Assembly (NCBI GenBank): GCA_016789445.1
Contig: JAEUQT010000001.1
Span: 131,603-195,602, forward strand
Direction of reading: 5' to 3'
Source: a bacterium
GTDB lineage: Bacteria; Patescibacteriota; Minisyncoccia; Phycocordibacterales; UBA2100
Length of the DNA stretch: 64,000 nt
The position numbers were made by a program, and so were the translations under genes. Positions within the stretch are counted from its first letter, which is position 1. The number at the start of each line of letters is the position of its first letter. Shown here one piece after another: positions 1 through 64,000 of the stretch. Under the pieces are notes generated by a model. The model saw nothing but the letters and a program-made list of their open reading frames with translations, made no database searches and had not been told where the DNA came from.

Positions 1-773
1 CACCGCACCGGCGGAAAGCGTGAAGAGATAGTCGGAATACGGGAGCCCTGCCAAGGCCATGAAATTCCAATCGTACTGGCGGAGGAAATTGAGACCGAAT
101 TCCGGATGCAGGATTTTTTCCGTAAAGCCCAGAATGAAAAGGGTCGCCCCCGTGCCGAGACGCAGGAGCGGCAATGCATACGAGCGATATGTATGCGCAA
201 GAGGCGCCACGGCGCGGAACGAGACGAGGCTGAAGTAGTCGTTCCCCATGATGAATACGAACGCGGCAGTCGAGAGTATCCAGACATCCTCGATCATCGG
301 GATGACGCCGATGACCGGAATGCCGATGAACCAAAGCGCCGCGAGCAGGATGGCGGCGAGACGCGCATAGATACCGAGGAGGAATGCGAGGCCGATGAGG
401 AATTGCAGATAGACGAAGAGCGGCGCGATCCCGAGATCTATCGCGAGATTCGGCGAGAACAGGAACCCATGGGTCCCGGCGATCATGAGGAACGCGCCCG
501 CCATCATCGTGAACGCCGATGCTGCACGATCAAACGAGTGCACTGCGCGTGGTTGCAGGAATCTCAGCGAGAGATACCCTCGCCGTTCAAGCCAGTACCC
601 GATGCCGACCGTTGCAGCTACGATGATCGTCCACGCACCGAGATAGAGGCCTGTCGGTTCTGATGCTTTGTACGGAAGCAGTTCTTCGTGTGCAAACCAG
701 CGTGTGTGCGCGGTCGTCACCGTCGGCACGATGAACATGAGAAGGCTGACGTAGAAGAACCGCTTGAGCATCA
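1..773 (-). CDS. Integral membrane protein, partial (continues beyond window start); start ATG at 771-773
   Basis: Uninterrupted minus-strand reading frame from 773 to position 1 encoding a hydrophobic multi-TM protein (MMLKRFFYVSLLMFIV...). It is not in the ORF track because no stop lies in the window. The overlapping plus-strand ORF 106..663 has a low-complexity Arg/Glu-rich translation and is judged spurious. Confidence 0.55.
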
Positions 774-820
774 TCGTATTGTCGCGTGATTCCTCGCTCA
801 CCGCACTCCCCGCATGTGCA

Positions 821-1345
821 TTACAGTTTGCGACTATCGTACGCCCAATGCAGAAGCGCCTGGCGCTGCACCGGTCGGCATGAGATGTCCCCTGGTTGGC
901 ATGCGCGCACGAGCTGGCCGATGTGACGGCGGATGTTGATCCATCGCTGTATCTGCCGTGCATCCTCTTTCGGCAATCGACGACCCAGGTAGTAGCGGCA
1001 GTACCATTGGAACCAGCCGCGCGGATCATCCGCATAGATCCAGCCTTTGCGCTGCCATTCTTTAAGCGACTGCGATGCTTTCACTTTGAAGAAGTTCTTG
1101 CTTCGGTCGTACCCTTCCGGCGAAAGCTTCGCCTTCGTAAACCAATCCTTCGGGAATTCCTTCGTGCAATCGGTCATGTATTTACCGCCGAAGATTCCCA
1201 GCGCGAGCATCTGTTTCGGCGTGAGATCGGGCTTGAAGCGCTTATCGAACTGCTTCCCCATCGGCGCCGTGAGGGTGTAGCGGTACTTTTTCTGCATCCG
1301 GTCGTTTACCGTGATCGTGCGCATATTAGCGGCGCATGATCGCAC
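821..1345 (-). CDS. Conserved hypothetical protein (Trp/Arg-rich, DUF-like)
   Basis: 174-aa ORF with no antisense alternative of comparable quality; family not recognised. Confidence 0.4.
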   Translation of the reverse strand: MRSCAANMRTITVNDRMQKKYRYTLTAPMGKQFDKRFKPDLTPKQMLALGIFGGKYMTDCTKEFPKDWFTKAKLSPEGYDRSKNFFKVKASQSLKEWQRKGWIYADDPRGWFQWYCRYYLGRRLPKEDARQIQRWINIRRHIGQLVRACQPGDISCRPVQRQALLHWAYDSRKL

Positions 1346-2021
1346 GTGCCGCGTACATGAACGGGATATCCACGATACCCACGAGCCACTTGGTCACCGT
1401 GAGCCCGATGACGAGCGGAAGAAGCGGCATCACACCCCAGAATGCGAAGGAAACGAAAACCACACTATCGATCGCCATCGCCGGGAGCGATGAGAACACA
1501 TTGCGCATCCAGAGATGTTTACCACCGGTGAGGGTGCGTAGCCATTGGTACAGATTCGCATCCAAGAGCTCGCTCACGAGGAATGCGAGAAGGCCTGCGA
1601 GCACGATACGAGGCACCATGCCGAAAACCGCCTCGAACGCGGCCTGATTCGTGAAGAACGGTGCGGCCGCTGCGTTGAGTACGAGATACGAAAAGACAAG
1701 GAATGCTACCTGTGCAAGAAGTCCCAGAAGGATCATGCGATATACCTCTTTTTTACCGAACTTCTCGTTGATGATGTCGGTAAGAAGAAACGTGACCGAG
1801 AATATAAGAACCGCACCCGGCGCGAAGAATTCCGCGAATCCGAAATCGAAAGAAATCGTCTTCGAAGCGAAGATGGAAGACGCGACCGCGAGCGTCACAT
1901 AGAATGCAAGGATCGCATCAGAGCGGTTGAAGGCGCGGACATACCACGCGCCGCCGAGCGCGAACAGCGCGATGACGGCTGACCAGATGACCGCGAGCGG
2001 AAGTGTCATACGCGGCAGCAT
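1326..2021 (-). CDS. yhhQ: Queuosine precursor transporter YhhQ/DUF165 family membrane protein
   Basis: 231-aa polytopic membrane protein with motifs resembling the YhhQ/VUT family (LTDIINEKFG, NVFSSLPAMAIDSVVF). Confidence 0.6.
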   Translation of the reverse strand: MLPRMTLPLAVIWSAVIALFALGGAWYVRAFNRSDAILAFYVTLAVASSIFASKTISFDFGFAEFFAPGAVLIFSVTFLLTDIINEKFGKKEVYRMILLGLLAQVAFLVFSYLVLNAAAAPFFTNQAAFEAVFGMVPRIVLAGLLAFLVSELLDANLYQWLRTLTGGKHLWMRNVFSSLPAMAIDSVVFVSFAFWGVMPLLPLVIGLTVTKWLVGIVDIPFMYAARAIMRR

Positions 2022-2050
2022 ACCGGAAGGTATGCTGCCGCGCTACAGAG

Positions 2051-2608
2051 CTAGATGGACAATCGGTAGACCCGGGCATCGAAGGCACCGAGATTGCGGA
2101 AGAGCGAGAGGACGTCGGTCTTTTCCGGTGCGATGACGGCCACTACGACGTTCTTCGGTTCTGCTTCCCCGCTGTAGAGGCGCATGCGTCGTCCCGCGAG
2201 TGCGAGTTCGGAAAGCGCGCCGACCAAGACGCCGAGCACCGTACCCATGATCGCGGTACCGATGATGATCGCGAGATTGCCGCTGATCCCGGCAAGCGCG
2301 AGGAAATCCGCCATGGGACCGATGGCGATAAGGCTGCTCAGGAATGGCGTAAGGCCCAAGACGGTCGTCACGCCGACGACGGAACCGAGGACGGCGCCGG
2401 TGAGCGCGCCGACGGAGACGTTGGCAGTGAGAGAACCTTGCTGTTTCTCGATGAGCGCATCCGTACGCACTTCACGCACCTCCCCTTCCGTACTGCGGTA
2501 GAGGAACGAGATGTCATCTGCAGGGATATTAAGTTGCTTGTAGACGGTGTCGATCGCCTTTTCAGCGTCGGCACGTTCTTCGAATACTCCGATGGTGGTC
2601 TGCTTCAT
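2051..2608 (-). CDS. Glycine-zipper membrane protein (general stress protein / DUF1269-like)
   Basis: Soluble N-terminal domain followed by a Gly/Ala-rich TM region (GxxxG repeats). Start trimmed to MKQTTIG. Confidence 0.45.
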   Translation of the reverse strand: MKQTTIGVFEERADAEKAIDTVYKQLNIPADDISFLYRSTEGEVREVRTDALIEKQQGSLTANVSVGALTGAVLGSVVGVTTVLGLTPFLSSLIAIGPMADFLALAGISGNLAIIIGTAIMGTVLGVLVGALSELALAGRRMRLYSGEAEPKNVVVAVIAPEKTDVLSLFRNLGAFDARVYRLSI

Positions 2609-2696
2609 AAGGCAAGTTTTAACGACTAACGTTCTCAATACAACCAAAGTCGGATGAAAGAATCGTTAAGCGAAAACGCCCCTTGCGGGGCGTTTT

Positions 2697-4487
2697 CTAG
2701 TTTCCTTCGCGCTTTGCCTTTGCTGCTGCGCTTTCGGTGAGATAGATCTTTCGCAGACGTACGCTCTCAGGAGTGACTTCGAGGTATTCATCCTTCTGCA
2801 TGAGCTCCAATCCGCGCTCGATGGAGAGCTCGTATGCCGGGACGAGATTGATGGCATCGTCGGTACCGGACGAACGCACGTTCGTGAGGTTCTTCCCCTT
2901 CGTCGGATTCACGTACATTTCGTCGCCCTTGGAGGTATCGCCGATGACCTGGCCTTCGTACACTTCGGTTCCCGGCGTGATGAAAAGACGGCCGCGATCC
3001 TGGAGATTCCAGAGCGAGAAGCCCAAGGCTTTTCCGGTCGCCATGGAAACCATCGAGCCCTGTGCACGGCGACGGATCTCTCCCGCGAACGGACGGAAGC
3101 CGATGACGCGTGCCGCGATGATACCCTCACCCTTCGTATCGATGATGAACTGGTTGCGGTAACCGAGAAGACCACGGGTCGGACCTTCGAAGATGAGACG
3201 CACCGTCGCTTCGTGGACGAGCATGTTGGTCATCTGGAAACCACGAGTACCGAGCTTTTCGATGACGGCGCCTTGGTATTCAGACGGGATATCGACGACG
3301 ACTTCTTCGAACGGCTCTTTCTTGACGCCCTCCTCTTCCTTCACGATGACCTGCGGCTGTGAGACCTGCATCTCGAAACCTTCACGGCGCATGTTCTCAA
3401 GGAGGATCGCGATATGGAGTTCGCCGCGACCAGAGACCTGGAAATTATCCGGCGACTGGAAGTCGACTTTGAGACCGACGTTGATCTCGAGCTCCTTCTC
3501 AAGGCGATCACGAAGCTGGCGCGAAGTGACGTACTTACCTTCGCGTCCGCCGAACGGAGAATTGTTGACGAGGAAGCTGAGTGTAATCGTCGGCTGATCG
3601 ACGGCGATTGCCGGAAGCGTCTCGACGTTGGCATCAGTCGTGACGGTCTCGCCGATTTCGATATCAGGCACGCCCGCGATGATGCAGATGTCTCCCGGTC
3701 CGACTTCCGTCGCTTCGACACGCTTGAGGCCCGTGAACGTGAACATCTTAGTGATCTTGCCGCTGCGGGTCTCTCCTGTAGGCTTCTTTACGAAGATGCT
3801 GCCGCCGGTCTTCAAAGTACCTTCGTACACGCGGCAGACCGCGAGGCGGCCGAGGAAGTTGTCGTACGCGAGGTTGAACGGCTGTGCGCGAAGTGCGGAA
3901 TCAGCAGACGCATTGGAGGCTACCGGAACCTTCTCAAGGATCATGTCGAGGAGCGGCGTGAGATCCTTGCGTTCATCATCGAGTTTGCGCATCGCGACAC
4001 CTTCGCGGCCGATGGCATACATGACCGGAAACTCTGCCTGCTCATCGGATGCGCCGAGCTCCAAGAAGAGTTCCAAGACCTGATCTTCTGCGCGAGCCGG
4101 ATCTGCGGCCGGCTTGTCGATCTTATTGAGGACGACGATCGGCTTGAGGCCGAGCTCGAGCGACTTCTTCAAGACGAATCGCGTCTGCGGCATCGGGCCT
4201 TCCTGCGCATCGACGACGAGAAGGACGCTGTCGATGGAGCGGAGCACGCGTTCGACCTCGGAACCGAAGTCAGCGTGGCCCGGCGTGTCAACGATGTTGA
4301 TCTTGGTACCCTTGTATTCCACCGAGGCATTCTTGGCGTAGATGGTGATGCCGCGCTCCTGTTCGAGCTTATTGGAGTCCATGGAAACCCCCTCCTCCGC
4401 TGCCCCGGTCTGCTTCAGGATGGCATCGGTAAGGGTCGTCTTCCCGTGGTCGACGTGGGCGATGATGGCGATGTTGCGGATTTCCAT
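2697..4487 (-). CDS. typA: Translational GTPase TypA/BipA
   Basis: G-domain motifs [17 protein letters not shown] and NKIDK with EF-G-like domains. Start trimmed to [18 protein letters not shown] (ATG at 4485-4487). Confidence 0.9.
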
Positions 4488-4601
4488 AAAAAAGAGGGCG
4501 AGAGGCCCTTGGTTCGACAATACTAACCTAAAACCGTCAAAAATCAAACTTTTCACTTTGGCTAATCGGGTCATTTGTATACAAATGACCCGATTAGGGG
4601 T

Positions 4602-5051
4602 TCAGGAATCCCAGAAATTCCTGCCGGTTTTCAACGCTTCGAAATAGGTCGGGAGCGCAGAGAAGTGCGGCGTCGGGATGTTTTCGATGTCACACCACTG
4701 CCATCCTTCCATCTTCTCTGGCTCCATCACCTTCGGGTCGCCATTCTTCCAGTCGGCAATGAGCCCGATGTCGACGTAGTGCTTTGGCGCATAATCTTTC
4801 AGATTGAGGAGACGGAGGAAGCGGACGTTCTCGATCTCGATCCCGGCTTCTTCCCTGACTTCGCGTTTCGCGCATTCTTCGAACGATTCCATATACTCCA
4901 TGTGTCCGCCGGGCCAGCTCCATTCGCCCGCGCCGTGCGAACTCACGCGCTTCCCCATGAGAACCTTCCCCTCCTTGAATACCATCACACCGACGCCGAC
5001 TTTCGGTCGTGGATTTTCTTCCATAGGGGAAGCATACGGGAAACGGGACAA
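4602..5051 (-). CDS. NUDIX hydrolase
   Basis: Nudix box GGHMEYMESFEECAKREVREEAGI. Confidence 0.8.
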   Translation of the reverse strand: MSRFPYASPMEENPRPKVGVGVMVFKEGKVLMGKRVSSHGAGEWSWPGGHMEYMESFEECAKREVREEAGIEIENVRFLRLLNLKDYAPKHYVDIGLIADWKNGDPKVMEPEKMEGWQWCDIENIPTPHFSALPTYFEALKTGRNFWDS

Positions 5052-5090
5052 AAAGAAACGGCGGCCGCGAAGCGGCCGCCGTACATGTCA

Positions 5091-5273
5091 TCAGAACCAA
5101 CTGACGACGATCTGGTATGCAGCGCGATACATCGCAACCGCTTGATCCTCAAGCCATTGCAGGGCGTCGTGCAAGTAATACACGAAGAGCCCCAAGATGA
5201 TGAACCCGATGATCAGTGCCAGAAAGCTGAGATCGCTCGGGGTCTCCGGCTTACGCGAATCCTCGTGATACAT
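5091..5273 (-). CDS. Small membrane protein (60 aa)
   Basis: Single TM helix; SD-like AGGGAG 7 nt upstream of the start. Confidence 0.4.
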   Translation of the reverse strand: MYHEDSRKPETPSDLSFLALIIGFIILGLFVYYLHDALQWLEDQAVAMYRAAYQIVVSWF

Positions 5274-5283
5274 CGCGCACTCC

Positions 5284-5442
5284 CTAGAGCCACAGGAACG
5301 ACGTCGGGGCCATGAAGAACGGCGCGGCCGCGAGCATCATGATCCCGAACGAGACCATCATGCCGATCATGCCGTAGATGAAACCCTTCGTCATCCATTC
5401 GCTGTTGTCGCCTAGCGGCGACACCGGGGGTATCTTGAACAT
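5284..5442 (-). CDS. Small membrane protein (52 aa, not in ORF track)
   Basis: Translation MFKIPPVSPLGDNSEWMTKGFIYGMIGMMVSFGIMMLAAAPFFMAPTSFLWL. Strong SD GAAAGGAGG 9 nt upstream (plus-strand rc at 5451-5459). Confidence 0.45.
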   Translation of the reverse strand: MFKIPPVSPLGDNSEWMTKGFIYGMIGMMVSFGIMMLAAAPFFMAPTSFLWL

Positions 5443-5573
5443 GCCACATCCTCCTTTCAGATGTACTGCCCCTCATACCCTACTCCTCTCTCGAGAAGGG
5501 TCAACTAGTGCGCGTGACCGAACCACTCCTCGACCCATGCACGTATTCACGATTCATAGCTCGAGTATACGGC

Positions 5574-6167
5574 CTAGTTCCCGTACCAGCTTGTTCTCCA
5601 GATGCGCATCATTTCGATCTCACGGCTCTGGGAAGTGATGATGTTGTCAGCAAGCGTGCGCATCTCATCACGAGCTGTGCTCGATTCCAACATCGAAGCC
5701 ATCATGACAGCCATCTCGTGATGCGGAATCATTTGGTCTATGAACTCACGATCGAATTGGGCGTCGGAAACGCTTCTGAGCTCGTCGTTGTCCCCGGTCA
5801 TGCCATCCATGTGCATGCCGTGCTCCGTTCCCATCCCGCCTTGCGGTGGCGCCGAGCCGAACCAATCCTGATACCAAGATTTCATTTCAGCGATCTCGCG
5901 CTCCTGTGCTTCGATGATGCCATTCGCCAATGAGATTATCTCTGGACGCTTCGAGCGCTCAAGCGCGATTTCTGCCATGGCGATCGCACCCTCGTGGTGC
6001 GGGATCATCTGTACGATGAAGTGCTGGTCGATATTCTGCCGCATCTCTGAGCCACCAGACATCATATGCATGCCTCCACGGCCTACGCTGGATTGTGTGA
6101 GGGTATATCCGATGCCGGTACCGAGAACAAGCATGGCTACACCGACAATAAGTGCGTTCTTTTCCAT
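5574..6167 (-). CDS. DUF305 family protein (two MIPHHExA repeats; putative metal homeostasis), signal-anchored
   Basis: Duplicated motifs MIPHHEGAIAMAE and MIPHHEMAVMMAS. Start trimmed to MEKNALIVGVAMLVL; the upstream 99 codons are Arg/Cys-rich junk. Confidence 0.7.
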   Translation of the reverse strand: MEKNALIVGVAMLVLGTGIGYTLTQSSVGRGGMHMMSGGSEMRQNIDQHFIVQMIPHHEGAIAMAEIALERSKRPEIISLANGIIEAQEREIAEMKSWYQDWFGSAPPQGGMGTEHGMHMDGMTGDNDELRSVSDAQFDREFIDQMIPHHEMAVMMASMLESSTARDEMRTLADNIITSQSREIEMMRIWRTSWYGN

Positions 6168-6210
6168 AGTGAAGTTGATTAGTTTCCGGATTAAGTGAAA
6201 CGTTACCGAG

Positions 6211-6558
6211 CTACGGTTCTTTGCGGTTATGGATACCGCGCGAGACAAGCTCTTGGTAGAGCGTCGGTCGTGGGTTCCATTGATATGAACGAAGCCGGAC
6301 AGTCTCAGATACGCACATCGGCGTTCCGACTCGAAACACAGCAAGGCCGATGAACAGGACGAAAACCGACAAGATGGAAGAGAACATACTCTGCCACAGC
6401 GAGAGATGTTCGAGAGCCGCTTCAGAGCAGAGCGCCGCCTGCGCGGTCTGCAGCGGACAACCAAAGTGATGATCGGTGTGCGAAAGCAGGACCGGTAGTC
6501 CGAAAGCAGCGACGAAAAGCAGGATCACGATAAGCACTGAGGCAAGCTGTGCTTTCAT
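6211..6558 (-). CDS. Hypothetical membrane protein (His/Cys-containing, possibly metal-related)
   Basis: Two TM helices and a HTDHHFGCP motif, adjacent to the DUF305 gene. Confidence 0.35.
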   Translation of the reverse strand: MKAQLASVLIVILLFVAAFGLPVLLSHTDHHFGCPLQTAQAALCSEAALEHLSLWQSMFSSILSVFVLFIGLAVFRVGTPMCVSETVRLRSYQWNPRPTLYQELVSRGIHNRKEP

Positions 6559-6593
6559 ACCTTCACGATACTCCTCCCTCAGGAAAACGCCAG

Positions 6594-7139
6594 CTAGAAC
6601 CAGCGACGTACTTTCTTCTTATATTCAAGATAGGTCTTCCCGAATTTCTTCTCGAGATACGCCTCCTCGCGCGCAACGACACCGTAGTGGAGGACGAAAT
6701 GCACGAAGACGATCATGCTCAGTATCCAGAGCGAATTGAGCCAGATCGCGAACCCAATGAGGATGAGCGTCATACCGAGATACATCGGATTGCGGCTCAG
6801 TGAATACGGAAGCGCCGTGACGATCGCAGTCGGAATCTTCCGCACATCGATCTCGGTTTTCGCATCAGCAAAGCGCTGCGCCGCCCACGCGATGAGGAAG
6901 ATGCCGAGCGCGATCACCGTGAGCCCGAGCGGCAGATCGTACGACTCAGGGATGAACGGCTTCGGTAAGAACCAATCGAGCACAAACCCGACGACAAGGC
7001 CGAAAAGGAAAATAAAAGGTGGTAATGCGATCACGTTCGGCGAATCAGTAGTGCTTTGCATGATCGTAGGATACGCGTTTGCGCCGCGGCTTTCAAGAAA
7101 GCGAAACGGCGGCTCTGTTGCCGCCGTTTCCATCATCAC
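6594..7139 (-). CDS. Isoprenylcysteine carboxyl methyltransferase (ICMT)/phospholipid methyltransferase family membrane protein
   Basis: C-terminal signature NPMYLG ... EE.YL...FG..Y..Y...V.RW. The true start is probably internal (MQSTTD...). Confidence 0.6.
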   Translation of the reverse strand: MMMETAATEPPFRFLESRGANAYPTIMQSTTDSPNVIALPPFIFLFGLVVGFVLDWFLPKPFIPESYDLPLGLTVIALGIFLIAWAAQRFADAKTEIDVRKIPTAIVTALPYSLSRNPMYLGMTLILIGFAIWLNSLWILSMIVFVHFVLHYGVVAREEAYLEKKFGKTYLEYKKKVRRWF

Positions 7140-7420
7140 CGCTTCCGGAAGAGCTTCGCTTTGAGAAGCATCATCATGCCTCCCGCCACCATTCCGCCGA
7201 GGAATGCGGCAAACGTCTTCTTCTGCGGCACGAATCGCCGCGGGACCGTAACCGGTAGTTTCGCGAGCGAGTTCGGACGCTTGAAATTCGCGAAGTCGAT
7301 GACGTTTGAATCCGTAATCATGACGCCCTCCTTTCGAGCCGACGGATCTCTCTGAAGCATACCTCCATGGATACGATGCACAAACAAGAAGCGCCGGGAT
7401 AATTCCGGCGCTCCGTTTTA

Positions 7421-7753
7421 CTAGTGGACACTTACGATCTCCAGCGCGCCTTCCATGGCATGACTGAGTGCAGCCTGTCGCGTATCAGTGAGTGCGATGG
7501 GCGTGCCGTCCGCCGCATGGAGTGCGAAGAGATTGATACCCAATGGGACTTCTTCAAGCGCTGGAAATCTCTTAAGCGCCTCCTCGGAAGATATCGTGGT
7601 AAGGTACGCGACCTGTCCACCACCGAGCCGAGCAAGCTCGATCTCAGTCATAACAGGCGCGTGGTGAGGTTCCTTGTGCCGTTTCCTCAGGCTTTTCTTC
7701 TTGGCCGAATCAGTTTTCCGAGCACGCATGGCAACCTCCTTTCCGTACGGCAA
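7421..7753 (-). CDS. Hypothetical protein
   Basis: 110-aa ORF with a basic N-terminus; family not recognised. Confidence 0.3.
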   Translation of the reverse strand: MPYGKEVAMRARKTDSAKKKSLRKRHKEPHHAPVMTEIELARLGGGQVAYLTTISSEEALKRFPALEEVPLGINLFALHAADGTPIALTDTRQAALSHAMEGALEIVSVH

Positions 7754-7858
7754 AGAACCGTATCAGCTGCATTCACACTAGCAACAGGCCAAAAAGGCGC
7801 AAGTGCACAACACAACGGCGGCCCAAGGGCCGCTGTTGTGTCTTTTAAGTGGAGGATT

Positions 7859-9217
7859 TTATTCGATGAACGTGAGCGCCTTGCCGGTCTGCCCTGCGCG
7901 GCCCGTACGACCGATGCGGTGCACGTAATCCTCGTAGGAATTCGGCTGGTCGAAGTTGATGACGTGGGTCACCTTCGGGATGTCGAGGCCACGTGCGGCG
8001 ACGTCCGTCGCGACAAGCACCTGCACATGCTCTTTCTTGAAGAGATCGAGTGCGCGCAAACGCTGACCGTGGGTCTTGTTGCCGTGGATGGATTCCGCAC
8101 TGAAACCTGAATCCTTGAGGATCTTCGAGAGCTTCTCGACGCCGTGTTTGGTGCGGCCGAAGACCAGCACCTTCGTAAACTCCGGATCACGGAGAAGATC
8201 TGCAAGATGATCGAACTTGGACTTGCCCGGTTCGACGCGGACGATGTCCTGATCGACATTCTTGGAAGTCTCATGCTTTTTCACCGAGACACGAAGCGGA
8301 TCGGTGAGGAATTCACCGATGAGCTTCTCGATCTCCGGCGAGAGTGTCGCCGAGAAGAAGAGCGTCTGGCGTTCAGGCGCCATGCTGCCGAGGATGCGGC
8401 GCATGCTGTCGATGAATCCCATGTCGAGCATGCGGTCGGCTTCGTCGAGGACGACGTTCGCGCACTTCGTGAGATTGAGCTCACGGCGCTCCATGAGGTC
8501 CATGAGACGGCCCGGAGTTCCTATAAGGAATTGGCCTCCACGGCGAAGATCACGGATCTGCGAATTGATGTTCGCGCCGCCGACCGCGACGATCGAGTGA
8601 AGGCCGAGGCCCGTGACGAAGCCCTTGAATTCATCGGCGATCTGGACGGCAAGTTCACGCGTCGGCGCCATGATGAGCACCTTCTCGTCCGGATTCTTCA
8701 GGACCTTGTCGATGAGCGGGATGAGGAATGCGCCGGTCTTGCCGGTACCGGTCTCCGCGAGCCCGACCATGTCGCGACCCGTAAGAGTAAGCGGCACCGA
8801 TTGGTCTTGGATCGGAGTCGGGGTCACGTAACCCTTCTTCGCGATGTTCGCCTTGAGGCGTGCATCGATGTCGAAATCATTGAAGGTGTGCTTCGGCTCA
8901 TACGGAGCCTCCGGCGCTACTGCTTCTGCCTTACGAATGAACTTCGAGTAGTGGATATCCTGTCCGCGATGCGCGTTGCGCTGCGGACGACCCCCGCGGA
9001 ATCCTCCGCCGCGTGAACCGCCACGGAAACCGCCCTGAGGACGCGAGCCGCCATACGAACTCCCGCTACGACCGCCTTGCGGACGAGAGTATGAACCACC
9101 ACGCTGACCGCCTCCCCCGGAGGAGCGGCGCTTGTGACGAGGCGTACTGTTAAATCGGAGGCGGAAACCGCCTACCATGTCGTCGCTATTCTGCGAACGA
9201 CTATCGTTCTGATGCAT
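7859..9217 (-). CDS. DEAD-box ATP-dependent RNA helicase with N-terminal RGG/Gly-Arg-rich tail
   Basis: Q-motif region TPIQ, Walker A GTGKT, DEAD (VLDEADRMLDMGF), SAT and HRIGRTGR motifs. Confidence 0.9.
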   Translation of the reverse strand: MHQNDSRSQNSDDMVGGFRLRFNSTPRHKRRSSGGGGQRGGSYSRPQGGRSGSSYGGSRPQGGFRGGSRGGGFRGGRPQRNAHRGQDIHYSKFIRKAEAVAPEAPYEPKHTFNDFDIDARLKANIAKKGYVTPTPIQDQSVPLTLTGRDMVGLAETGTGKTGAFLIPLIDKVLKNPDEKVLIMAPTRELAVQIADEFKGFVTGLGLHSIVAVGGANINSQIRDLRRGGQFLIGTPGRLMDLMERRELNLTKCANVVLDEADRMLDMGFIDSMRRILGSMAPERQTLFFSATLSPEIEKLIGEFLTDPLRVSVKKHETSKNVDQDIVRVEPGKSKFDHLADLLRDPEFTKVLVFGRTKHGVEKLSKILKDSGFSAESIHGNKTHGQRLRALDLFKKEHVQVLVATDVAARGLDIPKVTHVINFDQPNSYEDYVHRIGRTGRAGQTGKALTFIE

Positions 9218-9375
9218 ATTCTATGATGCGTTGCGGGCGCGAGCGGCCCTGGCTAATTCAACGCGTCTCGAGAGATTTCGGCCCCTGCTTGAACACCGGG
9301 ACGGCCTTGAGTTCTCTCAAGACAAAAACCACAGAGAAGGTTGATATCAGTAGTGTAGCAGAAATAAGGATTTTG

Positions 9376-9927
9376 TCAATCCGTTTTCCAACTCAGGTCG
9401 TAGGCGTACCGTTTGCCGCCGAGATCTTCGGCATGCACCTCACCGTCCAAACGCCCGTAGTCCATTACGCCTTGGAAGAATCCGGCGAAATGATCCAAGG
9501 GATAGTCATTGTTCTCCATAATGATACGGATGTTTCCTTTCCCTCGCTCCTCAGAAATGAAGCGCACCCCATTGAATACATAGCCGGCGATGTGGTTGGC
9601 ATTCATAAAGAAAAGGCGGATGTTCGAACGGAAGAGCGGCAGGATGAGTCCGCCGAGTTCCGTCTTGGAAAAGTTCTCGAAATGCAGTTTTCCTGCACTG
9701 AACGCACGTCGCTCCGGCGGCACGCTCGGATCGAGGATGTCGAGCACATGCTCGATGATAGCGACTTCTTCCCGCACCGGAACATTCTCGAACATACCGA
9801 AGCGGGTCGGCTTCCCGTAGCGCGTCATCAGCTCGACAACACCGTCGCGACCCCGCTCTGCTTCAAGCGCATTGATGTGACTCATGACGAACAGGCCTCG
9901 TATTGTAGGCGTAGGCTCTGGTTCCAT
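9376..9927 (-). CDS. Hypothetical protein (possibly DUF2378/TIGR02265-like)
   Basis: 183-aa ORF, better than the antisense alternative 9223..10017; family assignment is from weak recollection only. Confidence 0.35.
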   Translation of the reverse strand: MEPEPTPTIRGLFVMSHINALEAERGRDGVVELMTRYGKPTRFGMFENVPVREEVAIIEHVLDILDPSVPPERRAFSAGKLHFENFSKTELGGLILPLFRSNIRLFFMNANHIAGYVFNGVRFISEERGKGNIRIIMENNDYPLDHFAGFFQGVMDYGRLDGEVHAEDLGGKRYAYDLSWKTD

Positions 9928-10067
9928 ACTTATATGATACGAGACGTATCAGGAAGCGCCGCCTTTCACCCGTGCGCAAAGCACGGAGTACCCCTCACCC
10001 CCTTTTCATCCTCATGAAGGCACTATGGTATATTCACAAGGCTTATTAAGTTCACGAACCTATTGAT

Positions 10068-10556
10068 ATGAAAGGTTTCGCAGTACTTCTCGCAGCTCTC
10101 GTCGTCCTTGGTGGCGGCTATTACTGGTACATCTCGCAGCAGCCGGCCGCGACTGATCTCAATGTGACCGTCGACCAGATGGATGATATGGATCAGGATG
10201 ATATGGATCATTCGGCATCGACCAGCACCTCGACGTCGACCGCGACATCCTCTGCTCCTGCGACGGGCACACAGAACGGCAACGTGAAGGAATTCACCGT
10301 CACCGGCAAGAACTTCTCATTCGCACCTGCTGCGATGACGGTCAACAAGGGCGATCGCGTCCGCATCACCTTCGTCAACGACAGCGGTACGCACGATCTC
10401 GTCATCGATGAGTTCGATGTACGCACCAAGGTCATCCAAGGAGGCGCACGGGAGACGATCGAGTTCGTCGCCGACAAGACCGGCAGCTTCGAGTACTACT
10501 GCTCGGTCGGTCAGCATCGCCAGATGGGCATGAAGGGTACGCTTACGGTTAAGTAA
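10068..10556 (+). CDS. Cupredoxin (plastocyanin/azurin-like type 1 copper protein), secreted
   Basis: N-terminal TM/signal and acidic linker; type 1 Cu ligand set H (GTHDL) ... C (YYCSVGQH) ... H ... M (QMGM). Confidence 0.7.
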   Translation: MKGFAVLLAALVVLGGGYYWYISQQPAATDLNVTVDQMDDMDQDDMDHSASTSTSTSTATSSAPATGTQNGNVKEFTVTGKNFSFAPAAMTVNKGDRVRITFVNDSGTHDLVIDEFDVRTKVIQGGARETIEFVADKTGSFEYYCSVGQHRQMGMKGTLTVK

Positions 10557-10573
10557 GATCCCCTCTTCCGAAA

Positions 10574-10601
10574 GACGCCGGCGCGTGCCGGCGTTTTTTG
10601 G
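10574..10601 (+). terminator. Rho-independent terminator after cupredoxin gene
   Basis: GC hairpin GCCGGCGCGTGCCGGCG followed by TTTTTT. Confidence 0.6.
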
Positions 10602-11022
10602 CATACCCCTGCCTGCTTCACGCGCCCGTCGTCTGCTTGGCGATGATACGGATGAGTACGAACAAGAAGGCATACAGCAGTCCGTTGAAGAGCGTGAGGA
10701 TGATTACCTCCCCCGTCGATCCATCCGCCCCACCGATGAGAGAACCGAGTGCGCGCCCCGGATACATCAAAGGACTCACGAGGAGCTCGAGTATCGGATG
10801 CATCAAGGAAAGCATGGCGACGACATAGAGACCGATGGTCCCGAAGAGGAATCCATACGTCCCGTACGTGAGCGCTTTATTCATCCGGGAAGTATAGCAA
10901 GCCCGCTTTCATGAATACTGTGCAGAGGACAGAATTCATCGAAAATCAATCTTCCCGAATCCCACATCTCTGAGACAATGCATATATGTTAGTCGCTCAC
11001 TCACCTGCATCTATGTATCGCT

Positions 11023-11721
11023 ATGAGACCTCTCTTGTTTATTCTCTTCTTGGCGCTCTTCGTCGTACCTTTGGGAATCGATCGCCGTTCGCACGCCCCC
11101 TCGCCCTCCAACCTGTCCCCGTCCGAGTCGGAAACGGTAACGTGGGTAGATAGCAAACCTTCGCGGGTAAGCACCACTTCCGCACAAGCGACTGCTCGTG
11201 CAGAAACCCCTCAGCCCACAGTCGTCGCACCCGTGACGACTGTCGTTGCTGCTGAAGCAGCACCAGTGGTCGAGACCAAACCTGCTGCAGAGCCAACAAC
11301 CCCAATCGACGTCATCGCGGAGATGGAAACGGAGATCCTGCGTCTCACCAATGAAGAGCGTGTCGAACAAGGCCTACCAGCCCTCACCTTTGATACGAAA
11401 CTGCACAGCATCGCCACCCTCCACAGCGAGGACATGCTCGCGAATGATTATTTCGAGCACGAAGATCCGGATGGCTGCAGTTCATCGTGCCGCGCCACGA
11501 ATGCAGGATATCGCTGGCGAGCGATCGGCGAGAACATCTACATGATGTCGGGATATAAAATAGACCCTGCAAAGATGGCAGCACAGGTCGTTGCCGGCTG
11601 GATGGATTCCCCCGGTCATCGCGCCAACATCCTTGGCACGTCATTCGCTGAGAGCGGCGTCGGCGTCGCCATCAAAGGCAAAGACGTGTACGTTACGGCG
11701 GTGTACGGCAAGGAGCGCTGA
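11023..11721 (+). CDS. CAP/SCP/PR1-like secreted protein with Pro/Thr-rich linker
   Basis: Signal peptide and CAP motifs HSEDML, FEHED, GENIY, GWMDSPGHRANIL. Confidence 0.75.
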   Translation: MRPLLFILFLALFVVPLGIDRRSHAPSPSNLSPSESETVTWVDSKPSRVSTTSAQATARAETPQPTVVAPVTTVVAAEAAPVVETKPAAEPTTPIDVIAEMETEILRLTNEERVEQGLPALTFDTKLHSIATLHSEDMLANDYFEHEDPDGCSSSCRATNAGYRWRAIGENIYMMSGYKIDPAKMAAQVVAGWMDSPGHRANILGTSFAESGVGVAIKGKDVYVTAVYGKER

Positions 11722-13038
11722 TTACTGCTTGAAACCGACGGCCTGGATGACTGCATCGGCGAAGCCAGCGGTGCGGAATGTCGAACGCACTTCCGCTTTC
11801 CAGTTCGCGCCCGTTATATCGATATGCGGATCGACGCCGCGACCCTCGATCGGTTCGCCGTCGTCACGCAGCGTGAGGCTGTGCACGAGGAGGACGGTGA
11901 ATTTTTCATCATCAGTGAGCTGTGTCGATATCGGGAACGTATTCTCGACCGTCCCCCATCCGCGCGTTTTCGTTCCGACGATCGTCGCCAGCCGCATGCG
12001 CTTGAAGATCGCCGTCGTGAGTTCCGCCGTCGATTGCGACATGGCGTCCGTGAGGATCACGATTTCTTTGAAATTGCTGAGTGACGGAATCTTCGGCACC
12101 GCGGGTGTGCGCTCGAGCTTCAACTCCCCCTGTTGGAAGAGATCGAACGCGTACTGATTCGGCCCGATGAAAAGCGCCAAGAGATACTTCGCGAAATCCA
12201 AGGTGCCACCCACGTTCCCACGCACATCAATCACCATCGAAGTGAGCTGTGGATTGTCTTTCGTCTTCTCAAGCGTGTTCACGAATTCCTGCAGTGTTGC
12301 CGGAGTGACCTTCGAGAGATCGAGGTAGAGCGTCCTCGAGCCGAGCACTTGGCTCACGACCGAGGGCAGTATCTTCGTCTCATCATAGATACTCTTGGAA
12401 CCTGCATCAGCAAGCACCTCCTTCGCCTTCTCGACTTGTGCCAGCTGCTCCTTCGCCTGCGGCGATGAGCTCGCCGCAAGTTCTGCGGCCTTGGTTTCGT
12501 ACGCCTGCTGCACTTGTTCTGGTGACGCGCTCTTGTCGACGCCGAGCTGCGCATAGAGATCATTCTCGCGCTCGATATTATTTGCTTGATCACGAAATGC
12601 GAGTTCCTGTTTCTCCGAAAGGAGTCCGCTGCGTCCCTGTGGTGCAAGATTCGCCAAGACGACGATACCGGTATCCACCGCCAGCTGACGCTTCTTCTCT
12701 TCAGGTGTGCGTGCAAACGCCTCGGCGAGCATCTGGGCGGTACCGGCACGATCCGGAGTTGGGAGCTTCTCTTCCGCGGTTCCAGCAGCTTTAGCGAGCG
12801 CAAGGCGATAGATTTCCGCGAGATCGGCTTCGGTTCCCTTCTGCCAGTAATTGGCCATCACGATATCGAAGATCTCCATGTCGAAGCGGACGTATTTGTC
12901 GGCCTCGGCCTCGGTCTTGTAGGCAGCGGCGCTTGCCGTCTGCGAGCGTGCATCAGCGCTGTAGTACCAGTATCCGCCGATTCCCGAGGTGATGACGAGC
13001 GAGAGAGCAGCGAAGGTGAAGAGCAATTTCCGTGTCAC
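11722..13038 (-). CDS. S41 family peptidase (C-terminal processing / tail-specific protease-like)
   Basis: N-terminal TM; S41 catalytic region VIDVRGNVGG ... ILTDAMSQSTAE (Ser/Lys dyad context). Confidence 0.75.
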   Translation of the reverse strand: MTRKLLFTFAALSLVITSGIGGYWYYSADARSQTASAAAYKTEAEADKYVRFDMEIFDIVMANYWQKGTEADLAEIYRLALAKAAGTAEEKLPTPDRAGTAQMLAEAFARTPEEKKRQLAVDTGIVVLANLAPQGRSGLLSEKQELAFRDQANNIERENDLYAQLGVDKSASPEQVQQAYETKAAELAASSSPQAKEQLAQVEKAKEVLADAGSKSIYDETKILPSVVSQVLGSRTLYLDLSKVTPATLQEFVNTLEKTKDNPQLTSMVIDVRGNVGGTLDFAKYLLALFIGPNQYAFDLFQQGELKLERTPAVPKIPSLSNFKEIVILTDAMSQSTAELTTAIFKRMRLATIVGTKTRGWGTVENTFPISTQLTDDEKFTVLLVHSLTLRDDGEPIEGRGVDPHIDITGANWKAEVRSTFRTAGFADAVIQAVGFKQ

Positions 13039-13156
13039 GCTGGATAGTGTAGCAGAAAAAAACCCGTCGGATTTCCTTCATCTTCGGTACATCATCAATC
13101 CGTACGATAAGCCGTATTAGTGCCTGTCTGCGACAGGTTCGTTAGACAAACAAACT

Positions 13157-13408
13157 ATGGGTATCATTGCATTCTTGGTTCTCGGAGGTGTCGCTGGATG
13201 GATCGCGTCGCTCATCATGGGCACCGACGCATCCCAGGGCGTCCTGGCGAACATCGTCGTCGGCGTCGTGGGGGCTATGATCGGCGGCCTTCTCTTCAAC
13301 GCATTCGGCAATGCCGGAGTTACAGGCTTCAATCTCTACAGCCTCGTCGTAGCGACGCTTGGCGCCATCATCGGCCTCTATATCGTCCGTCTCGTCAGGA
13401 CGGCGTAA
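13157..13408 (+). CDS. GlsB/YeaQ/YmgE family (transglycosylase-associated) stress membrane protein
   Basis: 83-aa Gly-rich helical protein GWIASLIMG ... GAMIGGLLFN. Confidence 0.8.
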   Translation: MGIIAFLVLGGVAGWIASLIMGTDASQGVLANIVVGVVGAMIGGLLFNAFGNAGVTGFNLYSLVVATLGAIIGLYIVRLVRTA

Positions 13409-13417
13409 CGAGGATCC

Positions 13418-13447
13418 TCGAGTCAAAACGGCCGCTCACGCGGCCGT
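13418..13447 (+). terminator. Rho-independent terminator
   Basis: AACGGCCGCTCACGCGGCCGTTTTGTT hairpin plus T-run. Confidence 0.55.
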
Positions 13448-13518
13448 TTTGTTCATGAAATTTCTTGTATTGTCCCGCTCGCGCACGTGCATGAAGACGT
13501 TTATCCTACGGAGACTTC

Positions 13519-14118
13519 ATGGCGCGTTCACTTCTGATCTTCCTCTCTTCCCTTGCGCTTGCGGTACTCGTGGTACCCGTTATCGAGCATGCAGCGAGCA
13601 CTCCTACCCCGCTCGCTCCGGATGCCGGAGCCACTACCACCGCGATGGGCGATGCGCATTTCGAGGAACGTCTTCCGGATCCGACAGATAACCCTGCGCG
13701 CCTCATCATGCCCTCTATACAACTCGACACCTCGGTCATCGAAGTCGGTGTGACCGCGACGGGCGAGATGGACGTGCCGGATGGGAAGACGAAGAACGTC
13801 GGCTGGTATCGTTATGGCACTGTGCCGGGAGACCGGGGTAGCGCCGTCATGGATGCGCACGTCTATGCCGCCTTCAATAAGCTCCGGAATGTGAAGATCG
13901 GTGACGATATCTACGTGGTAAACATGCGCGGCGAGAAGCTCCACTTCCGCGTCACCGATTCGCGCGTGTACGAATACGACAAGCTCCCCTTGGAATACAT
14001 CTTCGCGAATAGCGACGGACGCCATCTCAATTTCATCACCTGTGCACGGAAATTCATCCCGTCGATCAACACCTACAGCCATCGCTTGGTGGTGTACACC
14101 GAACTCGTCGAAGATTGA
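13519..14118 (+). CDS. Sortase family transpeptidase
   Basis: Signal anchor; motif LIMPSIQLD; His (MDAHV); TLxTC-like FITCAR with downstream Arg. Confidence 0.75.
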   Translation: MARSLLIFLSSLALAVLVVPVIEHAASTPTPLAPDAGATTTAMGDAHFEERLPDPTDNPARLIMPSIQLDTSVIEVGVTATGEMDVPDGKTKNVGWYRYGTVPGDRGSAVMDAHVYAAFNKLRNVKIGDDIYVVNMRGEKLHFRVTDSRVYEYDKLPLEYIFANSDGRHLNFITCARKFIPSINTYSHRLVVYTELVED

Positions 14119-14997
14119 TTACTGTTGCGGAACGCCGAGGAGGACGGAATCGGCTACGGTACCGACCTTCGTACGCAGGAATTGTGCGGTCGCCTCGAAA
14201 AGGAGCACGGTCTGATCGATATCGCCGTCGGTATTCTCGTTCTTCGTCTTCACGATGAGTTCGTCGATGTCCCGCTGCAAGCCCTTCACGGTGAAGAACT
14301 TCCGTACGAAGAAGCGGTACCACGGCAGCTTCACGCTCACGCGCTCGTCCAAAGTAGGCGCCGCGGGAATCACCTTCACCCGCACCGGCAGCGACCACGG
14401 TATGATCGCCAGAAGATAGCCACGCGAACGATACACGATCTCATACGACGACGCGGTGAACGCGACCTCCTGCACGTTCGTATCGCGCAGCGCCGTAGAT
14501 GCGGCGATGAGACCGAGCTCTGCATCCGAAGCCTTCCCTTTTCCCTTACGCCAATACGAAAGTATTTCGCGCAGGTCGACGTCCCCCGAGAGAACTTGTC
14601 GCACTTTCGCGCCGATGACGCGTACGCCGAGTCCCCCGCTCGCCGTAGCCGCGGTCGTACCGCTGCCTTGCGCACCGACGCCTGTGAGCGCGCCGCCGCT
14701 AAGAAGCGTATTCACGAGCTCTTCCACGTCCGGATCATCGGAATCGTCTGGATCATCGGGAGTCGTCTCGGGTGTATTCGGTGCAGGATCATTCGGCACA
14801 ACGGTGCCCCCTGCCTGCGAACCGGGACCGTTTCCGCCGCCCGGTGTTGCAGTGCTGCCGGTATTGTTCGTCGAATCCGGACTCGGTTCCGGTAGCGAAC
14901 CGTCACCCACCTCGATCGTCTCCGTATTGTTGTAAAAAACCGCCTGCGCGTACCCTGTCGGCACCAAAAGAAGCGCGATGACGAGTGCGATCCTCAT
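14119..14997 (-). CDS. Secreted hypothetical protein (Pro/Thr/Asp-rich linker plus C-terminal domain)
   Basis: Signal peptide MRIALVIALLLVPTGYAQA (start trimmed from 15015); low-complexity acidic linker. Confidence 0.5.
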   Translation of the reverse strand: MRIALVIALLLVPTGYAQAVFYNNTETIEVGDGSLPEPSPDSTNNTGSTATPGGGNGPGSQAGGTVVPNDPAPNTPETTPDDPDDSDDPDVEELVNTLLSGGALTGVGAQGSGTTAATASGGLGVRVIGAKVRQVLSGDVDLREILSYWRKGKGKASDAELGLIAASTALRDTNVQEVAFTASSYEIVYRSRGYLLAIIPWSLPVRVKVIPAAPTLDERVSVKLPWYRFFVRKFFTVKGLQRDIDELIVKTKNENTDGDIDQTVLLFEATAQFLRTKVGTVADSVLLGVPQQ

Positions 14998-14998
14998 A

Positions 14999-15637
14999 TT
15001 AGCGGAGTGCCACATAGATAAGGGTCGCGAGCAGCGTGTACGTCGCGGTATTCACCGGCGCAGAAGTACCGAAGAGTTTCGTCGCCCCACCGAAGGTGCT
15101 CTTCGGATTGAACAAGACGCCATCAAGCGTGATGCCCGCATAGATTTCATCGAGGATGAGGTGCGTGAAGAATCCCGCCGCCATGGCTCCGCCGAAATAG
15201 AGAGCGACTTCTTGAGAGAATCCGTAGTGTTTCGCGAGAAGAAAGGTTCCGACGGCGGCTATACCCAGAGCCGGCAGCGAGTGGAACATACCGCGATGAT
15301 GCGTGAGTCGCTTGATGATGCCGCCGACCACTACCCAGAAAAAGACCAAAGACGCTCCGGGGATGCCGACAAGATACCGCCAATCAGTCGCATACGCCGA
15401 AGCGAGCGTATAGAACGTAACCACCGTCGTCACCGCAAGCGTCATCGCCCCGAACACGAGATAGAACGGCATACTCGAATCGCTGTCCGTATCGGGCAAA
15501 AATGAGCCGATGACGGTAACGCCGAAAAGAAACACGAGGAGCGCGATGTCGGTGACGAGCGCGTATGAATAGAGCGCGACAACGACCACCATCGCGACGA
15601 TGGCACCCCATGCGATATGTTCCCTGAACATCGCCAT
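14999..15637 (-). CDS. Membrane-bound metal-dependent hydrolase, YdjM/DUF457 family
   Basis: Multi-TM protein with conserved His/Asp residues (HRGMFHS, THLILDE). Confidence 0.6.
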   Translation of the reverse strand: MAMFREHIAWGAIVAMVVVVALYSYALVTDIALLVFLFGVTVIGSFLPDTDSDSSMPFYLVFGAMTLAVTTVVTFYTLASAYATDWRYLVGIPGASLVFFWVVVGGIIKRLTHHRGMFHSLPALGIAAVGTFLLAKHYGFSQEVALYFGGAMAAGFFTHLILDEIYAGITLDGVLFNPKSTFGGATKLFGTSAPVNTATYTLLATLIYVALR

Positions 15638-15651
15638 GGGACTATTTTAAG

Positions 15652-15894
15652 CTACGCGCGACGGCGGCTGAGCAGTTTCCCTACTACGTAGAGGATATAG
15701 GCATTAAGTACGATAGGAGCGAGGATGAGCACGTACGCGAGATCGCCGCTCACGCCGCCGAACTCGAAAGAGGCGAGGATCAGCGTCCAGGGCATCCCCA
15801 GGATGAGCGCGATGAAGCTCTCGCCGAAAAGGCCTTGGGTGAAGATGAAGTAAGCGCTTATGGCGAGATAGATGCCGGGCAGGAGGTATTTCAT
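15652..15894 (-). CDS. Small membrane protein (80 aa)
   Basis: Two TM helices. Confidence 0.4.
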   Translation of the reverse strand: MKYLLPGIYLAISAYFIFTQGLFGESFIALILGMPWTLILASFEFGGVSGDLAYVLILAPIVLNAYILYVVGKLLSRRRA

Positions 15895-15965
15895 GGGATT
15901 AAGTGTACCACTCTTCCCGTGCTAGATTGGAGCTAGTTGTATGGCTTTGACATGAGGAGACTCTG

Positions 15966-16199
15966 ATGAATAGTGAGAAACTGCCTGATTCTCTGACGTT
16001 GGCGACGAAGGTATTGCCGACCGGACAGGTCGAGGATCTTTCGAAGATTGATTTGATGGAACTCGTCGATCGAATGAATTTCGCAAGCCGGTACGCCCGA
16101 CAAGTCATTCCCACACATGGGAACGGAGACCTTTTCCGCCAAAGAACCGCGACTGCGATGAATGCGGTCGCTCACGGCAAGGATCCGCGTATCAAGTAA
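15966..16199 (+). CDS. Hypothetical protein (77 aa)
   Basis: ORF followed directly by a terminator hairpin GCCCCGCTTCTGCGGGGC (16207-16226). Confidence 0.35.
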   Translation: MNSEKLPDSLTLATKVLPTGQVEDLSKIDLMELVDRMNFASRYARQVIPTHGNGDLFRQRTATAMNAVAHGKDPRIK

Positions 16200-16253
16200 T
16201 TTACCTTGCCCCGCTTCTGCGGGGCTTTACCTTTAAACGATTCGTACTGCACT

Positions 16254-16502
16254 TTAAGAAAGCTCGAAACCTAAAATGCCTTTAGCTTCTATTTTCTCGA
16301 GATATCGAGGGTATGAGGCATATCGATTCTTCACCTGCTCAACGGTAAGCAATCCTGGCATCACTTTTGCAATCGGAACCTCGGCAAGCATCGCCTCAAC
16401 TGTGGGCCAGAAATAAATTTTCCGGACTTTTCTTGAGAACGAATCGCTCCCGCAGATGAACTGGATATCGTCTCCTTCTTTATATTGAAGAGTGCTGCTC
16501 AT
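16254..16502 (-). CDS. Hypothetical small protein (82 aa)
   Basis: ORF with conserved-looking composition; family not recognised. Confidence 0.35.
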   Translation of the reverse strand: MSSTLQYKEGDDIQFICGSDSFSRKVRKIYFWPTVEAMLAEVPIAKVMPGLLTVEQVKNRYASYPRYLEKIEAKGILGFELS

Positions 16503-16629
16503 TAACGGCTCGTGTCTCTACACTTTTGAGCCCGCTCTTGATTTCATCAAAGCGAGCGCGGTCTACCTCCCTGAATTCTAGATTGTGAATTTCCATATTA
16601 CATGCGAGTACGCCAGACAAGGATACTTT

Positions 16630-16748
16630 GGAAACCCTCGGTTTTCCAACGGTCGCCGAAGCGACCTGCCTTCCGACACGGGGAACTCCCGTTCCCCGAC
16701 CCCCTCCCTATCCAAGTCTGGCAACAAATCTCGTTGCACTCAATTTGT
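16630..16748 (+). repeat. Family B tRNA-3'-flank element (GAAACCCTCGGTTT ... CTTCCGACACGG ... GC hairpin ... CCGACCCCCTCCC ... inverted copy of tRNA-Gln 3' end)
   Basis: Shares ordered motifs with 21886-21989. It ends in an 18-bp perfect palindrome formed with the tRNA-Gln 3' end (CCAAGTCTGGCAACAAAT / ATTTGTTGCCAGACTTGG). Confidence 0.6.
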
Positions 16749-16817
16749 TGCCAGACTTGGATTCGAACCAAGATACACTCCTCCAGAGGGAGTAGTCCTA
16801 CCATTAGACGATCTGGC
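16749..16817 (-). tRNA. tRNA-Gln (anticodon CTG)
   Basis: Manual fold: acceptor GCCAGAT/GTCTGGC, anticodon stem ACTCC/GGAGT with loop CTCTGGA, T-arm CTTGG-TTCGAAT-CCAAG. Shortish at about 69-70 nt. Confidence 0.7.
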
Positions 16818-17073
16818 AATTCCTAGCCATTCTACACATTTTTCCCCCGCCCTCAACGTAGCGTTCATGCGGAAGATACGCGACAATAGGGATATGCAGG
16901 ACAATCTCCGGCTGATCTTTTCGGGCCTTTGGTTCCCCGCGACAGGATCGCTGTTCGCGAGCACCCTTCTTTTCGTACTTACTTTGGGTGACTATTGGGA
17001 ATTCCTCCTCTACGCACTCGGCGCATGGATCATCTGCACCAGCGTCGTGATCCTCACCTCCCTCAATTCGTAG

Positions 17074-18738
17074 CTATTTGATCTTCCGTGCGAGCGAAGC
17101 TTTGACGAACGCACTGAACAAGGGGTGCGGTGTGAGCGGTCGCGCCTTGAGTTCCGGATGGAACTGGGTACCGAGGAAGAATGGATGCTCATCCTTCGGC
17201 AATTCCGCGATTTCCATCAGCTTTCCATCAGGCGAGGTGCCTGAAAATACCAGACCTGCATCAGAAAGCTGCTCAACATACTCCGGATTCACTTCGAAAC
17301 GATGACGATGGCGTTCGGAAATCTCCCCTGCCCCATACGCCTTCTGCGCGACGGAGCCGCTCTTCAATTTGCACGGGTATGCACCCAAGCGCATCGAACC
17401 GCCGTAATCCTTTTTCTGCATCTTCTCGATCTGCTCAGGCAGGATCATGATGATCGGATGCTTGGTCTTCGGATCGATCTCCGTGGTGTGCGCTCCCGCC
17501 AGTTTCGCTACATGACGCGCGTATTCCACCGTAAGGAGCTGCATGCCGTAGCAAAGACCGAAGTACGGGATCTTGTTCTCGCGCACATATTTGATCACGT
17601 TGATCTTCCCCTCGATACCGCTTTCCCCGAAGCCCCCCGGCACAAGGATGCCATGATACTGAGAGAGCTCTTTCACCTTTGAAGGATCCTTCTGGTAATC
17701 CTTGGCGTTGAGCCAATGGATCTCCGGCTTTACACCGAGATGGAACGCGGAGAATTTGATTGCCTCGATGACTGAAAGATACGCGTCTGAAAGCACGAAA
17801 TCCCCCGTATCGAAATACTTGCCGACGATACCGATCTTAACCTTCTCGCGACCATTGTGCGCATGCGCCGCGAACTTACGCCACTCATTCATGTCCGACG
17901 CCTGCTTACCTTTCTTATTGAGCGCTTTGAGGAGGATGTCAGAGAGATTGTCGCGCTCGAAATTGAGCGGCACATCGTAGATGGAATCGACGTCCGGTGC
18001 GGAAATGATGTGATCCGCCGGGATGTTCACTTGGATCGAAAGTTTCTCCTTGCGCTTATCATCGAGCGGCGTATTCGCACGCGCGATGAGGAAATCCGGC
18101 TGCACGCCGTAGGCATTAAGCTGGCGCACGGCATTCTGCGTCGGCTTGGTCTTCATCTCGCCGATGGTCCCCGGCACCGGCATGTAGGAGACCATTACGA
18201 AAAGACAATCAGCCGGATTCTGAAGATGGATGACGCGTGCGGCATCGATGAAGAGCGCGTTCGAGAAATCCCCCAATGTCCCGCCGATCTCGATCACGGT
18301 CACATCGGATTTCGCGAGCTGCGCGCTACGCTTCAAACGCTCCACGACGGCGTCACGCACATGTGGCACTGCCTCGACACACTTGCCGCCGTAGCCGAGG
18401 TTGCGCTCGCGATCGATCACCTGCTTATAGATCATGCCGGAGGTCATGTAGTCCTCGGGGCCGAGATCGCGATTGAGGAAGCGTTCGTAGTTCCCCATGT
18501 CCTGGTCGGTCTCGAGGCCGCTATCCAAGACGAACACCTCGCCGTGTTCCGTCGGGTTCATAGTCCCCGCATCTACGTTGAGATACGGATCGATCTTCAC
18601 GAGATTCACCTTGAGACCTCGTGCGGCAAGAATCTTGCCGATCGAGGCAGTCGCGATCCCCTTACCGACGCCTGACATGACGCCTCCGATCACGAATATG
18701 TATTTATGGTTGTTTGCGCGCGCACGCGTTGCCGTCAT
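17074..18738 (-). CDS. pyrG: CTP synthase
   Basis: N-terminal synthase domain (GGVMSGVGKG) plus C-terminal class I glutamine amidotransferase (GLCYGMQ, HRHRFEVN). Confidence 0.95.
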   Translation of the reverse strand: MTATRARANNHKYIFVIGGVMSGVGKGIATASIGKILAARGLKVNLVKIDPYLNVDAGTMNPTEHGEVFVLDSGLETDQDMGNYERFLNRDLGPEDYMTSGMIYKQVIDRERNLGYGGKCVEAVPHVRDAVVERLKRSAQLAKSDVTVIEIGGTLGDFSNALFIDAARVIHLQNPADCLFVMVSYMPVPGTIGEMKTKPTQNAVRQLNAYGVQPDFLIARANTPLDDKRKEKLSIQVNIPADHIISAPDVDSIYDVPLNFERDNLSDILLKALNKKGKQASDMNEWRKFAAHAHNGREKVKIGIVGKYFDTGDFVLSDAYLSVIEAIKFSAFHLGVKPEIHWLNAKDYQKDPSKVKELSQYHGILVPGGFGESGIEGKINVIKYVRENKIPYFGLCYGMQLLTVEYARHVAKLAGAHTTEIDPKTKHPIIMILPEQIEKMQKKDYGGSMRLGAYPCKLKSGSVAQKAYGAGEISERHRHRFEVNPEYVEQLSDAGLVFSGTSPDGKLMEIAELPKDEHPFFLGTQFHPELKARPLTPHPLFSAFVKASLARKIK

Positions 18739-18800
18739 AACCGGAATATCTGTATCTTAGTCAGTAATATCCATCGTGACCGGAATGACTGTGCATAACC

Positions 18801-19718
18801 CTAGCTACGCAAATACCGGCGGACCGCCAGGAAGCTCGAGATGGCTCCCAGCGCGATGCCGAGTCCGATGATGGTGAAGAAAAGGCTCGGGAACGAGCTC
18901 ACGTAGTAGTCGAACACGTTGAAAGTGCCGAAGAATGCCTCAGACGCAGGCCCAAGCCAGATGGCCAACGGGTACAGGATAAGAAGCACGATGATGCCGG
19001 AAATGAGGCCGTAGAGAATACCCGCAACAACGAAGGGGCCGCGGACATACCAATGCCCTGCACCGACGAGATTCATGACCCCGATCTCATCACGCGCGGT
19101 ATAGATGGCGAGACGGATGGTATTGAACGCGATAAGCACGCTCGCTGCGGCGAGGAAGATAGCCGCGGCGATGCCGACGGTGCGCGAGGTCTCGATGATG
19201 TTGGTGAGGCGATCGATCGCCGTCTTGTTCTGGAAGAAGTTGACCTTGCTGATGGTGCTATCCGTCCCCTGCTGGGTCTCCAAGAACTGCGCGATCGATG
19301 CGTACTGCGACGTCTCCTTCGCGCGGATAGCAAGCGACGGACCGAGCGGATTCTCCGAGAGCTGATCGAGCGCCTGGATGGTCATCTGCTCGTTCTTATG
19401 GCGCTCACGGAACTCCGTCAGCGCCTGCTCGCGTGAGGTATACGCGACCGACGCGACTTCCGGCAATCGCTCAAGATCCTGCTTCACGCGCATCACCTGC
19501 TCTTCCGACGCAGTGGTGGTGAAGTAGACGTTCACATCCACCTTGTTGGTAAGCTGATCGAGCGTGGACTGGAGTGCAGCGCCGGAAACCATAAGGCATG
19601 CCATCACGAAGAGCGTGATGAGCATGATGAAGATCGCGGAGAGCGAAACGAAACCGTTACGGATGAAGCCGATGAGACCGTAGCGCGCGACACGTTTGGT
19701 GGTTACCCAGAATGACAT
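18801..19718 (-). CDS. ftsX: Cell division ABC transporter permease-like protein FtsX
   Basis: 4-TM FtsX topology with a large periplasmic loop; immediately downstream of ftsE. Confidence 0.85.
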   Translation of the reverse strand: MSFWVTTKRVARYGLIGFIRNGFVSLSAIFIMLITLFVMACLMVSGAALQSTLDQLTNKVDVNVYFTTTASEEQVMRVKQDLERLPEVASVAYTSREQALTEFRERHKNEQMTIQALDQLSENPLGPSLAIRAKETSQYASIAQFLETQQGTDSTISKVNFFQNKTAIDRLTNIIETSRTVGIAAAIFLAAASVLIAFNTIRLAIYTARDEIGVMNLVGAGHWYVRGPFVVAGILYGLISGIIVLLILYPLAIWLGPASEAFFGTFNVFDYYVSSFPSLFFTIIGLGIALGAISSFLAVRRYLRS

Positions 19719-19719
19719 A

Positions 19720-20409
19720 TTACAGAGTGTATTTACCTTCCTTATCGTCGCGCACGACGCGACCCTGATCCAAGGTCACGACGCGACGGCCGACCGAGTC
19801 GACAACGGTCTTGTTGTGGGTAGTGAGAAGTACGGTCGTCCCGAGGTTGTTGATCTTCTTGAGGATCTCCACGACGTCATGCGTGTTCACCGGATCGAGG
19901 TTGCCCGTCGGCTCATCGGCGATGAGGACGTCCGGCTGGTTGACGATCGCGCGCGCGATCGCGACGCGCTGCTGCTCACCGCCGGAGAGCTGTCGCGGGA
20001 AATGCCAGAGCTTGTCGCTGAGACCCACGAGATCGAGTACATGCGGGACATCCGCCTGGATGTCCTCATCAGGCTTCCCTGCCACTTCCATGGCGAACGC
20101 TACGTTCTCGTAGATGTTCTTGGATGGGATAAGACGGAAATCCTGGAAGATGGTGCCGATGTTGCGGCGAAGACCGAGGAGCTCCCTATCAGAAAGACCC
20201 GCGATCTCTCGCGAGCCGAAATAGACCGTCCCTTCCGTCGGGAAGATCTCAGCGAACAGCATCTTGAGGAGGGTCGTCTTACCGGCACCGGAATGCCCGA
20301 CGATGGATACGAATTCTCCCGGATCGATCGAGAGGGTGATGTCTTCGACAGCGGGCACGCCATCGCTATATTTCTTCGTCACTCGATCGAAATAAATCAC
20401 GGACCTCAT
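19720..20409 (-). CDS. ftsE: Cell division ATP-binding protein FtsE
   Basis: ABC ATPase with Walker [10 protein letters not shown], signature [14 protein letters not shown] and Walker [13 protein letters not shown]. Confidence 0.9.
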
Positions 20410-20533
20410 TATACCCCACTCATGCGAGGTGCAACAATTTCATGAATCCTAGGCCCCCAGCTCCTTTTCAGCGTCGATAGAAAGCCTCGCTTTATATAGA
20501 CTTGCTGGCTCGAGAATAGAAAACCCGGGTTTT

Positions 20534-21442
20534 CTATTCTACTCGCTGCGCGGCGTCTATGAACGACTGGATGTCCCCTTCGAGCACCTTCTCGATGTCA
20601 CGGCGCTCATGCTCGGTACGATGGTCTTTGACGAGCTGGTACGGATGCAGCACATACGAGCGGATCTGGCTTCCCCACTCGATCTTTGTCGAAGCCCCCG
20701 CCGAAAGTCCGCGCGCTTCCGCTTCCGCTGCCGCTTCACGCATCTGGAACAGCTTTCCGCGGATCATCTCGAGCGCTTTCTCTTTGTTCTGGAGCTGGCT
20801 GCGCTCCGACGTGACATGGACGGAAATTCCGCTCGGCTTGTGCGTCATGCGCACGGCCGTGTCGCGCTTATTTACGTTCTGTCCGCCGGGGCCGCCGCTG
20901 CGCGCGACAGTGATCTCAAGATCGGTCTCGGGGATATGGTCATCACCCACGTCGGGCAGTTTCGGCAATACTTCCGCGAGCGCGAACGAGGTCTGCCGCT
21001 TTCCCGCGGAGCCGAAGGGAGAAATACGCACCAAGCGATGCACGCCTGCTTCTTTCTTCAAGGCGCCGTATGCGCCGTTGCCGCTTACTTCGAATGAGAT
21101 ACTGCGGAATCCTCCCATCGAATTCTCGTTGGATGAGAGGAGTGCATTCTTCCATCCGCGGTTGGCAGCGTATTTGGCATACATGCTGTAAAGGATGCGC
21201 GCGAAATCCTCCGCATCATCCCCTCCCGCGCCTGCGATGATCGAGATGATTGCGTCACCCTTGTCGTAGGAGCCTGCACCCGCAAGTTTCGCCTTCAGAT
21301 CTTGGTACTCCTTCAGTGTCGCCTGTGCCTTATCTTTATCCGACCAGAAATCCGGCAACCCCATTGCCGCCTCGATCTCTACGATGCGTGCCTCGATCAC
21401 CTCTTTCCCTTGCATGGCGGGAGTATAGCAAGAGGGGCGCAT
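20534..21442 (-). CDS. prfB: Peptide chain release factor 2 (compact, 302 aa)
   Basis: SPF tripeptide ([10 protein letters not shown]) and GGQ ([11 protein letters not shown]). SD GAGGGG upstream of the ATG at 21442; in-frame TGA 4 codons upstream rules out a longer N-terminus. Confidence 0.85.
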
Positions 21443-21724
21443 CTGCGCCCCTCAATGCAACGGCACTGCACGTACCAACATGATACGTATCGCGCCTTCC
21501 CATTGGACGAGGTCCCACACTCGAAATCGCGAGATACCTTCACCGTCTCGCGACGGAAGCGGAATTTCTTCCGATGTCTCACCGATATTCAAAAGCATGA
21601 GTATGACTTCCTCGTGATCAGGGTCGAGCTCAGCAACAAACTGAGGCTCATTGAGCCGATTACGGCAGTCCGCGAATACTCGCATGCGCGACCTCCTTTC
21701 CTCTTCCTGAAGTGTACACCCTCT

Positions 21725-21800
21725 TGGAGCCGAAGACCGGGATTGAACCGGTGACCCCGTCTTTACGAAAGACGTGCTCTACCAACTGAGCTACTTCGGC
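21725..21800 (-). tRNA. tRNA-Thr (anticodon CGT), CCA encoded
   Basis: Manual fold: acceptor GCCGAAG/CTTCGGC, anticodon loop TTCGTAA, T-arm CCGGTTCAATCCCGG. Confidence 0.8.
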
Positions 21801-21885
21801 AATGCGGATATCCTACGCGAAAATGCTGGATTTTCAATCTTACGGTCCGGGATTTCACTGCTCGCCGTATTCTCGGCTGCGCTTT

Positions 21886-21989
21886 CGAAACCCTCGGTTT
21901 CGAATAACTTCCGACACGGAGGGGGTCCGGTGGGTCCCCCTCCGACCCTCCCCCGTTCAATCCCGGTCGGGCCTCTCGCTACGCTCGTG
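21886..21989 (+). repeat. Family B tRNA-3'-flank element (second copy) between the two tRNA-Thr genes
   Basis: Ordered motifs shared with 16630-16748: GAAACCCTCGGTTT, CTTCCGACACGG, GC hairpin GAGGGGGTCC...GGTCCCCCTC, CCGACCCTCCCC, then an inverted copy TTCAATCCCGGTCG of the tRNA-Thr(GGT) T-arm. Confidence 0.55.
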
Positions 21990-22062
<73 letters not shown>

Positions 22063-22078
22063 TAGTGGAGCCAAGATA

Positions 22079-22735
22079 TCACGCAATCGCGTAGTCCCAA
22101 AGCTCCCCTATGCGGGCCGTTATGGACGCATCGGCGATGTCTTCAGGATTCAGGTCGATACCGGAAAAGAGCATCTCTTCAAGCTTCAGGACGTTTACCG
22201 GGAACGTATCAGCGATATGTGCGGTCCCGTCCTCTTTCCAGGCAGCCGCATATCGCGCGGCCCCGTCTGCAAGGCGCTCCTGTACCGAGAGGACACCGAA
22301 CGGTCCGACGCGCATGTCCGCATACTGCACGATCTGCAGATTCACATCCTCACTCATCAGTATCTGCATCATATTGCGCAACCCCAGCTGATCAAAGATC
22401 CTCCGCTCAGCCCCCTTGCCTAACTCATCCAGTATCGCGTCGGTCGCCTCATGCTCCTCTGCTCCATATCGAGACCGGATCTTCTCCTGCACCCCCTCCC
22501 AATGAGGGATCTCATCTGGTGGGCAGAGTGATCGCAGGGCAGAATGCGTGGTATAGGTGAAATCGAATTTCACGATCGCACCGATATCGTGCAAGAGACA
22601 TGTCGAGAGGACGAGCCTGCTGTCCGCGCCCTGAATATGCTTCGCGAGCATCTCCCCTACTGCGGCCACGCGCAGCTGGTGCAGCTGCAGCCACGGCGGC
22701 ACCTGATATCGCTCGTAGAGTTCGCGAACGGTCAT
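22079..22735 (-). CDS. HD domain phosphohydrolase
   Basis: HD motif context CLLHDIGAIVKF with upstream His. Confidence 0.55.
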   Translation of the reverse strand: MTVRELYERYQVPPWLQLHQLRVAAVGEMLAKHIQGADSRLVLSTCLLHDIGAIVKFDFTYTTHSALRSLCPPDEIPHWEGVQEKIRSRYGAEEHEATDAILDELGKGAERRIFDQLGLRNMMQILMSEDVNLQIVQYADMRVGPFGVLSVQERLADGAARYAAAWKEDGTAHIADTFPVNVLKLEEMLFSGIDLNPEDIADASITARIGELWDYAIA

Positions 22736-22752
22736 CGGCCCACCTTAACACG

Positions 22753-24318
22753 TCAGACTAATGCGATACCCTTCTCTTCGATACGCTTCAAGAGGCGCAG
22801 AAGGACCTGCGGATCGACCGGCTTCACGAGGTGCTCGTCGAATCCGGCCGCCTTCGATTTCATGCGGTCACTCTCCTGCCCCCATCCGGTCATCGCGATG
22901 AGCGCCATATTCTGCCCCCACGACTGCTTACGGATGGTCTCCGCCGCTTCGTACCCGTTCATCCGCGGCATACCGATGTCCAAGAGGACCACATTCGGTC
23001 GGTACGTATTGGCGAGATCGACCGCCTCGATACCGTCACGTGCCGTCCGTGTCTGGTGTCCGGCAAGATGCAGCATCATGTTGAGTGTCGAGACCGCATC
23101 TTCGTTGTCGTCCACGATGAGGATGCGCATAGACGCCGCAGGGGTAGGCGCGCTTCGATGCGGTCGTTCCACTGATTCATCCACGACGATCGGCAAGTGG
23201 ACCGCGAACGAGCTTCCTTTGCCATGCCCCTTACTCTCCACATGGATGGAGCCGTGATGCATCTTGATGAGACGCTTCGCGAGCGTGAGCCCGATACCGA
23301 GCCCTCCTTTCGTTCCGGAAGAATTCTCCGCTTGCCGGAACATGTCGAACACGTGCGGGAGCATCTCCGCAGAGATACCGATACCGGAATCCCGCACGAC
23401 GATCACCACTTCCCTGCCACGACATTCTGCGGTGAGCCAGATATGTCCGCCGGATTCCGTGTACTTCGCCGCATTATTGAGGAGGTTCGAGATCGCCTGT
23501 GCGATGCGCACGAGATCTCCTTTCAGGAAGACAGAACCCTCCGGCATCGTGACCGAGAATTCATGGCCGGACGATTCGATGAGCGGCTTCGAGGTCTCGA
23601 TCGCGACGCGCAGCACATCGGCAAGCGGGATCACTTCTTTCTTAAGCTCGAGCTTGTTACCGGTGATGCGCGCGATATCCAGAAGATCATCGATGAGACG
23701 TGTCATCTGCTTCATCTGCCTGCTCATGATGTCGAGCGCCCATTGCGATTCCGCGCTGCGTTCTCCCTGCATCTGCAATATCTCTATGGCGTTACGCAAA
23801 GGAGCGAGCGGGTTGCGCAACTCATGCGCCAAAGTCGCCAGGAATTCATCCTTGGTGCGTGCGGAATTACGCAGTGCATCCTCCGCTTTGCGACGCGCGG
23901 TCACATCGCTCACGATCTTCATGACGCCCGTAATGCGCCCATCCTCGTATAGTGGCGCAGCGGAAAGATTCACATGCACGAGGGAACCGGATTTCGTGCG
24001 CCGGAATGTCTCGATATCATAGAAAGTCTCGCCGTGAGCGGCGCGGGTCCGGAAGTGCTCGAATTCCTCCACCTTGTCCCGCGGTACGAACGGTACCGGA
24101 TTCCCCAAAACCTCGGACGCCTTCCATCCGAAAAGACGCTCGGCCGCAGGATTCCAGAGACGCACGATACCGCTATCCGGATCAAGCACGATGATAGGAA
24201 GCGGCGCAGCCGCGATGAGCGTGCGCAGCATGGCGTTCGCACGACGCAATTCATCAAGCATGTGTGTCTCCTCGCCCGCGGGTCCTGACTGTCCATCCTG
24301 AGTGACGTAATGCGGCAT
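22753..24318 (-). CDS. Hybrid sensor histidine kinase (PAS - HisKA - HATPase_c - C-terminal REC)
   Basis: PAS region; H-box ATLAHELRNPL; N/G boxes (NLLNNAAKYT, DSGIGI, GGLGIGL); receiver domain ILIVDDNED ... LLDIGMP. Confidence 0.85.
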   Translation of the reverse strand: MPHYVTQDGQSGPAGEETHMLDELRRANAMLRTLIAAAPLPIIVLDPDSGIVRLWNPAAERLFGWKASEVLGNPVPFVPRDKVEEFEHFRTRAAHGETFYDIETFRRTKSGSLVHVNLSAAPLYEDGRITGVMKIVSDVTARRKAEDALRNSARTKDEFLATLAHELRNPLAPLRNAIEILQMQGERSAESQWALDIMSRQMKQMTRLIDDLLDIARITGNKLELKKEVIPLADVLRVAIETSKPLIESSGHEFSVTMPEGSVFLKGDLVRIAQAISNLLNNAAKYTESGGHIWLTAECRGREVVIVVRDSGIGISAEMLPHVFDMFRQAENSSGTKGGLGIGLTLAKRLIKMHHGSIHVESKGHGKGSSFAVHLPIVVDESVERPHRSAPTPAASMRILIVDDNEDAVSTLNMMLHLAGHQTRTARDGIEAVDLANTYRPNVVLLDIGMPRMNGYEAAETIRKQSWGQNMALIAMTGWGQESDRMKSKAAGFDEHLVKPVDPQVLLRLLKRIEEKGIALV

Positions 24319-24427
24319 ATGACCCCCGAAAGCGCGAAGACGCTGACATCCGGATTAAACCATCTCGATGATGAGGTGAAGATGAAGATTCCCTTGCACG
24401 CTTCATTTTGGAGGTATACTGGTCGGT

Positions 24428-24811
24428 ATGAATGAGATGTTCAGGAAGCTATCCCACCGCGCAAGTGCAAGCTTGGGTTCCCCATGGGCATTCGCCATAG
24501 CCCTCTCCATCGTCTTGCTGTGGGCATTCGCGGGGCCGCTGGTCAATTTTTCCACCACGTGGCAGCTTTTCATCAATACGATGACGACCATCCTCACCTT
24601 CCTCATGGTCTTCCTCATCCAGAACACTCAGAACCGCGATGCGCGCGCGATGCAGCTCAAGCTCGACGAGCTCATCCGCGCCGTCCGCCCTGCGCGCGAC
24701 ATGCTCATCGACATCGAGGATATGGAAGAAGAAGAGCTCATGCTTCTCCAGGATGAATTCAAGAAGTTCCGCGAGACCAAGATCAACGAAATCAGATCGA
24801 AGCGCCGCTAG
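24428..24811 (+). CDS. Low-affinity iron permease family (PF04120-like) small membrane protein
   Basis: Strong similarity to the family core [36 protein letters not shown]...LKLDELIRA. Confidence 0.65.
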   Translation: [127 protein letters not shown]

Positions 24812-24832
24812 TACGACTGCTACAATACGCAG

Positions 24833-25666
24833 ATGCTCGGTGTCATCCTGATCGCAGTCGGCGAACTCTTCGCCGAAGCAAGCGCTACGATCGGCCGCTA
24901 CGAAGTGAAGCACCGTAAAGAGACCCTCTATACGATGGGGTTCCTGAGCGGCTTCTGGGCCACGGTCTTCCTCGTCATCTACAGCTTCACGTGGGGAGAA
25001 TTCAGGTTTTCGTACGATAGTCTTCCGACATTCGGAGCGCGACTCGGCCTCGAGATAGCGCTTCTTCTTTTCTCATTGCACGCGATGGTTCAGGCCGATA
25101 GGAGCACGTTCGCGTTCCTGCGCACGTTCACTATCCCCCTGCTTCTTGCGGCAGACCTCGCGCTTGGATACCCGCTTTCCATCAATCAGGTATTCGGTGT
25201 ATCTCTTATCGTCATCGCGCTCCTCATCCTTCTTCTCAATCACGGCCTCAGCCGTCGCGGCAAGCTGCTCTCGCTCATGTCGGCGATCTGCGCGGTAGGG
25301 ACGATCACGCTCTACAAGTACAACATCACGTATTTCAATTCAGTCGAAGCCGAGCAGACATTGATGCACGTGTTCCTGCTGGTTGCGATCGCAGCAGCCG
25401 CAAAGCTTCAGACCGGCGAAGATGTCACCCGTCGCATGTTCAAACCGGTCTTCTTCGCACAATCGCTTCTCGCCGGTGTCGCGACCATGCTCTTCAGTTT
25501 CGCGTTCCTGTTCGCCCCGGCCTCTGTCATCACGGCGGTGAAGCGGTCCTTGGAGATCCTTGGTGCAATCGTCTTCGGTCGCAAGTATTTCCATGAGAAA
25601 CACGTGCTCCTGAAACTGCTCGCCTGTGCGCTCGTTGCGGGAGGGATCGGGCTGATGGTGGTGTAG
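24833..25666 (+). CDS. DMT superfamily (EamA-like) transporter
   Basis: About 10 predicted TM helices arranged as two 5-TM repeats. Confidence 0.5.
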   Translation: MLGVILIAVGELFAEASATIGRYEVKHRKETLYTMGFLSGFWATVFLVIYSFTWGEFRFSYDSLPTFGARLGLEIALLLFSLHAMVQADRSTFAFLRTFTIPLLLAADLALGYPLSINQVFGVSLIVIALLILLLNHGLSRRGKLLSLMSAICAVGTITLYKYNITYFNSVEAEQTLMHVFLLVAIAAAAKLQTGEDVTRRMFKPVFFAQSLLAGVATMLFSFAFLFAPASVITAVKRSLEILGAIVFGRKYFHEKHVLLKLLACALVAGGIGLMVV

Positions 25667-25685
25667 GTTTGAGTGACGGGACTCG

Positions 25686-25902
25686 GTCACAGATATTTCT
25701 TGCGCCGTCGGACAGATTTTTTCGCGACCATAGGCATCGTCTCGGCCAAGAGCTCATTCGTCGCCGTCGCTCCTCATTCCTCTCGGCCCTGATTTTGCGA
25801 CCCCGTCTGCTGACGGGTCCGCCGCAAAATCTTTCGAGTCCCGCCACTCTGCTGAAAAACGCAACAACCCCGACGGCATGCGTCGGGGTTGGCGTTTTGC
25901 GC
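25686..25902 (+). repeat. Family A tRNA-3'-end-associated miniature element, copy 1 (degenerate), at tRNA-Asp
   Basis: Begins GTCACAGATA plus a hairpin. Contains an inverted copy TTCGAGTCCCGCCACTC of the tRNA-Asp T-arm/acceptor and a terminator hairpin CCCCGACGGCATGCGTCGGGG. Flanked by a 15-bp direct repeat GAGTGACGGGACTCG (25671-25685 and 25903-25917) equal to tRNA-Asp nt 56-72. Confidence 0.7.
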
Positions 25903-25973
25903 GAGTGACGGGACTCGAACCCGCAGCCTTTCCCGTGACAGGGGAATGCTCTAACCAATTGAGCTACACCCGC
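25900..25973 (-). tRNA. tRNA-Asp (anticodon GTC)
   Basis: Manual fold: acceptor GCGGGTG/CACTCGC (G4-U69), anticodon stem TTCCC/GGGAA with loop CTGTCAC, T-arm GCGGGTTCGAGTCCCGT, discriminator G. Confidence 0.85.
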
Positions 25974-26088
25974 AAGTGAGGAGTAAAGAGGATGCTAGCA
26001 TACTCTTTCTCCGAGCGCAGCGGGTGTATGAGCTCACGATTACACCCGCATTCAGAGGCGGCTAAGCCGCATGAGCCCGTACAATATA

Positions 26089-26352
26089 TCACTTCCCTCC
26101 CCTTTTCAAACCCTTCTTCCCTAAGAGATGCTTCGCCACATCCATGCCGGAAACCAAGCCCCAGACAGCATTCACCACCATGAACGGCAGCACTCCCGAA
26201 TGGTACGCATACGTAAATAGGCCTATGGATGCGACGAAGTTCAAGAGGTCGTAGGTAAGGCTTTCCGCATCAAGTTTGCTCCACTCATTACCGACAAAGG
26301 CGGTCAGTGTAAGGGCCGCCGAGCCGATACCGATGATGTCTATAAACTCCAT
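26089..26352 (-). CDS. Small membrane protein (87 aa)
   Basis: Three predicted TM helices; hypothetical. Confidence 0.4.
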   Translation of the reverse strand: MEFIDIIGIGSAALTLTAFVGNEWSKLDAESLTYDLLNFVASIGLFTYAYHSGVLPFMVVNAVWGLVSGMDVAKHLLGKKGLKRGGK

Positions 26353-26387
26353 CTCTCTATTCTATCGTAGTGTCGAGGGTGGGGGTC

Positions 26388-26538
26388 GGTCACGAATAAT
26401 TTCTGTCCCGTCGGACAGAAATTTTCGCGACCCCGGCTCGCGGTCTCGCCTGCTGGCGAGACATCGCTCCGCCTTTCGACCCCCACACGCTGTGTGCGCA
26501 GGCACACAGCCCTCGACACAAATCCACTTCGTATATTT
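26388..26538 (+). repeat. Family A element, copy 2 (canonical), at tRNA-Met
   Basis: GTCACGAATAAT; hairpin ATTTCTGTCC-CGTC-GGACAGAAAT; core TTTTCGCGACCCCGGCTCGCG-GTCTCGCC-TGCT-GGCGAGAC-ATCGCTCCGCC. Then an inverted tRNA 3'-half mimic TTCGACCCCCAC[hairpin]CCTCGACAC. Flanked by a 19-bp direct repeat (26369-26387 and 26539-26557) equal to tRNA-Met nt 56-74. Confidence 0.8.
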
Positions 26539-26539
26539 G

Positions 26540-26613
26540 TGTCGAGGGTGGGGGTCGAACCCACGACCTTGGCTTTATGAATGCCACGCTCTAACCAACT
26601 GAGCTACCCCGAC
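26540..26613 (-). tRNA. tRNA-Met (anticodon CAT; elongator Met or lysidine-Ile type)
   Basis: Manual fold: acceptor GTCGGGG/CCTCGAC, anticodon loop TTCATAA, T-arm GTGGGTTCGACCCCCAC. Confidence 0.75.
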
Positions 26614-26723
26614 AAGTGAGGAACAAAATGAGGATATACCATATTCTCATTTTTTCCGAACGCAGTCGGGCGCATGAGCATGCGAGGACCCGACGTCCTG
26701 CCAAACGTATCATTTTAACGTGC

Positions 26724-27143
26724 TTATTTCAACGTTCCTTTTACGCTCTCGAAAAACTCCTTGTCCTTGGGATGCGTGAGTAATTTCGAGACGTCATCGA
26801 TCGGAACCCATCGCGCCTCGGGATTATCAGCATCGGTCGGTGCAAGCGCTTGCTGCAGGGTCTTATAGAGGAACATATGGATACGCTTCAGCTCACTCGT
26901 ATCCTCTCCCTCCCCGCCCTTACCGATCTTGTAGCGCTCGTACGACCCGAGGTCGCGAATGAACGCCAGCTGCGTGACGCCTGATTCTTCGATAATCTCA
27001 CGCTCCGCCGCTTGCTGCGGCGTCTCTCCCGGATCAACATGACCTTTCGGCAGAGACCACGAATCACCGCGCTGACTGACGACGATCACCTCATTGAGCT
27101 GGTTAAGCACGATACCTCCTGCGCTTTCGGTCACGTTCTGCAT
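26724..27143 (-). CDS. NUDIX hydrolase
   Basis: Nudix box GHVDPGETPQQAAEREIIEESG. Start trimmed to MQNVTESAGG (ATG 27141-27143); the listed 240-aa ORF runs on through the repeat/tRNA region and is not credible there. Confidence 0.75.
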   Translation of the reverse strand: MQNVTESAGGIVLNQLNEVIVVSQRGDSWSLPKGHVDPGETPQQAAEREIIEESGVTQLAFIRDLGSYERYKIGKGGEGEDTSELKRIHMFLYKTLQQALAPTDADNPEARWVPIDDVSKLLTHPKDKEFFESVKGTLK

Positions 27144-27164
27144 GGCGGTAGTATGCCATATGTA

Positions 27165-27421
27165 CGCAGGGCGGGCTTGGTCAAGAACATTTCTTGCTTC
27201 CGTCGAAGCAAGAAATTTCTCGGCCCTGATGTTGCGGGGGCGGGCTTGGTCACGGATAATCTTCGCGCCGTCGCGCGAAGATTTCCGCGACCCCGGCTCG
27301 CGGTTTCGCCCACTGGCGAAACATCGCTCCGCCTTGCAAGTCCAGCACGAAAAGCGCACCGGCGCTTTTCTCCCCGCGACTGCACAAACACAAAACCGCC
27401 CGTACGGCGGCTTTGTGTTTG
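27165..27421 (+). repeat. Family A element, copy 3 (canonical) plus a tandem partial unit (27165-27227), at tRNA-fMet
   Basis: Partial unit GGGCGGGCTTGGTCA plus hairpin ATTTCTTGCTTC-CGTC-GAAGCAAGAAAT. Full unit from 27247: GTCACGGATAAT, hairpin ATCTTCGCGC-CGTC-GCGCGAAGAT, core TTTCCGCGACCCCGGCTCGCG-GTTTCGCC-CACT-GGCGAAAC-ATCGCTCCGCC, inverted T-arm mimic TTGCAAGTCCAGC, terminators. Direct repeat TGTTGCGGGGGCGGG (27228-27242 and 27422-27436) equals tRNA-fMet nt 60-75. Confidence 0.8.
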
Positions 27422-27423
27422 CT

Positions 27424-27495
27424 TGTTGCGGGGGCGGGACTTGCACCCGCGACCTCCAGGTTATGAGCCTGGCGAGCTACTACTGCTCCACCCCG
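27424..27495 (-). tRNA. Initiator tRNA-fMet (anticodon CAT)
   Basis: Near-identical to the E. coli tRNA-fMet body (GCGGGGTGGAGCAG ... GCTCATAACC ... GGTCGCGGGTGCAAGTCCCGCCCCCGCAA) with an unpaired 1:72 position (A1/A72), the initiator hallmark. Confidence 0.75.
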
Positions 27496-27539
27496 CTATG
27501 AAGTGCGTAGTATACCTCACGAGGAAGTGTGAGGCAAAT

Positions 27540-28127
27540 CTAGATGAATCCGAATTCCTTGAAAACGCGGGCGTACTGACTGATGACGATATTCTTCTCA
27601 CGTTCGGTGAGGGGGTTTTCCGATCCTTCATGCGCGACGCGGTTACGGACCTTATGCGCTTCCCATGCCTCATCGATGGAATTGAAGTTCGCGCGGTTCA
27701 CCATTTTCATCTTCTCACCCATGGTCTCGCCCTTGTACCCCAGAACATCAAGAAGTTCATTGAGCATGATGTCCGCTTCGAGGATCGCCAATCGCCACTG
27801 GTGCTCATCGTTGGAATTCGCATGTTCCATGATGCGATTCCAGCGCAAGCGCGTTCGCGGCACGTCCTCGTGATGCACGGAGTGCGCGTGCCTATGGAAG
27901 TTCGCATGCTCGATCTTACGTATCTGCGAGATACGCAATGCGCAATATGCGATACCGACACAGAACAATAAGGAGACGATGACCGCCAAAGGATAGATCG
28001 GCCCCCACAAGAGAAAAACCGACTCGGGCGACCAGCCGGTACGCATCTCCTCTTGGGCGATCGCTGCCCAATCCGGATGTTCGGTAACCTCTATGAATTC
28101 GTATACCGGCGAATTTCCCTCCATCAC
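27540..28127 (-). CDS. Hypothetical membrane-anchored protein
   Basis: 195-aa ORF with one TM segment and a His-rich region; family not recognised. Confidence 0.4.
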   Translation of the reverse strand: MMEGNSPVYEFIEVTEHPDWAAIAQEEMRTGWSPESVFLLWGPIYPLAVIVSLLFCVGIAYCALRISQIRKIEHANFHRHAHSVHHEDVPRTRLRWNRIMEHANSNDEHQWRLAILEADIMLNELLDVLGYKGETMGEKMKMVNRANFNSIDEAWEAHKVRNRVAHEGSENPLTEREKNIVISQYARVFKEFGFI

Positions 28128-28153
28128 CGGATTATATCCTGCCCTGCTTGGCC

Positions 28154-29572
28154 TTAGGCAGCCTTCTCAACATCAGCGCCGATCATAAGAAGCGCGTCTT
28201 CTCCGTGATGTGGACCGATGAGCTGGAAACCTACCGGAAGAGCCTTTCCATCACGCTGCACTGATCCCGATGGAACCGAGAGCGCAGGGACACCTGCGAG
28301 ATTGACCGGCACGGTAAAGATGTCCGCTGCATACATCGCGACCGGATCCGATTTCTCACCAAGCTTCCACGCCGGGATCGGCGACGTCGGTGTTGCAATA
28401 GCATCGACACCCTCGAATGCTTTCTCGAGATCGGAACGGATGAGCGCACGGACAGCACGCGCCTTTCGATAGTACGCATCGGCGTATCCGGACGAGAGAA
28501 CGAACGTCCCCACGAGGATGCGGCGGCGCACTTCCGGACCGAAGCCCTGACCGCGCGATTTCTCATAGACGCTCGAGATATCTTCCGCAGGAACGGAGAG
28601 TCCGTAGCGGATGCCGTCGTAGCGCGCAAGGTTGGTCGAGACTTCGGCAGGATTGATGATGTAGTAGACCGCGAGCGAATGCGCAAGGTTCGGCAGCTCG
28701 ATATCACGGACCTCATATCCTGCGGTACGAAGATCGGTGAGCGTCTTTTCGAACGCAGCAAGCACATCGGGATCTACCCCCTTTTCAAGGAGCGCACGAG
28801 GTACGCCGATGACTTTCTTCAGATTCTTCGCCGCGGTGCGCACATTCTCAGGAAGCGACGTGCTGTCATTCGCGTCATATCCTGCGATCGCTTCGCGCAT
28901 GATGCGCGCGTCTTCGGTGTTCTTCGTGATGGGACCGATCTGATCGAGCGATGATGCTGCGGCCATGAGTCCGAAACGCGATACGGTGCCATACGTGGTC
29001 TTCAGTCCCACGACGCCACAGAATGCGGACGGCTGACGGATGGAGCCGCCGGTATCCGATCCAAGTGCTGCAAGCGCGAGATTCCCCGCGACCGCTGCCG
29101 ACGAACCACCGGAAGTGCCGCCCGGCACACGTGCCGTATCGATCGGATTCTTCGTCGGTCCGAATGCCGAGTTCTCGGTAGAACCGCCGAGCGCGAATTC
29201 ATCCATGTTGGTGCGGCCAAGAAAGATTGCCCCCTGTTCTTTCAGCTTGGTGATGACCGTCGCATCGTATGACGCACGATAGTTCTCCAACATCTTCGAT
29301 GCGGAAGATGCGATGCGACCCTTGATGAGAATATTGTCTTTCACCGCGATCGGGATACCGGTAAGCGGCTTCACATCGCCTTTTGCGATGCGCTCATCAG
29401 CCGCCTTCGCTTCTTCTCGCGCCGAATCCTTCCACACCTCGAGGTAGGCATGGATTTCCGGATCGCGCTTCTCGATCTCCGCAAGATACGCATCGGTGAG
29501 TTCGAGCGCCGTGAATTCCTTCGCATCAAGAGCTTTACGCGCCGAGGAGATAGTGAGTTTCGAGAGATCCAT
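28154..29572 (-). CDS. gatA: Glutamyl/aspartyl-tRNA amidotransferase subunit A
   Basis: Amidase signature GGSSGGSAAAVA with Ser-cisSer-Lys triad context; downstream of gatC. Confidence 0.9.
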   Translation of the reverse strand: MDLSKLTISSARKALDAKEFTALELTDAYLAEIEKRDPEIHAYLEVWKDSAREEAKAADERIAKGDVKPLTGIPIAVKDNILIKGRIASSASKMLENYRASYDATVITKLKEQGAIFLGRTNMDEFALGGSTENSAFGPTKNPIDTARVPGGTSGGSSAAVAGNLALAALGSDTGGSIRQPSAFCGVVGLKTTYGTVSRFGLMAAASSLDQIGPITKNTEDARIMREAIAGYDANDSTSLPENVRTAAKNLKKVIGVPRALLEKGVDPDVLAAFEKTLTDLRTAGYEVRDIELPNLAHSLAVYYIINPAEVSTNLARYDGIRYGLSVPAEDISSVYEKSRGQGFGPEVRRRILVGTFVLSSGYADAYYRKARAVRALIRSDLEKAFEGVDAIATPTSPIPAWKLGEKSDPVAMYAADIFTVPVNLAGVPALSVPSGSVQRDGKALPVGFQLIGPHHGEDALLMIGADVEKAA

Positions 29573-29573
29573 A

Positions 29574-31864
<2,291 letters not shown>

Positions 31865-31891
31865 TTAGCGTCTTTCGACGCTTTTTTCTAC

Positions 31892-32344
31892 CTAGTAGCT
31901 GAGCTCGACGGAGCGCTGGAGCGCGCGACCGGAGAGCGAAATATCCGAGCAGGGCGTGCTGAAACCATCGGCATGGATGACCGTCCGCGGATCGGTCGTC
32001 TTTTTCTCCACCGCCACCTGCACGCAGTAGCCATTCGGTTCGAACTCGAATTCCATGGTGTATGGCAGCGCTCCCGGCGCGCCGGTAATGGTGAGCGGTG
32101 CACCGTTGCATGCCGGATCGAGTCCCGGGGTCGTGCTGCTGAAATATTCATAGCGCACGTCCCAGTACAGCGCACACTCAGCGCCGGTATCCGCCGCATA
32201 GAATGCATATTGCGAACTGCGCCCCAAGGACGAGAGGATGACCTGTTTCTGCGCAACGCTGAAAATCGAGATGCCCAGCGTAAGGACCAAGGACGCTACG
32301 AGTGCCGAGAACAATATCGTGAAGCCGCGCTGGTTTTTCATCAT
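31892..32344 (-). CDS. Type IV pilin-like minor pilin/pseudopilin (no Glu5)
   Basis: N-terminal QRGFTILFSALVASLVL prepilin-like segment. Confidence 0.55.
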   Translation of the reverse strand: MMKNQRGFTILFSALVASLVLTLGISIFSVAQKQVILSSLGRSSQYAFYAADTGAECALYWDVRYEYFSSTTPGLDPACNGAPLTITGAPGALPYTMEFEFEPNGYCVQVAVEKKTTDPRTVIHADGFSTPCSDISLSGRALQRSVELSY

Positions 32345-32889
32345 ACGCTTCCATCGTTAACCCAGCGGTACAGATTCTCGTAGATCGTAAACGTGCGGAG
32401 CTGATTGAGGCCGCCCGTCGTCCATTCGACAGTGACGGTGACGCGGATCTCATCCTGCGTACCTTCGACGTACTCCGCCTCGACGGTCCGACGATATTTG
32501 GTACTCGCCCATCCGGTACTGTACCCGTAGAGGTCCCCATCAGTCTGCAGATACTGACAGGTGCCCGAGCAGGTAGCGATGGCGTTATTGCGCGTATCGA
32601 TGGTGAATGGTGTGCCGATCGGGATATTGCATAGCAGCGTCATCGGGGTGCACGCCGGATCAGGCTGATCATAGGCGATGCGCAGGATATTCCCGTCGCG
32701 GATCGAGCGCACCGATTCGATCGCCTCCTGTCCGAGATTGAATGCCGCGATCTGGTCACGTGCGTAATACGCAGCGGAAAGCGATTGCATGGTGAGTGAC
32801 ATCGGCGCCACGATCGCCACCGTGAGGATGGTGATCGCGACCAAGGTCTCGATGAGCGTCATCCCTTTTTGTGATTCGTGCGTTTTCAT
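32341..32889 (-). CDS. Pseudopilin with prepilin-type N-terminal cleavage/methylation domain
   Basis: KG/MTLIETLVAITILTVAIV motif; start trimmed to MKTHESQKG. Confidence 0.7.
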   Translation of the reverse strand: MKTHESQKGMTLIETLVAITILTVAIVAPMSLTMQSLSAAYYARDQIAAFNLGQEAIESVRSIRDGNILRIAYDQPDPACTPMTLLCNIPIGTPFTIDTRNNAIATCSGTCQYLQTDGDLYGYSTGWASTKYRRTVEAEYVEGTQDEIRVTVTVEWTTGGLNQLRTFTIYENLYRWVNDGSV

Positions 32890-32890
32890 A

Positions 32891-33466
32891 TCAGATATCG
32901 AGCGCACGCTGCACCGCGGTTGCCTGGATGTAGAACGTGGTACGGGTTTTCTCGTCATTGCCGGCACTTCCCTTCACCACGACCACGACCTTCGGCTGGG
33001 TGATGTCTCCCGGCTGGGTTCCGATGACATAGAACGTCAGTTCTTCGATGGAGATCTCCGGTGCCGTGATCGGGATCGAATTCGTGCCGCCGTTGAGCGA
33101 TCGATAGATGCGCCCTCCCTGGATGAAATATACCGCGCGCTCATTCTGCTGGGTGCTATCTGATCCATATGGAGCGAACGAAAAGAGATCGTCACCATTC
33201 GCGCAGTCTGCTCCTACGGCGCCTGGAATACCTGATCCGTTGCAATTGTAATGCGTACCCATGCGCGCGGCGCGTACCATGCTGTCCAGAGAGATATTGA
33301 GGTTGTTCATGACGCTCTCGAGCGTACGCGCCTTACGGTTCGCGTCCACGAGAGCCAGGAGCGCACCGACGGCGACCAGCATGATGATCGCGAAAAGCGA
33401 TACGGAAACCATCATCTCGACGAGCGAGAAACCCTTCTCAGAACGTATGTCGCGAGAAGATGTCAT
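32891..33466 (-). CDS. Pseudopilin with prepilin-type N-terminal cleavage/methylation domain
   Basis: KG/FSLVEMMVSVSLFAIIM. Confidence 0.7.
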   Translation of the reverse strand: MTSSRDIRSEKGFSLVEMMVSVSLFAIIMLVAVGALLALVDANRKARTLESVMNNLNISLDSMVRAARMGTHYNCNGSGIPGAVGADCANGDDLFSFAPYGSDSTQQNERAVYFIQGGRIYRSLNGGTNSIPITAPEISIEELTFYVIGTQPGDITQPKVVVVVKGSAGNDEKTRTTFYIQATAVQRALDI

Positions 33467-34053
33467 TGTACGGAGATCTGGCCCGAAGCTTCGACGATGA
33501 CTTCTGATTGTTCGCCGCTGCGAGACTGCAGCACGATACGCGCCCGGTCATCGAGCGTGGCCCCTGCGGAGCGGCGGATCATCGCATCCGGCTCGGGACG
33601 CCTGAAGAGCATGCTCAGCTGGGACAAACTACAGGTCTCGATCCCGTTCATCGCTCGGGCGCAGATATTCGCGATGCGGTATCCGCCGTTGAGCGTGGTC
33701 GAGGTGACCGTCTCTCCTGTATCGAAAACGCCGTTCTGGTTCACATCCCCGAACAGCACGTACGAACTCAGGGCATCCTCTGCCGGCTGCGTGATATGGA
33801 TCCCGTATCCCACATCGAAATTGACTCCTTGATACCGACGCACGGCGATACCGTAGACCTGTGCCTGACGGACCGAAAGCGCCATGTCATGCGCGAGGTT
33901 CTGTAAGACGATGAGATTGCCGAAGCGCGCGTTCGTCGAGAGGACCACGCCAGAGAGGATCATGAAGATCCCGGTCACTACCATCAATTCCACAAGACTA
34001 AAGCCCCGGGAAAGCCGAGAATCGGTGCGTAGGAATATATGAGAGCGAACCAT
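33463..34053 (-). CDS. Pseudopilin (prepilin N-terminal domain plus larger C-terminal domain)
   Basis: MVRSHIFLRTDSRLSRG/FSLVELMVVTGIFMIL; the start at 34053 overlaps the pilD 3' end by about 70 nt in another frame. Confidence 0.6.
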   Translation of the reverse strand: MVRSHIFLRTDSRLSRGFSLVELMVVTGIFMILSGVVLSTNARFGNLIVLQNLAHDMALSVRQAQVYGIAVRRYQGVNFDVGYGIHITQPAEDALSSYVLFGDVNQNGVFDTGETVTSTTLNGGYRIANICARAMNGIETCSLSQLSMLFRRPEPDAMIRRSAGATLDDRARIVLQSRSGEQSEVIVEASGQISVQ

Positions 34054-34835
34054 ACGATGCTGGTGCCGATGATGAGGAACGGTCCGAACGGCACTTCGCT
34101 CTTCATTGTAAATCCCTCCTTCCCTCCTCCCAAGCGAGTTATCCCAAGAGAATGGAGGACCTTCACGATATGCGGAAGCGGAATAAGGATGAATACTCCT
34201 ATGATCGCGCCGATGACGAAAGAATACATGAGCGCCAAATATCCGTACCCAAGGCCGAGAAGCCATCCCATACCGAGCGCGAATTTCACATCGCCGAACC
34301 CCATCCACGTACCACGCGAGATGAGCCACATGAGGAAAAGCGGGAGCGAAACCAGCGGCCCTGCCACGAGAAGCCACACGTAGGGCACCCACTCCCCCGT
34401 TGGCGCAAAGAGATACATGAGATAGAGGGAGAATACGAGCGCCAGAGCATTGAAACTCCACACCCATCGATCAGGCATGATCATGTGGTAGAGGTCGTAC
34501 ACGAATATCGCGATGCAGAAAATCGCAATCGCGCACCCGATCACCTGCGCGATAAGAGGAAGCGGCGCGAGACCGAGCATAAGAAACGAGATTCCTGCCG
34601 CGAGTTCGACTACGGGATACTGGACGGAGATCGAGGCACGGCACGAGGAGCACTTCCCGCGCAGCATGAGCCACGAAAGGACGGGAAGAAGCTCGTGCCA
34701 TGCAAGCACCCTGCCGCATTTCGGACACGAACTTCGTCCATCAAGCGCGCGCGTGCCGTGGCGAAGGATGAGCACATTCGTGAAGCTGCCGAAGATGAGG
34801 CCGAATCCGAGCCAGACGACGGCCTCGTAGAGCAT
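33984..34835 (-). CDS. pilD: Prepilin peptidase (A24 family)
   Basis: N-terminal Cys tetrad (CPKCG...CSSC), about 8 TM helices, catalytic Asp context (FGDVKFALGMG). Confidence 0.85.
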   Translation of the reverse strand: MLYEAVVWLGFGLIFGSFTNVLILRHGTRALDGRSSCPKCGRVLAWHELLPVLSWLMLRGKCSSCRASISVQYPVVELAAGISFLMLGLAPLPLIAQVIGCAIAIFCIAIFVYDLYHMIMPDRWVWSFNALALVFSLYLMYLFAPTGEWVPYVWLLVAGPLVSLPLFLMWLISRGTWMGFGDVKFALGMGWLLGLGYGYLALMYSFVIGAIIGVFILIPLPHIVKVLHSLGITRLGGGKEGFTMKSEVPFGPFLIIGTSIVWFALIYSYAPILGFPGALVLWN

Positions 34836-34896
34836 GCGGAGATTCTAACAGAAAAGCACACCTCTCGGTGTGCTTTTCCTTCAGAACAGAGAGAAA

Positions 34897-35388
34897 CTAC
34901 GGCGTTACGCAGAAGCGCGCGGTCGCACCACTGTCAGAGCAGTCGATGCCGCCGATCGGATTGGTATCAACATCGCCCGCAGGAACGGCCGAAGATCCAC
35001 CTTCGATATCAGCACCAATGACATAGCCTGGGCACGCTGGAGACGTTGTCGTACATGCAGTCGTACCGTCTGCCGCGAGCGCTGCATAGCTGTACGGCGC
35101 GAGCGTCGTCGGATCAAGCGGAAGCGCCGAGATGTACTTGCTGGTGACGAGCACCGACGTGGTTGCTGAGGCAAACGCTTCGGTAGCCGTCGGGAAACGC
35201 TGGTTTGCATCGTAGTAAAGCTCAAGCGCCAACTGAAGCTGCTTGATGTCGGAGATACGGCGTGCATCGCGACCCTTCTTACGGGCGCTGTTGAGTGACG
35301 CCAGGACGACCGACGAGAGGATACCGATGATGGCGATCACCACGAGGAGCTCGATGAGGGTGAAGCCGCGCTGAGATCGATTAAACAT
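34897..35388 (-). CDS. Type IV pilin (major pilin candidate, paralog 1)
   Basis: RG/FTLIELLVVIAIIGILSSVVLASL with Glu5; Cys-containing C-terminal domain. Confidence 0.85.
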   Translation of the reverse strand: MFNRSQRGFTLIELLVVIAIIGILSSVVLASLNSARKKGRDARRISDIKQLQLALELYYDANQRFPTATEAFASATTSVLVTSKYISALPLDPTTLAPYSYAALAADGTTACTTTSPACPGYVIGADIEGGSSAVPAGDVDTNPIGGIDCSDSGATARFCVTP

Positions 35389-35425
35389 AGTTATGATTGC
35401 GTTAATCCGCTAATGAATAACAAAC

Positions 35426-35872
35426 TTACGGTTGCTGACAGTACATCGGATCGGTGCAGGTTACGCTACCCACCGTACCGTCGATGTCCTGACTGAGCGC
35501 TGCGTTCGCCGTATCCTCAAGCGTTGCGCCGAGGATGTAGCTCGCACAGACACCGCCGCTTTGCGTACATGCTGCACCCGCGCTCGTAAGGTTATCGAAC
35601 GAGTACGAGCCCGATTGAGGATCTGTCGGCACGACTGAGATGTATGTCGGCGCAAGCTGCGAGAGAGCATCCGGATACTCGCTCGAGTTATTGTCATAAA
35701 AGAGCTCGAGCGCCAACTGAAGCTGCTTGATGTCGGAGATACGGCGTGCATCGCGACCCTTCTTACGGGCGCTGTTGAGTGACGCCAGGACGACCGACGA
35801 GAGGATACCGATGATGGCGATCACCACGAGGAGCTCGATGAGGGTGAAGCCGCGTTCATTTCGTGAAAACAT
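35426..35872 (-). CDS. Type IV pilin (major pilin candidate, paralog 2)
   Basis: N-terminal ~60 aa identical to paralog 1 (about 150 nt perfectly identical DNA); divergent C-terminal domain. Confidence 0.85.
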   Translation of the reverse strand: MFSRNERGFTLIELLVVIAIIGILSSVVLASLNSARKKGRDARRISDIKQLQLALELFYDNNSSEYPDALSQLAPTYISVVPTDPQSGSYSFDNLTSAGAACTQSGGVCASYILGATLEDTANAALSQDIDGTVGSVTCTDPMYCQQP

Positions 35873-35978
35873 AGAATTGTGAATAAACGGTTAAAATTTG
35901 ATCGCTATGCACGCTACGCGCGATGCAATCATCATACGGCACATCACACTCCCCTTGTCGAGTGGGTGTGTATAACCG

Positions 35979-37184
35979 CTAGATACCTGACGCGATGTTG
36001 TAGATAGGCACGAGGACCGACGCGAGAAGGATGGCGACGCCGACGGCGAGCATGACGATCATGAACGGCTCGATGAGTGAGACGAGCGTGTCCACTGCGT
36101 TATTCACTTCGCGGCGGTAGAACTTCGCAATGGAATCAAGGATCGAACCCATATTGCCGGTCTCTTCGCCGATCTTGATCATCGCCACCATGATGCCCGG
36201 GATCTCCGGATGCTTACGGAACGCTTCGGAAACCGGCATACCGGCCTTCACGTCGACCGCTGCTTCGCGCAGGACGCGCTCGTACGTCGGGTCTTCGACG
36301 ACGGTGCCGGTGATCTCGAGTCCGCGCAGCATCTGAATACCCGATCGGAGCATGGTTGAGAGGTTGTCAGCGAGACGCGAGAGATAGAGGTTCTGATAGA
36401 TACCGCCGAGGACCGGGACCTGTAATCGTGCACGCGAGAAGACCACCTGACCGGTTTGTGTCTTGATGTAGCGATAGAGGAAAAAACCCGCAAGGACGAC
36501 GAGGATACCCCAGAGCAGTGCGTAATTGGCGAAGAGATTACTCATGCCGATGACGACGCGAGTATAGACCGGCACCGACTGCCCCACTTCCGTGAGCATG
36601 CCCGCGAGCTTCGGGATCACCAGCGTCATCATGAGCACCATGACGATGACGAACGTTCCCACGATGAACGCCGGATAGATGAGTGCGTTCTTCGCTTTCG
36701 CCGTGATTTCGTAGTTACGATCGAGGTAATCCGCGAGATAGGCAAACGTCTCATCGAGCTTGCCGGATTCCTCGCCGGCACGGATCATGTTCACATAGAA
36801 ACCGGAGAAGACTTCCGGATGCCGGGAAAGCGCCGCTGAAATCGCGCTACCCGCTTGGATATCCGATGCGATCGCGGAGAGTTTTGCAGCAAGCTGCGGC
36901 GTGCGTGCCTCCGCCGCAAGGAGCTGGAATCCGCGAAGCGCGGAAACCTGCGCCTCGAACAGCGTCGTCATCTGACGCGAGAGCATCACGATATCGCTCC
37001 CCTTGATACCGCTGAATATCTGGATGCTCCTCTGAAGGCCGACTTTCTGATCCGCCGGATCGATGGATGCGATGATGAGGCCGCGGCGCTGCAGAGCCGC
37101 GATCGCGACATCGATGTTCACCGCATCGACCGTACCGCTACGATCCGCTCCCTTATCGTCGACTGCCTTGTAGGAAAACAACAT
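35979..37184 (-). CDS. pilC: Type IV pilus assembly platform protein PilC (GspF family)
   Basis: Two GspF repeats and three TM segments. Confidence 0.85.
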   Translation of the reverse strand: MLFSYKAVDDKGADRSGTVDAVNIDVAIAALQRRGLIIASIDPADQKVGLQRSIQIFSGIKGSDIVMLSRQMTTLFEAQVSALRGFQLLAAEARTPQLAAKLSAIASDIQAGSAISAALSRHPEVFSGFYVNMIRAGEESGKLDETFAYLADYLDRNYEITAKAKNALIYPAFIVGTFVIVMVLMMTLVIPKLAGMLTEVGQSVPVYTRVVIGMSNLFANYALLWGILVVLAGFFLYRYIKTQTGQVVFSRARLQVPVLGGIYQNLYLSRLADNLSTMLRSGIQMLRGLEITGTVVEDPTYERVLREAAVDVKAGMPVSEAFRKHPEIPGIMVAMIKIGEETGNMGSILDSIAKFYRREVNNAVDTLVSLIEPFMIVMLAVGVAILLASVLVPIYNIASGI

Positions 37185-37190
37185 ACTGGC

Positions 37191-38258
37191 TTAGAGCAAT
37201 TTCTGGAGCACGTTCGGATTGAGCGAATACTGGTAGGCGGTCTCGACGGTGATCTCTCCGCGCGAGACGAGTTCCGAAAGCGAGCGATTCATATCGATCA
37301 TGCCTTCCGCGGAAGAGGTCTCGATGACCGTATTGATCTCGTGCGTGCGTTTCTCGCGGATAAGATTCGCGACGGCTTTATTGTTGATGAGAAGCTCGTA
37401 CGCCGGGATGAGACCACCGGAAATGCGCGGCACGAGACGCTGCGAGAAGATCCCCGCGAGCGATGAGCCGAGCTGCAGGCGGATCTGATCCTGCTGCGAC
37501 GCCGGGAAGGTATCGATGATGCGGTCGATGGTCTGTGCTGCGTTGTTCGTGTGGAGCGTCGAGAAGACGAGGTGACCCGTTTCTGCCGCCGTGACCGCCG
37601 CGGCCATGGTTTCCGGTCCACGCATCTCCCCCACCAATATCACGTCCACGTCCTGACGGAATGCGCTCACCAGCGCGGTCGCGAAATCCTTCGTATCAAG
37701 AAGCACTTCACGCTGATCGATGATGGAGCGCTTCGGTTCGTAGATGTATTCGATCGGGTCCTCGATGGTGACGATGTGCTCCATGCGTTCCATGTTGATC
37801 ATCTCGATCATCGCGGAGAGCGTAGTCGATTTGCCCTGCCCGACCGGACCGACTACCAGGAAGAAGCCTTGGTTCTTGCGAGCGAACGTCGTGAGGATAT
37901 CCGGCAGGTTGAGCTCCTGCAGCGTCTTGATCTGCTTCGGAATAAGACGCAAAGCTATACCTACTGCACCGCGCTGGAAGAAAGCATTGCCGCGGAAGCG
38001 GTTTCCATCTGCGGTTTGATACGCGAAATCCAGCTCGAGCGTCGAGAAAAACCGGCTCTGCTGGTCCTGGTTGAGAAGCACCTTCGCGTACCCCATCGTG
38101 TCCTCTGCAGTAAGAACCGGCTCCTTGAGCATCGGGGTGAGATTCCCCGCGACACGGATCGTCGGGTGTGCACCGGTAGAAAAATGAAGGTCGGATCCGC
38201 CTTCATGCGTCAGGACCGTGATGTACTTCTTCAGCTGTGCATCGTAATCGAGCGCCAT
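37191..38258 (-). CDS. pilT: Type IV pilus retraction ATPase PilT
   Basis: 355-aa PilT-type secretion ATPase with Walker A GPVGQGKST, Asp box and His box. Confidence 0.85.
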   Translation of the reverse strand: MALDYDAQLKKYITVLTHEGGSDLHFSTGAHPTIRVAGNLTPMLKEPVLTAEDTMGYAKVLLNQDQQSRFFSTLELDFAYQTADGNRFRGNAFFQRGAVGIALRLIPKQIKTLQELNLPDILTTFARKNQGFFLVVGPVGQGKSTTLSAMIEMINMERMEHIVTIEDPIEYIYEPKRSIIDQREVLLDTKDFATALVSAFRQDVDVILVGEMRGPETMAAAVTAAETGHLVFSTLHTNNAAQTIDRIIDTFPASQQDQIRLQLGSSLAGIFSQRLVPRISGGLIPAYELLINNKAVANLIREKRTHEINTVIETSSAEGMIDMNRSLSELVSRGEITVETAYQYSLNPNVLQKLL

Positions 38259-38319
38259 GAAATATATTGTAACGTACTTTTATAGGTCCCCCTCCCTATC
38301 CACACGCCGATGACGCGTA

Positions 38320-38706
38320 TCACTTCATTCCGATCTCTTCCTTCACCATTGAGACGACTTCCGACGGGATCATACTCGCCTTCACGACGTATTTCTGCGC
38401 ACCGAGCTCTTCCGCGTGCTTGCGATCGGCATCGTTGCTCTGGTTCGTGAGCGCGATGAGACGCGCGGTGCCGCCGAGCTTCTCGTCGCGGACGCCTTTC
38501 AGGAATTCGAAACCATCCTGTCCCGGCATGGTGATATCGAACAGGATGACATCAGCTTTCGCACCGCCGCGCAGCGCTTCTATTGCCTCATGCACTGAGA
38601 AACACGAGATCACCGTGAATCCTTCCTGCGTGAATTTAAGGCTGTACATGTCGAGGAGGAACTTATCATCGTCCACCAACATCACTGTCTTTCCGTTTTC
38701 TGCCAT
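38320..38706 (-). CDS. Single-domain response regulator (CheY/PilH-like receiver)
   Basis: REC domain VMLVDDD ... ILFDITMPG ... K. Confidence 0.75.
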   Translation of the reverse strand: MAENGKTVMLVDDDKFLLDMYSLKFTQEGFTVISCFSVHEAIEALRGGAKADVILFDITMPGQDGFEFLKGVRDEKLGGTARLIALTNQSNDADRKHAEELGAQKYVVKASMIPSEVVSMVKEEIGMK

Positions 38707-38714
38707 AGTGAAAA

Positions 38715-40442
38715 TTAATTCGTTTTCGTATCTTCTGGTTCTTCAGTATCAGCGGGCGTCTCTTCGGTAGCGGCAGGCTTTTTCTCTTCCGGCTCTTCCT
38801 CCGTATCCAAGAGGAGCGATGAGAGCGTATTCACTTCAGAGAACGGGACCTGCTTCGCGAACGCTTTCATTGTAGCATCCTCGCGCATCGTGAGCATTCC
38901 CTGCTCGCGTGCCGACGCCCAGATCTTCGAATCCACCGGGTTGGTAAGGACGATCTTCTCGATTGCGGTCGTCATTTCCATCACCTCGAAGACCGCGGCA
39001 CGTCCACGCATACCCGTCGGACATGCGGCGGTACGCTCTGGCTCATACACGGTGTCTTGTATCGGGAATCGGTATTCCTTCGGAAGGCTCGCCATATCCA
39101 TTTCCATCGACTTTCGATCGCTGGCGGAGAGCGGTACTGCCTTGCCGGTACCAGGACAAAGCGTACGCACGAGACGCTGCGCCATCGAAAGGATAAGCAC
39201 CGGTGGAATGAGGTACGGCTCCACTCCCATATCGATAAGGCGAGGGATGGTGCCGACCGCATCGTTGGTGTGGATCGTTGAGAGCACCAAGTGACCGGTG
39301 AGCGCCGCCTGCATCGCGAGCTTCGCCGTCTCACCGTCGCGGATTTCGCCGACCATGATGACATCCGGGTCCTGACGGAGCGTCGTGCGCAGACCGTTCG
39401 CGAACGTATACCCGATCTCAGGACGCACTTGTGACTGGATGATACCGTCGACGTGATATTCGATCGGATCCTCGAGTGAGAGCACGTTCTTATGCTCGCG
39501 ATCGAGCTCCGCAAGCATCGAGTAGAGCGTCGTGGATTTACCGGAACCGGTCGGACCCGAGATGAGGATGAGTCCGTGCGGTCGTTGGATCGCGTCGCGC
39601 ATGAGACGGAGATTGCGTTCCGAAAGACCGATCTGATCAAGTGGGATGAATCCCTGATCACGATCGAGGATACGCATCACCACCTTCTCACCGGCATACG
39701 ACGGGAATGTGGAGACACGGAAGTCGATCTGGCGATTGTCGAATGACGCCGAAAAGCGTCCGTCCTGCGGCTTACGTCGCTCGTCGAGTCGGATCGAGGA
39801 GAGGACCTTGATACGGGCGACAACTGCGCGATGCGTCTCAAGCGGCAAGACGACGCTGGTATGCAGATCGCCGTCGACACGATAACGGACGCGAAGCCCG
39901 GCGGAGGTCGGTTCGACGTGGATATCGGATGCTTTTCCGTCGATCGCATAGCGCAGGATCGTCGAGACGATCTTGATCGCTGGCGCGTCCTCGGTGATTG
40001 AACCTCCTCCTTCGGTAGCTCCCGCAAGATTGCCGAGCTGCAGCATCCCTTCATCGTCGGTCTCTTCTTTCTTGCGACCACTGGTACGCTCTTCCGATTC
40101 GAGGTCAGAGAGCGCCTTATCGACCTCCCCACCCAAACCCTTATACATCGAGAGGATCTTCTGCAGATCCTGTTCGCTCATGCGGAAGATCTTGAACGGC
40201 ATTCCCGTCTTGCGGGCGATGAAGTTCAATGCATCGATAGCAGCGATGTTATCGGGATCCACCATGCCGACCTCCAAGACATCCTCGACGACACCGAGCG
40301 GCGCGAGCTTATAGTGTTCCGCGGATTCCTGCGGGATGAATTTGAGGACATCGTACGGGATCTTCTGCTCGCCAAGAGTACGCGTCGGGATCGCGTTCGC
40401 GGCATTTCCCTGCCCTGCGCCTGCCTGGACCTCAGGAGGCAT
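38715..40442 (-). CDS. pilB: Type IV pilus assembly ATPase PilB (GspE family)
   Basis: N-terminal GspII-like domain; Walker A GPTGSGKSTTLY; Asp/His boxes; tetracysteine region. Confidence 0.85.
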   Translation of the reverse strand: MPPEVQAGAGQGNAANAIPTRTLGEQKIPYDVLKFIPQESAEHYKLAPLGVVEDVLEVGMVDPDNIAAIDALNFIARKTGMPFKIFRMSEQDLQKILSMYKGLGGEVDKALSDLESEERTSGRKKEETDDEGMLQLGNLAGATEGGGSITEDAPAIKIVSTILRYAIDGKASDIHVEPTSAGLRVRYRVDGDLHTSVVLPLETHRAVVARIKVLSSIRLDERRKPQDGRFSASFDNRQIDFRVSTFPSYAGEKVVMRILDRDQGFIPLDQIGLSERNLRLMRDAIQRPHGLILISGPTGSGKSTTLYSMLAELDREHKNVLSLEDPIEYHVDGIIQSQVRPEIGYTFANGLRTTLRQDPDVIMVGEIRDGETAKLAMQAALTGHLVLSTIHTNDAVGTIPRLIDMGVEPYLIPPVLILSMAQRLVRTLCPGTGKAVPLSASDRKSMEMDMASLPKEYRFPIQDTVYEPERTAACPTGMRGRAAVFEVMEMTTAIEKIVLTNPVDSKIWASAREQGMLTMREDATMKAFAKQVPFSEVNTLSSLLLDTEEEPEEKKPAATEETPADTEEPEDTKTN

Positions 40443-40445
40443 ACG

Positions 40446-40814
40446 TTAGCGTGAACCTTGCGAGGTGGAAGTTGCAGCTCGTGTCGTCGTCGCGGTCTGG
40501 GTCGGCGTCTGGGTCATTCCAGGAAGCGGGAGGAACGGATTCTCACGACCCACCGGCTCAGGAACAATCTGCGTACCGTTATCCTTGAGCGCGACGAATG
40601 CGGGATCAGAGAAAATCGTGCCCGAGAGCGTGATGGCGCGCAGTTGCAACAACGTCTCGACGACATCCTTGTCCGCTCCGCTGGACGTCGTCAGATCCTC
40701 GGTCGTAAGAAGCGCCTGTGGCGTCGTGTCACGCAAGAAGAGGTACCACGCCGCGGTGGCAGCGACCACGCTACCCAGGATCAGTATCACGAATTTATTC
40801 TGGAGTATCGCCAT
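40446..40814 (-). CDS. Pilus assembly accessory protein (PilP-like candidate), single TM
   Basis: N-terminal TM and Thr-rich C-terminus; lies between pilB and pilO. Confidence 0.35.
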   Translation of the reverse strand: MAILQNKFVILILGSVVAATAAWYLFLRDTTPQALLTTEDLTTSSGADKDVVETLLQLRAITLSGTIFSDPAFVALKDNGTQIVPEPVGRENPFLPLPGMTQTPTQTATTTRAATSTSQGSR

Positions 40815-40817
40815 ACA

Positions 40818-41399
40818 TTATTTGAGCCAGTAGGTACGGAGCGTAATGTCGAATCGGTAGATCGGCTCACCCCCTGCTGCAGAAGCCGCATCAGCATCGA
40901 GCGTAAGGTTTACGACATCGACCAAACGGAGACTTCCCTCAAGGGCGGTAATGAACTCGACGAATTTCGGATACGTACCGCTGGTTGCGAATTTGAGAGT
41001 AAGCGAGTCGTAGGTCTGACGACTTGGCCCGATCGAGACCTGCTGTTCCGCACCGTTCGCACCCGCGGTGCCGGTACCCGGAGCATTGATGACGACGTTC
41101 TGCAGCGCGAATCCGTACTGGCTCGCAAGCGTATCGAGATCCAAGACCAGTCGGACGTTATCGACGTGATCCGGAAGCAGTTTGTGGAGTCGATCGACAT
41201 CCGTAGGATTGAACGCGTTATAGCGAGACAGCAACTGTTGCTTGAGACGCTGCAATTCGGCTGCTTTATTGAGCGCCTGATCATATTGGGCGATCTGGGC
41301 CTGCACGCTTCGGACACCATCGTAAGCAGGACGGGTGTAGAAGAAGAACAGTCCGCCGGCTGCTGCTAGGAAAAGGAGCGAGAAAAGTGTGCGTGTCAT
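40818..41399 (-). CDS. pilO: Type IV pilus assembly protein PilO
   Basis: N-terminal TM, coiled coil and C-terminal PilO-like fold region (YDSLTLKFATSGTYPKFVEFITALE). Confidence 0.6.
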   Translation of the reverse strand: MTRTLFSLLFLAAAGGLFFFYTRPAYDGVRSVQAQIAQYDQALNKAAELQRLKQQLLSRYNAFNPTDVDRLHKLLPDHVDNVRLVLDLDTLASQYGFALQNVVINAPGTGTAGANGAEQQVSIGPSRQTYDSLTLKFATSGTYPKFVEFITALEGSLRLVDVVNLTLDADAASAAGGEPIYRFDITLRTYWLK

Positions 41400-42130
41400 A
41401 GCTGGGGTTCAGGTTGTGCGTCTTGTGCGGGCGGCGTCTGTTGTTGTGATCCCTGCGGCTGGGCGCCGGTCATGTCCTGCGGGAGACCGAACGGCGTAGC
41501 TGGCTCTTCGGGCGCCGCCTGCTGCTGCATGCTTGCGCCCCCTGCACGCACCGAGCGGTATCGCAGGCCTTCAGGATTGATACCGGACGTAAAATCGAAA
41601 CGGACGCCCTGCGGCGTACGATTCATATTCGAGAAGATCGGACTCGTGATGACGCCGCTCTTGGACAGGAGGTCCGCTTCAAGCGCGATGGAATTCACAC
41701 TCTGCGCGACACCCTGCATGGCAAGCGTCATGTCGCTGGAGTTCTGCGCCGAGAAATCAAGGGTCGAGAACGCGACGGTCTGAAGCGTCAGCTGCTGGAG
41801 CACATTGAAAAGCGCGGACGGTGCCACGTGGATCGAAAGGACTTCATCCGCAGCGCGCATACGATCATCAAGACGCGTGAGCTCCGCGATGAGCGCCGGT
41901 TCGAATGCCGCCTTGGCACGATTGAGCTGATCGAGCTTGCTCGTCGCGGTGGTGTTCAGGAACTGCACATACAGGAAGACACCGACAGCCAGCACCGCCG
42001 ACGCGATGAAGAGAATGAGCCCCAGCAGCATGAACATGTCGAAACCGCCGCCTCCGGGTCCTTTCGATCCGGGAGTCGGTGCAGCTACAGGCGATTGCGG
42101 TATGAACGATGAGCGTATGTTTGATTCCAT
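41396..42130 (-). CDS. pilN: Type IV pilus assembly protein PilN
   Basis: Single TM after a short cytoplasmic N-terminus, periplasmic domain and Gln/Pro-rich tail; located between pilM and pilO. Confidence 0.55.
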   Translation of the reverse strand: MESNIRSSFIPQSPVAAPTPGSKGPGGGGFDMFMLLGLILFIASAVLAVGVFLYVQFLNTTATSKLDQLNRAKAAFEPALIAELTRLDDRMRAADEVLSIHVAPSALFNVLQQLTLQTVAFSTLDFSAQNSSDMTLAMQGVAQSVNSIALEADLLSKSGVITSPIFSNMNRTPQGVRFDFTSGINPEGLRYRSVRAGGASMQQQAAPEEPATPFGLPQDMTGAQPQGSQQQTPPAQDAQPEPQL

Positions 42131-42133
42131 ATC

Positions 42134-43285
42134 TTAGCCTTGTCGAAGTTCCCTTAAGGCCAGACCGACGGCTACCGCGAAACCAGGACCGATCGCCTGA
42201 AGGACCTGATCGAGGAATGCCGGTGATTCCGTACGACTGAACGGATTCGCGATTTCGACCTGCGCATGCAGGGCCTGATTCGCGAAACCAAGAAGACCGG
42301 GAAGCGATGCCCCGCCCCCGGTCAGGAGGACGTGCGATACGTCTTTATTGTATCGTTTCCCGTAGCTCAATAGTACCTTATCCGCTTCACCGAAGATCCT
42401 TTCCAGTGTGGATATGAGCGACGACTTGATGCGATCGTTCTCGTCCGTCGAATACGCAGCGGATTCCGTGAGGCCGCGCTCACGCTTCACGCGCTCGGCC
42501 TTCTCGAATTCCCACGAGAGCGATCGCGCGAGCTGCTCGGTCATCTGCTGTCCTCCCATGTTCGCGAGGTGGGTCATGCGCACGACACCGCGTTCGACGA
42601 TGTACATCTTCGTAGTCGACGCACCCAAGTCGATGACGAGGACGGGCGCAACGCCGTGCCCCAACGAGGAACGGATCGCGCTGAAGATCTCGATCTCGTA
42701 GAAATGCGTGGAAAGACCGGCACCCGTTGAGATGACCTGGTAGTTGCGGACCGTATCGTTATGGATGGCGACGAGCAGCACCTCCTGCCCTTTCGCCTGC
42801 AGCGGCGCTTTCCCTTGGATGCGATCGAACGCTTCATTCGAGCCCTCATCCGGCGGGATGATGAACCAATCGAGCATGACTTCGGAGACCTGCATCGGGA
42901 TATATTTGCGCGCCTCGATCGGAATCATCTGCTTCAGCTGTTCAGGATCGGTCTTCGGAAGATCCAGGATGGAGACGAGACTCGAGGAGAATGGAATAGA
43001 GATGCCCGCTGCCTTTGCGGTCACGTTCGCCTCCTTCATGAGATCCAGGAGCACCTGGGTGGTCTGCTCGGGAGAGAGCTTCACCACCTTACCGACGGGT
43101 TCTTTTGCGTAGGGGCCAAGCGCGATCTCACCATACGTTTCAAGAACGGCAGCGCCATGCGCGCCACGCAACTGCACGACTTTCGCAGAAGATGCGCCGA
43201 TATCCACTCCGATCACGCTCGTATCACCTTTTCCCGTGAGTGCACCGGTCAATTTCTGCGTCAAAGATCCCAGCGACAACGCCAT
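42134..43285 (-). CDS. pilM: Type IV pilus assembly ATPase-like protein PilM (actin/FtsA fold)
   Basis: VIGVDIGASSAKVVQL phosphate-1 motif and FtsA/actin-like architecture. Confidence 0.8.
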   Translation of the reverse strand: MALSLGSLTQKLTGALTGKGDTSVIGVDIGASSAKVVQLRGAHGAAVLETYGEIALGPYAKEPVGKVVKLSPEQTTQVLLDLMKEANVTAKAAGISIPFSSSLVSILDLPKTDPEQLKQMIPIEARKYIPMQVSEVMLDWFIIPPDEGSNEAFDRIQGKAPLQAKGQEVLLVAIHNDTVRNYQVISTGAGLSTHFYEIEIFSAIRSSLGHGVAPVLVIDLGASTTKMYIVERGVVRMTHLANMGGQQMTEQLARSLSWEFEKAERVKRERGLTESAAYSTDENDRIKSSLISTLERIFGEADKVLLSYGKRYNKDVSHVLLTGGGASLPGLLGFANQALHAQVEIANPFSRTESPAFLDQVLQAIGPGFAVAVGLALRELRQG

Positions 43286-43307
43286 GGGCGGAATTATATC
43301 ACTGATA

Positions 43308-43679
43308 TTAGGTGATCTTGTCTATCTTTGCGGCCAGGATGAAGTCATTTTCCGAGAGGCCGCCGATCGCGTGCGTCGAGAGCTCGATCTCCACCCTTCC
43401 CCACGAGATAAGAAGATCGGGATGATGTCCTTCTTCTTCAGCCAGCGCAGCGATCTTCGTCGCGCACGCGAATGCATCTTTGAAATTCTTGAATTTAAGC
43501 GAGCGCGATATGGTCGATGCATCCGGCCAGAGCATCCATGCGGGAGTATCTTTGAGCAGTTTCTCCGCCTCGTCTCGTGTGAGCGGAAACGCGCCCCCTT
43601 CGCACGGCACACACTTCTTAGCCGCAAGATCCACCCCGTTAGAAGCTTTGCCCCGATCTGCATCGTCCGACTGGTTCAT
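43308..43679 (-). CDS. Pterin-4-alpha-carbinolamine dehydratase
   Basis: Motif CVPCEGG ... EEGHHPDL ... G.VEIEL.TH; start trimmed to MNQSDD (ATG 43677-43679). Confidence 0.75.
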   Translation of the reverse strand: MNQSDDADRGKASNGVDLAAKKCVPCEGGAFPLTRDEAEKLLKDTPAWMLWPDASTISRSLKFKNFKDAFACATKIAALAEEEGHHPDLLISWGRVEIELSTHAIGGLSENDFILAAKIDKIT

Positions 43680-43746
43680 ATCGTTCGATACGTTACTGTT
43701 CCGACAGAGAGATGGCTTCTGACGGGGTCCATGCCACAATGCTAGC

Positions 43747-44412
43747 ATGCTCGGCCTCTTCTCCAGGGCTGCCGCATCCATCCAGACGCTGCTCGACATC
43801 GTCCTGCCGCGTAACGAGCGCGTGATCCGCGCCGACGCGTACACTCTTGAGGATATTGCGGTCAATCCGCAGGTTCACGAAGCGTCCCGCATCGCGATCA
43901 CCACACTGCTCTCCTATCGCGATACGGTGGTCGAAGACCTGATACGTGCGGTCAAATATGACGGATCCCGACATGCCGCTGGACTGCTTGCCGAGGTGCT
44001 TGCCGAATACCTTCGGGAGGAAATCGCTTCCCTGCACGCCTTCTCGACGCGATCGATCATCCTCATCCCGCTGCCTCTCCATGTACGACGCGCACAAGAG
44101 CGCGGATTCAATCAGATCGCATTCATCATGGAACAGCTCCCGGAGGAATTCCGGGACGGATCACTCGCGCGGATCGAACATGACGCACTCATGCGCATCC
44201 GTGAGACGAGACCGCAGACGCGTCTCACACGCGCCGAGCGGCTCGTCAATGTAAAAGACGCTTTCGCGGTGCGCGACATCGCGGCAGCCCTTGATTGTCA
44301 CGCCTTCGTCATCGATGACGTGACGACAACGGGGGCCACCCTCGCCGAAGCTGTGCGTCCGTTACAGGGACTCAATATACCGGTGAGTCCGCTCGCGTTA
44401 GCAAAAGCCTAG
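43747..44412 (+). CDS. comF: ComF/GntX family phosphoribosyltransferase-domain protein
   Basis: PRTase motif VIDDVTTTGATL and ComF-like N-terminal region. Confidence 0.7.
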   Translation: MLGLFSRAAASIQTLLDIVLPRNERVIRADAYTLEDIAVNPQVHEASRIAITTLLSYRDTVVEDLIRAVKYDGSRHAAGLLAEVLAEYLREEIASLHAFSTRSIILIPLPLHVRRAQERGFNQIAFIMEQLPEEFRDGSLARIEHDALMRIRETRPQTRLTRAERLVNVKDAFAVRDIAAALDCHAFVIDDVTTTGATLAEAVRPLQGLNIPVSPLALAKA

Positions 44413-44435
44413 AATTGCGGAGAGGGAGGGATTCG

Positions 44436-44582
44436 GTCACGGATAATTTTCTGCTGAAAATTTCCGCGACCCCGCCTCGTCGCCTACGCTCCTGCGACTT
44501 TCGAATCCCTCCGTTTCGCTATGCGAAACCGCCACCCTTTCGGGCGGCGCTCTCCGCAAAAAACTTGCGGGTCTCGTTTTTT
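44436..44582 (+). repeat. Family A element, copy 4 (variant), at tRNA-Ser
   Basis: GTCACGGATAAT; hairpin AATTTTC-TGCT-GAAAATT; TTTCCGCGACCCCGCCTCG; covarying hairpin GTCGC...GCGAC. Inverted tRNA-Ser 3'-half mimic TTCGAATCCCTCC[hairpins]CTCTCCGCAA. Flanked by a 21-bp direct repeat TTGCGGAGAGGGAGGGATTCG (44415-44435 and 44583-44603) equal to tRNA-Ser nt 56-76. Confidence 0.8.
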
Positions 44583-44585
44583 TTG

Positions 44586-44674
44586 CGGAGAGGGAGGGAT
44601 TCGAACCCTCGAGACAGTTTGACCCGCCTAACACGTTAGCACCGTGCCGCCTTCGACCACTCGGCCACCTCTCC
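44586..44674 (-). tRNA. tRNA-Ser (anticodon GCT), long variable arm
   Basis: Manual fold: acceptor GGAGAGG/CCTCTCC, anticodon stem GCACG/CGTGT with loop GTGCTAA, extended variable arm, T-arm GAGGGTTCGAATCCCTC. Confidence 0.8.
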
Positions 44675-44708
44675 TTCGTTCGCTACCCTACCATAAAACC
44701 GCGCCGTT

Positions 44709-45338
44709 TTATACCGCTTTCGCCCCCTCACGCGCATGCATCTCTAGTGAGAGGATGCATCCCTCGGCATCAATCTCATAGATGCGCGCCTCGGCAACAC
44801 CGATTTCCACCTGCGCGACCTCGCGGTCATCCAGATCCTCGAGATGACGCATGAGTGCTCGAAGCGAATTGCCATGCGCGACGATGAGCACATTCTTTCC
44901 CTCTTCGATGACAGGAAGTATGGAATTCACGTAGTACGGCACCACGCGATCATAGACATCCTTCAGCGATTCCCCTTCCGGAATCGGCACATCCCAGCCG
45001 CGACGCAGTCTCTGGAAGGCTTCCTCGCCGATCTCATCGCGGACTTCCCACTTGTTCTTTCCCGTGTAGGTGCCGTAATTGCGTTCATTGAGCGCTTCGT
45101 GCGCGATCGTCGGGAGGTTCGTGATACCGAGCTTCTCTTTCAGCTTACGGAGCGTCTCCGACGCGCGGCGGAGCGTAGAAGTGAACGCCGCGTGATACTC
45201 GATCTCAGGAAGCCGTTCGGCAAGGATCGCTACCTCCTCATCGGCGTGCGCGGAGAGCCCGACATCACGCCAGCCGGTCCACATACCTTTAGCGTTCCAC
45301 TCCGATCGGGCGTGGCGCACGAGAACAAGCTGCGCCAT
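44709..45338 (-). CDS. gpmA: 2,3-bisphosphoglycerate-dependent phosphoglycerate mutase / histidine phosphatase family
   Basis: LVLVRHARSEWN (RHG motif variant), ERNYG and AHGNSLRAL; 209 aa. Confidence 0.7.
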   Translation of the reverse strand: MAQLVLVRHARSEWNAKGMWTGWRDVGLSAHADEEVAILAERLPEIEYHAAFTSTLRRASETLRKLKEKLGITNLPTIAHEALNERNYGTYTGKNKWEVRDEIGEEAFQRLRRGWDVPIPEGESLKDVYDRVVPYYVNSILPVIEEGKNVLIVAHGNSLRALMRHLEDLDDREVAQVEIGVAEARIYEIDAEGCILSLEMHAREGAKAV

Positions 45339-45339
45339 G

Positions 45340-45714
45340 TTACAAGGCCTTCTGGATGAACCACGAGATAATCGAAAGCACTATCGAACCCAAGAGCGCC
45401 GGCACGAAACCCGCAATAGTGAATCCGGGCACGATCAGTGTCATCGCCCAGAACAGGAGCGCATTGAGGATGAATGAGAAAAGACCGAGCGTCACGATCG
45501 TAATCGGAAGCGCGAGAAGCTGCAGTACCGGTCGGATCACCGTGATGATCACCGACCACACGAGACTCACCAGAAGAAGCGTCGTCCACCCTCCGGCAAC
45601 CGAAATACCCGGGACGATATTGACCGTGAGATAGACCGCGACGGCGACGGCGACGAATTTAAGAAGGAAATGCATGCCGTATGCTACCGAGACTCGGTGC
45701 TCTATGCAAGACAA
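45340..45714 (-). CDS. DUF360/YvlD-like 4-TM membrane protein (holin-4 family-like)
   Basis: 124-aa, four hydrophobic helices, small-residue rich. Confidence 0.5.
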   Translation of the reverse strand: MSCIEHRVSVAYGMHFLLKFVAVAVAVYLTVNIVPGISVAGGWTTLLLVSLVWSVIITVIRPVLQLLALPITIVTLGLFSFILNALLFWAMTLIVPGFTIAGFVPALLGSIVLSIISWFIQKAL

Positions 45715-45762
45715 AAGAAAAAACCCCGCGCAACTCGGGGCCTTTTCCTGATCCTCCCTATT

Positions 45763-45885
45763 CTACTCGCTTGTCTCCTCTTCGTCTTCACCTTCTTCGA
45801 CTTCATCATCATCTACTTCCTCGGCAAGCTCGTCAATCGCTGCAGGATCAAGCACATCATCTTTCTCGTCGTCACTCATCATCAT
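45763..45885 (-). CDS. Small highly acidic protein (40 aa, MMMSDDEKDDVLDPAAIDELAEEVDDDEVEEGEDEEETSE)
   Basis: Short ORF absent from the track, followed by terminator hairpin CCCCGAGTTGCGCGGGG plus T-run (plus-strand coordinates 45716-45745). Confidence 0.25.
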   Translation of the reverse strand: MMMSDDEKDDVLDPAAIDELAEEVDDDEVEEGEDEEETSE

Positions 45886-46029
45886 AACGCCGCTGCATTT
45901 ATCACTTCTAAATTACAAACTCCGCTATCGTACCCGGGACACGCATTCGTGCAAGCCGGGATGATCGGCGCGCATGTGTATAACTCATCCTCCCCTCGCA
46001 TGCAAGCGCATCCTCGCTACAATGCGGCT

Positions 46030-48189
46030 ATGCATCCAGACGACGCACTGACAAAATCCCTTCGCCTTGCAGCGCCACAGGTGAGCGCACTGCGCCGCCT
46101 TGGAATCGTAAGCGTACGCGATCTCCTGTATCACTTCCCCTCCCGTCATGAGCGCGCAGGAGCCAGCGCGTCGACGACGCAGCTCATTCCCGGGACGAAG
46201 GTGACGCTCATCGGCCAACTCAGCAAGCTCGAAGCCAAGCGGCTCTGGAAAAGCCGTCGTCCCGCAACAGAAGGATGGTTTACCGATGCGCACGGCCGCG
46301 TGAAAGTCATGTGGTTCAACCAGCCGTACATGGCGAAGATGGCGCCGCAGGAAGTACCGGTGCGTCTCACCGGTTCTGTCGGCGGCTCTGCCGAGCGCCC
46401 TTACATCACGAATCCAGAAGTTGTCGCGGTAACTACCGAGGAGCTCGCCGCCGGTCTTTTCAAACCGGAAAACGAATCTGAAGCAAAGCTGGAAATATTT
46501 CCGATCTATCCTGAGAGCCGCGGCATATCATCGAAATGGTTTTACCACGCCCTGAAGCGGGTCTTTGAAGCAAAAGTGCACGAAACCATACAGGATCCGA
46601 TTCCGGCAGAATTACGCGAACGCTATCATCTCCCTGACCTCTCCACCGCCCTTCTCTGGATTCACCTTCCTGAAGAAGAAAAACATGCCGTCGCCGCGCG
46701 GAAGCGTTTCGCGTTCGAGGAGATATTCACGCTCCAGGTCGCGCGTGCGAAGGATAAGGCAGAGAACGCGTCACTGCCTTCGTTCCGTATCACCGACGCC
46801 CGCGAGCACGCCGCACGATTCCTGAAAGACATCCCGTTTCCGCCGACGAACGCACAGAAACGCGCGATCGAGGAGATCATCACGGATTTCGAGAAGCCGC
46901 ATCCGATGGCACGCCTCCTCGAGGGTGATGTCGGCGCCGGCAAGACGCTCGTCGCCGCGGCAACGGCATATGCCGCCGTCCATTCCCGTCCACCGGGACG
47001 CCTCTCCGGCACGCTGCAGGTCGCGTATATGGCCCCGACGGAAATCCTCGCGACGCAGCATTTCGAATCATTCATCGAGTATTTCAAAGACCTCCCTATC
47101 AACATCGCACTTGTCACCGGCTCCGGTGCCAAGAAATTCCCCTCGAAGACGGCACGCGGCGGCGCAACCGACATCTCGCGCACCCAGCTCCTGAAGTGGA
47201 TCAAGAACGGTGAGATCGCGATGCTCGTCGGGACGCATGCACTCATCCAGAAGAAAGTAGGCTTCCAACATCTCGCATATGCGATCGTCGATGAACAGCA
47301 CCGATTCGGTACGCGGCAGCGCCGCGAACTCGCGCACAAGGGTGACGCCGCACCGCACTTCCTTTCCATGACCGCGACGCCGATCCCACGTACGCTCGCC
47401 CTCACCATCTACGGTGATCTCGATCTTTCGATTCTCGATGAACTTCCACCGGGCCGCGCAAAGATCACGACGGAAATCGTGATGCCGAAGGATCGCGCGA
47501 AGGCCTACGCAAGAATCCGCGAGGAATTGGAGAAAGGTCGTCAGGCGTATGTCATTTGTCCGCGCATCAACGAACCCGATCCTCAGAAAATGAATGCCAT
47601 CCAGGCGAAGAGCGCAAAAGCAGAGGCCGAGCGATTACAGAAAGACGTGTTCCCAGATTATGAAGTGGGACTCCTTCATGGCGGTATGAAGCCTGCGGAA
47701 AAAGACAGGGCGATGACGCGATTCGAAAATGGCGAGACGCACATCCTCGTCGCAACCTCCGTCGTCGAGGTCGGTATCAACGTGCCGAACGCGACCTGCA
47801 TCCTCATCGAGGGCGCCGAACGCTTCGGCTTGGCCCAGCTCCATCAGCTGCGCGGTCGTGTCCAGCGCTCGTCACATCCCCCGTTCTGTTTTCTCTTGCC
47901 GGAGACCAAGGGCGAAGCGGCAATGAAGCGCTTGAAAGCACTCGAGAAATCGAGTGATGGATTCAAATTGGCCGAAGCGGATCTTGAGACCCGCGGCGCA
48001 GGAGATCTCTACGGCAGCCGTCAATGGGGCATGTCGGATCTGGGTATGGAAGCGCTCCAGAATGCGAAACTCATCCAAGCCGCACGCTCTGAAGCACATG
48101 ACCTTGTCGCGAAAGACCCTTCGCTCTCGCGACACCCTGCCCTTCTCGCGAAAGTCGAGAAGGCACAGGCGGCACATCATCGCGAATGA
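46030..48189 (+). CDS. recG: ATP-dependent DNA helicase RecG
   Basis: Wedge/OB N-terminal domain; helicase motifs GDVGAGKT, DEQHRFG, SMTATPIPRT, HGGM and QLRGRVQR. Start trimmed to MHPDDALTKSLRL (ATG 46030), because the 5' extension of ORF 45670 overlaps the upstream minus-strand gene. Confidence 0.85.
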   Translation: MHPDDALTKSLRLAAPQVSALRRLGIVSVRDLLYHFPSRHERAGASASTTQLIPGTKVTLIGQLSKLEAKRLWKSRRPATEGWFTDAHGRVKVMWFNQPYMAKMAPQEVPVRLTGSVGGSAERPYITNPEVVAVTTEELAAGLFKPENESEAKLEIFPIYPESRGISSKWFYHALKRVFEAKVHETIQDPIPAELRERYHLPDLSTALLWIHLPEEEKHAVAARKRFAFEEIFTLQVARAKDKAENASLPSFRITDAREHAARFLKDIPFPPTNAQKRAIEEIITDFEKPHPMARLLEGDVGAGKTLVAAATAYAAVHSRPPGRLSGTLQVAYMAPTEILATQHFESFIEYFKDLPINIALVTGSGAKKFPSKTARGGATDISRTQLLKWIKNGEIAMLVGTHALIQKKVGFQHLAYAIVDEQHRFGTRQRRELAHKGDAAPHFLSMTATPIPRTLALTIYGDLDLSILDELPPGRAKITTEIVMPKDRAKAYARIREELEKGRQAYVICPRINEPDPQKMNAIQAKSAKAEAERLQKDVFPDYEVGLLHGGMKPAEKDRAMTRFENGETHILVATSVVEVGINVPNATCILIEGAERFGLAQLHQLRGRVQRSSHPPFCFLLPETKGEAAMKRLKALEKSSDGFKLAEADLETRGAGDLYGSRQWGMSDLGMEALQNAKLIQAARSEAHDLVAKDPSLSRHPALLAKVEKAQAAHHRE

Positions 48190-49548
48190 TTACTGTACGA
48201 TCGTGATCGCTGCGGTATCGGTATTCTGCAGCGAAGCACCGCGCTTGAGCGTAATAGTGTATGAACCAGGACCCGAATACGTGTGCGTGAGATCCTTGCC
48301 GATGACCCCTGAAGAGCACGAGCCTTCCGCCTGTACGGCATGCGCCGTGCCATCACCCCAATCGAGATCGTAGCGCGAGCACGAAGAATTGATATCGAAG
48401 AGTGCACGCGCCTGCAGCGGATTGCCGTTGATGCCGCCGGAGACCGAGAACTGACCACCCGATGAGGACACAGAGCCGCCCGCATTGACCGAGACCGAGC
48501 CGACATTCACTGCCGGAGTACCACGATAAAGACGCGCGACATACGTGCCGCTGGAAGTATAGGTGTGCGGCACCGAGAAGTTCGTCGCACTGCAGCCTGC
48601 GACCGCGATATTCGCACTGGAGCCGTCACCGAAATCGATTCGATACGGACCGGAATTACACTGCGCACCCGAATTCACGAGACCCGTGAAATTGACCGTG
48701 AGCGGCGTTGCACCTGAAGTCGGCGAGCCGGTTACCGTATCAGAGGATGGATTTACCACTTCATTACCCTGCGTGACCGTGACCGTTGCCGAGACCTGGT
48801 GCGTTCCTGCACGCAACAACACCTGATACGTGCCTCCGCGCTGATACGTATGCGGGAAGGTCTGCTGGATCTCATTGCATCCGTTTTGCGGCACGGAGAC
48901 CGAAGAGCTAGGCGTGCCGTCTCCGTAATCGATGACGTAATTCATGGAACCGCAGTTGCGCGCCGTATTCACGGTCGCTTCGACCATGACATTGAGCGGT
49001 GAGACGCCGGTCGTCGGGGTGACGCGGATGAATCCGCTTACCTGCCCTGCCGTACCGCCAGTCGAGGTCGTTGCGCCGCCATCAGGACACTGCAGCGCAA
49101 GCAACGCCGCAGTACGCGGACCCGTGACGCCATATCCGGTCGTCGCCGGCGTTCCATCGCAGACGAGCTTGTTCTTGCACTGGAAGCGCTTCACCGCAGC
49201 CTCGGTAAGTGCGCCGTAATAACCGGTGACTGAGCGCTCAGGATAGACGGATGAATCCTGCGCGAGGAATTGCTGGAGACGCGTGACATCCGCACCACTA
49301 TCTCCAAGTTTAAGGACGCGACTGACGCGCGGACATGAACCCGCTGGTGCGGGCGACGTCGGCGTCGAAGTGGTAGGAGTCGTCGGCGTGCTGCCTATCT
49401 GCTGCTGTAGCTGTTGGATGCGCTGCAAGAGGCTGCTGATCTGGGCGGCAAGCTCTTCCTGCGTTGCGGCACTGACAGCGACCGGGACGAGGATCGCGCT
49501 GATAATCAGGGTCTGGATGATTCGTGACATGGGACAATTGTCCCACAC
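48190..49548 (-). CDS. Secreted protein with N-terminal coiled coil, peptidoglycan-binding (PG_binding_1-like) domain and PKD-like repeats
   Basis: Signal peptide; LKLGDSGADVTRLQQFLA...YYGALTEAAVKRFQ (PGBD); repeated Gly/Thr-rich beta-sandwich units with conserved ...DFGDGS.../...DWGDGT... motifs. Confidence 0.65.
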   Translation of the reverse strand: MWDNCPMSRIIQTLIISAILVPVAVSAATQEELAAQISSLLQRIQQLQQQIGSTPTTPTTSTPTSPAPAGSCPRVSRVLKLGDSGADVTRLQQFLAQDSSVYPERSVTGYYGALTEAAVKRFQCKNKLVCDGTPATTGYGVTGPRTAALLALQCPDGGATTSTGGTAGQVSGFIRVTPTTGVSPLNVMVEATVNTARNCGSMNYVIDYGDGTPSSSVSVPQNGCNEIQQTFPHTYQRGGTYQVLLRAGTHQVSATVTVTQGNEVVNPSSDTVTGSPTSGATPLTVNFTGLVNSGAQCNSGPYRIDFGDGSSANIAVAGCSATNFSVPHTYTSSGTYVARLYRGTPAVNVGSVSVNAGGSVSSSGGQFSVSGGINGNPLQARALFDINSSCSRYDLDWGDGTAHAVQAEGSCSSGVIGKDLTHTYSGPGSYTITLKRGASLQNTDTAAITIVQ

Positions 49549-49567
49549 CCTACCCTCGCCGCAACCG

Positions 49568-50029
49568 TCAATTCACAAGCGCCATCCTCAGAGCAGCAAT
49601 GGTCGCCTCGATGCCTTTATTCGCTTTGCCGCGCGATCGCGCCTTCGCCTGTGCGAGATTATTCGGAGTGATGACGCCAAATCCGATGGGTACGCCGGTA
49701 GTGAGCATAAGCTGGGTGAGGCCGTGCGCGACGGCGTTGGCGATGTATTCATCGTGCTTGGTCTCGCCCTTGATGATGCACCCAAGTGTGATGACGACGT
49801 CCACCTTCTTCTTGATCAGTTTCGCGCTGGCGAGCGGCAATTCGAAACTACCAGGGGCACGCATGACCGTAATGGCCTTTTCAGGAACCCTCCACTCTTT
49901 GAGCGTTGCGAGTGCCGCCTCGAACATCGAGCCGGTTATATCATCGTTGAATTCGGATATGGCTATACCAACTTTGAGGCGGGACGCGTCACCGACTGCC
50001 TGCGCCTTCGCATAGTGGGAACGTTGCAT
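49568..50029 (-). CDS. ribH: 6,7-dimethyl-8-ribityllumazine synthase
   Basis: Full-length similarity to the RibH fold (KVGIAISEFNDDIT ... VITLGCIIKGETKHDEYI ... PIGFGVIT). Confidence 0.9.
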   Translation of the reverse strand: MQRSHYAKAQAVGDASRLKVGIAISEFNDDITGSMFEAALATLKEWRVPEKAITVMRAPGSFELPLASAKLIKKKVDVVITLGCIIKGETKHDEYIANAVAHGLTQLMLTTGVPIGFGVITPNNLAQAKARSRGKANKGIEATIAALRMALVN

Positions 50030-50041
50030 CGGGACACCGTA

Positions 50042-50623
50042 TCACCTTCCCTTCAGGGTCGCTAGATGACGAGCGATCAGATCTGTTTCGATATTCACAC
50101 GGCTGCCTTTTTTGAGCGCGCCGAGTGTCGTGTGCAGGAGCGTATGTGGAATGAGGGCGACCGTGAATGAGTCCGCGGTACGCGCGGCCACGGTCAGGCT
50201 GACCCCGTTCACGGTAATCGAACCCTTCGGCGCCAGATATTTCATATGGATGCGCGGGATGCCGATGCGTATCTCTCGCGAAGTCCCGCGCACCTTGATT
50301 TCTTTCACAACACCGAGACAATCGACGTGACCTTGCACGAAGTGCCCGTCGAGCCGGTCCCCTATTTTGAGTGATCGCTCCAGGTTTACGATGCTACCCT
50401 GCGTAAAATCTGCCGCGGTCGATACGCGAAGTGTCTCGGGCATATACGTCGCGCTGAACGAGCCCTTCCCAATCCCTTCGACGGTCGTACAGATTCCATC
50501 AACTGAGATGCTCTGTCCGGGTATCAGCTTCCATCCATGCGGCTTCTCGATGCGGACCTGGAGGCTTTTCGCTTTCTCCACTGCACGGATGCGCGCCTTC
50601 GCCTCAATGATGCCCGTAAACAT
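50042..50623 (-). CDS. ribE: Riboflavin synthase (alpha chain)
   Basis: MFTGII start and two lumazine-binding repeats (GQSISVDGICTTV / GSITVNGVSLTV). Confidence 0.9.
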   Translation of the reverse strand: MFTGIIEAKARIRAVEKAKSLQVRIEKPHGWKLIPGQSISVDGICTTVEGIGKGSFSATYMPETLRVSTAADFTQGSIVNLERSLKIGDRLDGHFVQGHVDCLGVVKEIKVRGTSREIRIGIPRIHMKYLAPKGSITVNGVSLTVAARTADSFTVALIPHTLLHTTLGALKKGSRVNIETDLIARHLATLKGR

Positions 50624-50625
50624 AG

Positions 50626-50961
50626 TTATGCGAAATACGCCATGATCGCATCGATGTCGGCCGCGATCGCCTTCTTGAGTTCCGCCTCGTCTTCAAATCG
50701 CTGGTCCTCGCGAATCTTCTTCTTCAATTCAATCGTCGCCTCGAGGCCATAGAGGTCATCTTCAAAATGCAGGAGATGCGCTTCAAGGAGCTTGCGGCGC
50801 GTGTCTGCATACGCAGCCGCGTGATACGGAGAACCTTTGATCGTCACGATGGCAGCATAGATTCCGGAAACCGTCTCGTCCTCGAGCGGGATATTCAGCG
50901 TCGGGAAACCGAGCGTCTTTCCGGTCCCATTGCCGTGCTGGATGATGCCTTTGAAGATCAT
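50626..50961 (-). CDS. Riboflavin kinase (RibF C-terminal domain only; no FAD synthetase domain)
   Basis: GxGxGKTLGFPTLN flavokinase motif; start probably the internal MIFKG (50959-50961). The longer ORF to 50979 abuts a family A copy. Confidence 0.7.
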   Translation of the reverse strand: MIFKGIIQHGNGTGKTLGFPTLNIPLEDETVSGIYAAIVTIKGSPYHAAAYADTRRKLLEAHLLHFEDDLYGLEATIELKKKIREDQRFEDEAELKKAIAADIDAIMAYFA

Positions 50962-50982
50962 GTGCACGCACTGTCTCATGTC

Positions 50983-51148
50983 GTCACGGATAATTCAATG
51001 AGTGTCAATATCGAGTCCCCAGGGATAATTTTGTCGCCGTCGCTCCAAAATTTCCCCGGGCCTGGCTCGCGGTCGCGCGTACTCGCGCGACATCGCTCCG
51101 CCTCGGACCAGTAAACAAAAACAGCGCTCAATGCGCTGTTTTTGATTC
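50983..51148 (+). repeat. Family A element, copy 5 (composite/degenerate), at tRNA-Ile
   Basis: GTCACGGATAAT at 50983, then a second GATAAT at 51023 with hairpin ATTTTGTCGC-CGTC-GC..CAAAAT; core TTTCCCCGGGCCTGGCTCGCG-GTCGCGCG-TACT-CGCGCGAC-ATCGCTCCGCC; partial inverted copy of the tRNA-Ile 3' end (CGGACCAG); terminator AAACAGCGCTCAATGCGCTGTTTTT. No clean direct repeat found. Confidence 0.6.
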
Positions 51149-51225
51149 TGGTCCGCCCTCTTGGATTCGAACCAAGGACCGCAAAGGTATAAGCTTTGTG
51201 CTCTAACCAACTGAGCTAAGGGCGG
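51149..51225 (-). tRNA. tRNA-Ile (anticodon TAT), CCA encoded
   Basis: Manual fold: acceptor CCGCCCT/AGGGCGG, anticodon stem CAAAG/CTTTG with loop CTTATAC, T-arm CTTGGTTCGAATCCAAG, discriminator A, then CCA. Confidence 0.7.
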
Positions 51226-51260
51226 ATGCAAGCGATTATAGGCGCGCTTCCCTGTGGACG

Positions 51261-52400
51261 CTAGCGTATGACTTTCGCGACCGCCTTCGCGACTCGTTTG
51301 TCGAACATATCCGGCAATATCTTCCCTGCAGTCGGCTTCGGCGTGAGCGCCGCAATCGCCTTCGCGGCTTTCAGTTTCATTTCTTCGGTGATGCGCGTCA
51401 CCTTATGGTCGATCGCACCGCGGAAGATTCCCGGAAAGACGAGCGAATTGTTGAGCTGATTCGGGAAATCACTGCGTCCGGTTGCAATAACTGCCGCTCC
51501 ACCCTTCTTCGCTTCGTCCGGCATGATTTCAGGAATCGGATTCGCGAGCGCGAAGACGATCGCGCCCTTCTTCATGAGTTTGATATCTTTTGCTGTTGCG
51601 AGCCCAGGACCGGAAACACCGATGAGTACATCCGCACCGATGAGCGCATCCTGCAAGTTTCCGGCAAGATTCTCCGGATTCGTAAACCCCGCAAGCTCCA
51701 TCTTCTGGCGAGAAAGATCTTCGCGATGCACGCCGATGAGACCCTTGCTATCGAGGATGAGGATGTGTTTTGCACCCGCAGCACGCAAGAGATACGTGAC
51801 CGCCGCACCTGCGGCCCCTGCCCCGCTCACCACGATGCGTACATCTGACATCTTCTTCTTCACGACTTTCAGTGCATTGATGAGCCCCGCAAGGACGACG
51901 ATCGCGGTCCCGTGCTGATCATCGTGCATGACCGGTACATTCAATCGCTCGATGATACGTCGTTCGATATCGAAACACTTCGGCGCGGCGATGTCTTCCA
52001 AGTTTATGCCGCCGAACGCCGGCGCGATGCGCACCACTGTTTCTACGATCTCATCCGGCTCCTGTGTGTCCAGAACGATCGGCACCGCATCGAGATCGGC
52101 GAAGGTCTTGAAAAGAGCAGCTTTCCCTTCCATGACCGGCAACGCGCCAAGTGCGCCGATATTACCCAAACCGAGAACCGCGGAGCCATCCGAGATAACA
52201 GCGACCGTCCGGCCTTTCATGGTGTACTCGCGGGCCTTCTCTTTATTCTTCGCAACGAAGGTAGAGACCGCTCCCACTCCCGGCGTATAGACGAGCGAGA
52301 GATCGATGCGGTTCTTGATGGGTTTTGCCGGCACAATACGAAGCTTGCCGCCTAATTTCTTGTGGAGCGCGAGGGCTTTCTTGGAGACGTCTTTTGCCAT
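51261..52400 (-). CDS. NAD(P)-dependent malic enzyme (short MaeB/YtsJ-type)
   Basis: Malic enzyme N-terminal and NAD-binding domains (VYTPGVG, GAGAAG Rossmann). Confidence 0.8.
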   Translation of the reverse strand: MAKDVSKKALALHKKLGGKLRIVPAKPIKNRIDLSLVYTPGVGAVSTFVAKNKEKAREYTMKGRTVAVISDGSAVLGLGNIGALGALPVMEGKAALFKTFADLDAVPIVLDTQEPDEIVETVVRIAPAFGGINLEDIAAPKCFDIERRIIERLNVPVMHDDQHGTAIVVLAGLINALKVVKKKMSDVRIVVSGAGAAGAAVTYLLRAAGAKHILILDSKGLIGVHREDLSRQKMELAGFTNPENLAGNLQDALIGADVLIGVSGPGLATAKDIKLMKKGAIVFALANPIPEIMPDEAKKGGAAVIATGRSDFPNQLNNSLVFPGIFRGAIDHKVTRITEEMKLKAAKAIAALTPKPTAGKILPDMFDKRVAKAVAKVIR

Positions 52401-52495
52401 ATCAGCGGGAGTATAGCACCCGGTCTCCAGCGCTTGCTATTCCCTCCCAGAAGTGGATACTGGGCTTTTAGTGTGCTCTTACAAAGGAGGAATTA

Positions 52496-53722
52496 ATGGC
52501 ACCTCGTAGAGCGACCGCACCTGCGGCTCGCACGAAGCCGAAACTGAGGCGTAACCACGAGCTTCTGCCGTGGTACGACCAGGAAGTGCTGCGCATGTGC
52601 GCAGAGTTCGGCGGAATCTTCAACGCACACGCACATCTTGACCGTGCGCATACGCTTGAAGATACGTACTTGCGACACATCGGCACCACGCCGCTTGAAG
52701 CAAGCAGCCTCCCCCTCTCGGTGAAGCAGAATCTCGTCGGTGACCTCCACAAAGGACCCGCCTATACGAGAGAGAATCTCACCAAACGGATGAGTTACGC
52801 GATCGACCTTCAGATCGCGTATGGCGTTACGCGGCTCGATACCAATATCGACGCAACGCCTGATCTTCCGGATGATGGCCTGCTCGCTATCAACGTCGCC
52901 CTTGAGCTGAAGAAGAAGTACGCAGCGCAAGGATTCGATCTTCGCATCGCGCCGACACCCATCTTCGGGTTCAAGCACGATGAAAACGATCGACTGAGCC
53001 GATGGGAGGTCTTCGCGAAGGCAGCCGAGAAGTGCGATTACCTCTCGTTGCTGCCGGAAAAGGACGACTACCCCAAAGGAAGCAATCCTGACGGGAAAGT
53101 CGGTTTCAAGCGACACATTCGCATGGGAATGGAGCTTGCCTGCAAGCTCGGCAAGGAGGTGCAGTTCCACCTCGACCAGATGAATGTTCCCGGCGAATGC
53201 GGCACCGAGCGATTGCTCGATGTCCTCGAAGTACTGGACATGCCGTTCGTCTCCGGCCAGAAATTGCCGGCACCGACGGTCTGGATCATTCACATGATCT
53301 CGCCGTCGGCATACGACGAACTGCGGTTCGCACGCCTCATTGACCGCCTCTTGGAATTCCATGTGGGCGTCATCGTCTGCCCCAGTGCCGCGCTCTCGAT
53401 GCGTCAGCTTCGTTCTATCGAAGCCCCGACGCACAACTCGATCGCACGCGTTCTGGAGCTGGTGAAGCGCAGGGTCCCGATCCGACTTGGTACCGACAAC
53501 ATCGCAGATGTCTTCGTCCCGCAAGGCGACGGCGACATGCTTACCGAGATCAAGATAGGCGGCGTGGGCCTTCGGCTCAATCCTCCATCGATCTGGGCGA
53601 AGCTCGCGAGCGGCAAAGCGCCGAACAATGTCGATATCAACGGCGTCGGACGGATCCTCCACGAGGAACGCAAGGCCAACAGCAACGTCGGGCCTCCCGG
53701 CTGGAAACCAGCCGTCGAATAG
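52496..53722 (+). CDS. Amidohydrolase superfamily protein (cytosine deaminase-like metallo-dependent hydrolase)
   Basis: N-terminal H-x-H metal motif (NAHAHLD) and TIM-barrel-like length/periodicity with downstream His/Asp residues. Confidence 0.5.
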   Translation: MAPRRATAPAARTKPKLRRNHELLPWYDQEVLRMCAEFGGIFNAHAHLDRAHTLEDTYLRHIGTTPLEASSLPLSVKQNLVGDLHKGPAYTRENLTKRMSYAIDLQIAYGVTRLDTNIDATPDLPDDGLLAINVALELKKKYAAQGFDLRIAPTPIFGFKHDENDRLSRWEVFAKAAEKCDYLSLLPEKDDYPKGSNPDGKVGFKRHIRMGMELACKLGKEVQFHLDQMNVPGECGTERLLDVLEVLDMPFVSGQKLPAPTVWIIHMISPSAYDELRFARLIDRLLEFHVGVIVCPSAALSMRQLRSIEAPTHNSIARVLELVKRRVPIRLGTDNIADVFVPQGDGDMLTEIKIGGVGLRLNPPSIWAKLASGKAPNNVDINGVGRILHEERKANSNVGPPGWKPAVE

Positions 53723-53732
53723 TCGCAAAAAA

Positions 53733-53768
53733 GCCGCGGCGCACATGCGCCGCGGCTATTCTTTATTG
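53733..53768. terminator. Bidirectional terminator between convergent amidohydrolase and ftsH genes
   Basis: AGCCGCGGCGCACATGCGCCGCGGCT hairpin flanked by A-run and T-run. Confidence 0.55.
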
Positions 53769-53778
53769 GCTTTTTTTG

Positions 53779-55707
53779 TTAGACGAGCGGCGCGTGCTCG
53801 ATGTCCTCCTTCTTCTTCGGCACGATGCCGTTGGCGATGAGAATCTTCTCGAATTCATCGCGCTCAAGGTTTTCTACTTCGACGAGCGCTGCGGCAATCG
53901 CATCGAGTGCCTTGCGATGCTTCTTGATGACGTCTTCCGCGCGCTTATACGCACCCATCACGATCTCCTTCACTTCATCGTCGATCTTCGCGGAGACATC
54001 CTGCGAGAGCTCGCCCGGTTCGATACCGGCACCGAAGAGCGTGCGGCCCGGCGCCATTTCAAGCGCCATCGGTCCCATCTTTTCGGACATGCCGTACTTC
54101 GTGACCATATCGCGCGCAAGCGCGGTCAAGACCTGCAAGTCGTTCGATGCACCGGTCGTGATGTCGCCATACACCTCCTTCTCGGCGATGTAACCGCCAA
54201 GGGAGACTGCGATGTCATCGAGGAACTCGAGCTTGGACTGCATGCGGCGATCTTCGAGCGGAAGCTTCAACGTGTACCCTGCTGCGCGACCGCGGGAGAT
54301 GATCGAGACCTTGTGGACCGGATCTGCGTACTTGAGGATGGATGCGATGATCGCATGACCCGCCTCGTGATACGCCGTGATCTCCTTCTCCTTCTTGTTG
54401 AGGACATGCGAGCGGCGCTCAGGTCCGAGCATGACCTTCTCGATCGAACGGATGAGGTCGTACTGCGTGATTTCCGTGCGATCTTCGCGCGCCGCGAGGA
54501 TGGCACCTTCGTTCATGAGATTCGCGAGATCAGCGCCTGAGAAACCAGGAGTTCGCTCGGAGATGACACCGAGGTTCACATCCGGACCCATCGGCTTCTG
54601 GCGTGCATGGACATTGAGGATCTCCTCGCGATCACGACGGTCCGGCAGATCGATGGTGACACGGCGGTCGAAGCGACCCGGGCGAAGAAGCGCAGGGTCG
54701 AGGACATCCGGTCGGTTGGAGGCAGCCATCACGATGACTTTCTCGTTCGGCTCGAAGCCATCCATCTCGACGAGGATCTGGTTGAGGGTCTGTTCGCGCT
54801 CATCGTTACCGCCACCGACGCCCGTACCGCGGATGCGGCCGACGGCATCGATTTCATCCATGAATACGATCGCGGGAGCTGCACGCTTTGCCTGTTGGAA
54901 GAGATCACGTACACGCGATGCGCCGACACCCACGAACATCTCGACGAATTCTGAACCGGAGATCGAGAAGAACGGGACACCCGCCTCGCCGGCAACTGCA
55001 CGAGCGAGAAGCGTCTTACCGGTTCCCGGAGCACCCATGAGAAGCACACCCTTCGGGATACGCGCACCGATCTGGATGAACTTCTTCGGATTCTTCAAGA
55101 AATCGACGATCTCGGTGAGTTCGACTTTCGCTTCGCGTGCACCGGCGACGTCCTTGAACGTGACTTTCTGGCCATCATCTTCCGGCGAGACGAGGCGCGC
55201 CATCGAGCGACCGAAGGTGAATGCCTGCATGCCTGCGCCGCGCACCTGACGCGAGAGGTACCACATGATGCCGAGCAAGAGGAGGACCGGGATGAGAAGC
55301 GGGGCGAGCGTGAGCGCCCAGAAGCGGACACCACCCTGATCTTCCACCGTCACCTTCACGCTCGCGATCTCATCCGGCGTGAGGCCGTAGTTCGCGAGGG
55401 TCTCCGTAAACGACGCTTCGGTTTCCTTGCGGGATTCCTTTTCGGATTTGTCGTTGTAGGTCGCGGTGATGGTGTCCCCTGCTACCGTGAGTTCGGCAAC
55501 GATGCCCGAGCGGACATCCGCAGCGATCTGCGAGAGCGGGACCTCTTCGGTCTCCGTCATGAAATATTCGCGCACCGCACTGTAACCAGCGGAGAGCACG
55601 AGGAAGATCGCAAACGCGATCGCGAGCTGGGTCCAGATGTTCGGACCCTGCGGCAGGACGACTGGCTTCTTGCCTTTCTTCGGCTTCTCGGAGTTCTCTT
55701 CGGCCAT
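53779..55707 (-). CDS. ftsH: ATP-dependent zinc metalloprotease FtsH
   Basis: AAA+ Walker A GPPGTGKT and Walker B, SRH, HEAGHA zinc motif. Start trimmed to MAEENSEKP (ATG 55705-55707). Confidence 0.95.
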
Positions 55708-55782
55708 GATTGGCGCATTATACATATATGGGCACTGAACGGAAGATGAAGCCAGCGGCACCATGAATGCTATAGTCTCCCC

Positions 55783-56226
55783 ATGTCTCTCATCCGGAAC
55801 GACAAAGTCGGATTCGATTACACCATCCTTGAGGAGATCGAGGCAGGTTTGGAATTACTCGGCCTTGAGGTGAAATCCCTGCGTGCCGGACAAGGTTCTC
55901 TTAAAGGAGCACGCGTCGTCGCCCGCGGCGGTGAGGCATACTTGGTAGGAGCAACGATCCCCGCTTGGCAGGTGCTCAACGCTCCGAAGACCTACGACGC
56001 CCTGCGGACCCGCAAACTCCTCCTCTCAAAGAAACAAATTGCCCATATTTCAAGCGCCGAAGGACAGGATGGCTTGACAGTAGTGCCTCTTGCGGTGTAT
56101 AATAAAGGAAGGAGATTGAAGCTCGGTATCGCCATCGCCCGCGGTAAGAAGAAGGCTGACAAACGTCAGACTATCAAGGAACGCGACACGAAACGGCAGA
56201 TCGAGAGGACATTGAAAACTAAATAG
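55783..56226 (+). CDS. smpB: SsrA-binding protein SmpB
   Basis: 147-aa full-length SmpB similarity (NKKA-like core, GxxIKSLR motif region) plus a basic C-terminal tail. Confidence 0.85.
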   Translation: MSLIRNDKVGFDYTILEEIEAGLELLGLEVKSLRAGQGSLKGARVVARGGEAYLVGATIPAWQVLNAPKTYDALRTRKLLLSKKQIAHISSAEGQDGLTVVPLAVYNKGRRLKLGIAIARGKKKADKRQTIKERDTKRQIERTLKTK

Positions 56227-56346
56227 CGACTGATTCCCTTTCAGTCCTTCCCCATGAGATATTGGTCATTTTGCAGAGTACGACAGTTACAGAAAATTCC
56301 TGACACGAAAGAACTCGGTAGCAGAACAGTAATTCGATATCTCACG

Positions 56347-56730
56347 GGGGATGATTGGCTTCGACAGGGAGATCGATGCATATACATGCATGGCGGAAGT
56401 GGGTATCTTCCCAAAAACACCCAAACTCTAAGTGCAAACAAAACTGCACGGGGGGTTCTCTCGCCTATTCAGGTGAAGGACCTCGGCTTTGCTTTCGCGT
56501 AAGCCAAGGCAACCGTTCGTTCAGAGGTCTCCAATACTCTGATGCGAGCGTCATATCATTGGATACGGCTTCCCTATCACACCGTAGGTTAGTCTAAAGA
56601 AAGAGTGTCCGACGCGAAGCGATCTTGTGCGTTCCATACTCTCCGCGTTCAAAACCTTTGAACGCCCTACGCCTTGTAGATGTGTGTATGCGTTTCTCTT
56701 TGCACCGCGGTTCGATTCCGCGCATCTCCA
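56347..56730 (+). ncRNA. ssrA: tmRNA (ssrA), standard one-piece
   Basis: Directly downstream of smpB. 5' end GGGGATGATTGGCTTCGACAGGG matches the tmRNA 5' consensus. The acceptor stem GGGGATG/CATCTCC has a G3-U wobble (Ala identity). 3' T-arm CGCGGTTCGATTCCGCG plus discriminator A. Candidate tag frame from GCA 56434 to TAA 56500-56502 (...VKDLGFAFA). Terminator hairpin GCAAGCCGCC...GGCGGCTTTTGC at 56739-56766. Confidence 0.8.
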
Positions 56731-56743
56731 CAGCCAATGCAAG

Positions 56744-56912
56744 CCGCCTTCCAGGCGGCTTTTGCATTTGCATTGCGACGGTGGAGATGAAGAAAGCGCC
56801 TGCGCGCTTTCTGCGGGGGTCTCGAAAGGCGGAGCGCTGTTCCGACAGCAGGCGGAACCGCGAGCCGGGGTCGCGGAAATTCAAAGGCGACGGCGTTTGA
56901 ATTATCTGTGAC
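56744..56912 (-). repeat. Family A element, copy 7 (inverted orientation), at tmRNA gene 3' end
   Basis: Reverse complement reads GTCACAGATAAT, hairpin (TTCAAACGCC-GTC-GCCTTTGAA), TTTCCGCGACCCCGGCTCGCG-GTTCCG-CCTGCTGT-CGGAAC-AGCGCTCCGCC, T-arm-like TTTCGAGACCCCCGC, a hairpin, then TCATCTCCAC (copy of the tmRNA 3' acceptor strand). Direct repeat CGATTCCGC (56713-56721 and 56913-56921) equals the tmRNA T-loop from nt 56. Confidence 0.75.
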
Positions 56913-56972
56913 CGATTCCGCCGCCGATATTCCTTCATGCAACCTTATGTGTTTTGATACGTCCACTGAGAT

Positions 56973-58298
56973 ATGCCGAAGCGATACTGGTGGAAGGATG
57001 CGAAGATATACGAGCTCTACGTCGATCGCTTCGCGGGGAATTTCCAGAACCTGACGGCACAATTGGATTACCTGGAGCGTCTTGGCATCAACGCACTCCA
57101 CATCCTCCCCCACTACCCGTCGCCCATGGCCGATGGCGGCTATGACGTGATGGAATATCTCAACGTCCGGCCGGAACTCGGCACGATCGAGGATTTCGAT
57201 ACCTTCCTCAAAGAAGCGCACCGCCGCGATATCAAAGTCATCATCGACTTCGTCCTCAATCACGTCTCAGAACATCATCCTTGGTTCTTGGAGGCGCGAT
57301 CATCGAAAGACAACAACAAGCGCGATTACTTTTTATGGAGCGAGAGCGGACACGAACTCGCCCTCGGTTGGAATGCCTTCCCCGACATCAAGCCTGGCAA
57401 TTGGATATTCAACGAAGAGACGCAGGACTACTACTATGCGACCTTCTATCCGCAGCAGCCGGATCTGAATTGGGACAATCCGGAAGTCTTCGCAAGCATG
57501 ATGCAGAACATGGATTTCTGGGCCGGCCGCGGCGTGGACGGCTTCCGCTTGGACGCAGCGGTGACGCTCATCAAACGAGACGGCACGCTCTCGAAAGGAT
57601 TGCCGGAAACGCACCAGCTCATCAAACGCATCCGCAAACACTTGGACACGAAATTCGGCGGCGAGATCGTCCTTCTTGCTGAAGCGCATCAGCACGTCAA
57701 AGAGATGAAGACGTATTTCGGGGACGGCGACGAATGCCATCTCGTGTACCATTTCTCACTCACCGAGCAGCTCTTCCTCGCTCTTATGCGCAATGATCGC
57801 ACCGAACTCGATGCGATGCTTGAGGAATCACGCGACATCCCGGAGAACTGCCAGTGGGCGATCTTTCTGCGCAATCACGACGAACTCTCGCTCGCGACAC
57901 TCGCCCCTGAAGTACGCACCGAGCTCATCACCTATCTTGATCCGAAGAGCGAATATCTTTTCAATGGCGGCGCAGCGACCGCCAAGAGGTTGGGCAGCAT
58001 GTTCGACGAAGCGAAGCTGCGCGAAGCGATTTCTCTCCTCTACTCGCTTCCGGGGGCGCCTATCATGTACTACGGCGACGAGATCGGCATGCAGAATCTT
58101 CCACGTACGGAAGGCGTGATCGACAGCCGCGTGTACGTCCGCGGTGAATTCGATTGGCTTGAGGCCGGGCTGCAGCGCAGTGATCCTGATTCCCTCTACA
58201 ACTTCACGAAGGGTGTCATCCGTAAATCACTCTGGCCATATAAGCGGGATTTCAATTCACCTCCCCCAGAAGAGGGATCGCCAAGCGACGACGAGTAG
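56973..58298 (+). CDS. GH13 alpha-amylase family protein (trehalose synthase/amylosucrase-like)
   Basis: GH13 motifs: DFVLNHVS (region I), GVDGFRLDAA (region II, catalytic Asp), EAHQ (region III Glu), FLRNHDE (region IV). The N-terminus WKDAKIYELYVDRFAG resembles TreS. Confidence 0.7.
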   Translation: MPKRYWWKDAKIYELYVDRFAGNFQNLTAQLDYLERLGINALHILPHYPSPMADGGYDVMEYLNVRPELGTIEDFDTFLKEAHRRDIKVIIDFVLNHVSEHHPWFLEARSSKDNNKRDYFLWSESGHELALGWNAFPDIKPGNWIFNEETQDYYYATFYPQQPDLNWDNPEVFASMMQNMDFWAGRGVDGFRLDAAVTLIKRDGTLSKGLPETHQLIKRIRKHLDTKFGGEIVLLAEAHQHVKEMKTYFGDGDECHLVYHFSLTEQLFLALMRNDRTELDAMLEESRDIPENCQWAIFLRNHDELSLATLAPEVRTELITYLDPKSEYLFNGGAATAKRLGSMFDEAKLREAISLLYSLPGAPIMYYGDEIGMQNLPRTEGVIDSRVYVRGEFDWLEAGLQRSDPDSLYNFTKGVIRKSLWPYKRDFNSPPPEEGSPSDDE

Positions 58299-59556
58299 TC
58301 TCACCTTTGAAGAGTTGCCGCGTCCGCTCCGGCATGTCTCCTCGCTCGCCAAGATGCGCGCCGAATTTCATCGCCTGGAAACTCGAACCGAGGAAGACTG
58401 CGTGTTTACCGTATCGTTCCGATATCGCATCCACGCTCTCGAACACCATCTTCAATCCTTGGGATTCTTCCACTTTGCCGAAAAGATCGAGCTGAAGACT
58501 GTCCGCGGGGCGCAGCTGCGCGAGGGTCACGCCGCTCGCACGATACAGCTTCCCGTTCTCGAAAACCTGCGGGAAGAATTTAGCGACCTCGCGCAGGACA
58601 TCCTGCGGGACATTCGTGGGGTGCGGGAGCTTCACTTCGATACCGTGGTATCTGAAATCCTGTGTCTTGAGAAAGAAGAACACGCGATCACTCGCGAGAT
58701 TCCATCGGCGCGCCTTGATGCACGCATTCTCGACATTTTTGGAGAGCTGACTGAAGATAAACTTCGCATCGCGCAATGGTGGCGTGAAGGTCTTGGTCTT
58801 CTGGATGCTCTGGTAGCTGGTCTTCTTTTCCGTCGTGAGTGGATAGATGGCTTCGCCATTGAGCTCCCGCCAGATCTCCTGCACCGGCTTCGAAACTTTC
58901 GCACGCACCCATGGTTCGTTCTTGCGCGCAAAATCGAGCGCGCTCTGAATACCGAACTTATTGAGATACGCCGCAGTGTTTGGCCCGATCCCCCATACAT
59001 TCCCTACCGGCAGCTTTCCGAGAAATTTTGATGCGTCGCTGAGCGGTATCGAGGTGAGACCATCAGGCTTCTTCCATTTCGAACCGACCTTCGCCAGGAC
59101 TTTCGTCGCCGAGAGACCCACACTGAACGTGATGCCGAGCTTCACCTGCAGCTCCTGCTTAATGGAATGCGCCATGTCGTGGTAGTTCATCCGATTCACG
59201 CGGCGCATACCGGTGAGGTCCGCGAAGCATTCATCAATGGAATACTCCTCGACGGCAGGCGTGTAGCGACGCACGATCTCGTACATACGCTCTGAATATA
59301 GACTGTAGGTCTCGTAATCCGACGGCAGCACGATCGCATCTGGGCACGCTTCAAGAGCTTCGCTTAATTTGACCCCGCGCTTCACGCCGCGACGCTTCGC
59401 CTCGTAGGTGCACGCAGAGACGATGCCGCGCTCTTTGCCGGTGATGACCGGCTTACCGCGCAGCTTTGGATTCTTTGCCACTTCGACTGCAGCAAAGAAA
59501 GAGTCACCATCCACGTGCAGGATGGCTCTGGGATACGAGTATGACTTACCCCACAT
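58252..59556 (-). CDS. dinB: DNA polymerase IV (Y-family translesion polymerase DinB)
   Basis: ILHVDGDSFFAAVE palm motif, Y-family fingers and little-finger regions; 434 aa. Confidence 0.85.
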   Translation of the reverse strand: MWGKSYSYPRAILHVDGDSFFAAVEVAKNPKLRGKPVITGKERGIVSACTYEAKRRGVKRGVKLSEALEACPDAIVLPSDYETYSLYSERMYEIVRRYTPAVEEYSIDECFADLTGMRRVNRMNYHDMAHSIKQELQVKLGITFSVGLSATKVLAKVGSKWKKPDGLTSIPLSDASKFLGKLPVGNVWGIGPNTAAYLNKFGIQSALDFARKNEPWVRAKVSKPVQEIWRELNGEAIYPLTTEKKTSYQSIQKTKTFTPPLRDAKFIFSQLSKNVENACIKARRWNLASDRVFFFLKTQDFRYHGIEVKLPHPTNVPQDVLREVAKFFPQVFENGKLYRASGVTLAQLRPADSLQLDLFGKVEESQGLKMVFESVDAISERYGKHAVFLGSSFQAMKFGAHLGERGDMPERTRQLFKGETTRRRLAIPLLGEVN

Positions 59557-59576
59557 AGGCCATGTACGTCCGGACT

Positions 59577-59645
59577 GTCACGGATAATTTTCTGCTGAAA
59601 ATTTCCGCAACCCCGCCTCGACACCTAAAGTGTCTCCGGCCTTGC
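59577..59645 (+). repeat. Family A element, copy 6 (orphan partial copy, no adjacent tRNA)
   Basis: GTCACGGATAATTTTCTGCTGAAAATTTCCGCAACCCCGCCTCGACACCTAAAGTGTC, nearly identical to the first 60 nt of copy 4. Lies in the intergenic gap between the dinB start and the mazF-like gene. Confidence 0.65.
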
Positions 59646-59682
59646 GAAGCTCCATGTATTCGCTTCTCACCCCAGACCATAG

Positions 59683-60168
59683 CTACCTGAACTTAAGCGT
59701 GTAGGCTGGCTTGAATGCAGGAAGTGGTGCGTACCGCGAAGTGCGTGGTAGCGGCGTCCGCATGCGTGATGGCCGGATCTGTTTCGCAGGCTTTACCGGA
59801 TTCGTCTCGGCAAGAAATTCCATGACCGCGAGATTCACCGTAGCGAATTGCCGATCACTGATGCGACCGAGACGACGGATAAGCTGGTCCTTCCGCAGCA
59901 TGCGCATCTGCGAAAGGGTTCCGGTGCGGTTCGCACCCTTGAGTGACGTAAGAAAATAAAACGGGGTTTCCTTACCGCTCGCACGCGACGTAAGCGGCAA
60001 TCCCCAGAACGTATCGGTACCGAGCGTACGGAACACCAAGACCGGCCTCTCAGCTGCAGCGTCGGTTGCCGAAGGCACCGAACACCACCAGATATCCTGC
60101 GCACGATATTTCACTTCTCGTACGCGCGCTGTCTTCTTCGAAAAAATGTGGGAAAGCTGTTTAAACAT
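59683..60168 (-). CDS. PemK/MazF-like toxin domain protein (putative mRNA interferase) with C-terminal Pro/Arg-rich extension
   Basis: Pattern D.WW ... ERPVLVFRT ... GLPLTS ... typical of the PemK/MazF fold; longer than canonical at 161 aa. Confidence 0.45.
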   Translation of the reverse strand: MFKQLSHIFSKKTARVREVKYRAQDIWWCSVPSATDAAAERPVLVFRTLGTDTFWGLPLTSRASGKETPFYFLTSLKGANRTGTLSQMRMLRKDQLIRRLGRISDRQFATVNLAVMEFLAETNPVKPAKQIRPSRMRTPLPRTSRYAPLPAFKPAYTLKFR

Positions 60169-60187
60169 ATGCTGGTTGGTTCCGCTA

Positions 60188-60760
60188 CTAATACTTCCGT
60201 ACGACGCCCGTGACTACTGCTTCGACTTTGAACGATTCTGTCGGATAAATGTTGCTGAACTTCTCATTCGCCGGCTCCAGATAATGATTCCCCTTCTTGT
60301 CCTGTCTCAGGTATTTCATGGTGTACTCGCCGTCGACCATCGCGATCACGATCTGCCCGACCTTGTACGTGTTGCGACGCTCGACGACTACCATGTCTCC
60401 CGGACGGATCCCCGCATCGATCATGGATTCGCCTTTTACTTTCAAGATGTAACTCGATTCCTTATTCGGCGTCAGGAACTCGTCGAAATCCATCGTATCG
60501 AGCAGCTCCTCCTCCGCTGCCGACGGAAAGCCCGCTTCGACTAAGCCAAGGAGAGGGACACCTCCTCCGAAATTTCCGGGAGAAAGACGGCCCTGTCGGT
60601 CTTTGACGACCACACCCTCGTCGACAAGTTTTTCGATGAGCTTGAACACAGCGTTCTTGGATCTAAAACCCGTGAAGACCATGATCTCCTTGTAGCCCGG
60701 GAAACGCCCATGCTTCTCATAAAACGCGACCAACTTCTGTTTATAGTGCTCATACGTCAT
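60188..60760 (-). CDS. lexA: LexA repressor (S24 peptidase)
   Basis: N-terminal wHTH; C-terminal S24 domain with Ser (GESM) and Lys (KVGQIVIAMVDGEYTMKYL). Start set at MTYEHYKQ (60760) so the SOS box lies upstream; the alternative start at 60808 would overlap the box. Confidence 0.8.
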   Translation of the reverse strand: MTYEHYKQKLVAFYEKHGRFPGYKEIMVFTGFRSKNAVFKLIEKLVDEGVVVKDRQGRLSPGNFGGGVPLLGLVEAGFPSAAEEELLDTMDFDEFLTPNKESSYILKVKGESMIDAGIRPGDMVVVERRNTYKVGQIVIAMVDGEYTMKYLRQDKKGNHYLEPANEKFSNIYPTESFKVEAVVTGVVRKY

Positions 60761-60799
60761 ACATGTTTTCCCTAGTAATTCCTTATGGAGTTCAGTGTA

Positions 60800-60815
60800 G
60801 TGAACCATGGTTCAC
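60800..60815. promoter_or_regulatory. Putative LexA operator (Cheo-box-like GTGAAC-N4-GTTCAC perfect palindrome)
   Basis: GTGAACCATGGTTCAC lies 40-55 nt upstream of the proposed lexA start; it matches the Gram-positive-type SOS box core GAAC-N4-GTTC. Confidence 0.55.
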
Positions 60816-60887
60816 CAGTCAAATATTTTGCTGTGGATAAACGAAAAAGGCGGCTTGCGGCCGCCTTTTTCCGAGAGGAATGCTGGG

Positions 60888-61181
60888 TTACTGCGTCGGT
60901 GTCGGAGTGTTCGTAGTGCCCCCCGATGGCTGCGTTCCCTGCTGGGCGCCCGCGCCTGCTCCGGCGCCCTGGATTCCTTGCTGGACGCCTTCCGGAAGCT
61001 GGACGTTCACATCGATAGCTCCTGGTGTCGATGCGTTGCCAGTAGAAGTACGGGTCATGCCCGGCCACACGAAGAGGCCGAAGAGAACGACGCCGAGAAG
61101 TACGATGACCGCGACAGCCCAACCGGCCGCGCTGGAATCGTTACGCTCATATGCACTCGGGGTGATGACGGTGTCTGCCAT
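60888..61181 (-). CDS. Small membrane protein with Gly/Gln-rich tail
   Basis: Single TM helix; low-complexity C-terminus. Confidence 0.35.
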   Translation of the reverse strand: MADTVITPSAYERNDSSAAGWAVAVIVLLGVVLFGLFVWPGMTRTSTGNASTPGAIDVNVQLPEGVQQGIQGAGAGAGAQQGTQPSGGTTNTPTPTQ

Positions 61182-61251
61182 AGATATTGCAGTTATATTC
61201 GCTTGCTAATACCTAGCAGAATAGCGAGGGGGCGTGAAGCGAGGGTGAATC

Positions 61252-62136
61252 TCACGCGCGTACGATACGTATGTACGAACGGTCGTCGATGTTCTCAGGC
61301 ATGACGCCACGGGTCGAGAGCATGTCGCCGATTGCGAGCTTGTCGCGATCCCTGATCTCTTTCAAGGCCGCTTCAGTCTCTGCGAGACTCGGTTTCAGGG
61401 ATTGCGGCGGATAACCATCTGTAGCAAGGATGATCGATGATGCCCCTTTGGGCACTTCGATATACTCGACGAGATCTTCAGGCACATCATGACCGTTCAT
61501 GACGGGATATCGGTATGTATCGAAAATCGTATCGTTGCCGGAGAGCGGCGCGTTCGCGAGACGTGGTTGGATATCTTTCGTAAGCGCGCGCATGCGAGGA
61601 CGCGTAGGATCATTGGCAAGTAACGCATCCACATCAGCTCCCTGTTCGATCTCTTCACGCAGGCGACGTGCACGATCTTTTGATTTCAGACGATCGATCG
61701 CAAGACCAGGATTATCCCCCACACCATCAATGAGGTACGAACAATCCGCAACGCGGATGATCATCCCGTTCTCCCCAAAATTCGGGAAGAACGCCGCGAA
61801 GACGAAGCTTGGCGTCGTAGTGAGTGTGTACGGCCCCAACGCTTCGCGTAGACGACGCGAAACGAACGGAACTACTTCCTTTGGATCAGAGAGCTTCGCC
61901 GCATCCTTCAGAGCTTCCATACCTACTTGCACGGCGAATTGTCCCGGCGTGAGGCCTTCGATCTTCTCTGTCGAATCTCCGGATGAGACGCCGTCGAGGG
62001 CCGCGATGCATTCAGGATCGGTCAGCGTGCCATCTTCAGACGGACGACGCGCTTCATCTCGTGCGATATTCACTCGCTCGGCGATCCGCCATGCCTGAGG
62101 CGTCTCACGCCCTTCACGTCGCCGGATGCGTTCCAT
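61252..62136 (-). CDS. Hypothetical protein (294 aa)
   Basis: Long ORF with balanced composition; family not recognised. Confidence 0.4.
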   Translation of the reverse strand: MERIRRREGRETPQAWRIAERVNIARDEARRPSEDGTLTDPECIAALDGVSSGDSTEKIEGLTPGQFAVQVGMEALKDAAKLSDPKEVVPFVSRRLREALGPYTLTTTPSFVFAAFFPNFGENGMIIRVADCSYLIDGVGDNPGLAIDRLKSKDRARRLREEIEQGADVDALLANDPTRPRMRALTKDIQPRLANAPLSGNDTIFDTYRYPVMNGHDVPEDLVEYIEVPKGASSIILATDGYPPQSLKPSLAETEAALKEIRDRDKLAIGDMLSTRGVMPENIDDRSYIRIVRA

Positions 62137-62198
62137 TGCCGAAGCGTACTATGCGAGATGCTCACTCTCAAGAAGCGGGCGGTTCGTAATGAGGTATA

Positions 62199-63206
62199 GT
62201 GTGCCGCATGCAGCCAGACCTCAGCGTGATTGCCGCCGCATTCCCCATCGGCACTATCCGTTCAATCGAACCTCTCGGCAATGGACGCATACACGCGACC
62301 TATCTCGTACGGAGCGATATGGGAGAATACGTCCTTCAGAAGATTGGAGTTCTCTTCGTTCCAGCACTGCCTGACATCGAAGCCGTCACCGCACACATCG
62401 CCGCAAAAGGGCTCCTGACGAGCCGAGTGGTCCGGACGGAGGACGGCGCACTGTCCCGACAGGACGGTGATAGTGCATGGCGCCTCATGACATTCATCCC
62501 TGGTATGACGATCGAGACAGAACCGACGCCCGCACAGGCGGCGAACGGTGCAGCATTCATCGCACAGTTCCATACCGCACTCGCCGACTATACCCAGCCC
62601 TTCGCTTACCGCATCCCGCACTATCGCGACACTGGCTATGCTCTTGGACATCTGCACGAACTCGACCGCAGAAATACGGGATCATCCAAATATGAGAAAT
62701 GCCACCCGCTTGCCGAGGAGATCGAGCATCGGCGAACCCTCCTCTCTCCCGCAATGTCCGCACTCCCTCTGCATACACTTCATGGTGACCTCAAGCTCAA
62801 CAACCTCCGATTCGACACGGAAGGCGTGGAAGCGATCGCGCTCCTCGATCTGGATACGCTCGGCAGCTATCCTCTGCCGCTCGAGCTCGGAGACATGCTT
62901 CGGAGCTGGTGTAAGCGCGGAACAGGAATCGACACGGAAACATGGAAGACTCTTATGAAGACATATCGCGAACATGCCGCATTCATGCACGATGACGAAT
63001 GGAGACTCATCCCCGACGGATTCTTCGAGATAACGCTTTCGCTCGCTGCGCGCTACTGCGCAGATGCGTATGAAGAAACATGGTTCAAGCACAACCCAGA
63101 GTACCCTTCTCTGTTCGAACAGAATGTCGCGAGCACCGAGCGATGCCTCGCGCTTCTTGATGATTTCACCACGAAGCTGCCCGAACTGCGTCAACTGCAC
63201 GATTAA
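62199..63206 (+). CDS. Phosphotransferase enzyme family (APH/homoserine kinase II-like) protein kinase-fold protein
   Basis: Brenner motif HGDLKLNNLRF and downstream LLDLDTLG (DxD) metal-binding motif. Confidence 0.65.
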   Translation: MCRMQPDLSVIAAAFPIGTIRSIEPLGNGRIHATYLVRSDMGEYVLQKIGVLFVPALPDIEAVTAHIAAKGLLTSRVVRTEDGALSRQDGDSAWRLMTFIPGMTIETEPTPAQAANGAAFIAQFHTALADYTQPFAYRIPHYRDTGYALGHLHELDRRNTGSSKYEKCHPLAEEIEHRRTLLSPAMSALPLHTLHGDLKLNNLRFDTEGVEAIALLDLDTLGSYPLPLELGDMLRSWCKRGTGIDTETWKTLMKTYREHAAFMHDDEWRLIPDGFFEITLSLAARYCADAYEETWFKHNPEYPSLFEQNVASTERCLALLDDFTTKLPELRQLHD

Positions 63207-63234
63207 AAAACAAGCGCCCGATCATGGGCGCTTG

Positions 63235-64000
63235 TCAGGTCTGATTCTTTTTTGCACGAATCACAGCGATCAGGGCACTGCGAAAGATGTCGTCGCTCGA
63301 TGCGCCACGCGAGAGGTCGTGCACCGGACTCTTGAACCCGTGAACGATAGGTCCGAGCGCCTGCGCACCAGGCACGAGACGCTCGACGAGCTTGTACGCG
63401 ATGTTCGCAGCATCAAGCGATGGGAAGATAAGCACGTTCGCTGTTCCGGCAACCGCGCTTCCTGGCACCTTACGTTCAGCGACCGAGGCAACGAGTGCCG
63501 CATCTCCTTGCAATTCGTGTTCGGCAAGCAAGATATCAGGACGTCGTTTCTGAACGAGACCGATCGCGTCGCGCACGCGCGCAACCGATTCGCTCGTTCC
63601 CCCTGAACCCTTCGTGCTGAACGAGAGAAATGCGAGACGCGGCTCGTCGCCGACGATGAACGTTCGCGCATCGGCGGCGGCAATCGCGATATCCGCAAGC
63701 TGCTCCGAGGTTGGTGTCTCCACGACGCCACAATCAGCGAACGTGATGACTTCTTCGAAACCGCCACGAAACGGTGGCACAAGCATGTAGAAGGAACTTG
63801 AGATCGTCTTGATCCCCTCTTCCTTCTCGACAAGCCAGAGACCTGCGCGGAGCACATCGGACGTAGTGCGTACCGCACCCGCCACAAGTGCATCTGCTTC
63901 ACCAATGCGAAGCAGATACATCCCATAGATCAAAGGATCGCGAGAGAGACGTTTCGCCTCATCCTCGGTCATGCCTTTGTGTCCGCGCAGTTCGACGAGC
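63235..64000 (-). CDS. pta: Phosphate acetyl/butyryltransferase (Pta family), C-terminal part; N-terminus beyond window end
   Basis: Pta C-terminal domain motifs (FSTKGSGG, GTANVLIFPSLDAANIAYKLV, GPIVHGFKSPVHDLSRG). Confidence 0.7.
   Translation of the reverse strand, partial: LVELRGHKGMTEDEAKRLSRDPLIYGMYLLRIGEADALVAGAVRTTSDVLRAGLWLVEKEEGIKTISSSFYMLVPPFRGGFEEVITFADCGVVETPTSEQLADIAIAAADARTFIVGDEPRLAFLSFSTKGSGGTSESVARVRDAIGLVQKRRPDILLAEHELQGDAALVASVAERKVPGSAVAGTANVLIFPSLDAANIAYKLVERLVPGAQALGPIVHGFKSPVHDLSRGASSDDIFRSALIAVIRAKKNQT

What the first reader, a model, noticed from the sequence alone, without database searches (positions are those of the whole stretch)
26400..26470. Compensatory base changes in two element hairpins indicate a conserved structure (RNA or DNA)
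The hairpin after GATAAT keeps a roughly 10-bp stem and CGTC loop with entirely different stem sequences: ATTTCTGTCC/GGACAGAAAT (copy 2), ATCTTCGCGC/GCGCGAAGAT (copy 3) and ATTTCTTGCTTC/GAAGCAAGAAAT (copy 3b). The second hairpin after CGCGACCCCGGCTCGCG is GTCTCGCC/GGCGAGAC (copy 2), GTTTCGCC/GGCGAAAC (copy 3), GTCGCGCG/CGCGCGAC (copy 5) and GTTCCG/CGGAAC (copy 7). Pairing is always perfect, so both halves changed together. Such covariation is the signature of selection on secondary structure, for example a structured ncRNA transcribed from the GATAAT -10-like box, or a recombinase-recognised DNA hairpin.
Basis: seen in the sequence. Interest (0 to 1): 0.8.

Follow-up and report, generated by a model that had tools for sequence, protein, structure and literature searches.

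The report
Structured mini-element inserted behind tRNA genes
The two hairpins are real. They belong to a roughly 110-nt three-helix fold, kept by compensatory changes across candidate-phyla-radiation bacteria, that forms the core of a tiny gene-less insertion element sitting behind tRNA genes and carrying a stretch complementary to its own target, which matches nothing in the RNA-family library or the papers searched here.

Summary
The two hairpins are the tops of helices P3 and P2 of a three-way junction whose third helix, P1, is formed by the element's flanks. On 92 copies (8 in this window; the rest from Patescibacteria and a few Elusimicrobia), 91% of pair cells are paired, against 33-47% in slid controls, and 39 of 41 pairs show double changes. 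Most copies lie just downstream of a tRNA or tmRNA gene. Each carries a segment (t') complementary to that gene's 3' end, and after ...GUGAC comes a direct repeat of that 3' end starting at T-loop C56 or near position 72. Relatives with the same gene order have precise empty sites. In another genome the target is the 3' end of topA, whose resident end is displaced. No transposase, integrase or reverse transcriptase is encoded in the element or found among the 50 window ORFs scanned. Rfam, phage and plasmid collections have no match. Best reading: a non-autonomous integrative element that folds as a single strand and recognises its target by base pairing. The enzyme is unknown; a large serine recombinase is a weak lead.

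The parts
26370..26388 (-). Copy A, downstream direct repeat (t_down): a copy of tRNA-Met positions 56-74. It is the 3' strand of closing helix P1.
   Evidence: Identical 19-mer at 26539-26557 inside the tRNA; repeat analysis.
26389..26431 (-). The 'GATAAT' box (26394-26400) is its 3' strand.
26432..26434 (-). Junction GGG between P2 and P3.
   Evidence: Invariant columns in A1.
26435..26473 (-). Copy A, helix P2: GSC/GS'C base with covarying S and S', a GGA/GA internal loop, GCG/CGC, an AU bulge and a variable 8-bp top.
   Evidence: Pair 17/58 is C-G in 13 copies, G-C in 13 and U.G in 2.
26474..26519 (-). Copy A, target-complementary segment t'. It comprises a 3-nt junction (26474-26476) whose first two bases (on the tRNA-sense strand) complement tRNA T54-T55, t'b (26477-26486) complementary to positions 56-65, hairpin HP3 (26489-26510, loop GCAG on the + strand), and t'a (26511-26519) complementary to positions 66-74.
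   Evidence: the split falls at the T-stem/acceptor-stem boundary in copies A, B, C and D.
26520..26538 (-). Copy A, spacer between the tRNA and t'.
   Evidence: It is absent from the empty sites of L132 and L133.
26539..26613 (-). tRNA-Met (CAU), the target gene of copy A.
27231..27424 (-). Copy B behind tRNA-Met 27425-27497. Model hit 27236-27348 (111.8 bits). A bidirectional terminator lies at 27395-27410.
27180..27226 (-). Copy B': a P3-only unit of a variant scaffold (base GGCCGAGAA/UUCUUGACC), followed by a partial repeat.
   Evidence: 18.9 bits. The same tandem occurs in L138 and L133.
44415..44584 (-). Copy C (short form) behind tRNA-Ser 44585-44674, with a 21-nt repeat at 44415-44435.
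   Evidence: (63.9 bits).
56732..56925 (+). Copy D behind the tmRNA gene (56347-56731). Model hit 56813-56925.
   Evidence: 105.9 bits.
50982..51148 (-). Copy F behind tRNA-Ile (UAU) 51149-51225. Model hit 51005-51117. An extra GTCAC box lies at 50982.
   Evidence: 98.9 bits.
25673..25898 (-). Copy E, degenerate or compound, behind tRNA-Asp 25899-25973. Model hit 25731-25846.
   Evidence: 38.5 bits.
59577..59690 (-). Copy G: a solo short form just after the stop codon of a MazF/PemK-like gene, with no tRNA nearby.
   Evidence: (41.5 bits).

Best explanation
It is a family of miniature integrative elements of about 110-250 bp that encode no protein. They act through a folded single strand, RNA or ssDNA, with the same sense as the target gene. 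The conserved part is a three-way junction. P2 and P3 have invariant bases, bulges and a fixed G.U, and presumably form the platform for an enzyme supplied in trans. The variable part is a 5-21-nt segment t' lying 5' of P2. It is complementary to the 3' end of the target gene across the crossover point: two bases on its 5' side and the rest on its 3' side. Integration exchanges strands exactly at the P3/P1 junction (...GUGAC|C). The element brings its own copy of the target gene's 3' end, usually followed by a hairpin or terminator, so the gene stays intact. The resident 3' end is pushed downstream, where it can pair with t' to close the junction.

Shown here: the fold, the functional strand, the tRNA/tmRNA/topA 3'-end location, the repeat and its fixed start, the complementarity of t', empty sites in relatives, tandem arrays, and the absence of any gene in the element.

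Inferred: mobility by site-specific strand exchange, base pairing as the means of target choice, and a trans-acting enzyme. A large serine recombinase is one candidate.
For: Structure and strand.

Context: 63 of 92 copies have a same-strand tRNA or tmRNA ending within 300 nt upstream, at a median of 47 nt. One more lies behind a tmRNA found only by Rfam.

Repeat: it starts at C56 of the T-loop (GGTT|CRA) in 27 of 52 copies (33 counting starts within two bases), or near position 72 (|CACAA) in about 12. t' complements the tRNA for exactly 2 nt beyond the repeat start in 41 of 52 copies. This includes the 3'-end class, where those bases differ from copy to copy (CG, CA, GA, TC, GG and others).

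Empty sites: L132 and L133 read tRNA-Met...GGCAC|TGATAGAATAG. The window reads ...CGACAC|169-bp element|TACGATAGAATAG, and L138 holds a different scaffold variant at the same site. The tRNA-Asp site is empty in L132 and filled in the window, L133 and L138.

Protein-gene target: in L014 the element follows the topA stop codon, and a diverged second copy of the last roughly 75 nt of topA, with its own stop, follows GUGAC.

Other support: tandem arrays with one repeat per unit. A second scaffold family with the same architecture behind tRNA-Gln and tRNA-Thr. A 5.1-kb cargo-bearing version in L004, with a serine-recombinase remnant abutting the tRNA. No mobility gene among 50 window ORFs.
Against: No enzyme is identified, and 65 related loci share no recurrent neighbouring protein family.

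The link to the serine recombinase rests on one locus. Four loci encoding that recombinase (L212, L213, L215, L216) have no scaffold.

No excised form or recent polymorphism between near-identical strains was seen.

It is unexplained how t' and the carried 3' end are reset for a new target gene.

Some copies persist at the same site in lineages whose neighbouring protein is only about 65% identical, with structure kept by compensatory changes. That also fits a host function.

P1 itself is only about 74% paired and shows no G.U bias, with 52 G.U against 47 A.C cells. It may therefore be a relic of insertion rather than a working helix.

In many copies a terminator lies between the tRNA and the scaffold, which argues against co-transcription if the active form is RNA.
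Confidence: 0.55

Rival explanations
1. It is a host-beneficial non-coding RNA module made together with, or next to, each tRNA. The P2/P3 scaffold binds a protein. The t' segment pairs with the 3' half of the cognate pre-tRNA or its trailer, to guide or control 3'-end processing, quality control or repair. The downstream repeat masks t' or serves as a processing signal that mimics the acceptor/T arm.
For: The functional strand has the sense of the tRNA, and G.U pairs are conserved, as is usual for RNA. The structure is maintained at orthologous sites. 8 of the 9 tRNA/tmRNA genes in the window carry such a module of one family or another. HP3 splits t' exactly at the acceptor/T-stem boundary, so P1 plus HP3 resembles a tRNA minihelix. 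t' matches the tRNA 2 nt beyond the repeat.
Against: Close relatives lack it at the same tRNAs. Copies decay, occur in tandem, and occur as solo units away from tRNAs. One target is a protein gene, topA. Terminators often precede the scaffold. t' pairs with only about 76% of the first 10 tRNA positions. There is no conserved promoter.
Confidence: 0.2
2. These are inert scars. They are what remains after internal deletion of larger tRNA-integrated islands, for example serine-recombinase islands. They have no activity of their own, and the hairpins are kept by templated mutation within palindromes or because they act as terminators.
For: L004 shows a 5.1-kb version with a recombinase remnant. 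Recombinase genes overlap tRNA 3' ends in L044, L069, L085 and L215. P1 decays without strand bias. The P3 tops change by fully compensated pairs much faster than the flanking sequence, which fits templated correction.
Against: The same roughly 90-nt scaffold, with invariant unpaired bases, bulges and a fixed G.U, is kept in 92 copies across several candidate phyla and at more than ten different targets in one genome. Independent deletions would not converge on one minimal unit. P3 is not followed by a T run. Recombinase-bearing loci lack the scaffold.
Confidence: 0.1
3. It is a self-cleaving or self-ligating ribozyme placed after tRNAs. It would work like the HDV-like 'theta' ribozymes behind phage tRNAs, using t' to position the tRNA 3' end or the ...GUGAC|C junction.
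For: Its position is downstream of tRNAs. It is a compact junction with invariant junction nucleotides. The crossover point lies exactly at the junction.
Against: No Rfam ribozyme model matches, even at E<=10. The junction has almost no unpaired conserved core (3 variable nt, then GGG, then 0 nt). I compared the hammerhead core by eye and it does not fit. Terminators precede many copies.
Confidence: 0.05
4. This is the first reader's model: a small RNA transcribed from the GATAAT box on the strand opposite to the tRNA.
For: GATAAT resembles a -10 hexamer. Bidirectional terminators lie downstream on that strand in several copies.
Against: The box is base-paired and covaries. G.U pairs would become C.A mismatches on that strand, including one present in 84 of 89 copies. 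There is no conserved -35, and the scan makes no promoter call there. The opposite strand folds less well.
Confidence: 0.03

Closest known systems
IS200/IS605-family ends and their gene-less derivatives (PATEs; REP/REPIN elements mobilised by RAYT transposases)
   Same: Short, non-coding and multi-copy. They are recognised as a folded single strand on one strand only. Stems covary while mismatches and bulges are conserved. The flanking cleavage or target site is read by base pairing with an internal 'guide' next to a hairpin foot. The enzyme can be encoded elsewhere.
   Different: No Y1 HUH transposase was found here. The guide is 5-21 nt rather than 4. There is a direct repeat of the target and a carried copy of the gene's 3' end. 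The two hairpins are unlike each other. Targets are the 3' ends of tRNA, tmRNA and topA rather than a tetranucleotide.
tRNA-integrating genomic islands and prophages (attP carries the 3' part of the tRNA; crossover in the T-loop or at the 3' end)
   Same: A direct repeat of the tRNA 3' part flanks the insert. The gene is restored by the element's own copy. The two crossover positions (T-loop, 3' end) match the known sublocation classes (from my own knowledge, Williams 2002). Tandem arrays form at one tRNA. One 5.1-kb version has a recombinase remnant.
   Different: The elements are 110-250 bp with no integrase. They have a strand-specific folded scaffold. An internal complement of the target exists and differs for every target. 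More than ten different targets are used in one small genome.
IS110/IS1111 bridge (seek) RNAs
   Same: A structured non-coding part of the element carries sequence complementary to the target, spanning the crossover.
   Different: No DEDD recombinase ORF is present. There are no paired internal loops with bipartite target and donor guides, since the internal loops of P2 and P3 are invariant and 2-3 nt long. Here there is one contiguous guide, often split by a hairpin, and long repeats instead of a 2-nt core.
Folded single-stranded recombination sites (integron attC; CTX-phi attP)
   Same: Structure is conserved rather than sequence. Extrahelical bases are conserved. Recognition is strand-specific.
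   Different: The R''/R' boxes are absent (0 of 92 copies). The context and the architecture (a three-way junction with a target-derived helix) differ.
Guide pairings of self-splicing introns (group I IGS; group II EBS/IBS)
   Same: An internal sequence pairs with both sides of the insertion point.
   Different: The scaffold is far too small. No intron model matches. Group II introns are reported absent from Patescibacteria (PMC13011429).

Membership tests
Any described RNA family (Rfam 15, 4227 models, including ribozymes, HEARO/omega RNAs, tRNA-like RNAs) | Match to the family covariance model | tested here: not met
   Only tRNAs and the tmRNA reach the gathering score in the window. Nothing covers the scaffold at E<=10.
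Classical MITE | Family-wide terminal inverted repeats and a fixed-length target-site duplication | tested here: not met
   The inverted arms (t' and the repeat) differ in every copy and are derived from the target. Repeat length ranges from 4 to 45 nt.
Classical MITE | A related autonomous IS with a transposase | tested here: inconclusive
   None among 50 window ORFs or as a recurrent neighbour in 65 loci. One cargo-bearing version exists, with a serine-recombinase remnant.
IS200/IS605 / REP-RAYT type | Strand-specific hairpins recognised as single strands | tested here: met
   Covariation together with the G.U asymmetry of 171 against 14. The same junction folds with DNA parameters.
IS200/IS605 / REP-RAYT type | Insertion 3' of a 4-5-nt site without duplication; a Y1 HUH transposase in the genome | tested here: not met
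   Long direct repeats are present. No Y1_Tnp hit in the window. The rest of the genome was not available.
Integron attC | R'' RYYYAAC and R' GTTRRRY boxes | tested here: not met
   0 of 92 copies.
IS110/IS1111 bridge RNA | Adjacent DEDD recombinase gene; two internal loops carrying target and donor guides | tested here: not met
   No such ORF was found. The internal loops are invariant and tiny.
IS110/IS1111 bridge RNA | Guide complementary to the target across the crossover | tested here: met
   t' complements the target for 2 nt 5' of the crossover and 5-19 nt 3' of it, in 41 of 52 copies.
tRNA-integrating island att sites | Direct repeat of the 3' part of the target gene, with the gene restored | tested here: met
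tRNA-integrating island att sites | Integrase gene inside the repeat-bounded unit | tested here: not met
   The units are 110-250 bp and encode no gene. L004 is the only exception, and there the gene is a remnant.
   No promoter call there. The box covaries as a helix strand.
Self-cleaving ribozyme | Site-specific self-cleavage | not testable with these tools
   Only model matches could be tested, and there were none.

The most novel reading that the evidence does not exclude
A previously unrecognised class of nucleic-acid-guided site-specific integration. A gene-less module of about 100 nt, a three-way junction, carries a programmable 5-21-nt guide that base-pairs across the crossover point with the 3' end of an essential gene. 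An unlinked and so far unidentified enzyme, or the fold itself, exchanges strands exactly at the junction. Several unrelated scaffolds use the same logic in Patescibacteria, which makes it distinct from both IS110 bridge RNAs and IS200/IS605 guides.
Probability: 0.3. Interest if true: 0.9.

Novelty: new variant of a known kind. Interest (0 to 1): 0.75.

Why it matters
If the reading is right, very small genomes of candidate-phyla-radiation bacteria carry dozens of gene-less elements. These would choose their insertion site by base pairing and repair the gene they enter. That would add a compact, naturally re-targeted system to the few known cases of nucleic-acid-guided DNA insertion.

It would explain a large share of the unexplained conserved intergenic sequence behind tRNA genes in these organisms.

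It also gives a concrete, testable handle for finding the enzyme: about 90 nt of invariant scaffold and a defined cut point.

Even on the rival reading, a tRNA-linked RNA module, this would be a widespread structured RNA family that is not in Rfam.

Tried and rejected
- **GATAAT as promoter:** rejected.
- **Rfam at gathering score and at E<=10:** nothing.
- **Core motif in IMG/VR viral contigs:** 10 hits, all chance matches without the GTCAC box.
- **blastn against annotated phages and plasmids:** no match.
- **Exact-protein look-up of the neighbouring NUDIX gene:** returned only the source contig.
- **Pfam on 50 window ORFs:** housekeeping genes only.
- **Clustering of neighbouring ORFs in 65 loci:** no recurrent family.
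- **Elusimicrobia copies:** no conserved upstream promoter and no adjacent transposase.
- **Kissing interaction between the HP3 loop and the P2 loop:** considered, but the loops do not covary (by eye).
- **Hammerhead and group II domain-V resemblance:** considered by eye and dropped.
- **attC boxes:** absent.
- **CGTC-tagged REPs (PMC3733652):** there the CGTC is an unpaired end tag, whereas here it is a hairpin loop (GACG on the functional strand), so no membership.
- **TIGR-Tas / IS110 paper (PMC12045711):** describes nothing like this element.
- **Serine-recombinase loci L212, L213, L215, L216:** no scaffold.
- **Distant repeats in L085, L069, L044, L215:** none.
- **Literature searches:** found no description of the element.

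Full report
**What is at the coordinates.** Window 26400-26470 lies inside a 169-bp unit (26370-26538) immediately downstream of a tRNA-Met gene on the minus strand (26539-26613). The conserved boxes are far more frequent than in shuffles: the 17-mer CGCGACCCCGGCTCGCG gives 7 matches against 1.0 expected, and GGTCACGGATAAT also gives 7 against 1.1. A covariance model built later finds eight copies in the window:

| Copy | Coordinates (strand) | Bits | Note |
|---|---|---|---|
| A | 26376-26488 (-) | 120.8 | |
| B | 27236-27348 (-) | 111.8 | |
| D | 56813-56925 (+) | 105.9 | |
| F | 51005-51117 (-) | 98.9 | |
| C | 44423-44513 (-) | 63.9 | |
| G | 59577-59643 (-) | 41.5 | |
| E | 25731-25846 (-) | 38.5 | |
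| B' | 27180-27226 (-) | 18.9 | P3 only |

**The fold and the strand.** A scan of species-representative genomes with the core motif returned 120 loci. About 70 of them are true copies. They come almost entirely from Patescibacteria (Saccharibacteria, Paceibacterota, and the Kaiser-, Adler-, Taylor-, Nomura- and Zambryskii-bacteria), plus a few Elusimicrobia. Each copy, folded alone, gives the same three-way junction.

On a 28-sequence alignment, RNAalifold finds 31 pairs, 20 of them with compensatory changes. Adding the closing helix gives 41 pairs. Of these cells 90.5% are paired, against 35-45% when partners are slid by 1-3 columns. The covariation score is 0.51 against 0.09-0.14, and 0 of 500 shuffles reach it. 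On 92 model hits the figures are 91.3% against 33-47%, with 39 of 41 pairs showing double changes. That second alignment is fitted to the model, so it leans towards the structure. The first alignment is a plain MAFFT alignment.

Its base is formed by the two 'conserved boxes': GUCGCGRAAAU pairs with AUUAUYYGUGAC. This base has R/Y covariation, a bulged A, and a G.U present in 84 of 89 copies. Hairpin 2 is the top of P2. Its base, GSC/GS'C, switches between G-C and C-G, with U.G in a few copies.

G.U pairs exist only if the strand with the sense of the tRNA is the folded one. P2+P3 hold 171 G.U cells against 14 A.C cells, or 45 against 13 without the two near-fixed columns. The tRNA-sense strand is also the more stable. 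The same junction forms with DNA parameters, so RNA and ssDNA cannot be told apart here. The GATAAT box is therefore a helix strand, not a -10 element, and the promoter scan calls nothing there.

Of the 92 copies, 63 have a same-strand tRNA or tmRNA gene ending within 300 nt upstream, at a median of 47 nt. Nine more sit at locus edges, and one more lies behind a tmRNA. Reading in the sense of the tRNA, the order is:

- the tRNA;
- a spacer, often holding a terminator-like hairpin;
- t', the reverse complement of the tRNA's 3' end, often split by hairpin HP3 exactly at the T-stem/acceptor-stem boundary;
- 3 nt;
- P2;
- GGG;
- P3, ending ...GUGAC;
- a direct repeat of the tRNA 3' end.

The repeat starts at T-loop C56 (GGTT|CRA) in 27 of 52 analysable copies (33 counting starts within two bases), or near position 72 (|CACAA) in about 12. 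Its length is 4-45 nt, with a median of 9. The first two of the three junction bases complement the two tRNA bases just 5' of the repeat start in 41 of 52 copies. This holds in the 3'-end class too, where those bases vary from copy to copy. So t' is matched to the target across the crossover point, not merely to the repeat.

t' pairs about equally with the tRNA copy and with the downstream copy: 396 and 382 of 520 positions. The resulting helix P1 is only about 74% paired and shows no G.U bias, with 52 G.U against 47 A.C cells. It looks like a copy made at insertion that then decays, while P2 and P3 stay constrained.

**Evidence that it is an insertion.** A metagenome scan with the neighbouring NUDIX protein gave 80 related loci. 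Only six of them hold the scaffold. L132 and L133 keep the gene order NUDIX - tRNA-Met - small membrane-protein gene - tRNA-Asp, but read tRNA-Met...GGCAC|TGATAGAATAG(G/A)GAG. The window has the 169-bp unit between ...CGACAC and TACGATAGAATAGAGAG, and L138 has a different scaffold variant at the same place. The tRNA-Asp site is empty in L132 and filled in the window, L133 and L138.

In L014 the target is the 3' end of topA. The element follows the stop codon. After GUGAC comes a second, diverged copy of the last roughly 75 nt of topA, with its own stop codon (...KSCANHNPHKREKK* against ...KTCPNHNPHKKGK*). Again the two junction bases complement the two bases 5' of the crossover. This is how integrative elements behave: they carry the end of their target gene and displace the resident one.

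Several further observations fit repeated site-specific insertion. Tandem arrays of different scaffold variants occur, each followed by its own repeat. Degenerate copies exist (E, C). A second, unrelated scaffold with the same architecture lies behind tRNA-Gln and tRNA-Thr in this window. 8 of the 9 tRNA/tmRNA genes in the window carry one family or the other.

**What is not there.** The element encodes nothing. Fifty ORFs of the window are ordinary chromosomal genes: translation factors, type IV pilus genes, ligase, RecG, FtsH, SmpB and others. None is a transposase, integrase, HUH nuclease or reverse transcriptase. No protein family recurs next to copies in 65 loci. Rfam has no match even at E<=10. 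Viral contigs, annotated phages and plasmids have none. Literature searches found no description. One paper reports that group II introns are absent from Patescibacteria (PMC13011429), which makes retrohoming unlikely.

**A lead on the enzyme.** I looked for distant partners of each downstream repeat. This found one cargo-bearing version, L004: tRNA-Gln, then 5.1 kb, then t'-P2-P3 (94.9 bits), then a 19-20-nt repeat starting at C56, with no third repeat copy. The ORF abutting the tRNA, convergent with it and overlapping it, is the C-terminal remnant of a large serine recombinase. Its homologues carry the Resolvase, Recombinase and Zn_ribbon_recom domains. Recombinase genes of this kind overlap tRNA 3' ends in the same way in L044, L069, L085 and L215. 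However, the other recombinase-bearing loci fetched (L212, L213, L215, L216) contain no scaffold and no distant repeat. The link therefore rests on one locus and is a hypothesis only.

**Most likely mechanism and its weak points.** I read the unit as a non-autonomous integrative element whose active form is a folded single strand. P2 and P3 would be the enzyme platform, t' the target selector, and the strand exchange would occur at ...GUGAC|C. Confidence is about 0.55.

Three things are unexplained. First, how t' and the carried gene end are reset for a new target. Partial pairing through the conserved T-loop, or through the generic ...CACAA 3' ends, may allow jumps, but this is speculation. 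Second, why orthologous copies persist with intact structure in lineages about 65% identical in the neighbouring protein. Third, why L133 and L138 are identical over about 140 nt of the element (one substitution outside the loops) yet differ by three fully compensated pairs in the 9-bp top of P3 and in both tetraloops. The last point warns that 'perfect compensation' may partly come from templated mutation within palindromes or from exchange of hairpin tops, not only from selection.

The main rival is a host RNA module for tRNA 3'-end handling, at about 0.2. It is supported by the strand and by persistence. It is weakened by the empty sites, decay, solo copies, the topA target and the preceding terminators.

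**Verdict.** The element family appears undescribed and is widespread in Patescibacteria.

Noticed in passing
window 16590-16746 and 21860-21988 (minus strand): A second, unrelated repeat family with the same architecture: complement of the tRNA 3' end, then several hairpins, then a repeat. It lies behind tRNA-Gln and tRNA-Thr (GGU). The tRNA-Gln copy folds into a multi-helix junction closed by a 13-bp helix. Its core 12-mer has no exact match in the 211 other loci fetched by then.
   Followed up: partly
L133 841-953 vs L138 2788-2900 (alignment A4): The two copies are identical over about 140 nt except for three fully compensated base pairs in the top of P3 and changes in both tetraloops. The hairpin top evolves much faster than its surroundings. 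L138 has also lost the tRNA-Met upstream of this intact copy.
   Followed up: partly
L004 247-5483; L044, L069, L085, L215: Large serine recombinase genes, or remnants of them, lie convergent with and overlapping the 3' ends of tRNA genes in Patescibacteria. In L004 such a remnant and the scaffold bound a 5.1-kb insert at tRNA-Gln.
   Followed up: partly
L014 3620-3930 (also L076): The element uses the 3' end of the topoisomerase I gene as its target. The last roughly 75 nt of topA are duplicated and diverged, and each copy has its own stop codon.
   Followed up: yes
window 51149-51225: A tRNA-Ile with anticodon UAU, which is unusual for bacteria. This gene encodes its CCA end, whereas at least the tRNA-Met at 26539-26613 does not.
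   Followed up: no
window 58255-60808: Solo copy G lies between a DinB-type polymerase gene and a MazF/PemK-like toxin gene, next to a LexA-like S24 peptidase gene.
   Followed up: no
L138 4039-4720: A free-standing ORF with two LAGLIDADG-like motifs (read by eye, not scanned), between the small membrane-protein gene and tRNA-Asp. It is absent from the window and from L132.
   Followed up: no
L132 2890-2990: Upstream of the NUDIX gene, L132 has no tRNA-Met but keeps short pieces resembling its T-arm in both orientations. This may be a scar of a lost tRNA plus element.
   Followed up: no
L044, L073, L040, L039, L105, L008; L116 4252-4333: Short-form 'solo' copies lie 14-58 nt upstream of a same-strand tRNA. 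One lies next to a 5S rRNA gene on the opposite strand. In these copies the complement of t' sits 5' of it in a hairpin with loop GAAUACWUGGA.
   Followed up: partly
HP3 in many copies (e.g. window 26489-26510, 56789-56811): The hairpin between the two halves of t' has a variable stem but a conserved tetraloop: GCAG or GAAG on the strand opposite to the tRNA. In the 3'-end class it is flanked by A and T runs, like a bidirectional terminator.
   Followed up: no

Follow-up and report, generated by a model that had tools for sequence, protein, structure and literature searches.

One kind of integrative element or genomic island targets the 3' ends of tRNA and tmRNA genes by means of tyrosine integrases, is bounded by attL and attR sites, and has sublocations in the T-loop and at the 3' end of the gene. 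The short units described here come from a 64,000-nt stretch of a Patescibacteria genome (hereafter the window), and they resemble such elements in several respects. They are inserted in the 3' part of a tRNA or tmRNA gene or at the 3' end of a protein gene, they appear to carry a replacement gene end, they show a direct repeat extending from the T-loop up to the gene end, and they accrete in tandem. The flanking repeats contain the 3' part of the target gene, as attL and attR do, and are 15-23 nt in length (33 nt at topA). Unlike the known elements, the units are 130-230 nt long with no integrase and no cargo, only 53-273 nt lying between the repeats; a single core family serves essentially all isotypes; and an inverted copy of the att identity block is held internally together with a covarying single-strand structure. 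A second relevant comparison is with the attC sites of integrons and the folded, single-stranded attP site of CTX phage. The order of core site, cargo, inverted core site, structured centre and core site is shared, as are arrays, bulged bases and a stem structure that is conserved above sequence, and in both cases the site would form by intrastrand pairing. The paired boxes of integrons are a constant 7 nt (RYYYAAC/GTTRRRY), whereas those found here are 3-23 nt, copied from the host and without a GTTRRRY consensus. There is likewise no attI and no evidence of IntI or Xer, and the "cargo" consists only of a gene end and a terminator.

The copy at tRNA-Met (CAT) serves as the type. Its host gene lies at 26539..26613 on the minus strand (ARAGORN; Rfam tRNA, 65 bits), and all coordinates of this unit refer to that strand unless stated otherwise. 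In the direction of the gene, a full unit consists of the gene 3' end (a1), a spacer or terminator, an inverted copy of the gene end (a'), core domain A, core domain B ending in GTGAC, and a direct repeat of the gene end (a2) beyond GTGAC, which was missing from the initial annotation. Approximately 20 bases of the end of the host gene are copied, once reversed and once direct, in a unit that encodes no protein. At tRNA-Met, a1 extends from C56 to C74 (26539-26557) and is followed by a spacer (26524..26538) made up of an 11-nt loop and AAAT at the start of the trailer, for which the minimum free energy (MFE) fold shows pairing to the outer end of a'. The acceptor half of a' (ACC; 26510..26523) complements tRNA positions 65-74 and a further 4 trailer nucleotides without mismatch, and the T half of a' (26474..26486) is the complement of T-loop and T-stem positions 54-65 plus an AAA linker. 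The two halves are split by hairpin H (26487..26509), which has a CUGC loop. On the plus strand this region reads TTCGACCCCCAC (26475-26486), the hairpin (26487-26509) and CCCTCGACAC (26510-19). Domain A (26435..26473) is a hairpin with a GGAG/CGA internal loop, an AU bulge and an AGCA loop, and is supported by covariation and a covariance model score of 110 bits. Domain B (26389..26434) is a long hairpin, GGGGUCGCGRAAAU...AUUAUYYGUGAC, with a bulged A, G-U pairs and a GA/GA tip. Directly after GTGAC, a2 (26370..26388) is a perfect 19-nt direct repeat of C56-C74, identical to 26539-26557. It was also observed that a' carries an A opposite the site where the real tRNA-Met has G5-U68.

Two forms of the unit were distinguished. 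Long copies have a' halved into two pieces of ~11 nt by a 24-26-nt hairpin H, whose site is the boundary between acceptor stem and T-stem (position 65|66) in 15 of 19 such copies, drawn from many genomes; their junction with the gene falls in the T-loop, between positions 55 and 56. The junction of compact copies is at approximately position 72, and here a CUGC loop is conserved on the left hairpin (21 of 41 loops across genomes). At the point where a' meets the core TCGAA is constant, as is CGA where the core meets a2. MFE folding gave two outcomes: the tRNA followed by a closed three-way junction, and a form in which a2 completes the tRNA and the unit is inserted in its T-loop. The palindrome formed by the inner acceptor copy and the real tRNA end, as initially annotated, is real (perfect 14-nt arms, 26510-26523 and 26535-26548, around an 11-nt loop, with the real tRNA 3' end included), but it represents one of two alternative pairings of a', the distal direct repeat being the other partner.

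It had been proposed that each copy is customised to its host gene, and the tailored strings quoted in support were located in the DNA for the Met, Asp, fMet, Ser and tmRNA copies. An a' is present in the trailers of all six tRNA- or tmRNA-linked copies of the window and matches its own gene only. Specificity was scored by comparing the final 24 nt of each tRNA with the 330 nt downstream of all tRNAs. Inverted self-scores were 14 for Asp, 12 for Met, 9 for fMet, 13 for Ser, 9 for tmRNA, 16 for Gln and 15 for Thr-GGT, and off-diagonal scores were 10 or less with the exception of two adjacent, near-identical Thr genes. The acceptor match of the Ile copy is reduced to 8 nt, CGGACCAG. Direct-repeat self-scores, which reflect the repeat at the distal end of the element, were 15 (Asp), 19 (Met), 14 (fMet) and 19 (Ser). 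Own-gene tailoring of both the direct and the inverted copies was upheld in 85 tRNA-linked copies of essentially all isotypes. A match to a single consensus had been set beforehand as the refuting outcome; instead, the internal segments fit the adjacent gene, with TCGAA(A), the complement of the universal T-loop, as the one invariant stretch. The inverted copy is complementary to a1 and the first spacer bases rather than to a2 (60 vs 3). Direct repeats span C56 to 1-3 nt beyond the discriminator (15-23 nt), and the identity block ends 1-3 nt past the discriminator, where tRNA conservation stops. Across all loci the duplication ranges from 3 to 33 nt and the end sequences are locus-specific. 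Mismatches between a' and a1 showed no G-U enrichment in a small sample.

In the window, 6 of 9 tRNA genes carry an element, and 2 more carry a member of a second family (family B). The tRNA-Asp copy (25671..25898, minus strand) has a terminator, nested or partial core units, an a2 at 25671-25685 and an uninterrupted a' at 25832-25849 with one G-U. The initiator tRNA-Met copy (27168..27424, minus strand) has a terminator, an a' at 27335-27381 that includes H, a core at 27249-27333, an a2 at 27231-27249 and an additional domain-B unit at 27168-27230. The tRNA-Ser(GCT) copy (44415..44584, minus strand) has a short-type core, an a' interrupted by two hairpins and a 21-nt a2 (44415-44435). At tRNA-Ile(UAU) (50983..51148, minus strand) there is a terminator, a core at 51010-51110 and a partial unit at 50983; a clear a2 was not found. 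The tmRNA copy (56732..56926, plus strand) comprises a terminator, an a' at 56781-56827 with H, a core at 56828-56912 and a degraded a2 at 56913-56925. As for known integrative elements, the tmRNA 3' flank is a hotspot, with other inserts there in L126, L128 and L131. Intrinsic terminators were predicted between tRNA and core for the Asp and fMet copies, and by eye also for Ile and tmRNA. One copy without an RNA gene lies between a mazF-like gene and dinB (59564..59690, minus strand); it is a variant with an additional 5' hairpin, and the start of dinB is duplicated on either side. Family B elements, whose conserved core is a different one, occur at tRNA-Gln (16600..16746, minus strand), where the tRNA end is present as a perfect inverted copy of 20 nt (16710-16729 vs 16743-16762) and the direct repeat is imperfect, and at tRNA-Thr(GGT) (21860..21988, minus strand), where the T-arm and acceptor end are present as an inverted copy.

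The two core hairpins covary, with 92.4% of cells paired and 26 of 36 pairs altered on both sides; none of 500 shuffles matched the observed value, and slid controls reached at most 47%. In unconstrained columns read on the gene-sense strand, G-U outnumbered A-C (39 vs 20). These compensatory, helix-preserving changes are those of a structured single-stranded element, either RNA or ssDNA, and the core is a structure under selection. It is built of P1 and two hairpins with tandem sheared G-A, conserved loops and internal loops that are conserved and non-programmable. Core identity is 76-81% within one genome and 77-88% between genomes, and since cores are no more alike within a genome, the values fit long-term constraint over recent bursts of transposition. 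At the Rfam gathering score only tRNA and tmRNA were reached, with no family covering the core, and at E values up to 10 the core gave no relevant match to ribozymes, omega RNA, retrons, group II introns or tRNA-like structures. A full-text literature search returned no description of such an element.

More than 240 loci were found in Patescibacteria genomes and metagenomes, including the closed chromosome CP066682; matching metagenome contigs were all ~1 kb or longer, a size range in which free minicircles would not appear. The element is widespread in one group of tiny genomes, the CPR/Paceibacteria, and its core is conserved across the class. Upstream of 82 of 129 copies the nearest feature is a tRNA or tmRNA on the same strand; for 11 of 129 it is the end of a same-strand ORF, and for none of 129 is it an opposite-strand RNA gene. 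Orientation follows the host gene: the tmRNA copy of the window is reversed relative to the others while GC skew is unchanged. Among 105 tRNAs of element-bearing genomes, 47 have no element.

Close strains differ in which copies are present, absent or exchanged. In L121, a 99%-identical strain, the Met element is a different one, the Asp element is absent and the fMet copy lacks the 67-nt additional sub-unit. Empty sites occur between mazF and dinB in L128, L129 and L131, and at fMet and Met in L124, an 85% relative too diverged to polarise the native flank. The terminator in the fMet spacer beside a1 resembles that of the empty L124 allele. Arrays were found in L005, L015, L047, L113 and L151, the last having 3.4 perfect 134-nt units that each open with the last bases of the tRNA; 5'-partial units terminate the arrays of L015 and L151. 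A precedent for insertion with gene replacement comes from L131, a relative, where the resident tRNA-Ile is split in the anticodon loop and the insert carries a complete replacement tRNA-Ile. Relics of tRNA 3' halves without the family-A core are also present in relatives (Met in L123 and L125, Ile in L131).

To describe the copied segment as a tRNA mimic, as the initial annotation did, is too narrow, because an identical architecture copies the ends of two protein genes, topA and rplL, and the start of a third, dinB. These copies, 3' of topA, 3' of rplL and 5' of dinB, are each tailored to their own gene, and at topA and rplL the junction lies within the last codons. At topA (L006), a perfect 33-nt repeat is followed by a diverged yet intact alternative C-terminus with its stop codon; at rplL (L036) the final codons are duplicated; and in L190 the last a2 has a terminator of its own.

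The reading that we put forward, tentatively, is that of a miniature insertion unit of cassette type, which enters a gene at the T-loop or in its last bases. An integrating element with an attP-like core had been suggested at the outset, with gene conversion or templating as a possible alternative, and the integrating element is the best-supported reading given the flanking direct repeats, the recognisable displaced ends (topA of L006; L190), the empty sites and the tandem arrays; against it, the unit is protein-less, and an integrase or transposase is neither in the window nor enriched nearby. No recombinase, integrase, transposase or reverse transcriptase was detected in the window, none of these was enriched within 2.5 kb of 129 copies, and clustering of neighbouring genes gave only housekeeping families. 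A long autonomous version was not found, the nearest upstream a2 copy always lying 53-273 nt away, and a viral scan of 2.9 million contigs gave 0 matches. On the insertion reading, the insertion unit has three hairpins, and the "mimic" (a') would form one strand of the left one. This unit would sit inside the 3' end of the host gene and complete the gene with its own copy of a and a terminator, while the resident 3' end would be pushed downstream to become a2 and then decay. The hairpin on the a1 side probably belongs to the element, since a' tracks a1 (60 vs 3) and the CUGC loop is conserved in compact copies. In a single-stranded form, of DNA or possibly RNA, a would pair with a', and the unit would take up a three-way junction in which the duplex of the long arm reproduces the target site. 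This folded form may be the substrate recognised by a putative trans-acting recombinase or nuclease, as the analogy of integron attC and CTX-phage attP suggests. The model leaves unexplained how correct 20-nt target copies arise for essentially every isotype, and the cores within a genome being no more alike than those between genomes also speaks against insertion. If the fMet and L124 terminators are homologous, insertion would have occurred downstream of the native terminator and a' would have been templated in place. The position of H would have no role in a pure DNA-recombination model, though the boundary is also the midpoint of a.

A related proposal, which we consider unlikely, is a self-contained, nucleic-acid-guided insertion element in which a' acts as a programmable guide or a site akin to a primer-binding site or, alternatively, a new class of RNA in which core and a' mimic the top half of a tRNA. 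As a guide, a' would pick any gene end with which it can pair and would set the length of the flanking duplication, and its sequence could be templated anew from the target with every insertion, for instance through target-primed rolling-circle copying of a small circle; copying of a circular template would account for the 5'-partial ends of arrays. On the RNA alternative, the top-half mimic would be produced from tRNA trailers in CPR bacteria.

Two rivals dispense with insertion by a dedicated element. The units may be 3' trailer modules of highly expressed genes that act in cis as RNA in processing, termination or protection, with a' pairing in turn with the tRNA 3' end and with a2, and with a', a2 and H forming a mimic of the acceptor/T-stem stack for RNase P, RNase Z or the CCA-adding enzyme, as in MALAT1/mascRNA; tailoring would be upheld by selection and concerted evolution. 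This is somewhat unlikely. A trailer function would fit the strictly sense orientation 3' of RNA genes (82 vs 0), the strong covariation with sense-strand G-U, tandem sheared G-A and conserved loops, the class-wide conservation of the core without within-genome homogeneity, the placement of H at the very point from which the D and anticodon arms depart in the acceptor/T stack, and both MFE folds. However, the predicted terminators (Asp and fMet; Ile and tmRNA by eye) separate the tRNA from the core, and a2 decays while a' still fits a1, so that the a':a2 acceptor helix is not maintained. The a'/a1 mismatches, a small sample, are not enriched in G-U, nearly half of the tRNAs in the same genomes (47/105) lack the element, and an RNA role would explain neither the duplication of segments of topA, rplL and dinB nor the tandem arrays or the strain-level exchange.

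The other rival, decidedly improbable in our judgement, is local templated rearrangement without dedicated mobile machinery, in which replication or transcription conflicts at tRNA ends and terminator hairpins would lead to template switching. Fold-back copying would extend the terminator stem into the tRNA end to give a', and T-loop microhomology would let the polymerase copy the core from another locus and return to give a2. Exact complementarity of a' to a1 and adjacent trailer bases is as expected from such copying, as are the centring of the palindrome on the spacer or terminator, the perfect 20-nt palindrome at Gln, the T-loop microhomology on offer (TCGAA at a'/core, CGA at core/a2) and the 5'-partial array ends (L015, L151), which aborted copying predicts; that no enzyme gene was found near the copies also agrees. 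Yet it accounts neither for hairpin H at a fixed point of a' nor for the conserved CUGC hairpin of compact copies, the class-wide conservation of the core sequence, the usual lack of a second spacer copy after a2, or the diverged topA C-terminus downstream of the element. As for ordinary causes (chance, assembly artefact or decayed tandem tRNA duplicates), core-less tRNA 3'-half relics do exist in relatives (L123, L125, L131), but off-diagonal scores are at background, the architecture is shared by >240 independent loci including the closed chromosome, and a' is a perfect Watson-Crick complement including discriminator and T-loop bases, unlike the 5' strand of a real tRNA. These causes are refuted by the specificity scores, the wide distribution and the core covariation, and we regard them as extremely improbable.

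The insertion unit was also compared with further known systems. Like the PATEs of IS200/IS605 and the REP/REPIN elements, which move by single-strand HUH transposition, it is small, protein-less, rich in hairpins, located at gene 3' ends and, as we propose, mobilised in trans, and as in IS608 the target would be recognised by base pairing between element DNA and target. PATEs and REPs, in contrast, lack target duplication, recognise 4-5-nt targets, carry no gene-specific 20-nt copies and are oriented by replication strand, whereas here a duplication is present and the orientation is that of the host gene; neither TnpA nor RAYT was seen. The bridge (seek) RNAs of IS110/IS1111 are likewise structured noncoding RNAs within an element that bear target-complementary segments, but they have two internal guide loops with 4-9-nt guides and an adjacent DEDD recombinase gene, whereas the units found here have no recombinase, a single complement of 3-23 nt and a long flanking duplication. 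MITEs and similar repeats (Correia, RPE, ERIC, BOX) are also short, non-coding, multi-copy, structured, intergenic at 3' ends and polymorphic between strains. They have fixed terminal inverted repeats and a fixed short duplication and usually occur in one genus, whereas the host-derived "terminal repeats" described here vary by locus, the duplication is 3-33 nt and the core is class-wide. MALAT1/mascRNA has a helix, lying downstream of a transcript, that is built like the acceptor/T-stem stack of a tRNA, and the retroviral primer-binding site is a complement of the tRNA 3' 18-20 nt up to the T-loop. The a':a2 acceptor helix is not maintained here, and a primer-binding site of retroviral type was rejected because a' pairs with the genomic trailer (CAA...) and not with CCA; no reverse transcriptase was found.

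Several other identities were considered and rejected. Group II intron domains D5/D6, raised by a bulged A 8 nt before the ...AC end, were dismissed on the grounds of 9 bp below the bulge and the lack of D1, an AGC triad hairpin or an Rfam match. For the hammerhead ribozyme, GAUGAGAAA occurs in some copies, but the core has no GAAA/UH arrangement. A diversity-generating retroelement (VR/TR) was rejected: the positions at which the topA copies differ are not specific to adenine, a reverse transcriptase is absent, and diversification would not be expected of tRNAs. A double-stranded Xer/dif-like site in domain B was rejected because the spacing of its conserved arms varies by 10-30 nt, which indicates a hairpin and not a fixed-spacer site.

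Taken together, these observations point to an undescribed kind of site-specific insertion element. Many tiny, streamlined genomes of CPR/Patescibacteria keep this element of ~150 nt behind a large share of their tRNA genes. If mobile, these would be the smallest known gene-targeted integrative units, with a copy of the target held in their own hairpin, and they would constitute a compact, possibly programmable insertion system. If the element instead functions as RNA, it would represent a class of structured, tRNA-linked RNA that is both new and abundant, in a radiation that is uncultivated and about whose tRNA processing little has been learned. On either reading, it is an unannotated feature that affects the annotation of tRNA gene ends, assembly breaks in metagenome-assembled genomes and the comparison of strains.

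Behind the tRNA-Met gene (26539-26613, minus strand), the plus strand reads TTCGACCCCCAC (26475-26486), a hairpin (26487-26509) and CCCTCGACAC (26510-26519). As the initial annotation had proposed, the strings at 26475-26519 are the T-loop, T-stem 3' strand and acceptor 3' strand of the gene's own tRNA, reversed relative to the gene. The long palindrome that it described is present as well, with perfect 14-nt arms (26510-26523 and 26535-26548) around an 11-nt loop, and the strings that it cited for Asp, fMet, Ser and tmRNA were all found in the window. That account covers only the inner, inverted part, however. In host-gene sense, the full unit comprises the 3' end of the host gene (a1), a spacer, the inverted copy (a'), a 1-3-nt linker, two core hairpins (domains A and B, the latter ending in GTGAC) and a distal direct repeat of the gene end (a2), which at tRNA-Met lies at 26370-26388 and repeats 26539-26557. 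The spacer is often an intrinsic terminator-like hairpin, and terminators are predicted in it at Asp and fMet.

In "long" copies, a runs from T-loop C56 to 1-3 nt beyond the discriminator, and at position 65|66 a hairpin (H, 24-26 nt) splits a' into a 10-11-nt acceptor half and an 11-12-nt T half, a layout shared by 15 of 19 long copies, which come from many genomes. "Compact" copies have an a of just the final 3-7 nt of the tRNA (e.g. CACAA), with a and a' forming the base of a single long hairpin. Of 41 such loops, 21 read CUGC; because this loop recurs at different tRNAs and in different genomes, this terminator-looking hairpin is part of the element.

In order to score tailoring, the last 24 nt of the nine tRNA/tmRNA genes were compared with the 330 nt downstream of each gene. 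Inverted and direct self-scores, respectively, were 14 and 15 for Asp, 12 and 19 for Met, 9 and 14 for fMet, 13 and 19 for Ser, 9 and 9 for tmRNA, and 16 and 7 for Gln; Thr-GGT had an inverted self-score of 15, and its direct score is uninformative, reflecting a second, near-identical Thr gene inside its downstream window. Since cross-scores were at most 10, except between the two near-identical Thr genes, tailoring to the adjacent gene is genuine and gene-specific. The customization claimed by the initial annotation was thus borne out, with the all-versus-all scoring revealing host-specific segments rather than one consensus. Of the positions that distinguish a1 from a2, a' is complementary to a1 at 60, to a2 at 3 and to neither at 3. 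Agreement with a1 extends into the first spacer bases, and a2 frequently keeps only its first 7-12 nt before diverging abruptly. Hence a' and the a1 side travel or evolve together, and a2 is relic-like. Mismatches between a' and a1, counted by eye, are few and not enriched for G-U (about 2 G-U, 4 A-C and 5 transversions), which speaks weakly against RNA-level selection on this helix.

The core is a conserved single-strand structure. An alignment of 46 copies from different genomes was tested against a hand-drawn structure of P1 plus two hairpins; 92.4% of cells were paired and 26 of 36 pairs showed both-side changes, values reached by none of 500 shuffles, and sliding the partners by 1-3 columns gave at most 47% pairing. 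Eight pairs in domain B are invariant only because the search pattern fixed them. In columns not fixed by the pattern, the gene-sense strand has 39 G-U versus 20 A-C. On our reading of the alignment, tandem sheared G-A pairs can be drawn both in the GGAG/CGA internal loop of domain A and in the GAGCGACGGCGAG tip of domain B. A fixed-spacer, double-stranded protein site was rejected for domain B, as the separation of its conserved outer arms varies by 10-30 nt, which fits a hairpin instead. No Rfam family matches the core.

Scans of species-representative genomes and of metagenomes yielded at least 120 and at least 120 further loci, respectively; a scan of viral contigs yielded no matches. A covariance model of the core of family A, the main element, found seven copies in the window (E <= 6e-7) plus partial units. 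Among the matches listed, genome loci are nearly all from Patescibacteria of the Paceibacteria group (Kaiser-, Adler-, Nomura-, Taylor- and Yonath-bacteria and others), and the window SmpB shares 88% identity with the SmpB of a Kaiserbacteria MAG. Two copies come from MAGs with the labels Polaromonas and Gammaproteobacteria (L002, L067); their contigs are short and probably mis-binned from Patescibacteria. In the first 60 fetched loci (77 copies), 58 of 105 tRNA/tmRNA genes have a sense copy within 300 nt downstream and 3 an antisense copy, figures that do not amount to an unbiased genome census, as all comparative loci were retrieved with the domain-B pattern and domain B is conserved by construction. 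The nearest upstream feature of 129 pattern matches was a same-strand tRNA/tmRNA in 82, a same-strand ORF end in 11 and an opposite-strand RNA gene in none, the remainder being contig edges, tmRNAs missed by ARAGORN or unclear cases. Every isotype is represented among host tRNAs. Since the tmRNA copy points the other way from the rest although GC skew has a single sign over the whole window, orientation tracks the host gene rather than the replication strand.

The element is not specific to tRNA. It lies 3' of topA in four genomes. At locus L006, the topA product ends in KTIPERCSNKSCANHNPHKREKK before its stop, and GTGAC is followed by a 33-nt perfect topA repeat and a diverged but intact alternative end (KTIPERCSNKTCPNHNPHKKGK, then a stop); a' is 8 nt, complementary to the start of the repeat. 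At locus L036, the final six rplL codons are copied both inverted and direct. A mazF-like gene and dinB flank an "orphan" window copy (59572-59648), one without an RNA gene. This site is empty in L128, L129 and L131, where the dinB ATG directly follows the mazF stop, and the window copy has the first ~12 nt of dinB on both sides. The surrounding cluster (58252-60808) comprises lexA-like (Peptidase_S24), mazF/pemK-like and dinB (Pol IV) genes; here the element separates dinB from the toxin gene and duplicates the region of the dinB start codon.

Syntenic contigs for strain comparison were retrieved via the NUDIX and SmpB proteins. In L124 (85% protein identity), the fMet and Met sites are empty. 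In L121 (99% identity), the Met site has an inverted family-B element instead of family A, the Asp site has no element and a different neighbor, and the fMet site lacks a 67-nt domain-B sub-unit bounded by an 11-nt repeat (CAAGCCCGCCC). Family B has the same layout and inverted-copy logic around a different core (GGGTCGG-hairpin-CGTGTCGGAAG-hairpin-AAACCGAGGGTTTC). It occurs at tRNA-Gln (16600-16746) and tRNA-Thr(GGT) (21860-21988) in the window and, inverted, behind tRNA-Met at about 1380-1500 of L121, and was seen only in these two genomes among the comparative loci examined. The tmRNA 3' flank, where the window has family A, is an insertion hotspot; unrelated 370-470-nt inserts with small ORFs, different in each, occupy it in L126 (10969-11340), L128 (10035-10490) and L131 (11183-11600). 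Compared with these relatives (SmpB identity 92-97%), the tmRNA T-stem foot pair in the window (56700-56731) is flipped from G-C to C-G on both strands, and the degraded a2 behind the tmRNA element retains the form found in the relatives (CCGCC).

Arrays are common (L005, L015, L047, L113). Behind tRNA-Arg(UCU) in L151 (9400-10150, minus strand) are 3.4 perfect tandem 134-nt units, a copy number that may be uncertain in a short-read assembly; units start with the tRNA's last bases (CAT) and end in GTGAC, and the final one is cut off inside domain A. In L190, the a2 after the final unit has a terminator of its own downstream, which is what displacement of a native gene end would produce.

Inserts bearing replacement parts of a tRNA are found in a relative. 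In L131 (4760-4995, minus strand), a ~155-nt insert interrupts the anticodon loop of the resident tRNA-Ile(UAU), whose 5' half (TAGCTCAATGGTTAGAGCACGGAGCTTAT) and 3' half lie on either side; the insert holds an entire replacement tRNA-Ile between inverted repeats. The right flank of this insert looks like a decayed domain B. A tRNA-Ile with anticodon UAU is found in the window (51149-51225) and in L126, L128 and L131; in L126 and L128 a NUDIX gene, missing from this position in the window, has its start codon immediately after the tRNA. In L123 (825-905) and L125 (3101-3170), tRNA-Met is followed by a hairpin and the displaced 3' part of an older tRNA-Met (T-arm and acceptor strand), and the L123 relic is identical to the functional T-arm of L125. 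The window genes for Gln, Thr-GGT, Asp, Met, fMet, Ser and tmRNA have CA (usually CAA) after the discriminator, not CCA, which only Thr-CGT encodes among window tRNA genes; the tmRNA of the close relatives L126 and L128 encodes CCA, and that of the window does not. Elsewhere, two neighboring pilin-like genes that have N-terminal methylation motifs contain a 181-nt direct repeat (35210-35390 and 35694-35874), whose copies are 93% identical and separated by 484 nt; a pilin gene has probably been duplicated in tandem.

The best-supported explanation, to which we give slightly less than an even chance, is insertion of a mobile or amplifiable unit consisting of a, the spacer/terminator, a', domains A and B and GTGAC. 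Such a unit would sit within the host gene end, with its own a completing the gene and the resident end displaced, and pairing of a with a' would fold it into a three-way junction with a double-stranded copy of the target as its long arm. Insertion would account for the direct repeat and a2 decay, for the alternative C-terminus of topA, for the terminator that follows the final a2 of L190, for an identity block ending where tRNA conservation ends and for the element-borne CUGC hairpin; arrays would follow because the target is regenerated as GTGAC|a. It does not explain how one core family gained correct 20-nt copies of essentially every tRNA. No recombinase was found in the window or enriched near copies, and no autonomous version of the element was found. 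A trailer RNA with a role in tRNA processing or termination would suit the strict sense orientation, the placement of H and a core conserved class-wide without within-genome homogeneity (76-81% within the window versus 77-88% for the best foreign copies), but terminators upstream of the core, a2 decay and duplicated protein-gene ends speak against it, and we regard it as rather unlikely. Enzyme-free template switching at terminator hairpins seems improbable, and chance or artefact is scarcely credible.

Integron attC cassettes and the folded attP of CTX phage would be the closest analogies to the folded unit of the insertion model. Integrons share the cassette topology, but the elements here are without their constant core boxes; tRNA-targeting integrative elements behave alike, but those here carry no integrase, the defining feature. 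Nor did the elements classify as MITEs, IS200/IS605, IS110 bridge RNAs or an Rfam family, and full-text literature searches found no description of such elements. It is doubtful that they are categorically new, whether as a self-guided or re-templated insertion system or as a new tRNA-mimic RNA class. We class them provisionally as site-specific gene-end insertion elements, a known kind, built on a new structured core family.

Follow-up and report, generated by a model that had tools for sequence, protein, structure and literature searches.

A small structured non-coding element, family A, at the 3' ends of tmRNA, tRNA and other genes in Patescibacteria

The stretch that follows the tmRNA gene (ssrA) in the window, by which the whole 64,000-nucleotide stretch of DNA analysed here is meant, belongs to a family of small non-coding insertion elements, designated family A, and is a genuine copy with slight decay. 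In gene direction every copy in the window has the same order: the 3' segment of the host gene that is repeated (S1), the trailer or terminator, a segment antisense to the gene end (AS), a conserved core, and a direct repeat of the gene end (S2). All window copies lie on the strand of the preceding gene, and their AS and S2 are matched to their own tRNA. In our judgement the chances are even that family A consists of non-autonomous, non-coding elements which insert at gene 3' ends and are mobilised in trans via a folded single-stranded core. Full-text literature searches returned no description of the element, and the family is apparently undescribed. If it is mobile, Parcubacteria, with their streamlined genomes, harbour a class of genome parasite or symbiont that is very abundant and has escaped notice until now, which bears on how tRNA genes turn into integration hotspots.

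The copy at ssrA and its relatives in the window

ARAGORN places the tmRNA at 56347-56731 on the forward strand with the tag peptide ANKTARGVLSPIQVKDLGFAFA (followed by a stop), and Rfam model RF00023 matches it with 112.3 bits against a gathering score of 47 over model positions 1-374, the full length. Together they give a host gene at 56347-56733 (+). The original prediction, which had made its interpretation depend on a tmRNA fold, thus called the gene correctly. SmpB, encoded beside it, is 88% identical to a Candidatus Kaiserbacteria protein. In Rfam 15 only the tmRNA and the tRNAs of the window reach gathering scores, and between 56700 and 56960 nothing relevant (ribozymes, omega-RNAs, sRNAs) was found at E values up to 10.

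The repeated target segment S1 of ssrA, CGATTCCGCGCATCTCCAC, extends from T-loop position C56 to the 3' end (56713-56731, +), in the register also seen in tRNA-linked copies. The trailer and an intrinsic-terminator hairpin (GCCGCC/GGCGGC with a T-run, 56736-56768, +) were located by terminator scan and in the sequence, and AATGCAA/TTGCATT extends this hairpin. The element had been predicted to start at 56744, after the terminator; it does follow the terminator, but 56744 lies inside the hairpin, and the element proper begins at about 56769. Its first part, AS' (56769-56789, +), is a complement of the trailer that leads into AS_acc (56780-56789, +), GGTGGAGATG. Relatives have a CCA-encoding ssrA allele, CATCTCCACC, of which AS_acc is the exact complement in 10 of 10 positions. 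At the boundary of acceptor and T-stem, AS is split by a hairpin (56791-56812, +) whose loop is CUGC and which recurs in other copies. Beyond it lies AS_T (56813-56826, +), a decayed complement of the 3' half of the T-arm that ends ..TCGAA and has drifted so far that about 10 of 14 positions match.

The core, a conserved three-way junction of 91 nt at 56823-56913 (+), is defined by covariance model, covariation and minimum free energy (MFE) fold. Its helices are P2 (56828-30/56864-66), the hairpin P3 (56834-56861), P4 (56869-76/56906-13) and P5 (56877-56905) with a GACG loop. The family A covariance model (R1) matches here with 100.9 bits (E 2e-22, model positions 1-91), as against 14.5 bits on the opposite strand, and the MFE fold gives the same junction with z = -4.0. 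The core starts 92 nt past the tmRNA end on the same strand, within the limit of less than 300 nt downstream that was applied to co-oriented copies. As in the family at large, it is made up of P2/P3 and P4/P5, ends in ..AUYYGUGAC, and has the host 3' repeat after GUGAC and its complement upstream.

Directly after the core end ...AUCUGUGAC stands CGATTCCGC (56913-56921), which equals tmRNA 56713-56721 from T-loop C56 onwards; by chance, 9 nt would agree at one given register with a probability of about 4e-6. With the next residue, a C, the repeat forms S2 (56913-56922, +), CGATTCCGCC, which agrees in 10 of 10 positions with the ssrA allele of relatives and in 9 of 10 with the window's own S1. 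Because the acceptor-strand part is missing, S2 of this copy is truncated. Both the family A copy at the ssrA 3' end and the T-loop duplication had been predicted, and both are borne out.

The insert of about 180 nt is without an ORF. It had been described as filling the whole spacer between ssrA and the GH13 gene, which does not hold: the terminator precedes it, and at 56928-56972 the spacer closes with about 45 nt of conserved sequence belonging to the region upstream of GH13, which is kept in element-less relatives and ends at the GH13 start codon (56973). Positions 56793-56926 give inverted matches to the copies after both tRNA-Met genes of the window. The orientation had been called inverted, which is true relative to the window strand; the copy is nevertheless co-oriented with its own upstream gene like the others, and it looks inverted because ssrA is the sole RNA gene on the forward strand.

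Repeat finding and a covariance model built for this analysis located the family A set of the window, which comprises copies after five tRNA genes, the tmRNA copy, one tRNA-less copy and two partial copies. All except the tmRNA copy are on the reverse strand. The tRNA-Met gene at 27425-27497 is followed by a copy at 27231-27424 (109.5 bits) and a second, partial one at 27179-27236 (24.2 bits). The copy after the other tRNA-Met gene (26539-26613) lies at 26370-26538 and has an exact 19-nt S2, as has the copy with a short core after tRNA-Ser (44417-44584). Nested or decayed copies follow tRNA-Asp (25671-25898). The copy after tRNA-Ile(UAU) (50983-51148, 86.6 bits) has a truncated AS and a duplicated piece of the 3' end, and the copy at 59576-59645, upstream of dinB and between it and a 161-aa ORF, has no adjacent tRNA and is absent in locus L128 (L numbers denote loci sampled from other genomes). 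The tRNA-Ile(UAU) gene itself (51149-51225, -) is also present in L127 and L128, which suggests decoding of AUA without a lysidine-modified CAU tRNA.

A second element type, family B, follows tRNA-Gln (16608-16746, -) and tRNA-Thr(GGU) (21843-21988, -). It is arranged by the same logic, with the antisense of the tRNA end, a different core and a sense repeat; its core reads GGGGUCGGGG, hairpin, CCGUGUCGGAAG, hairpin, GAAACCGAGGGUUUC..GCGAGCAGUG. A scan with the exact pattern found 66 metagenome loci (L137-L202), 33 of them with a co-oriented tRNA upstream, and nothing in the family A loci. Family B copies were likewise seen at rplL in L198 and at a small basic ORF in L187. The motif GGGGUCG...CCGUG(A/U)C is common to both families, one or the other of which is carried by eight of the nine tRNA and tmRNA genes in the window.

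Fold, targets and distribution of family A

The structure of the core was assessed in an alignment of 53 sequences. It has two domains, a P2 of 3 bp that closes the bulged hairpin P3, and the long hairpin P4/P5 with a bulged A, and the hand-drawn structure agrees with an independent RNAalifold prediction. Paired cells amount to 91%, compared with 76% in column shuffles and 30-45% with slid partners, and in 21 pairs both partners vary. P2 has as its middle pair CG in 18, GC in 17, AU in 16 and UA in 2 sequences. G55:U91 is invariant, the pair 57:89 is GU in 35, GC in 13 and AU in 5 sequences, and elsewhere G.U outnumbers A.C by 33 to 9. The opposite strand of copies scores 14-26 bits against about 100 bits on the sense strand. 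The G.U tolerance together with these weak opposite-strand scores argues that the functional form is the sense strand, as RNA or as single-stranded DNA.

AS and S2 can form a further helix, P1, which has one exact register at the junction and stacks on P4. At this register at least 6 bp are formed in 33% of the copies, as against 3.9% in a null in which AS and S2 were taken from different copies; other offsets give 0-1%. Alternatively, AS can pair with S1 and the trailer. A chance repeat is ruled out by this excess over the null, by the 100.9-bit match at ssrA, and by shuffles, which yielded no match to the core pattern compared with four in the window.

Two registers are used at tRNA genes. 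In the first, S starts at C56 and extends over 19-21 nt to the 3' end; in the second it starts at C72 and extends over 6-8 nt into the trailer, and the terminator loop is often CUGC. The duplication register from T-loop nucleotide 56, which was to be checked for conservation, is shared by one class, to which the tmRNA copy belongs, whereas the second class uses C72. In about half of the copies linked to a tRNA, a terminator separates the gene from the core. Protein genes are targets as well. At rplL, S comprises the last 18 nt including the stop codon, and at a topA-like gene in four genomes it comprises the last 75 nt or so, with AS pairing with its first 10 nt or so and S2 forming a diverged duplicate of the C-terminal codons. 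The differences between S1 and S2 at topA are not adenine-specific, so that a template/variable repeat of the DGR type was rejected. Further hosts are a small basic ORF, other ORF 3' ends and some intergenic sites. In the ORF targets the full reading frame is retained through S1. Element size is about 70-190 nt, and S measures 6-21 nt, or up to about 75 nt in ORFs. A recognisable S1-S2 repeat is present in 39 of 137 copies, with S1 within a few hundred nt of S2.

The original prediction had concluded that targeting recognises the tRNA-like domain of tmRNA. The same element at the 3' ends of rplL, the topA-like gene and the small basic ORF, along with the two tRNA registers, contradicts recognition of tRNA shape and indicates that matching follows the local sequence.

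The exact core pattern was found in at least 120 loci of a species-representative genome collection, almost all labelled as Patescibacteria/Parcubacteria lineages, and the covariance model gives 141 matches in 713 kb, located in 100 of the loci listed. Of the 191 tRNA and tmRNA genes in the sampled loci, 98, across nearly all isoacceptors, have a co-oriented copy less than 300 nt downstream. A copy follows the tmRNA in six other genomes. The covariance model is of use for annotating intergenic regions of Patescibacteria, and it accounts for many pseudo-hits to tRNA 3' fragments. The core had no match on 2.9 million viral contigs, by which a phage- or plasmid-borne attP was rejected. Copies of the same genome were mutual nearest relatives in 0 of 28 cases, so there is no sign of recent intragenomic bursts; nearest-neighbour copies sit at different tRNAs, which speaks against target-specific lineages. 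Among 124 neighbouring ORFs from one of three batches, no enrichment of recombinase, transposase or reverse transcriptase (RT) genes was seen, and the common Pfam families were all housekeeping, so that no linked protein gene could be assigned. No autonomous copy was found in the loci examined, nor any kb-sized S1/S2 version in the 8-kb loci, including those of copies without a nearby tRNA.

Some copies deviate from the usual layout. Two (L053 4109-4330 and L056 999-1201) are convergent with the 3' end of a 5S rRNA gene about 30-50 nt away and are an exception to co-orientation; their left part, GGGUGAGAAGCGAAUACUUGGAGCUUCGCAAG, is conserved between them and has the appearance of an insertion into the P4 of an earlier copy. 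In L205 (3930-4200), AS and two S repeats of a canonical copy match tRNA-Asp, although ARAGORN detects no such tRNA there; its gene may have been lost or moved, or may contain an intron.

Filled and empty sites in relatives

Two of the window sites are empty in relatives. In L204 the tRNA-Met 3' end is the same over the 30 nt that precede the end of the contig, and it is directly joined to the downstream flank and an orthologous small ORF; the window has an extra 144 nt and a second 19-nt S at this site (tRNA-Met at 26539-26613). In L206 an identical tRNA-Ser is directly followed by AAATTC, compared with the element and a second S before AATTC in the window. In both pairs the filled allele consists of the empty allele, an insert X and an additional S of 19-21 nt. 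Either pair is explained equally well by an insertion and by a precise deletion through S1/S2. The tRNA-Asp copy is kept in several relatives. Tandem or nested copies occur at tRNA-Met and tRNA-Asp of the window and in L046 and L007.

Comparison of the ssrA 3' flank, which had been proposed as a check, showed that the spacer to GH13 is hypervariable among near relatives. Loci with the same ssrA allele as the window carry either the element (L133, L134) or different islands right after ssrA (L135, L136). In slightly more distant relatives the spacer holds a small ORF (L121, L129) or a GIY-YIG-type gene (L123), and in all of them it resumes at the same GH13 upstream sequence. The view of ssrA as an insertion hotspot is thereby supported. 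The ssrA allele of L121 and L129 is preserved in the window's S2, CGATTCCGCC, and in AS_acc, the complement of CATCTCCACC. The functional ssrA of the window now reads CCGCG in its T-stem and, at the 3' end, ..CCACAG.

The islands of the strain-level relatives L135 and L136 are two different ones at the same point. In each, a gene for a large serine recombinase of 532-545 aa with Resolvase, Recombinase and Zn_ribbon_recom domains starts right after the tmRNA end ..CATCTCCAC. The small ORF in the ssrA-GH13 spacer of L123/L128 (about 4283-4549), a relative with a 92% identical SmpB, is, by eye, of the GIY-YIG type; the small ORFs of L121 and L129 share a hairpin in front. In L003 (5630-6700) the tmRNA is followed in turn by the element, S2, a cassette of 620 nt, an S that is degenerate, a further copy of the element and S3. 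The cassette contains an ORF for a small membrane protein on the opposite strand, the flanking element copies differ at one base, and the layout resembles an integron-like cassette.

Proposed mobilisation in trans and competing explanations

The analysis shows the anatomy of the elements, their covariation and strand specificity, their distribution, the presence/absence polymorphism with a duplicated S, the preserved host gene and the lack of a linked ORF. We infer mobilisation in trans through a single-stranded intermediate, with a recombination chemistry of the following kind. The core, folded and single-stranded (RNA or sense-strand DNA), would serve as the recognition site of an enzyme encoded elsewhere and be joined to a target whose sequence is that of the S:AS helix. 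The gene would keep an intact 3' end (S1), and the other copy would be left downstream (S2). Formally this would be equivalent to the Campbell integration of a small circle composed of S, cargo, AS and core, in which S of the element recombines with S of the gene; alternatively, the cuts may be defined by the AS:S duplex. A pure Campbell model covers only the spread between identical targets. The terminator found between gene and core in about half of the tRNA-linked copies weakens a model based purely on read-through RNA. The copy at ssrA would be old enough for S2 to have lost its acceptor part and for AS_T to have drifted.

Folded single-stranded recombination sites are known from the CTX phage, whose attP(+) is used by XerCD, and from integrons as attC. 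Like these, family A has an inverted site copy, a spacer of about 70-90 nt and a direct copy beside the junction, along with strand-specific conservation, hairpins with bulged bases and, in L003, a cassette between two copies. Unlike them, its stem varies with every target instead of being a fixed dif or R-box, and the spacer itself is conserved and structured. A CTX-type IMEX depending on XerCD was rejected, as the AS:S stem differs at every locus and there are no dif-like XerC/XerD sites. The same applies to an integron attC: the consensus ends ..GUGAC, there is no R-box/GTTRRRY, and the cassette-like case of L003 is the only one. MITEs and REP/REPIN sequences are small, non-coding, multi-copy, extragenic and hairpin-forming, and often lie beside terminators. 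Family A shares these features and, like them, presumably depends on an enzyme encoded elsewhere. However, its terminal inverted repeats (AS and S2) differ per copy and correspond to the flanking gene, the duplication is gene-specific and 6-21 nt or more in length, and the orientation to the upstream gene is strict. A MITE was therefore dismissed; constant terminal inverted repeats are lacking, no transposase is present among the neighbouring ORFs, and no related autonomous IS or RAYT gene was seen.

The strong structural conservation could equally fit an RNA that is useful to the host, and such a cis-acting module, with a role in 3'-end processing, termination, insulation or RNA stability, is a serious rival, even if we hold it to be rather unlikely. 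Read-through from a highly expressed gene would produce the RNA, AS would toggle between S1 plus trailer (a long processing or terminator stem) and S2 (P1), and a protein would attach to the core. Where a copy is linked to a tRNA, its P1/P4 end resembles an acceptor end (helix, N73-C74), so that RNase P/Z and the CCA enzyme could trim it. The RNA-type covariation with its G.U tolerance on the sense strand agrees with this explanation, as do the strict co-orientation with the upstream gene, the high expression of the hosts (tRNA, tmRNA, rplL, small basic ORF), the retention of the tRNA-Asp copy in several relatives, and the start of S2 at C72-A73-C74 or from C56 onwards in register with P4. It accounts less well for presence and absence varying among relatives with identical tRNAs, for copies that decay and nest, for the half of the copies that stand behind a terminator, for copies at ORF 3' ends and intergenic sites without a tRNA-like end, and for the roughly half of the tRNA genes in the loci that have no copy.

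A more far-reaching version of the preferred explanation, in which families A and B would supply the cis parts of an integration system that is programmable and guided by nucleic acid, is speculative, and we rate it about as improbable as the host module. The core would recruit a Parcubacterial enzyme, the AS/S helix would specify almost any gene 3' end, through base-pairing or sequence identity, and the displaced end would be regenerated. A conserved core combined with antisense and sense copies of the target implies a matching to arbitrary targets while the entered gene is repaired. If this reading were true, the elements would be a natural, retargetable 'guide plus scaffold' that is distinct from CRISPR-associated transposons, bridge RNAs and group II introns, and if a guide mechanism is involved, they could provide a compact programmable insertion tool.

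Mobile elements guided by nucleic acids include group IIC introns, IS200/IS605 elements with guide tetranucleotides and IS110 elements with bridge RNAs. Family A shares with them an internal segment complementary to the flanking target, the position of many copies just after intrinsic terminators and an RNA-like core; it differs in that the target is duplicated, with sense and antisense covering the same segment, in the lack of an ORF, and in being too small for an intron. It is distinctly unlikely, in our estimate, that family A is a guide-directed transposon or retroelement in which AS is paired to the target strand and S becomes an unusually long target-site duplication through cleavage at either end of the AS:S duplex, with a read-through RNA as the intermediate in a target-primed-like mechanism. 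In the two tRNA classes S length does track AS length (6-8 and 19-21 nt), the filled allele is the empty one plus X and one S, and the elements are in sense orientation behind strong promoters. Yet AS pairs with only about 10 nt at the topA-like gene, where S has about 75 nt, and no RT or nuclease gene is linked among the 124 neighbouring ORFs. AS also matches the genomic trailer and not CCA, which means that the mature tRNA is not the primer; a retroviral-type primer-binding site was rejected because AS runs into the complement of the genomic trailer (AAAT/ATTT, A6/T6) and not into TGG. A group II intron, class C included, was excluded by the lack of a domain V/VI match (RF00029) at E up to 10 and a size below 400 nt. 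What resembles the 5' GUGYG of such introns is GUGC, the complement of a tRNA end ..GCAC, and it varies with the tRNA (e.g. AUGAC for ..GUCAU). A survey moreover reports no group II introns in Patescibacteria (PMC13011429). The group I intron described at position 35/36 of Patescibacteria tRNAs differs from family A in position and size (PMC13011429). TIGR-Tas arrays are tandem dual-spacer units of about 36 nt beside a gene with a Nop domain, whereas family A consists of solitary units of 70-190 nt, with no such family among those common to the neighbouring ORFs (PMC12045711).

One further explanation is that the elements are deletion scars (attL/attR remnants) of integrase-borne islands once present in these genes. 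Tyrosine integrases, as Williams is said to have described in 2002, target the 3' ends of tRNA and tmRNA genes, with sublocations at the anticodon loop, the T-loop and the 3' end. As with such islands and prophages, family A is flanked by a direct repeat of the 3' part of the gene (starting at the T-loop or the 3' end), the classical island signature; the gene is left intact, ssrA is a hotspot, and one site can take up several insertions in succession. The T-loop, the 3' end and the anticodon loop all occur as registers, and recombinase islands are present at ssrA in relatives. Unlike integrase islands, the insert is only about 150 nt long and has no integrase, ORF or kb-sized cargo, one conserved core serves dozens of targets including ORF ends, and an antisense target copy accompanies a covarying folded core with no conserved recombinase half-site beside S. 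We consider the scar explanation highly improbable, as S1 and S2 are close in the 39 of 137 copies where they are recognisable, the 8-kb loci contain no kb-sized version, integrase arm sites lack the RNA-like covariation of the core, the core is absent from viral contigs, and the islands at ssrA carry serine recombinases, which are not known to make long repeats.

Further duplications were observed at tRNA genes that have no family A core. In L128 (about 4780-4860), tRNA-Ile(UAU) is followed by 43 nt with a P5-like remnant and by an old 3' half from the anticodon loop, which is identical to the allele of L127. In L203 (about 4990-5090), tRNA-Met is followed after 12 nt by a copy of about 60 nt of a different tRNA-Met allele. 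At tRNA-Ser(GCU) in L206 (2260-2440) and L208 the 3' side is empty, and a second copy of the initial 18 nt of the tRNA, GGAGAGGCGGCCGAGTGG, stands upstream of a non-coding insert of about 170 nt in D-loop position, which may be a 5'-side counterpart element. Finally, the window contains a direct repeat of 181 nt with 93% identity at 35210-35390 and 35694-35874, the two copies being 484 nt apart.
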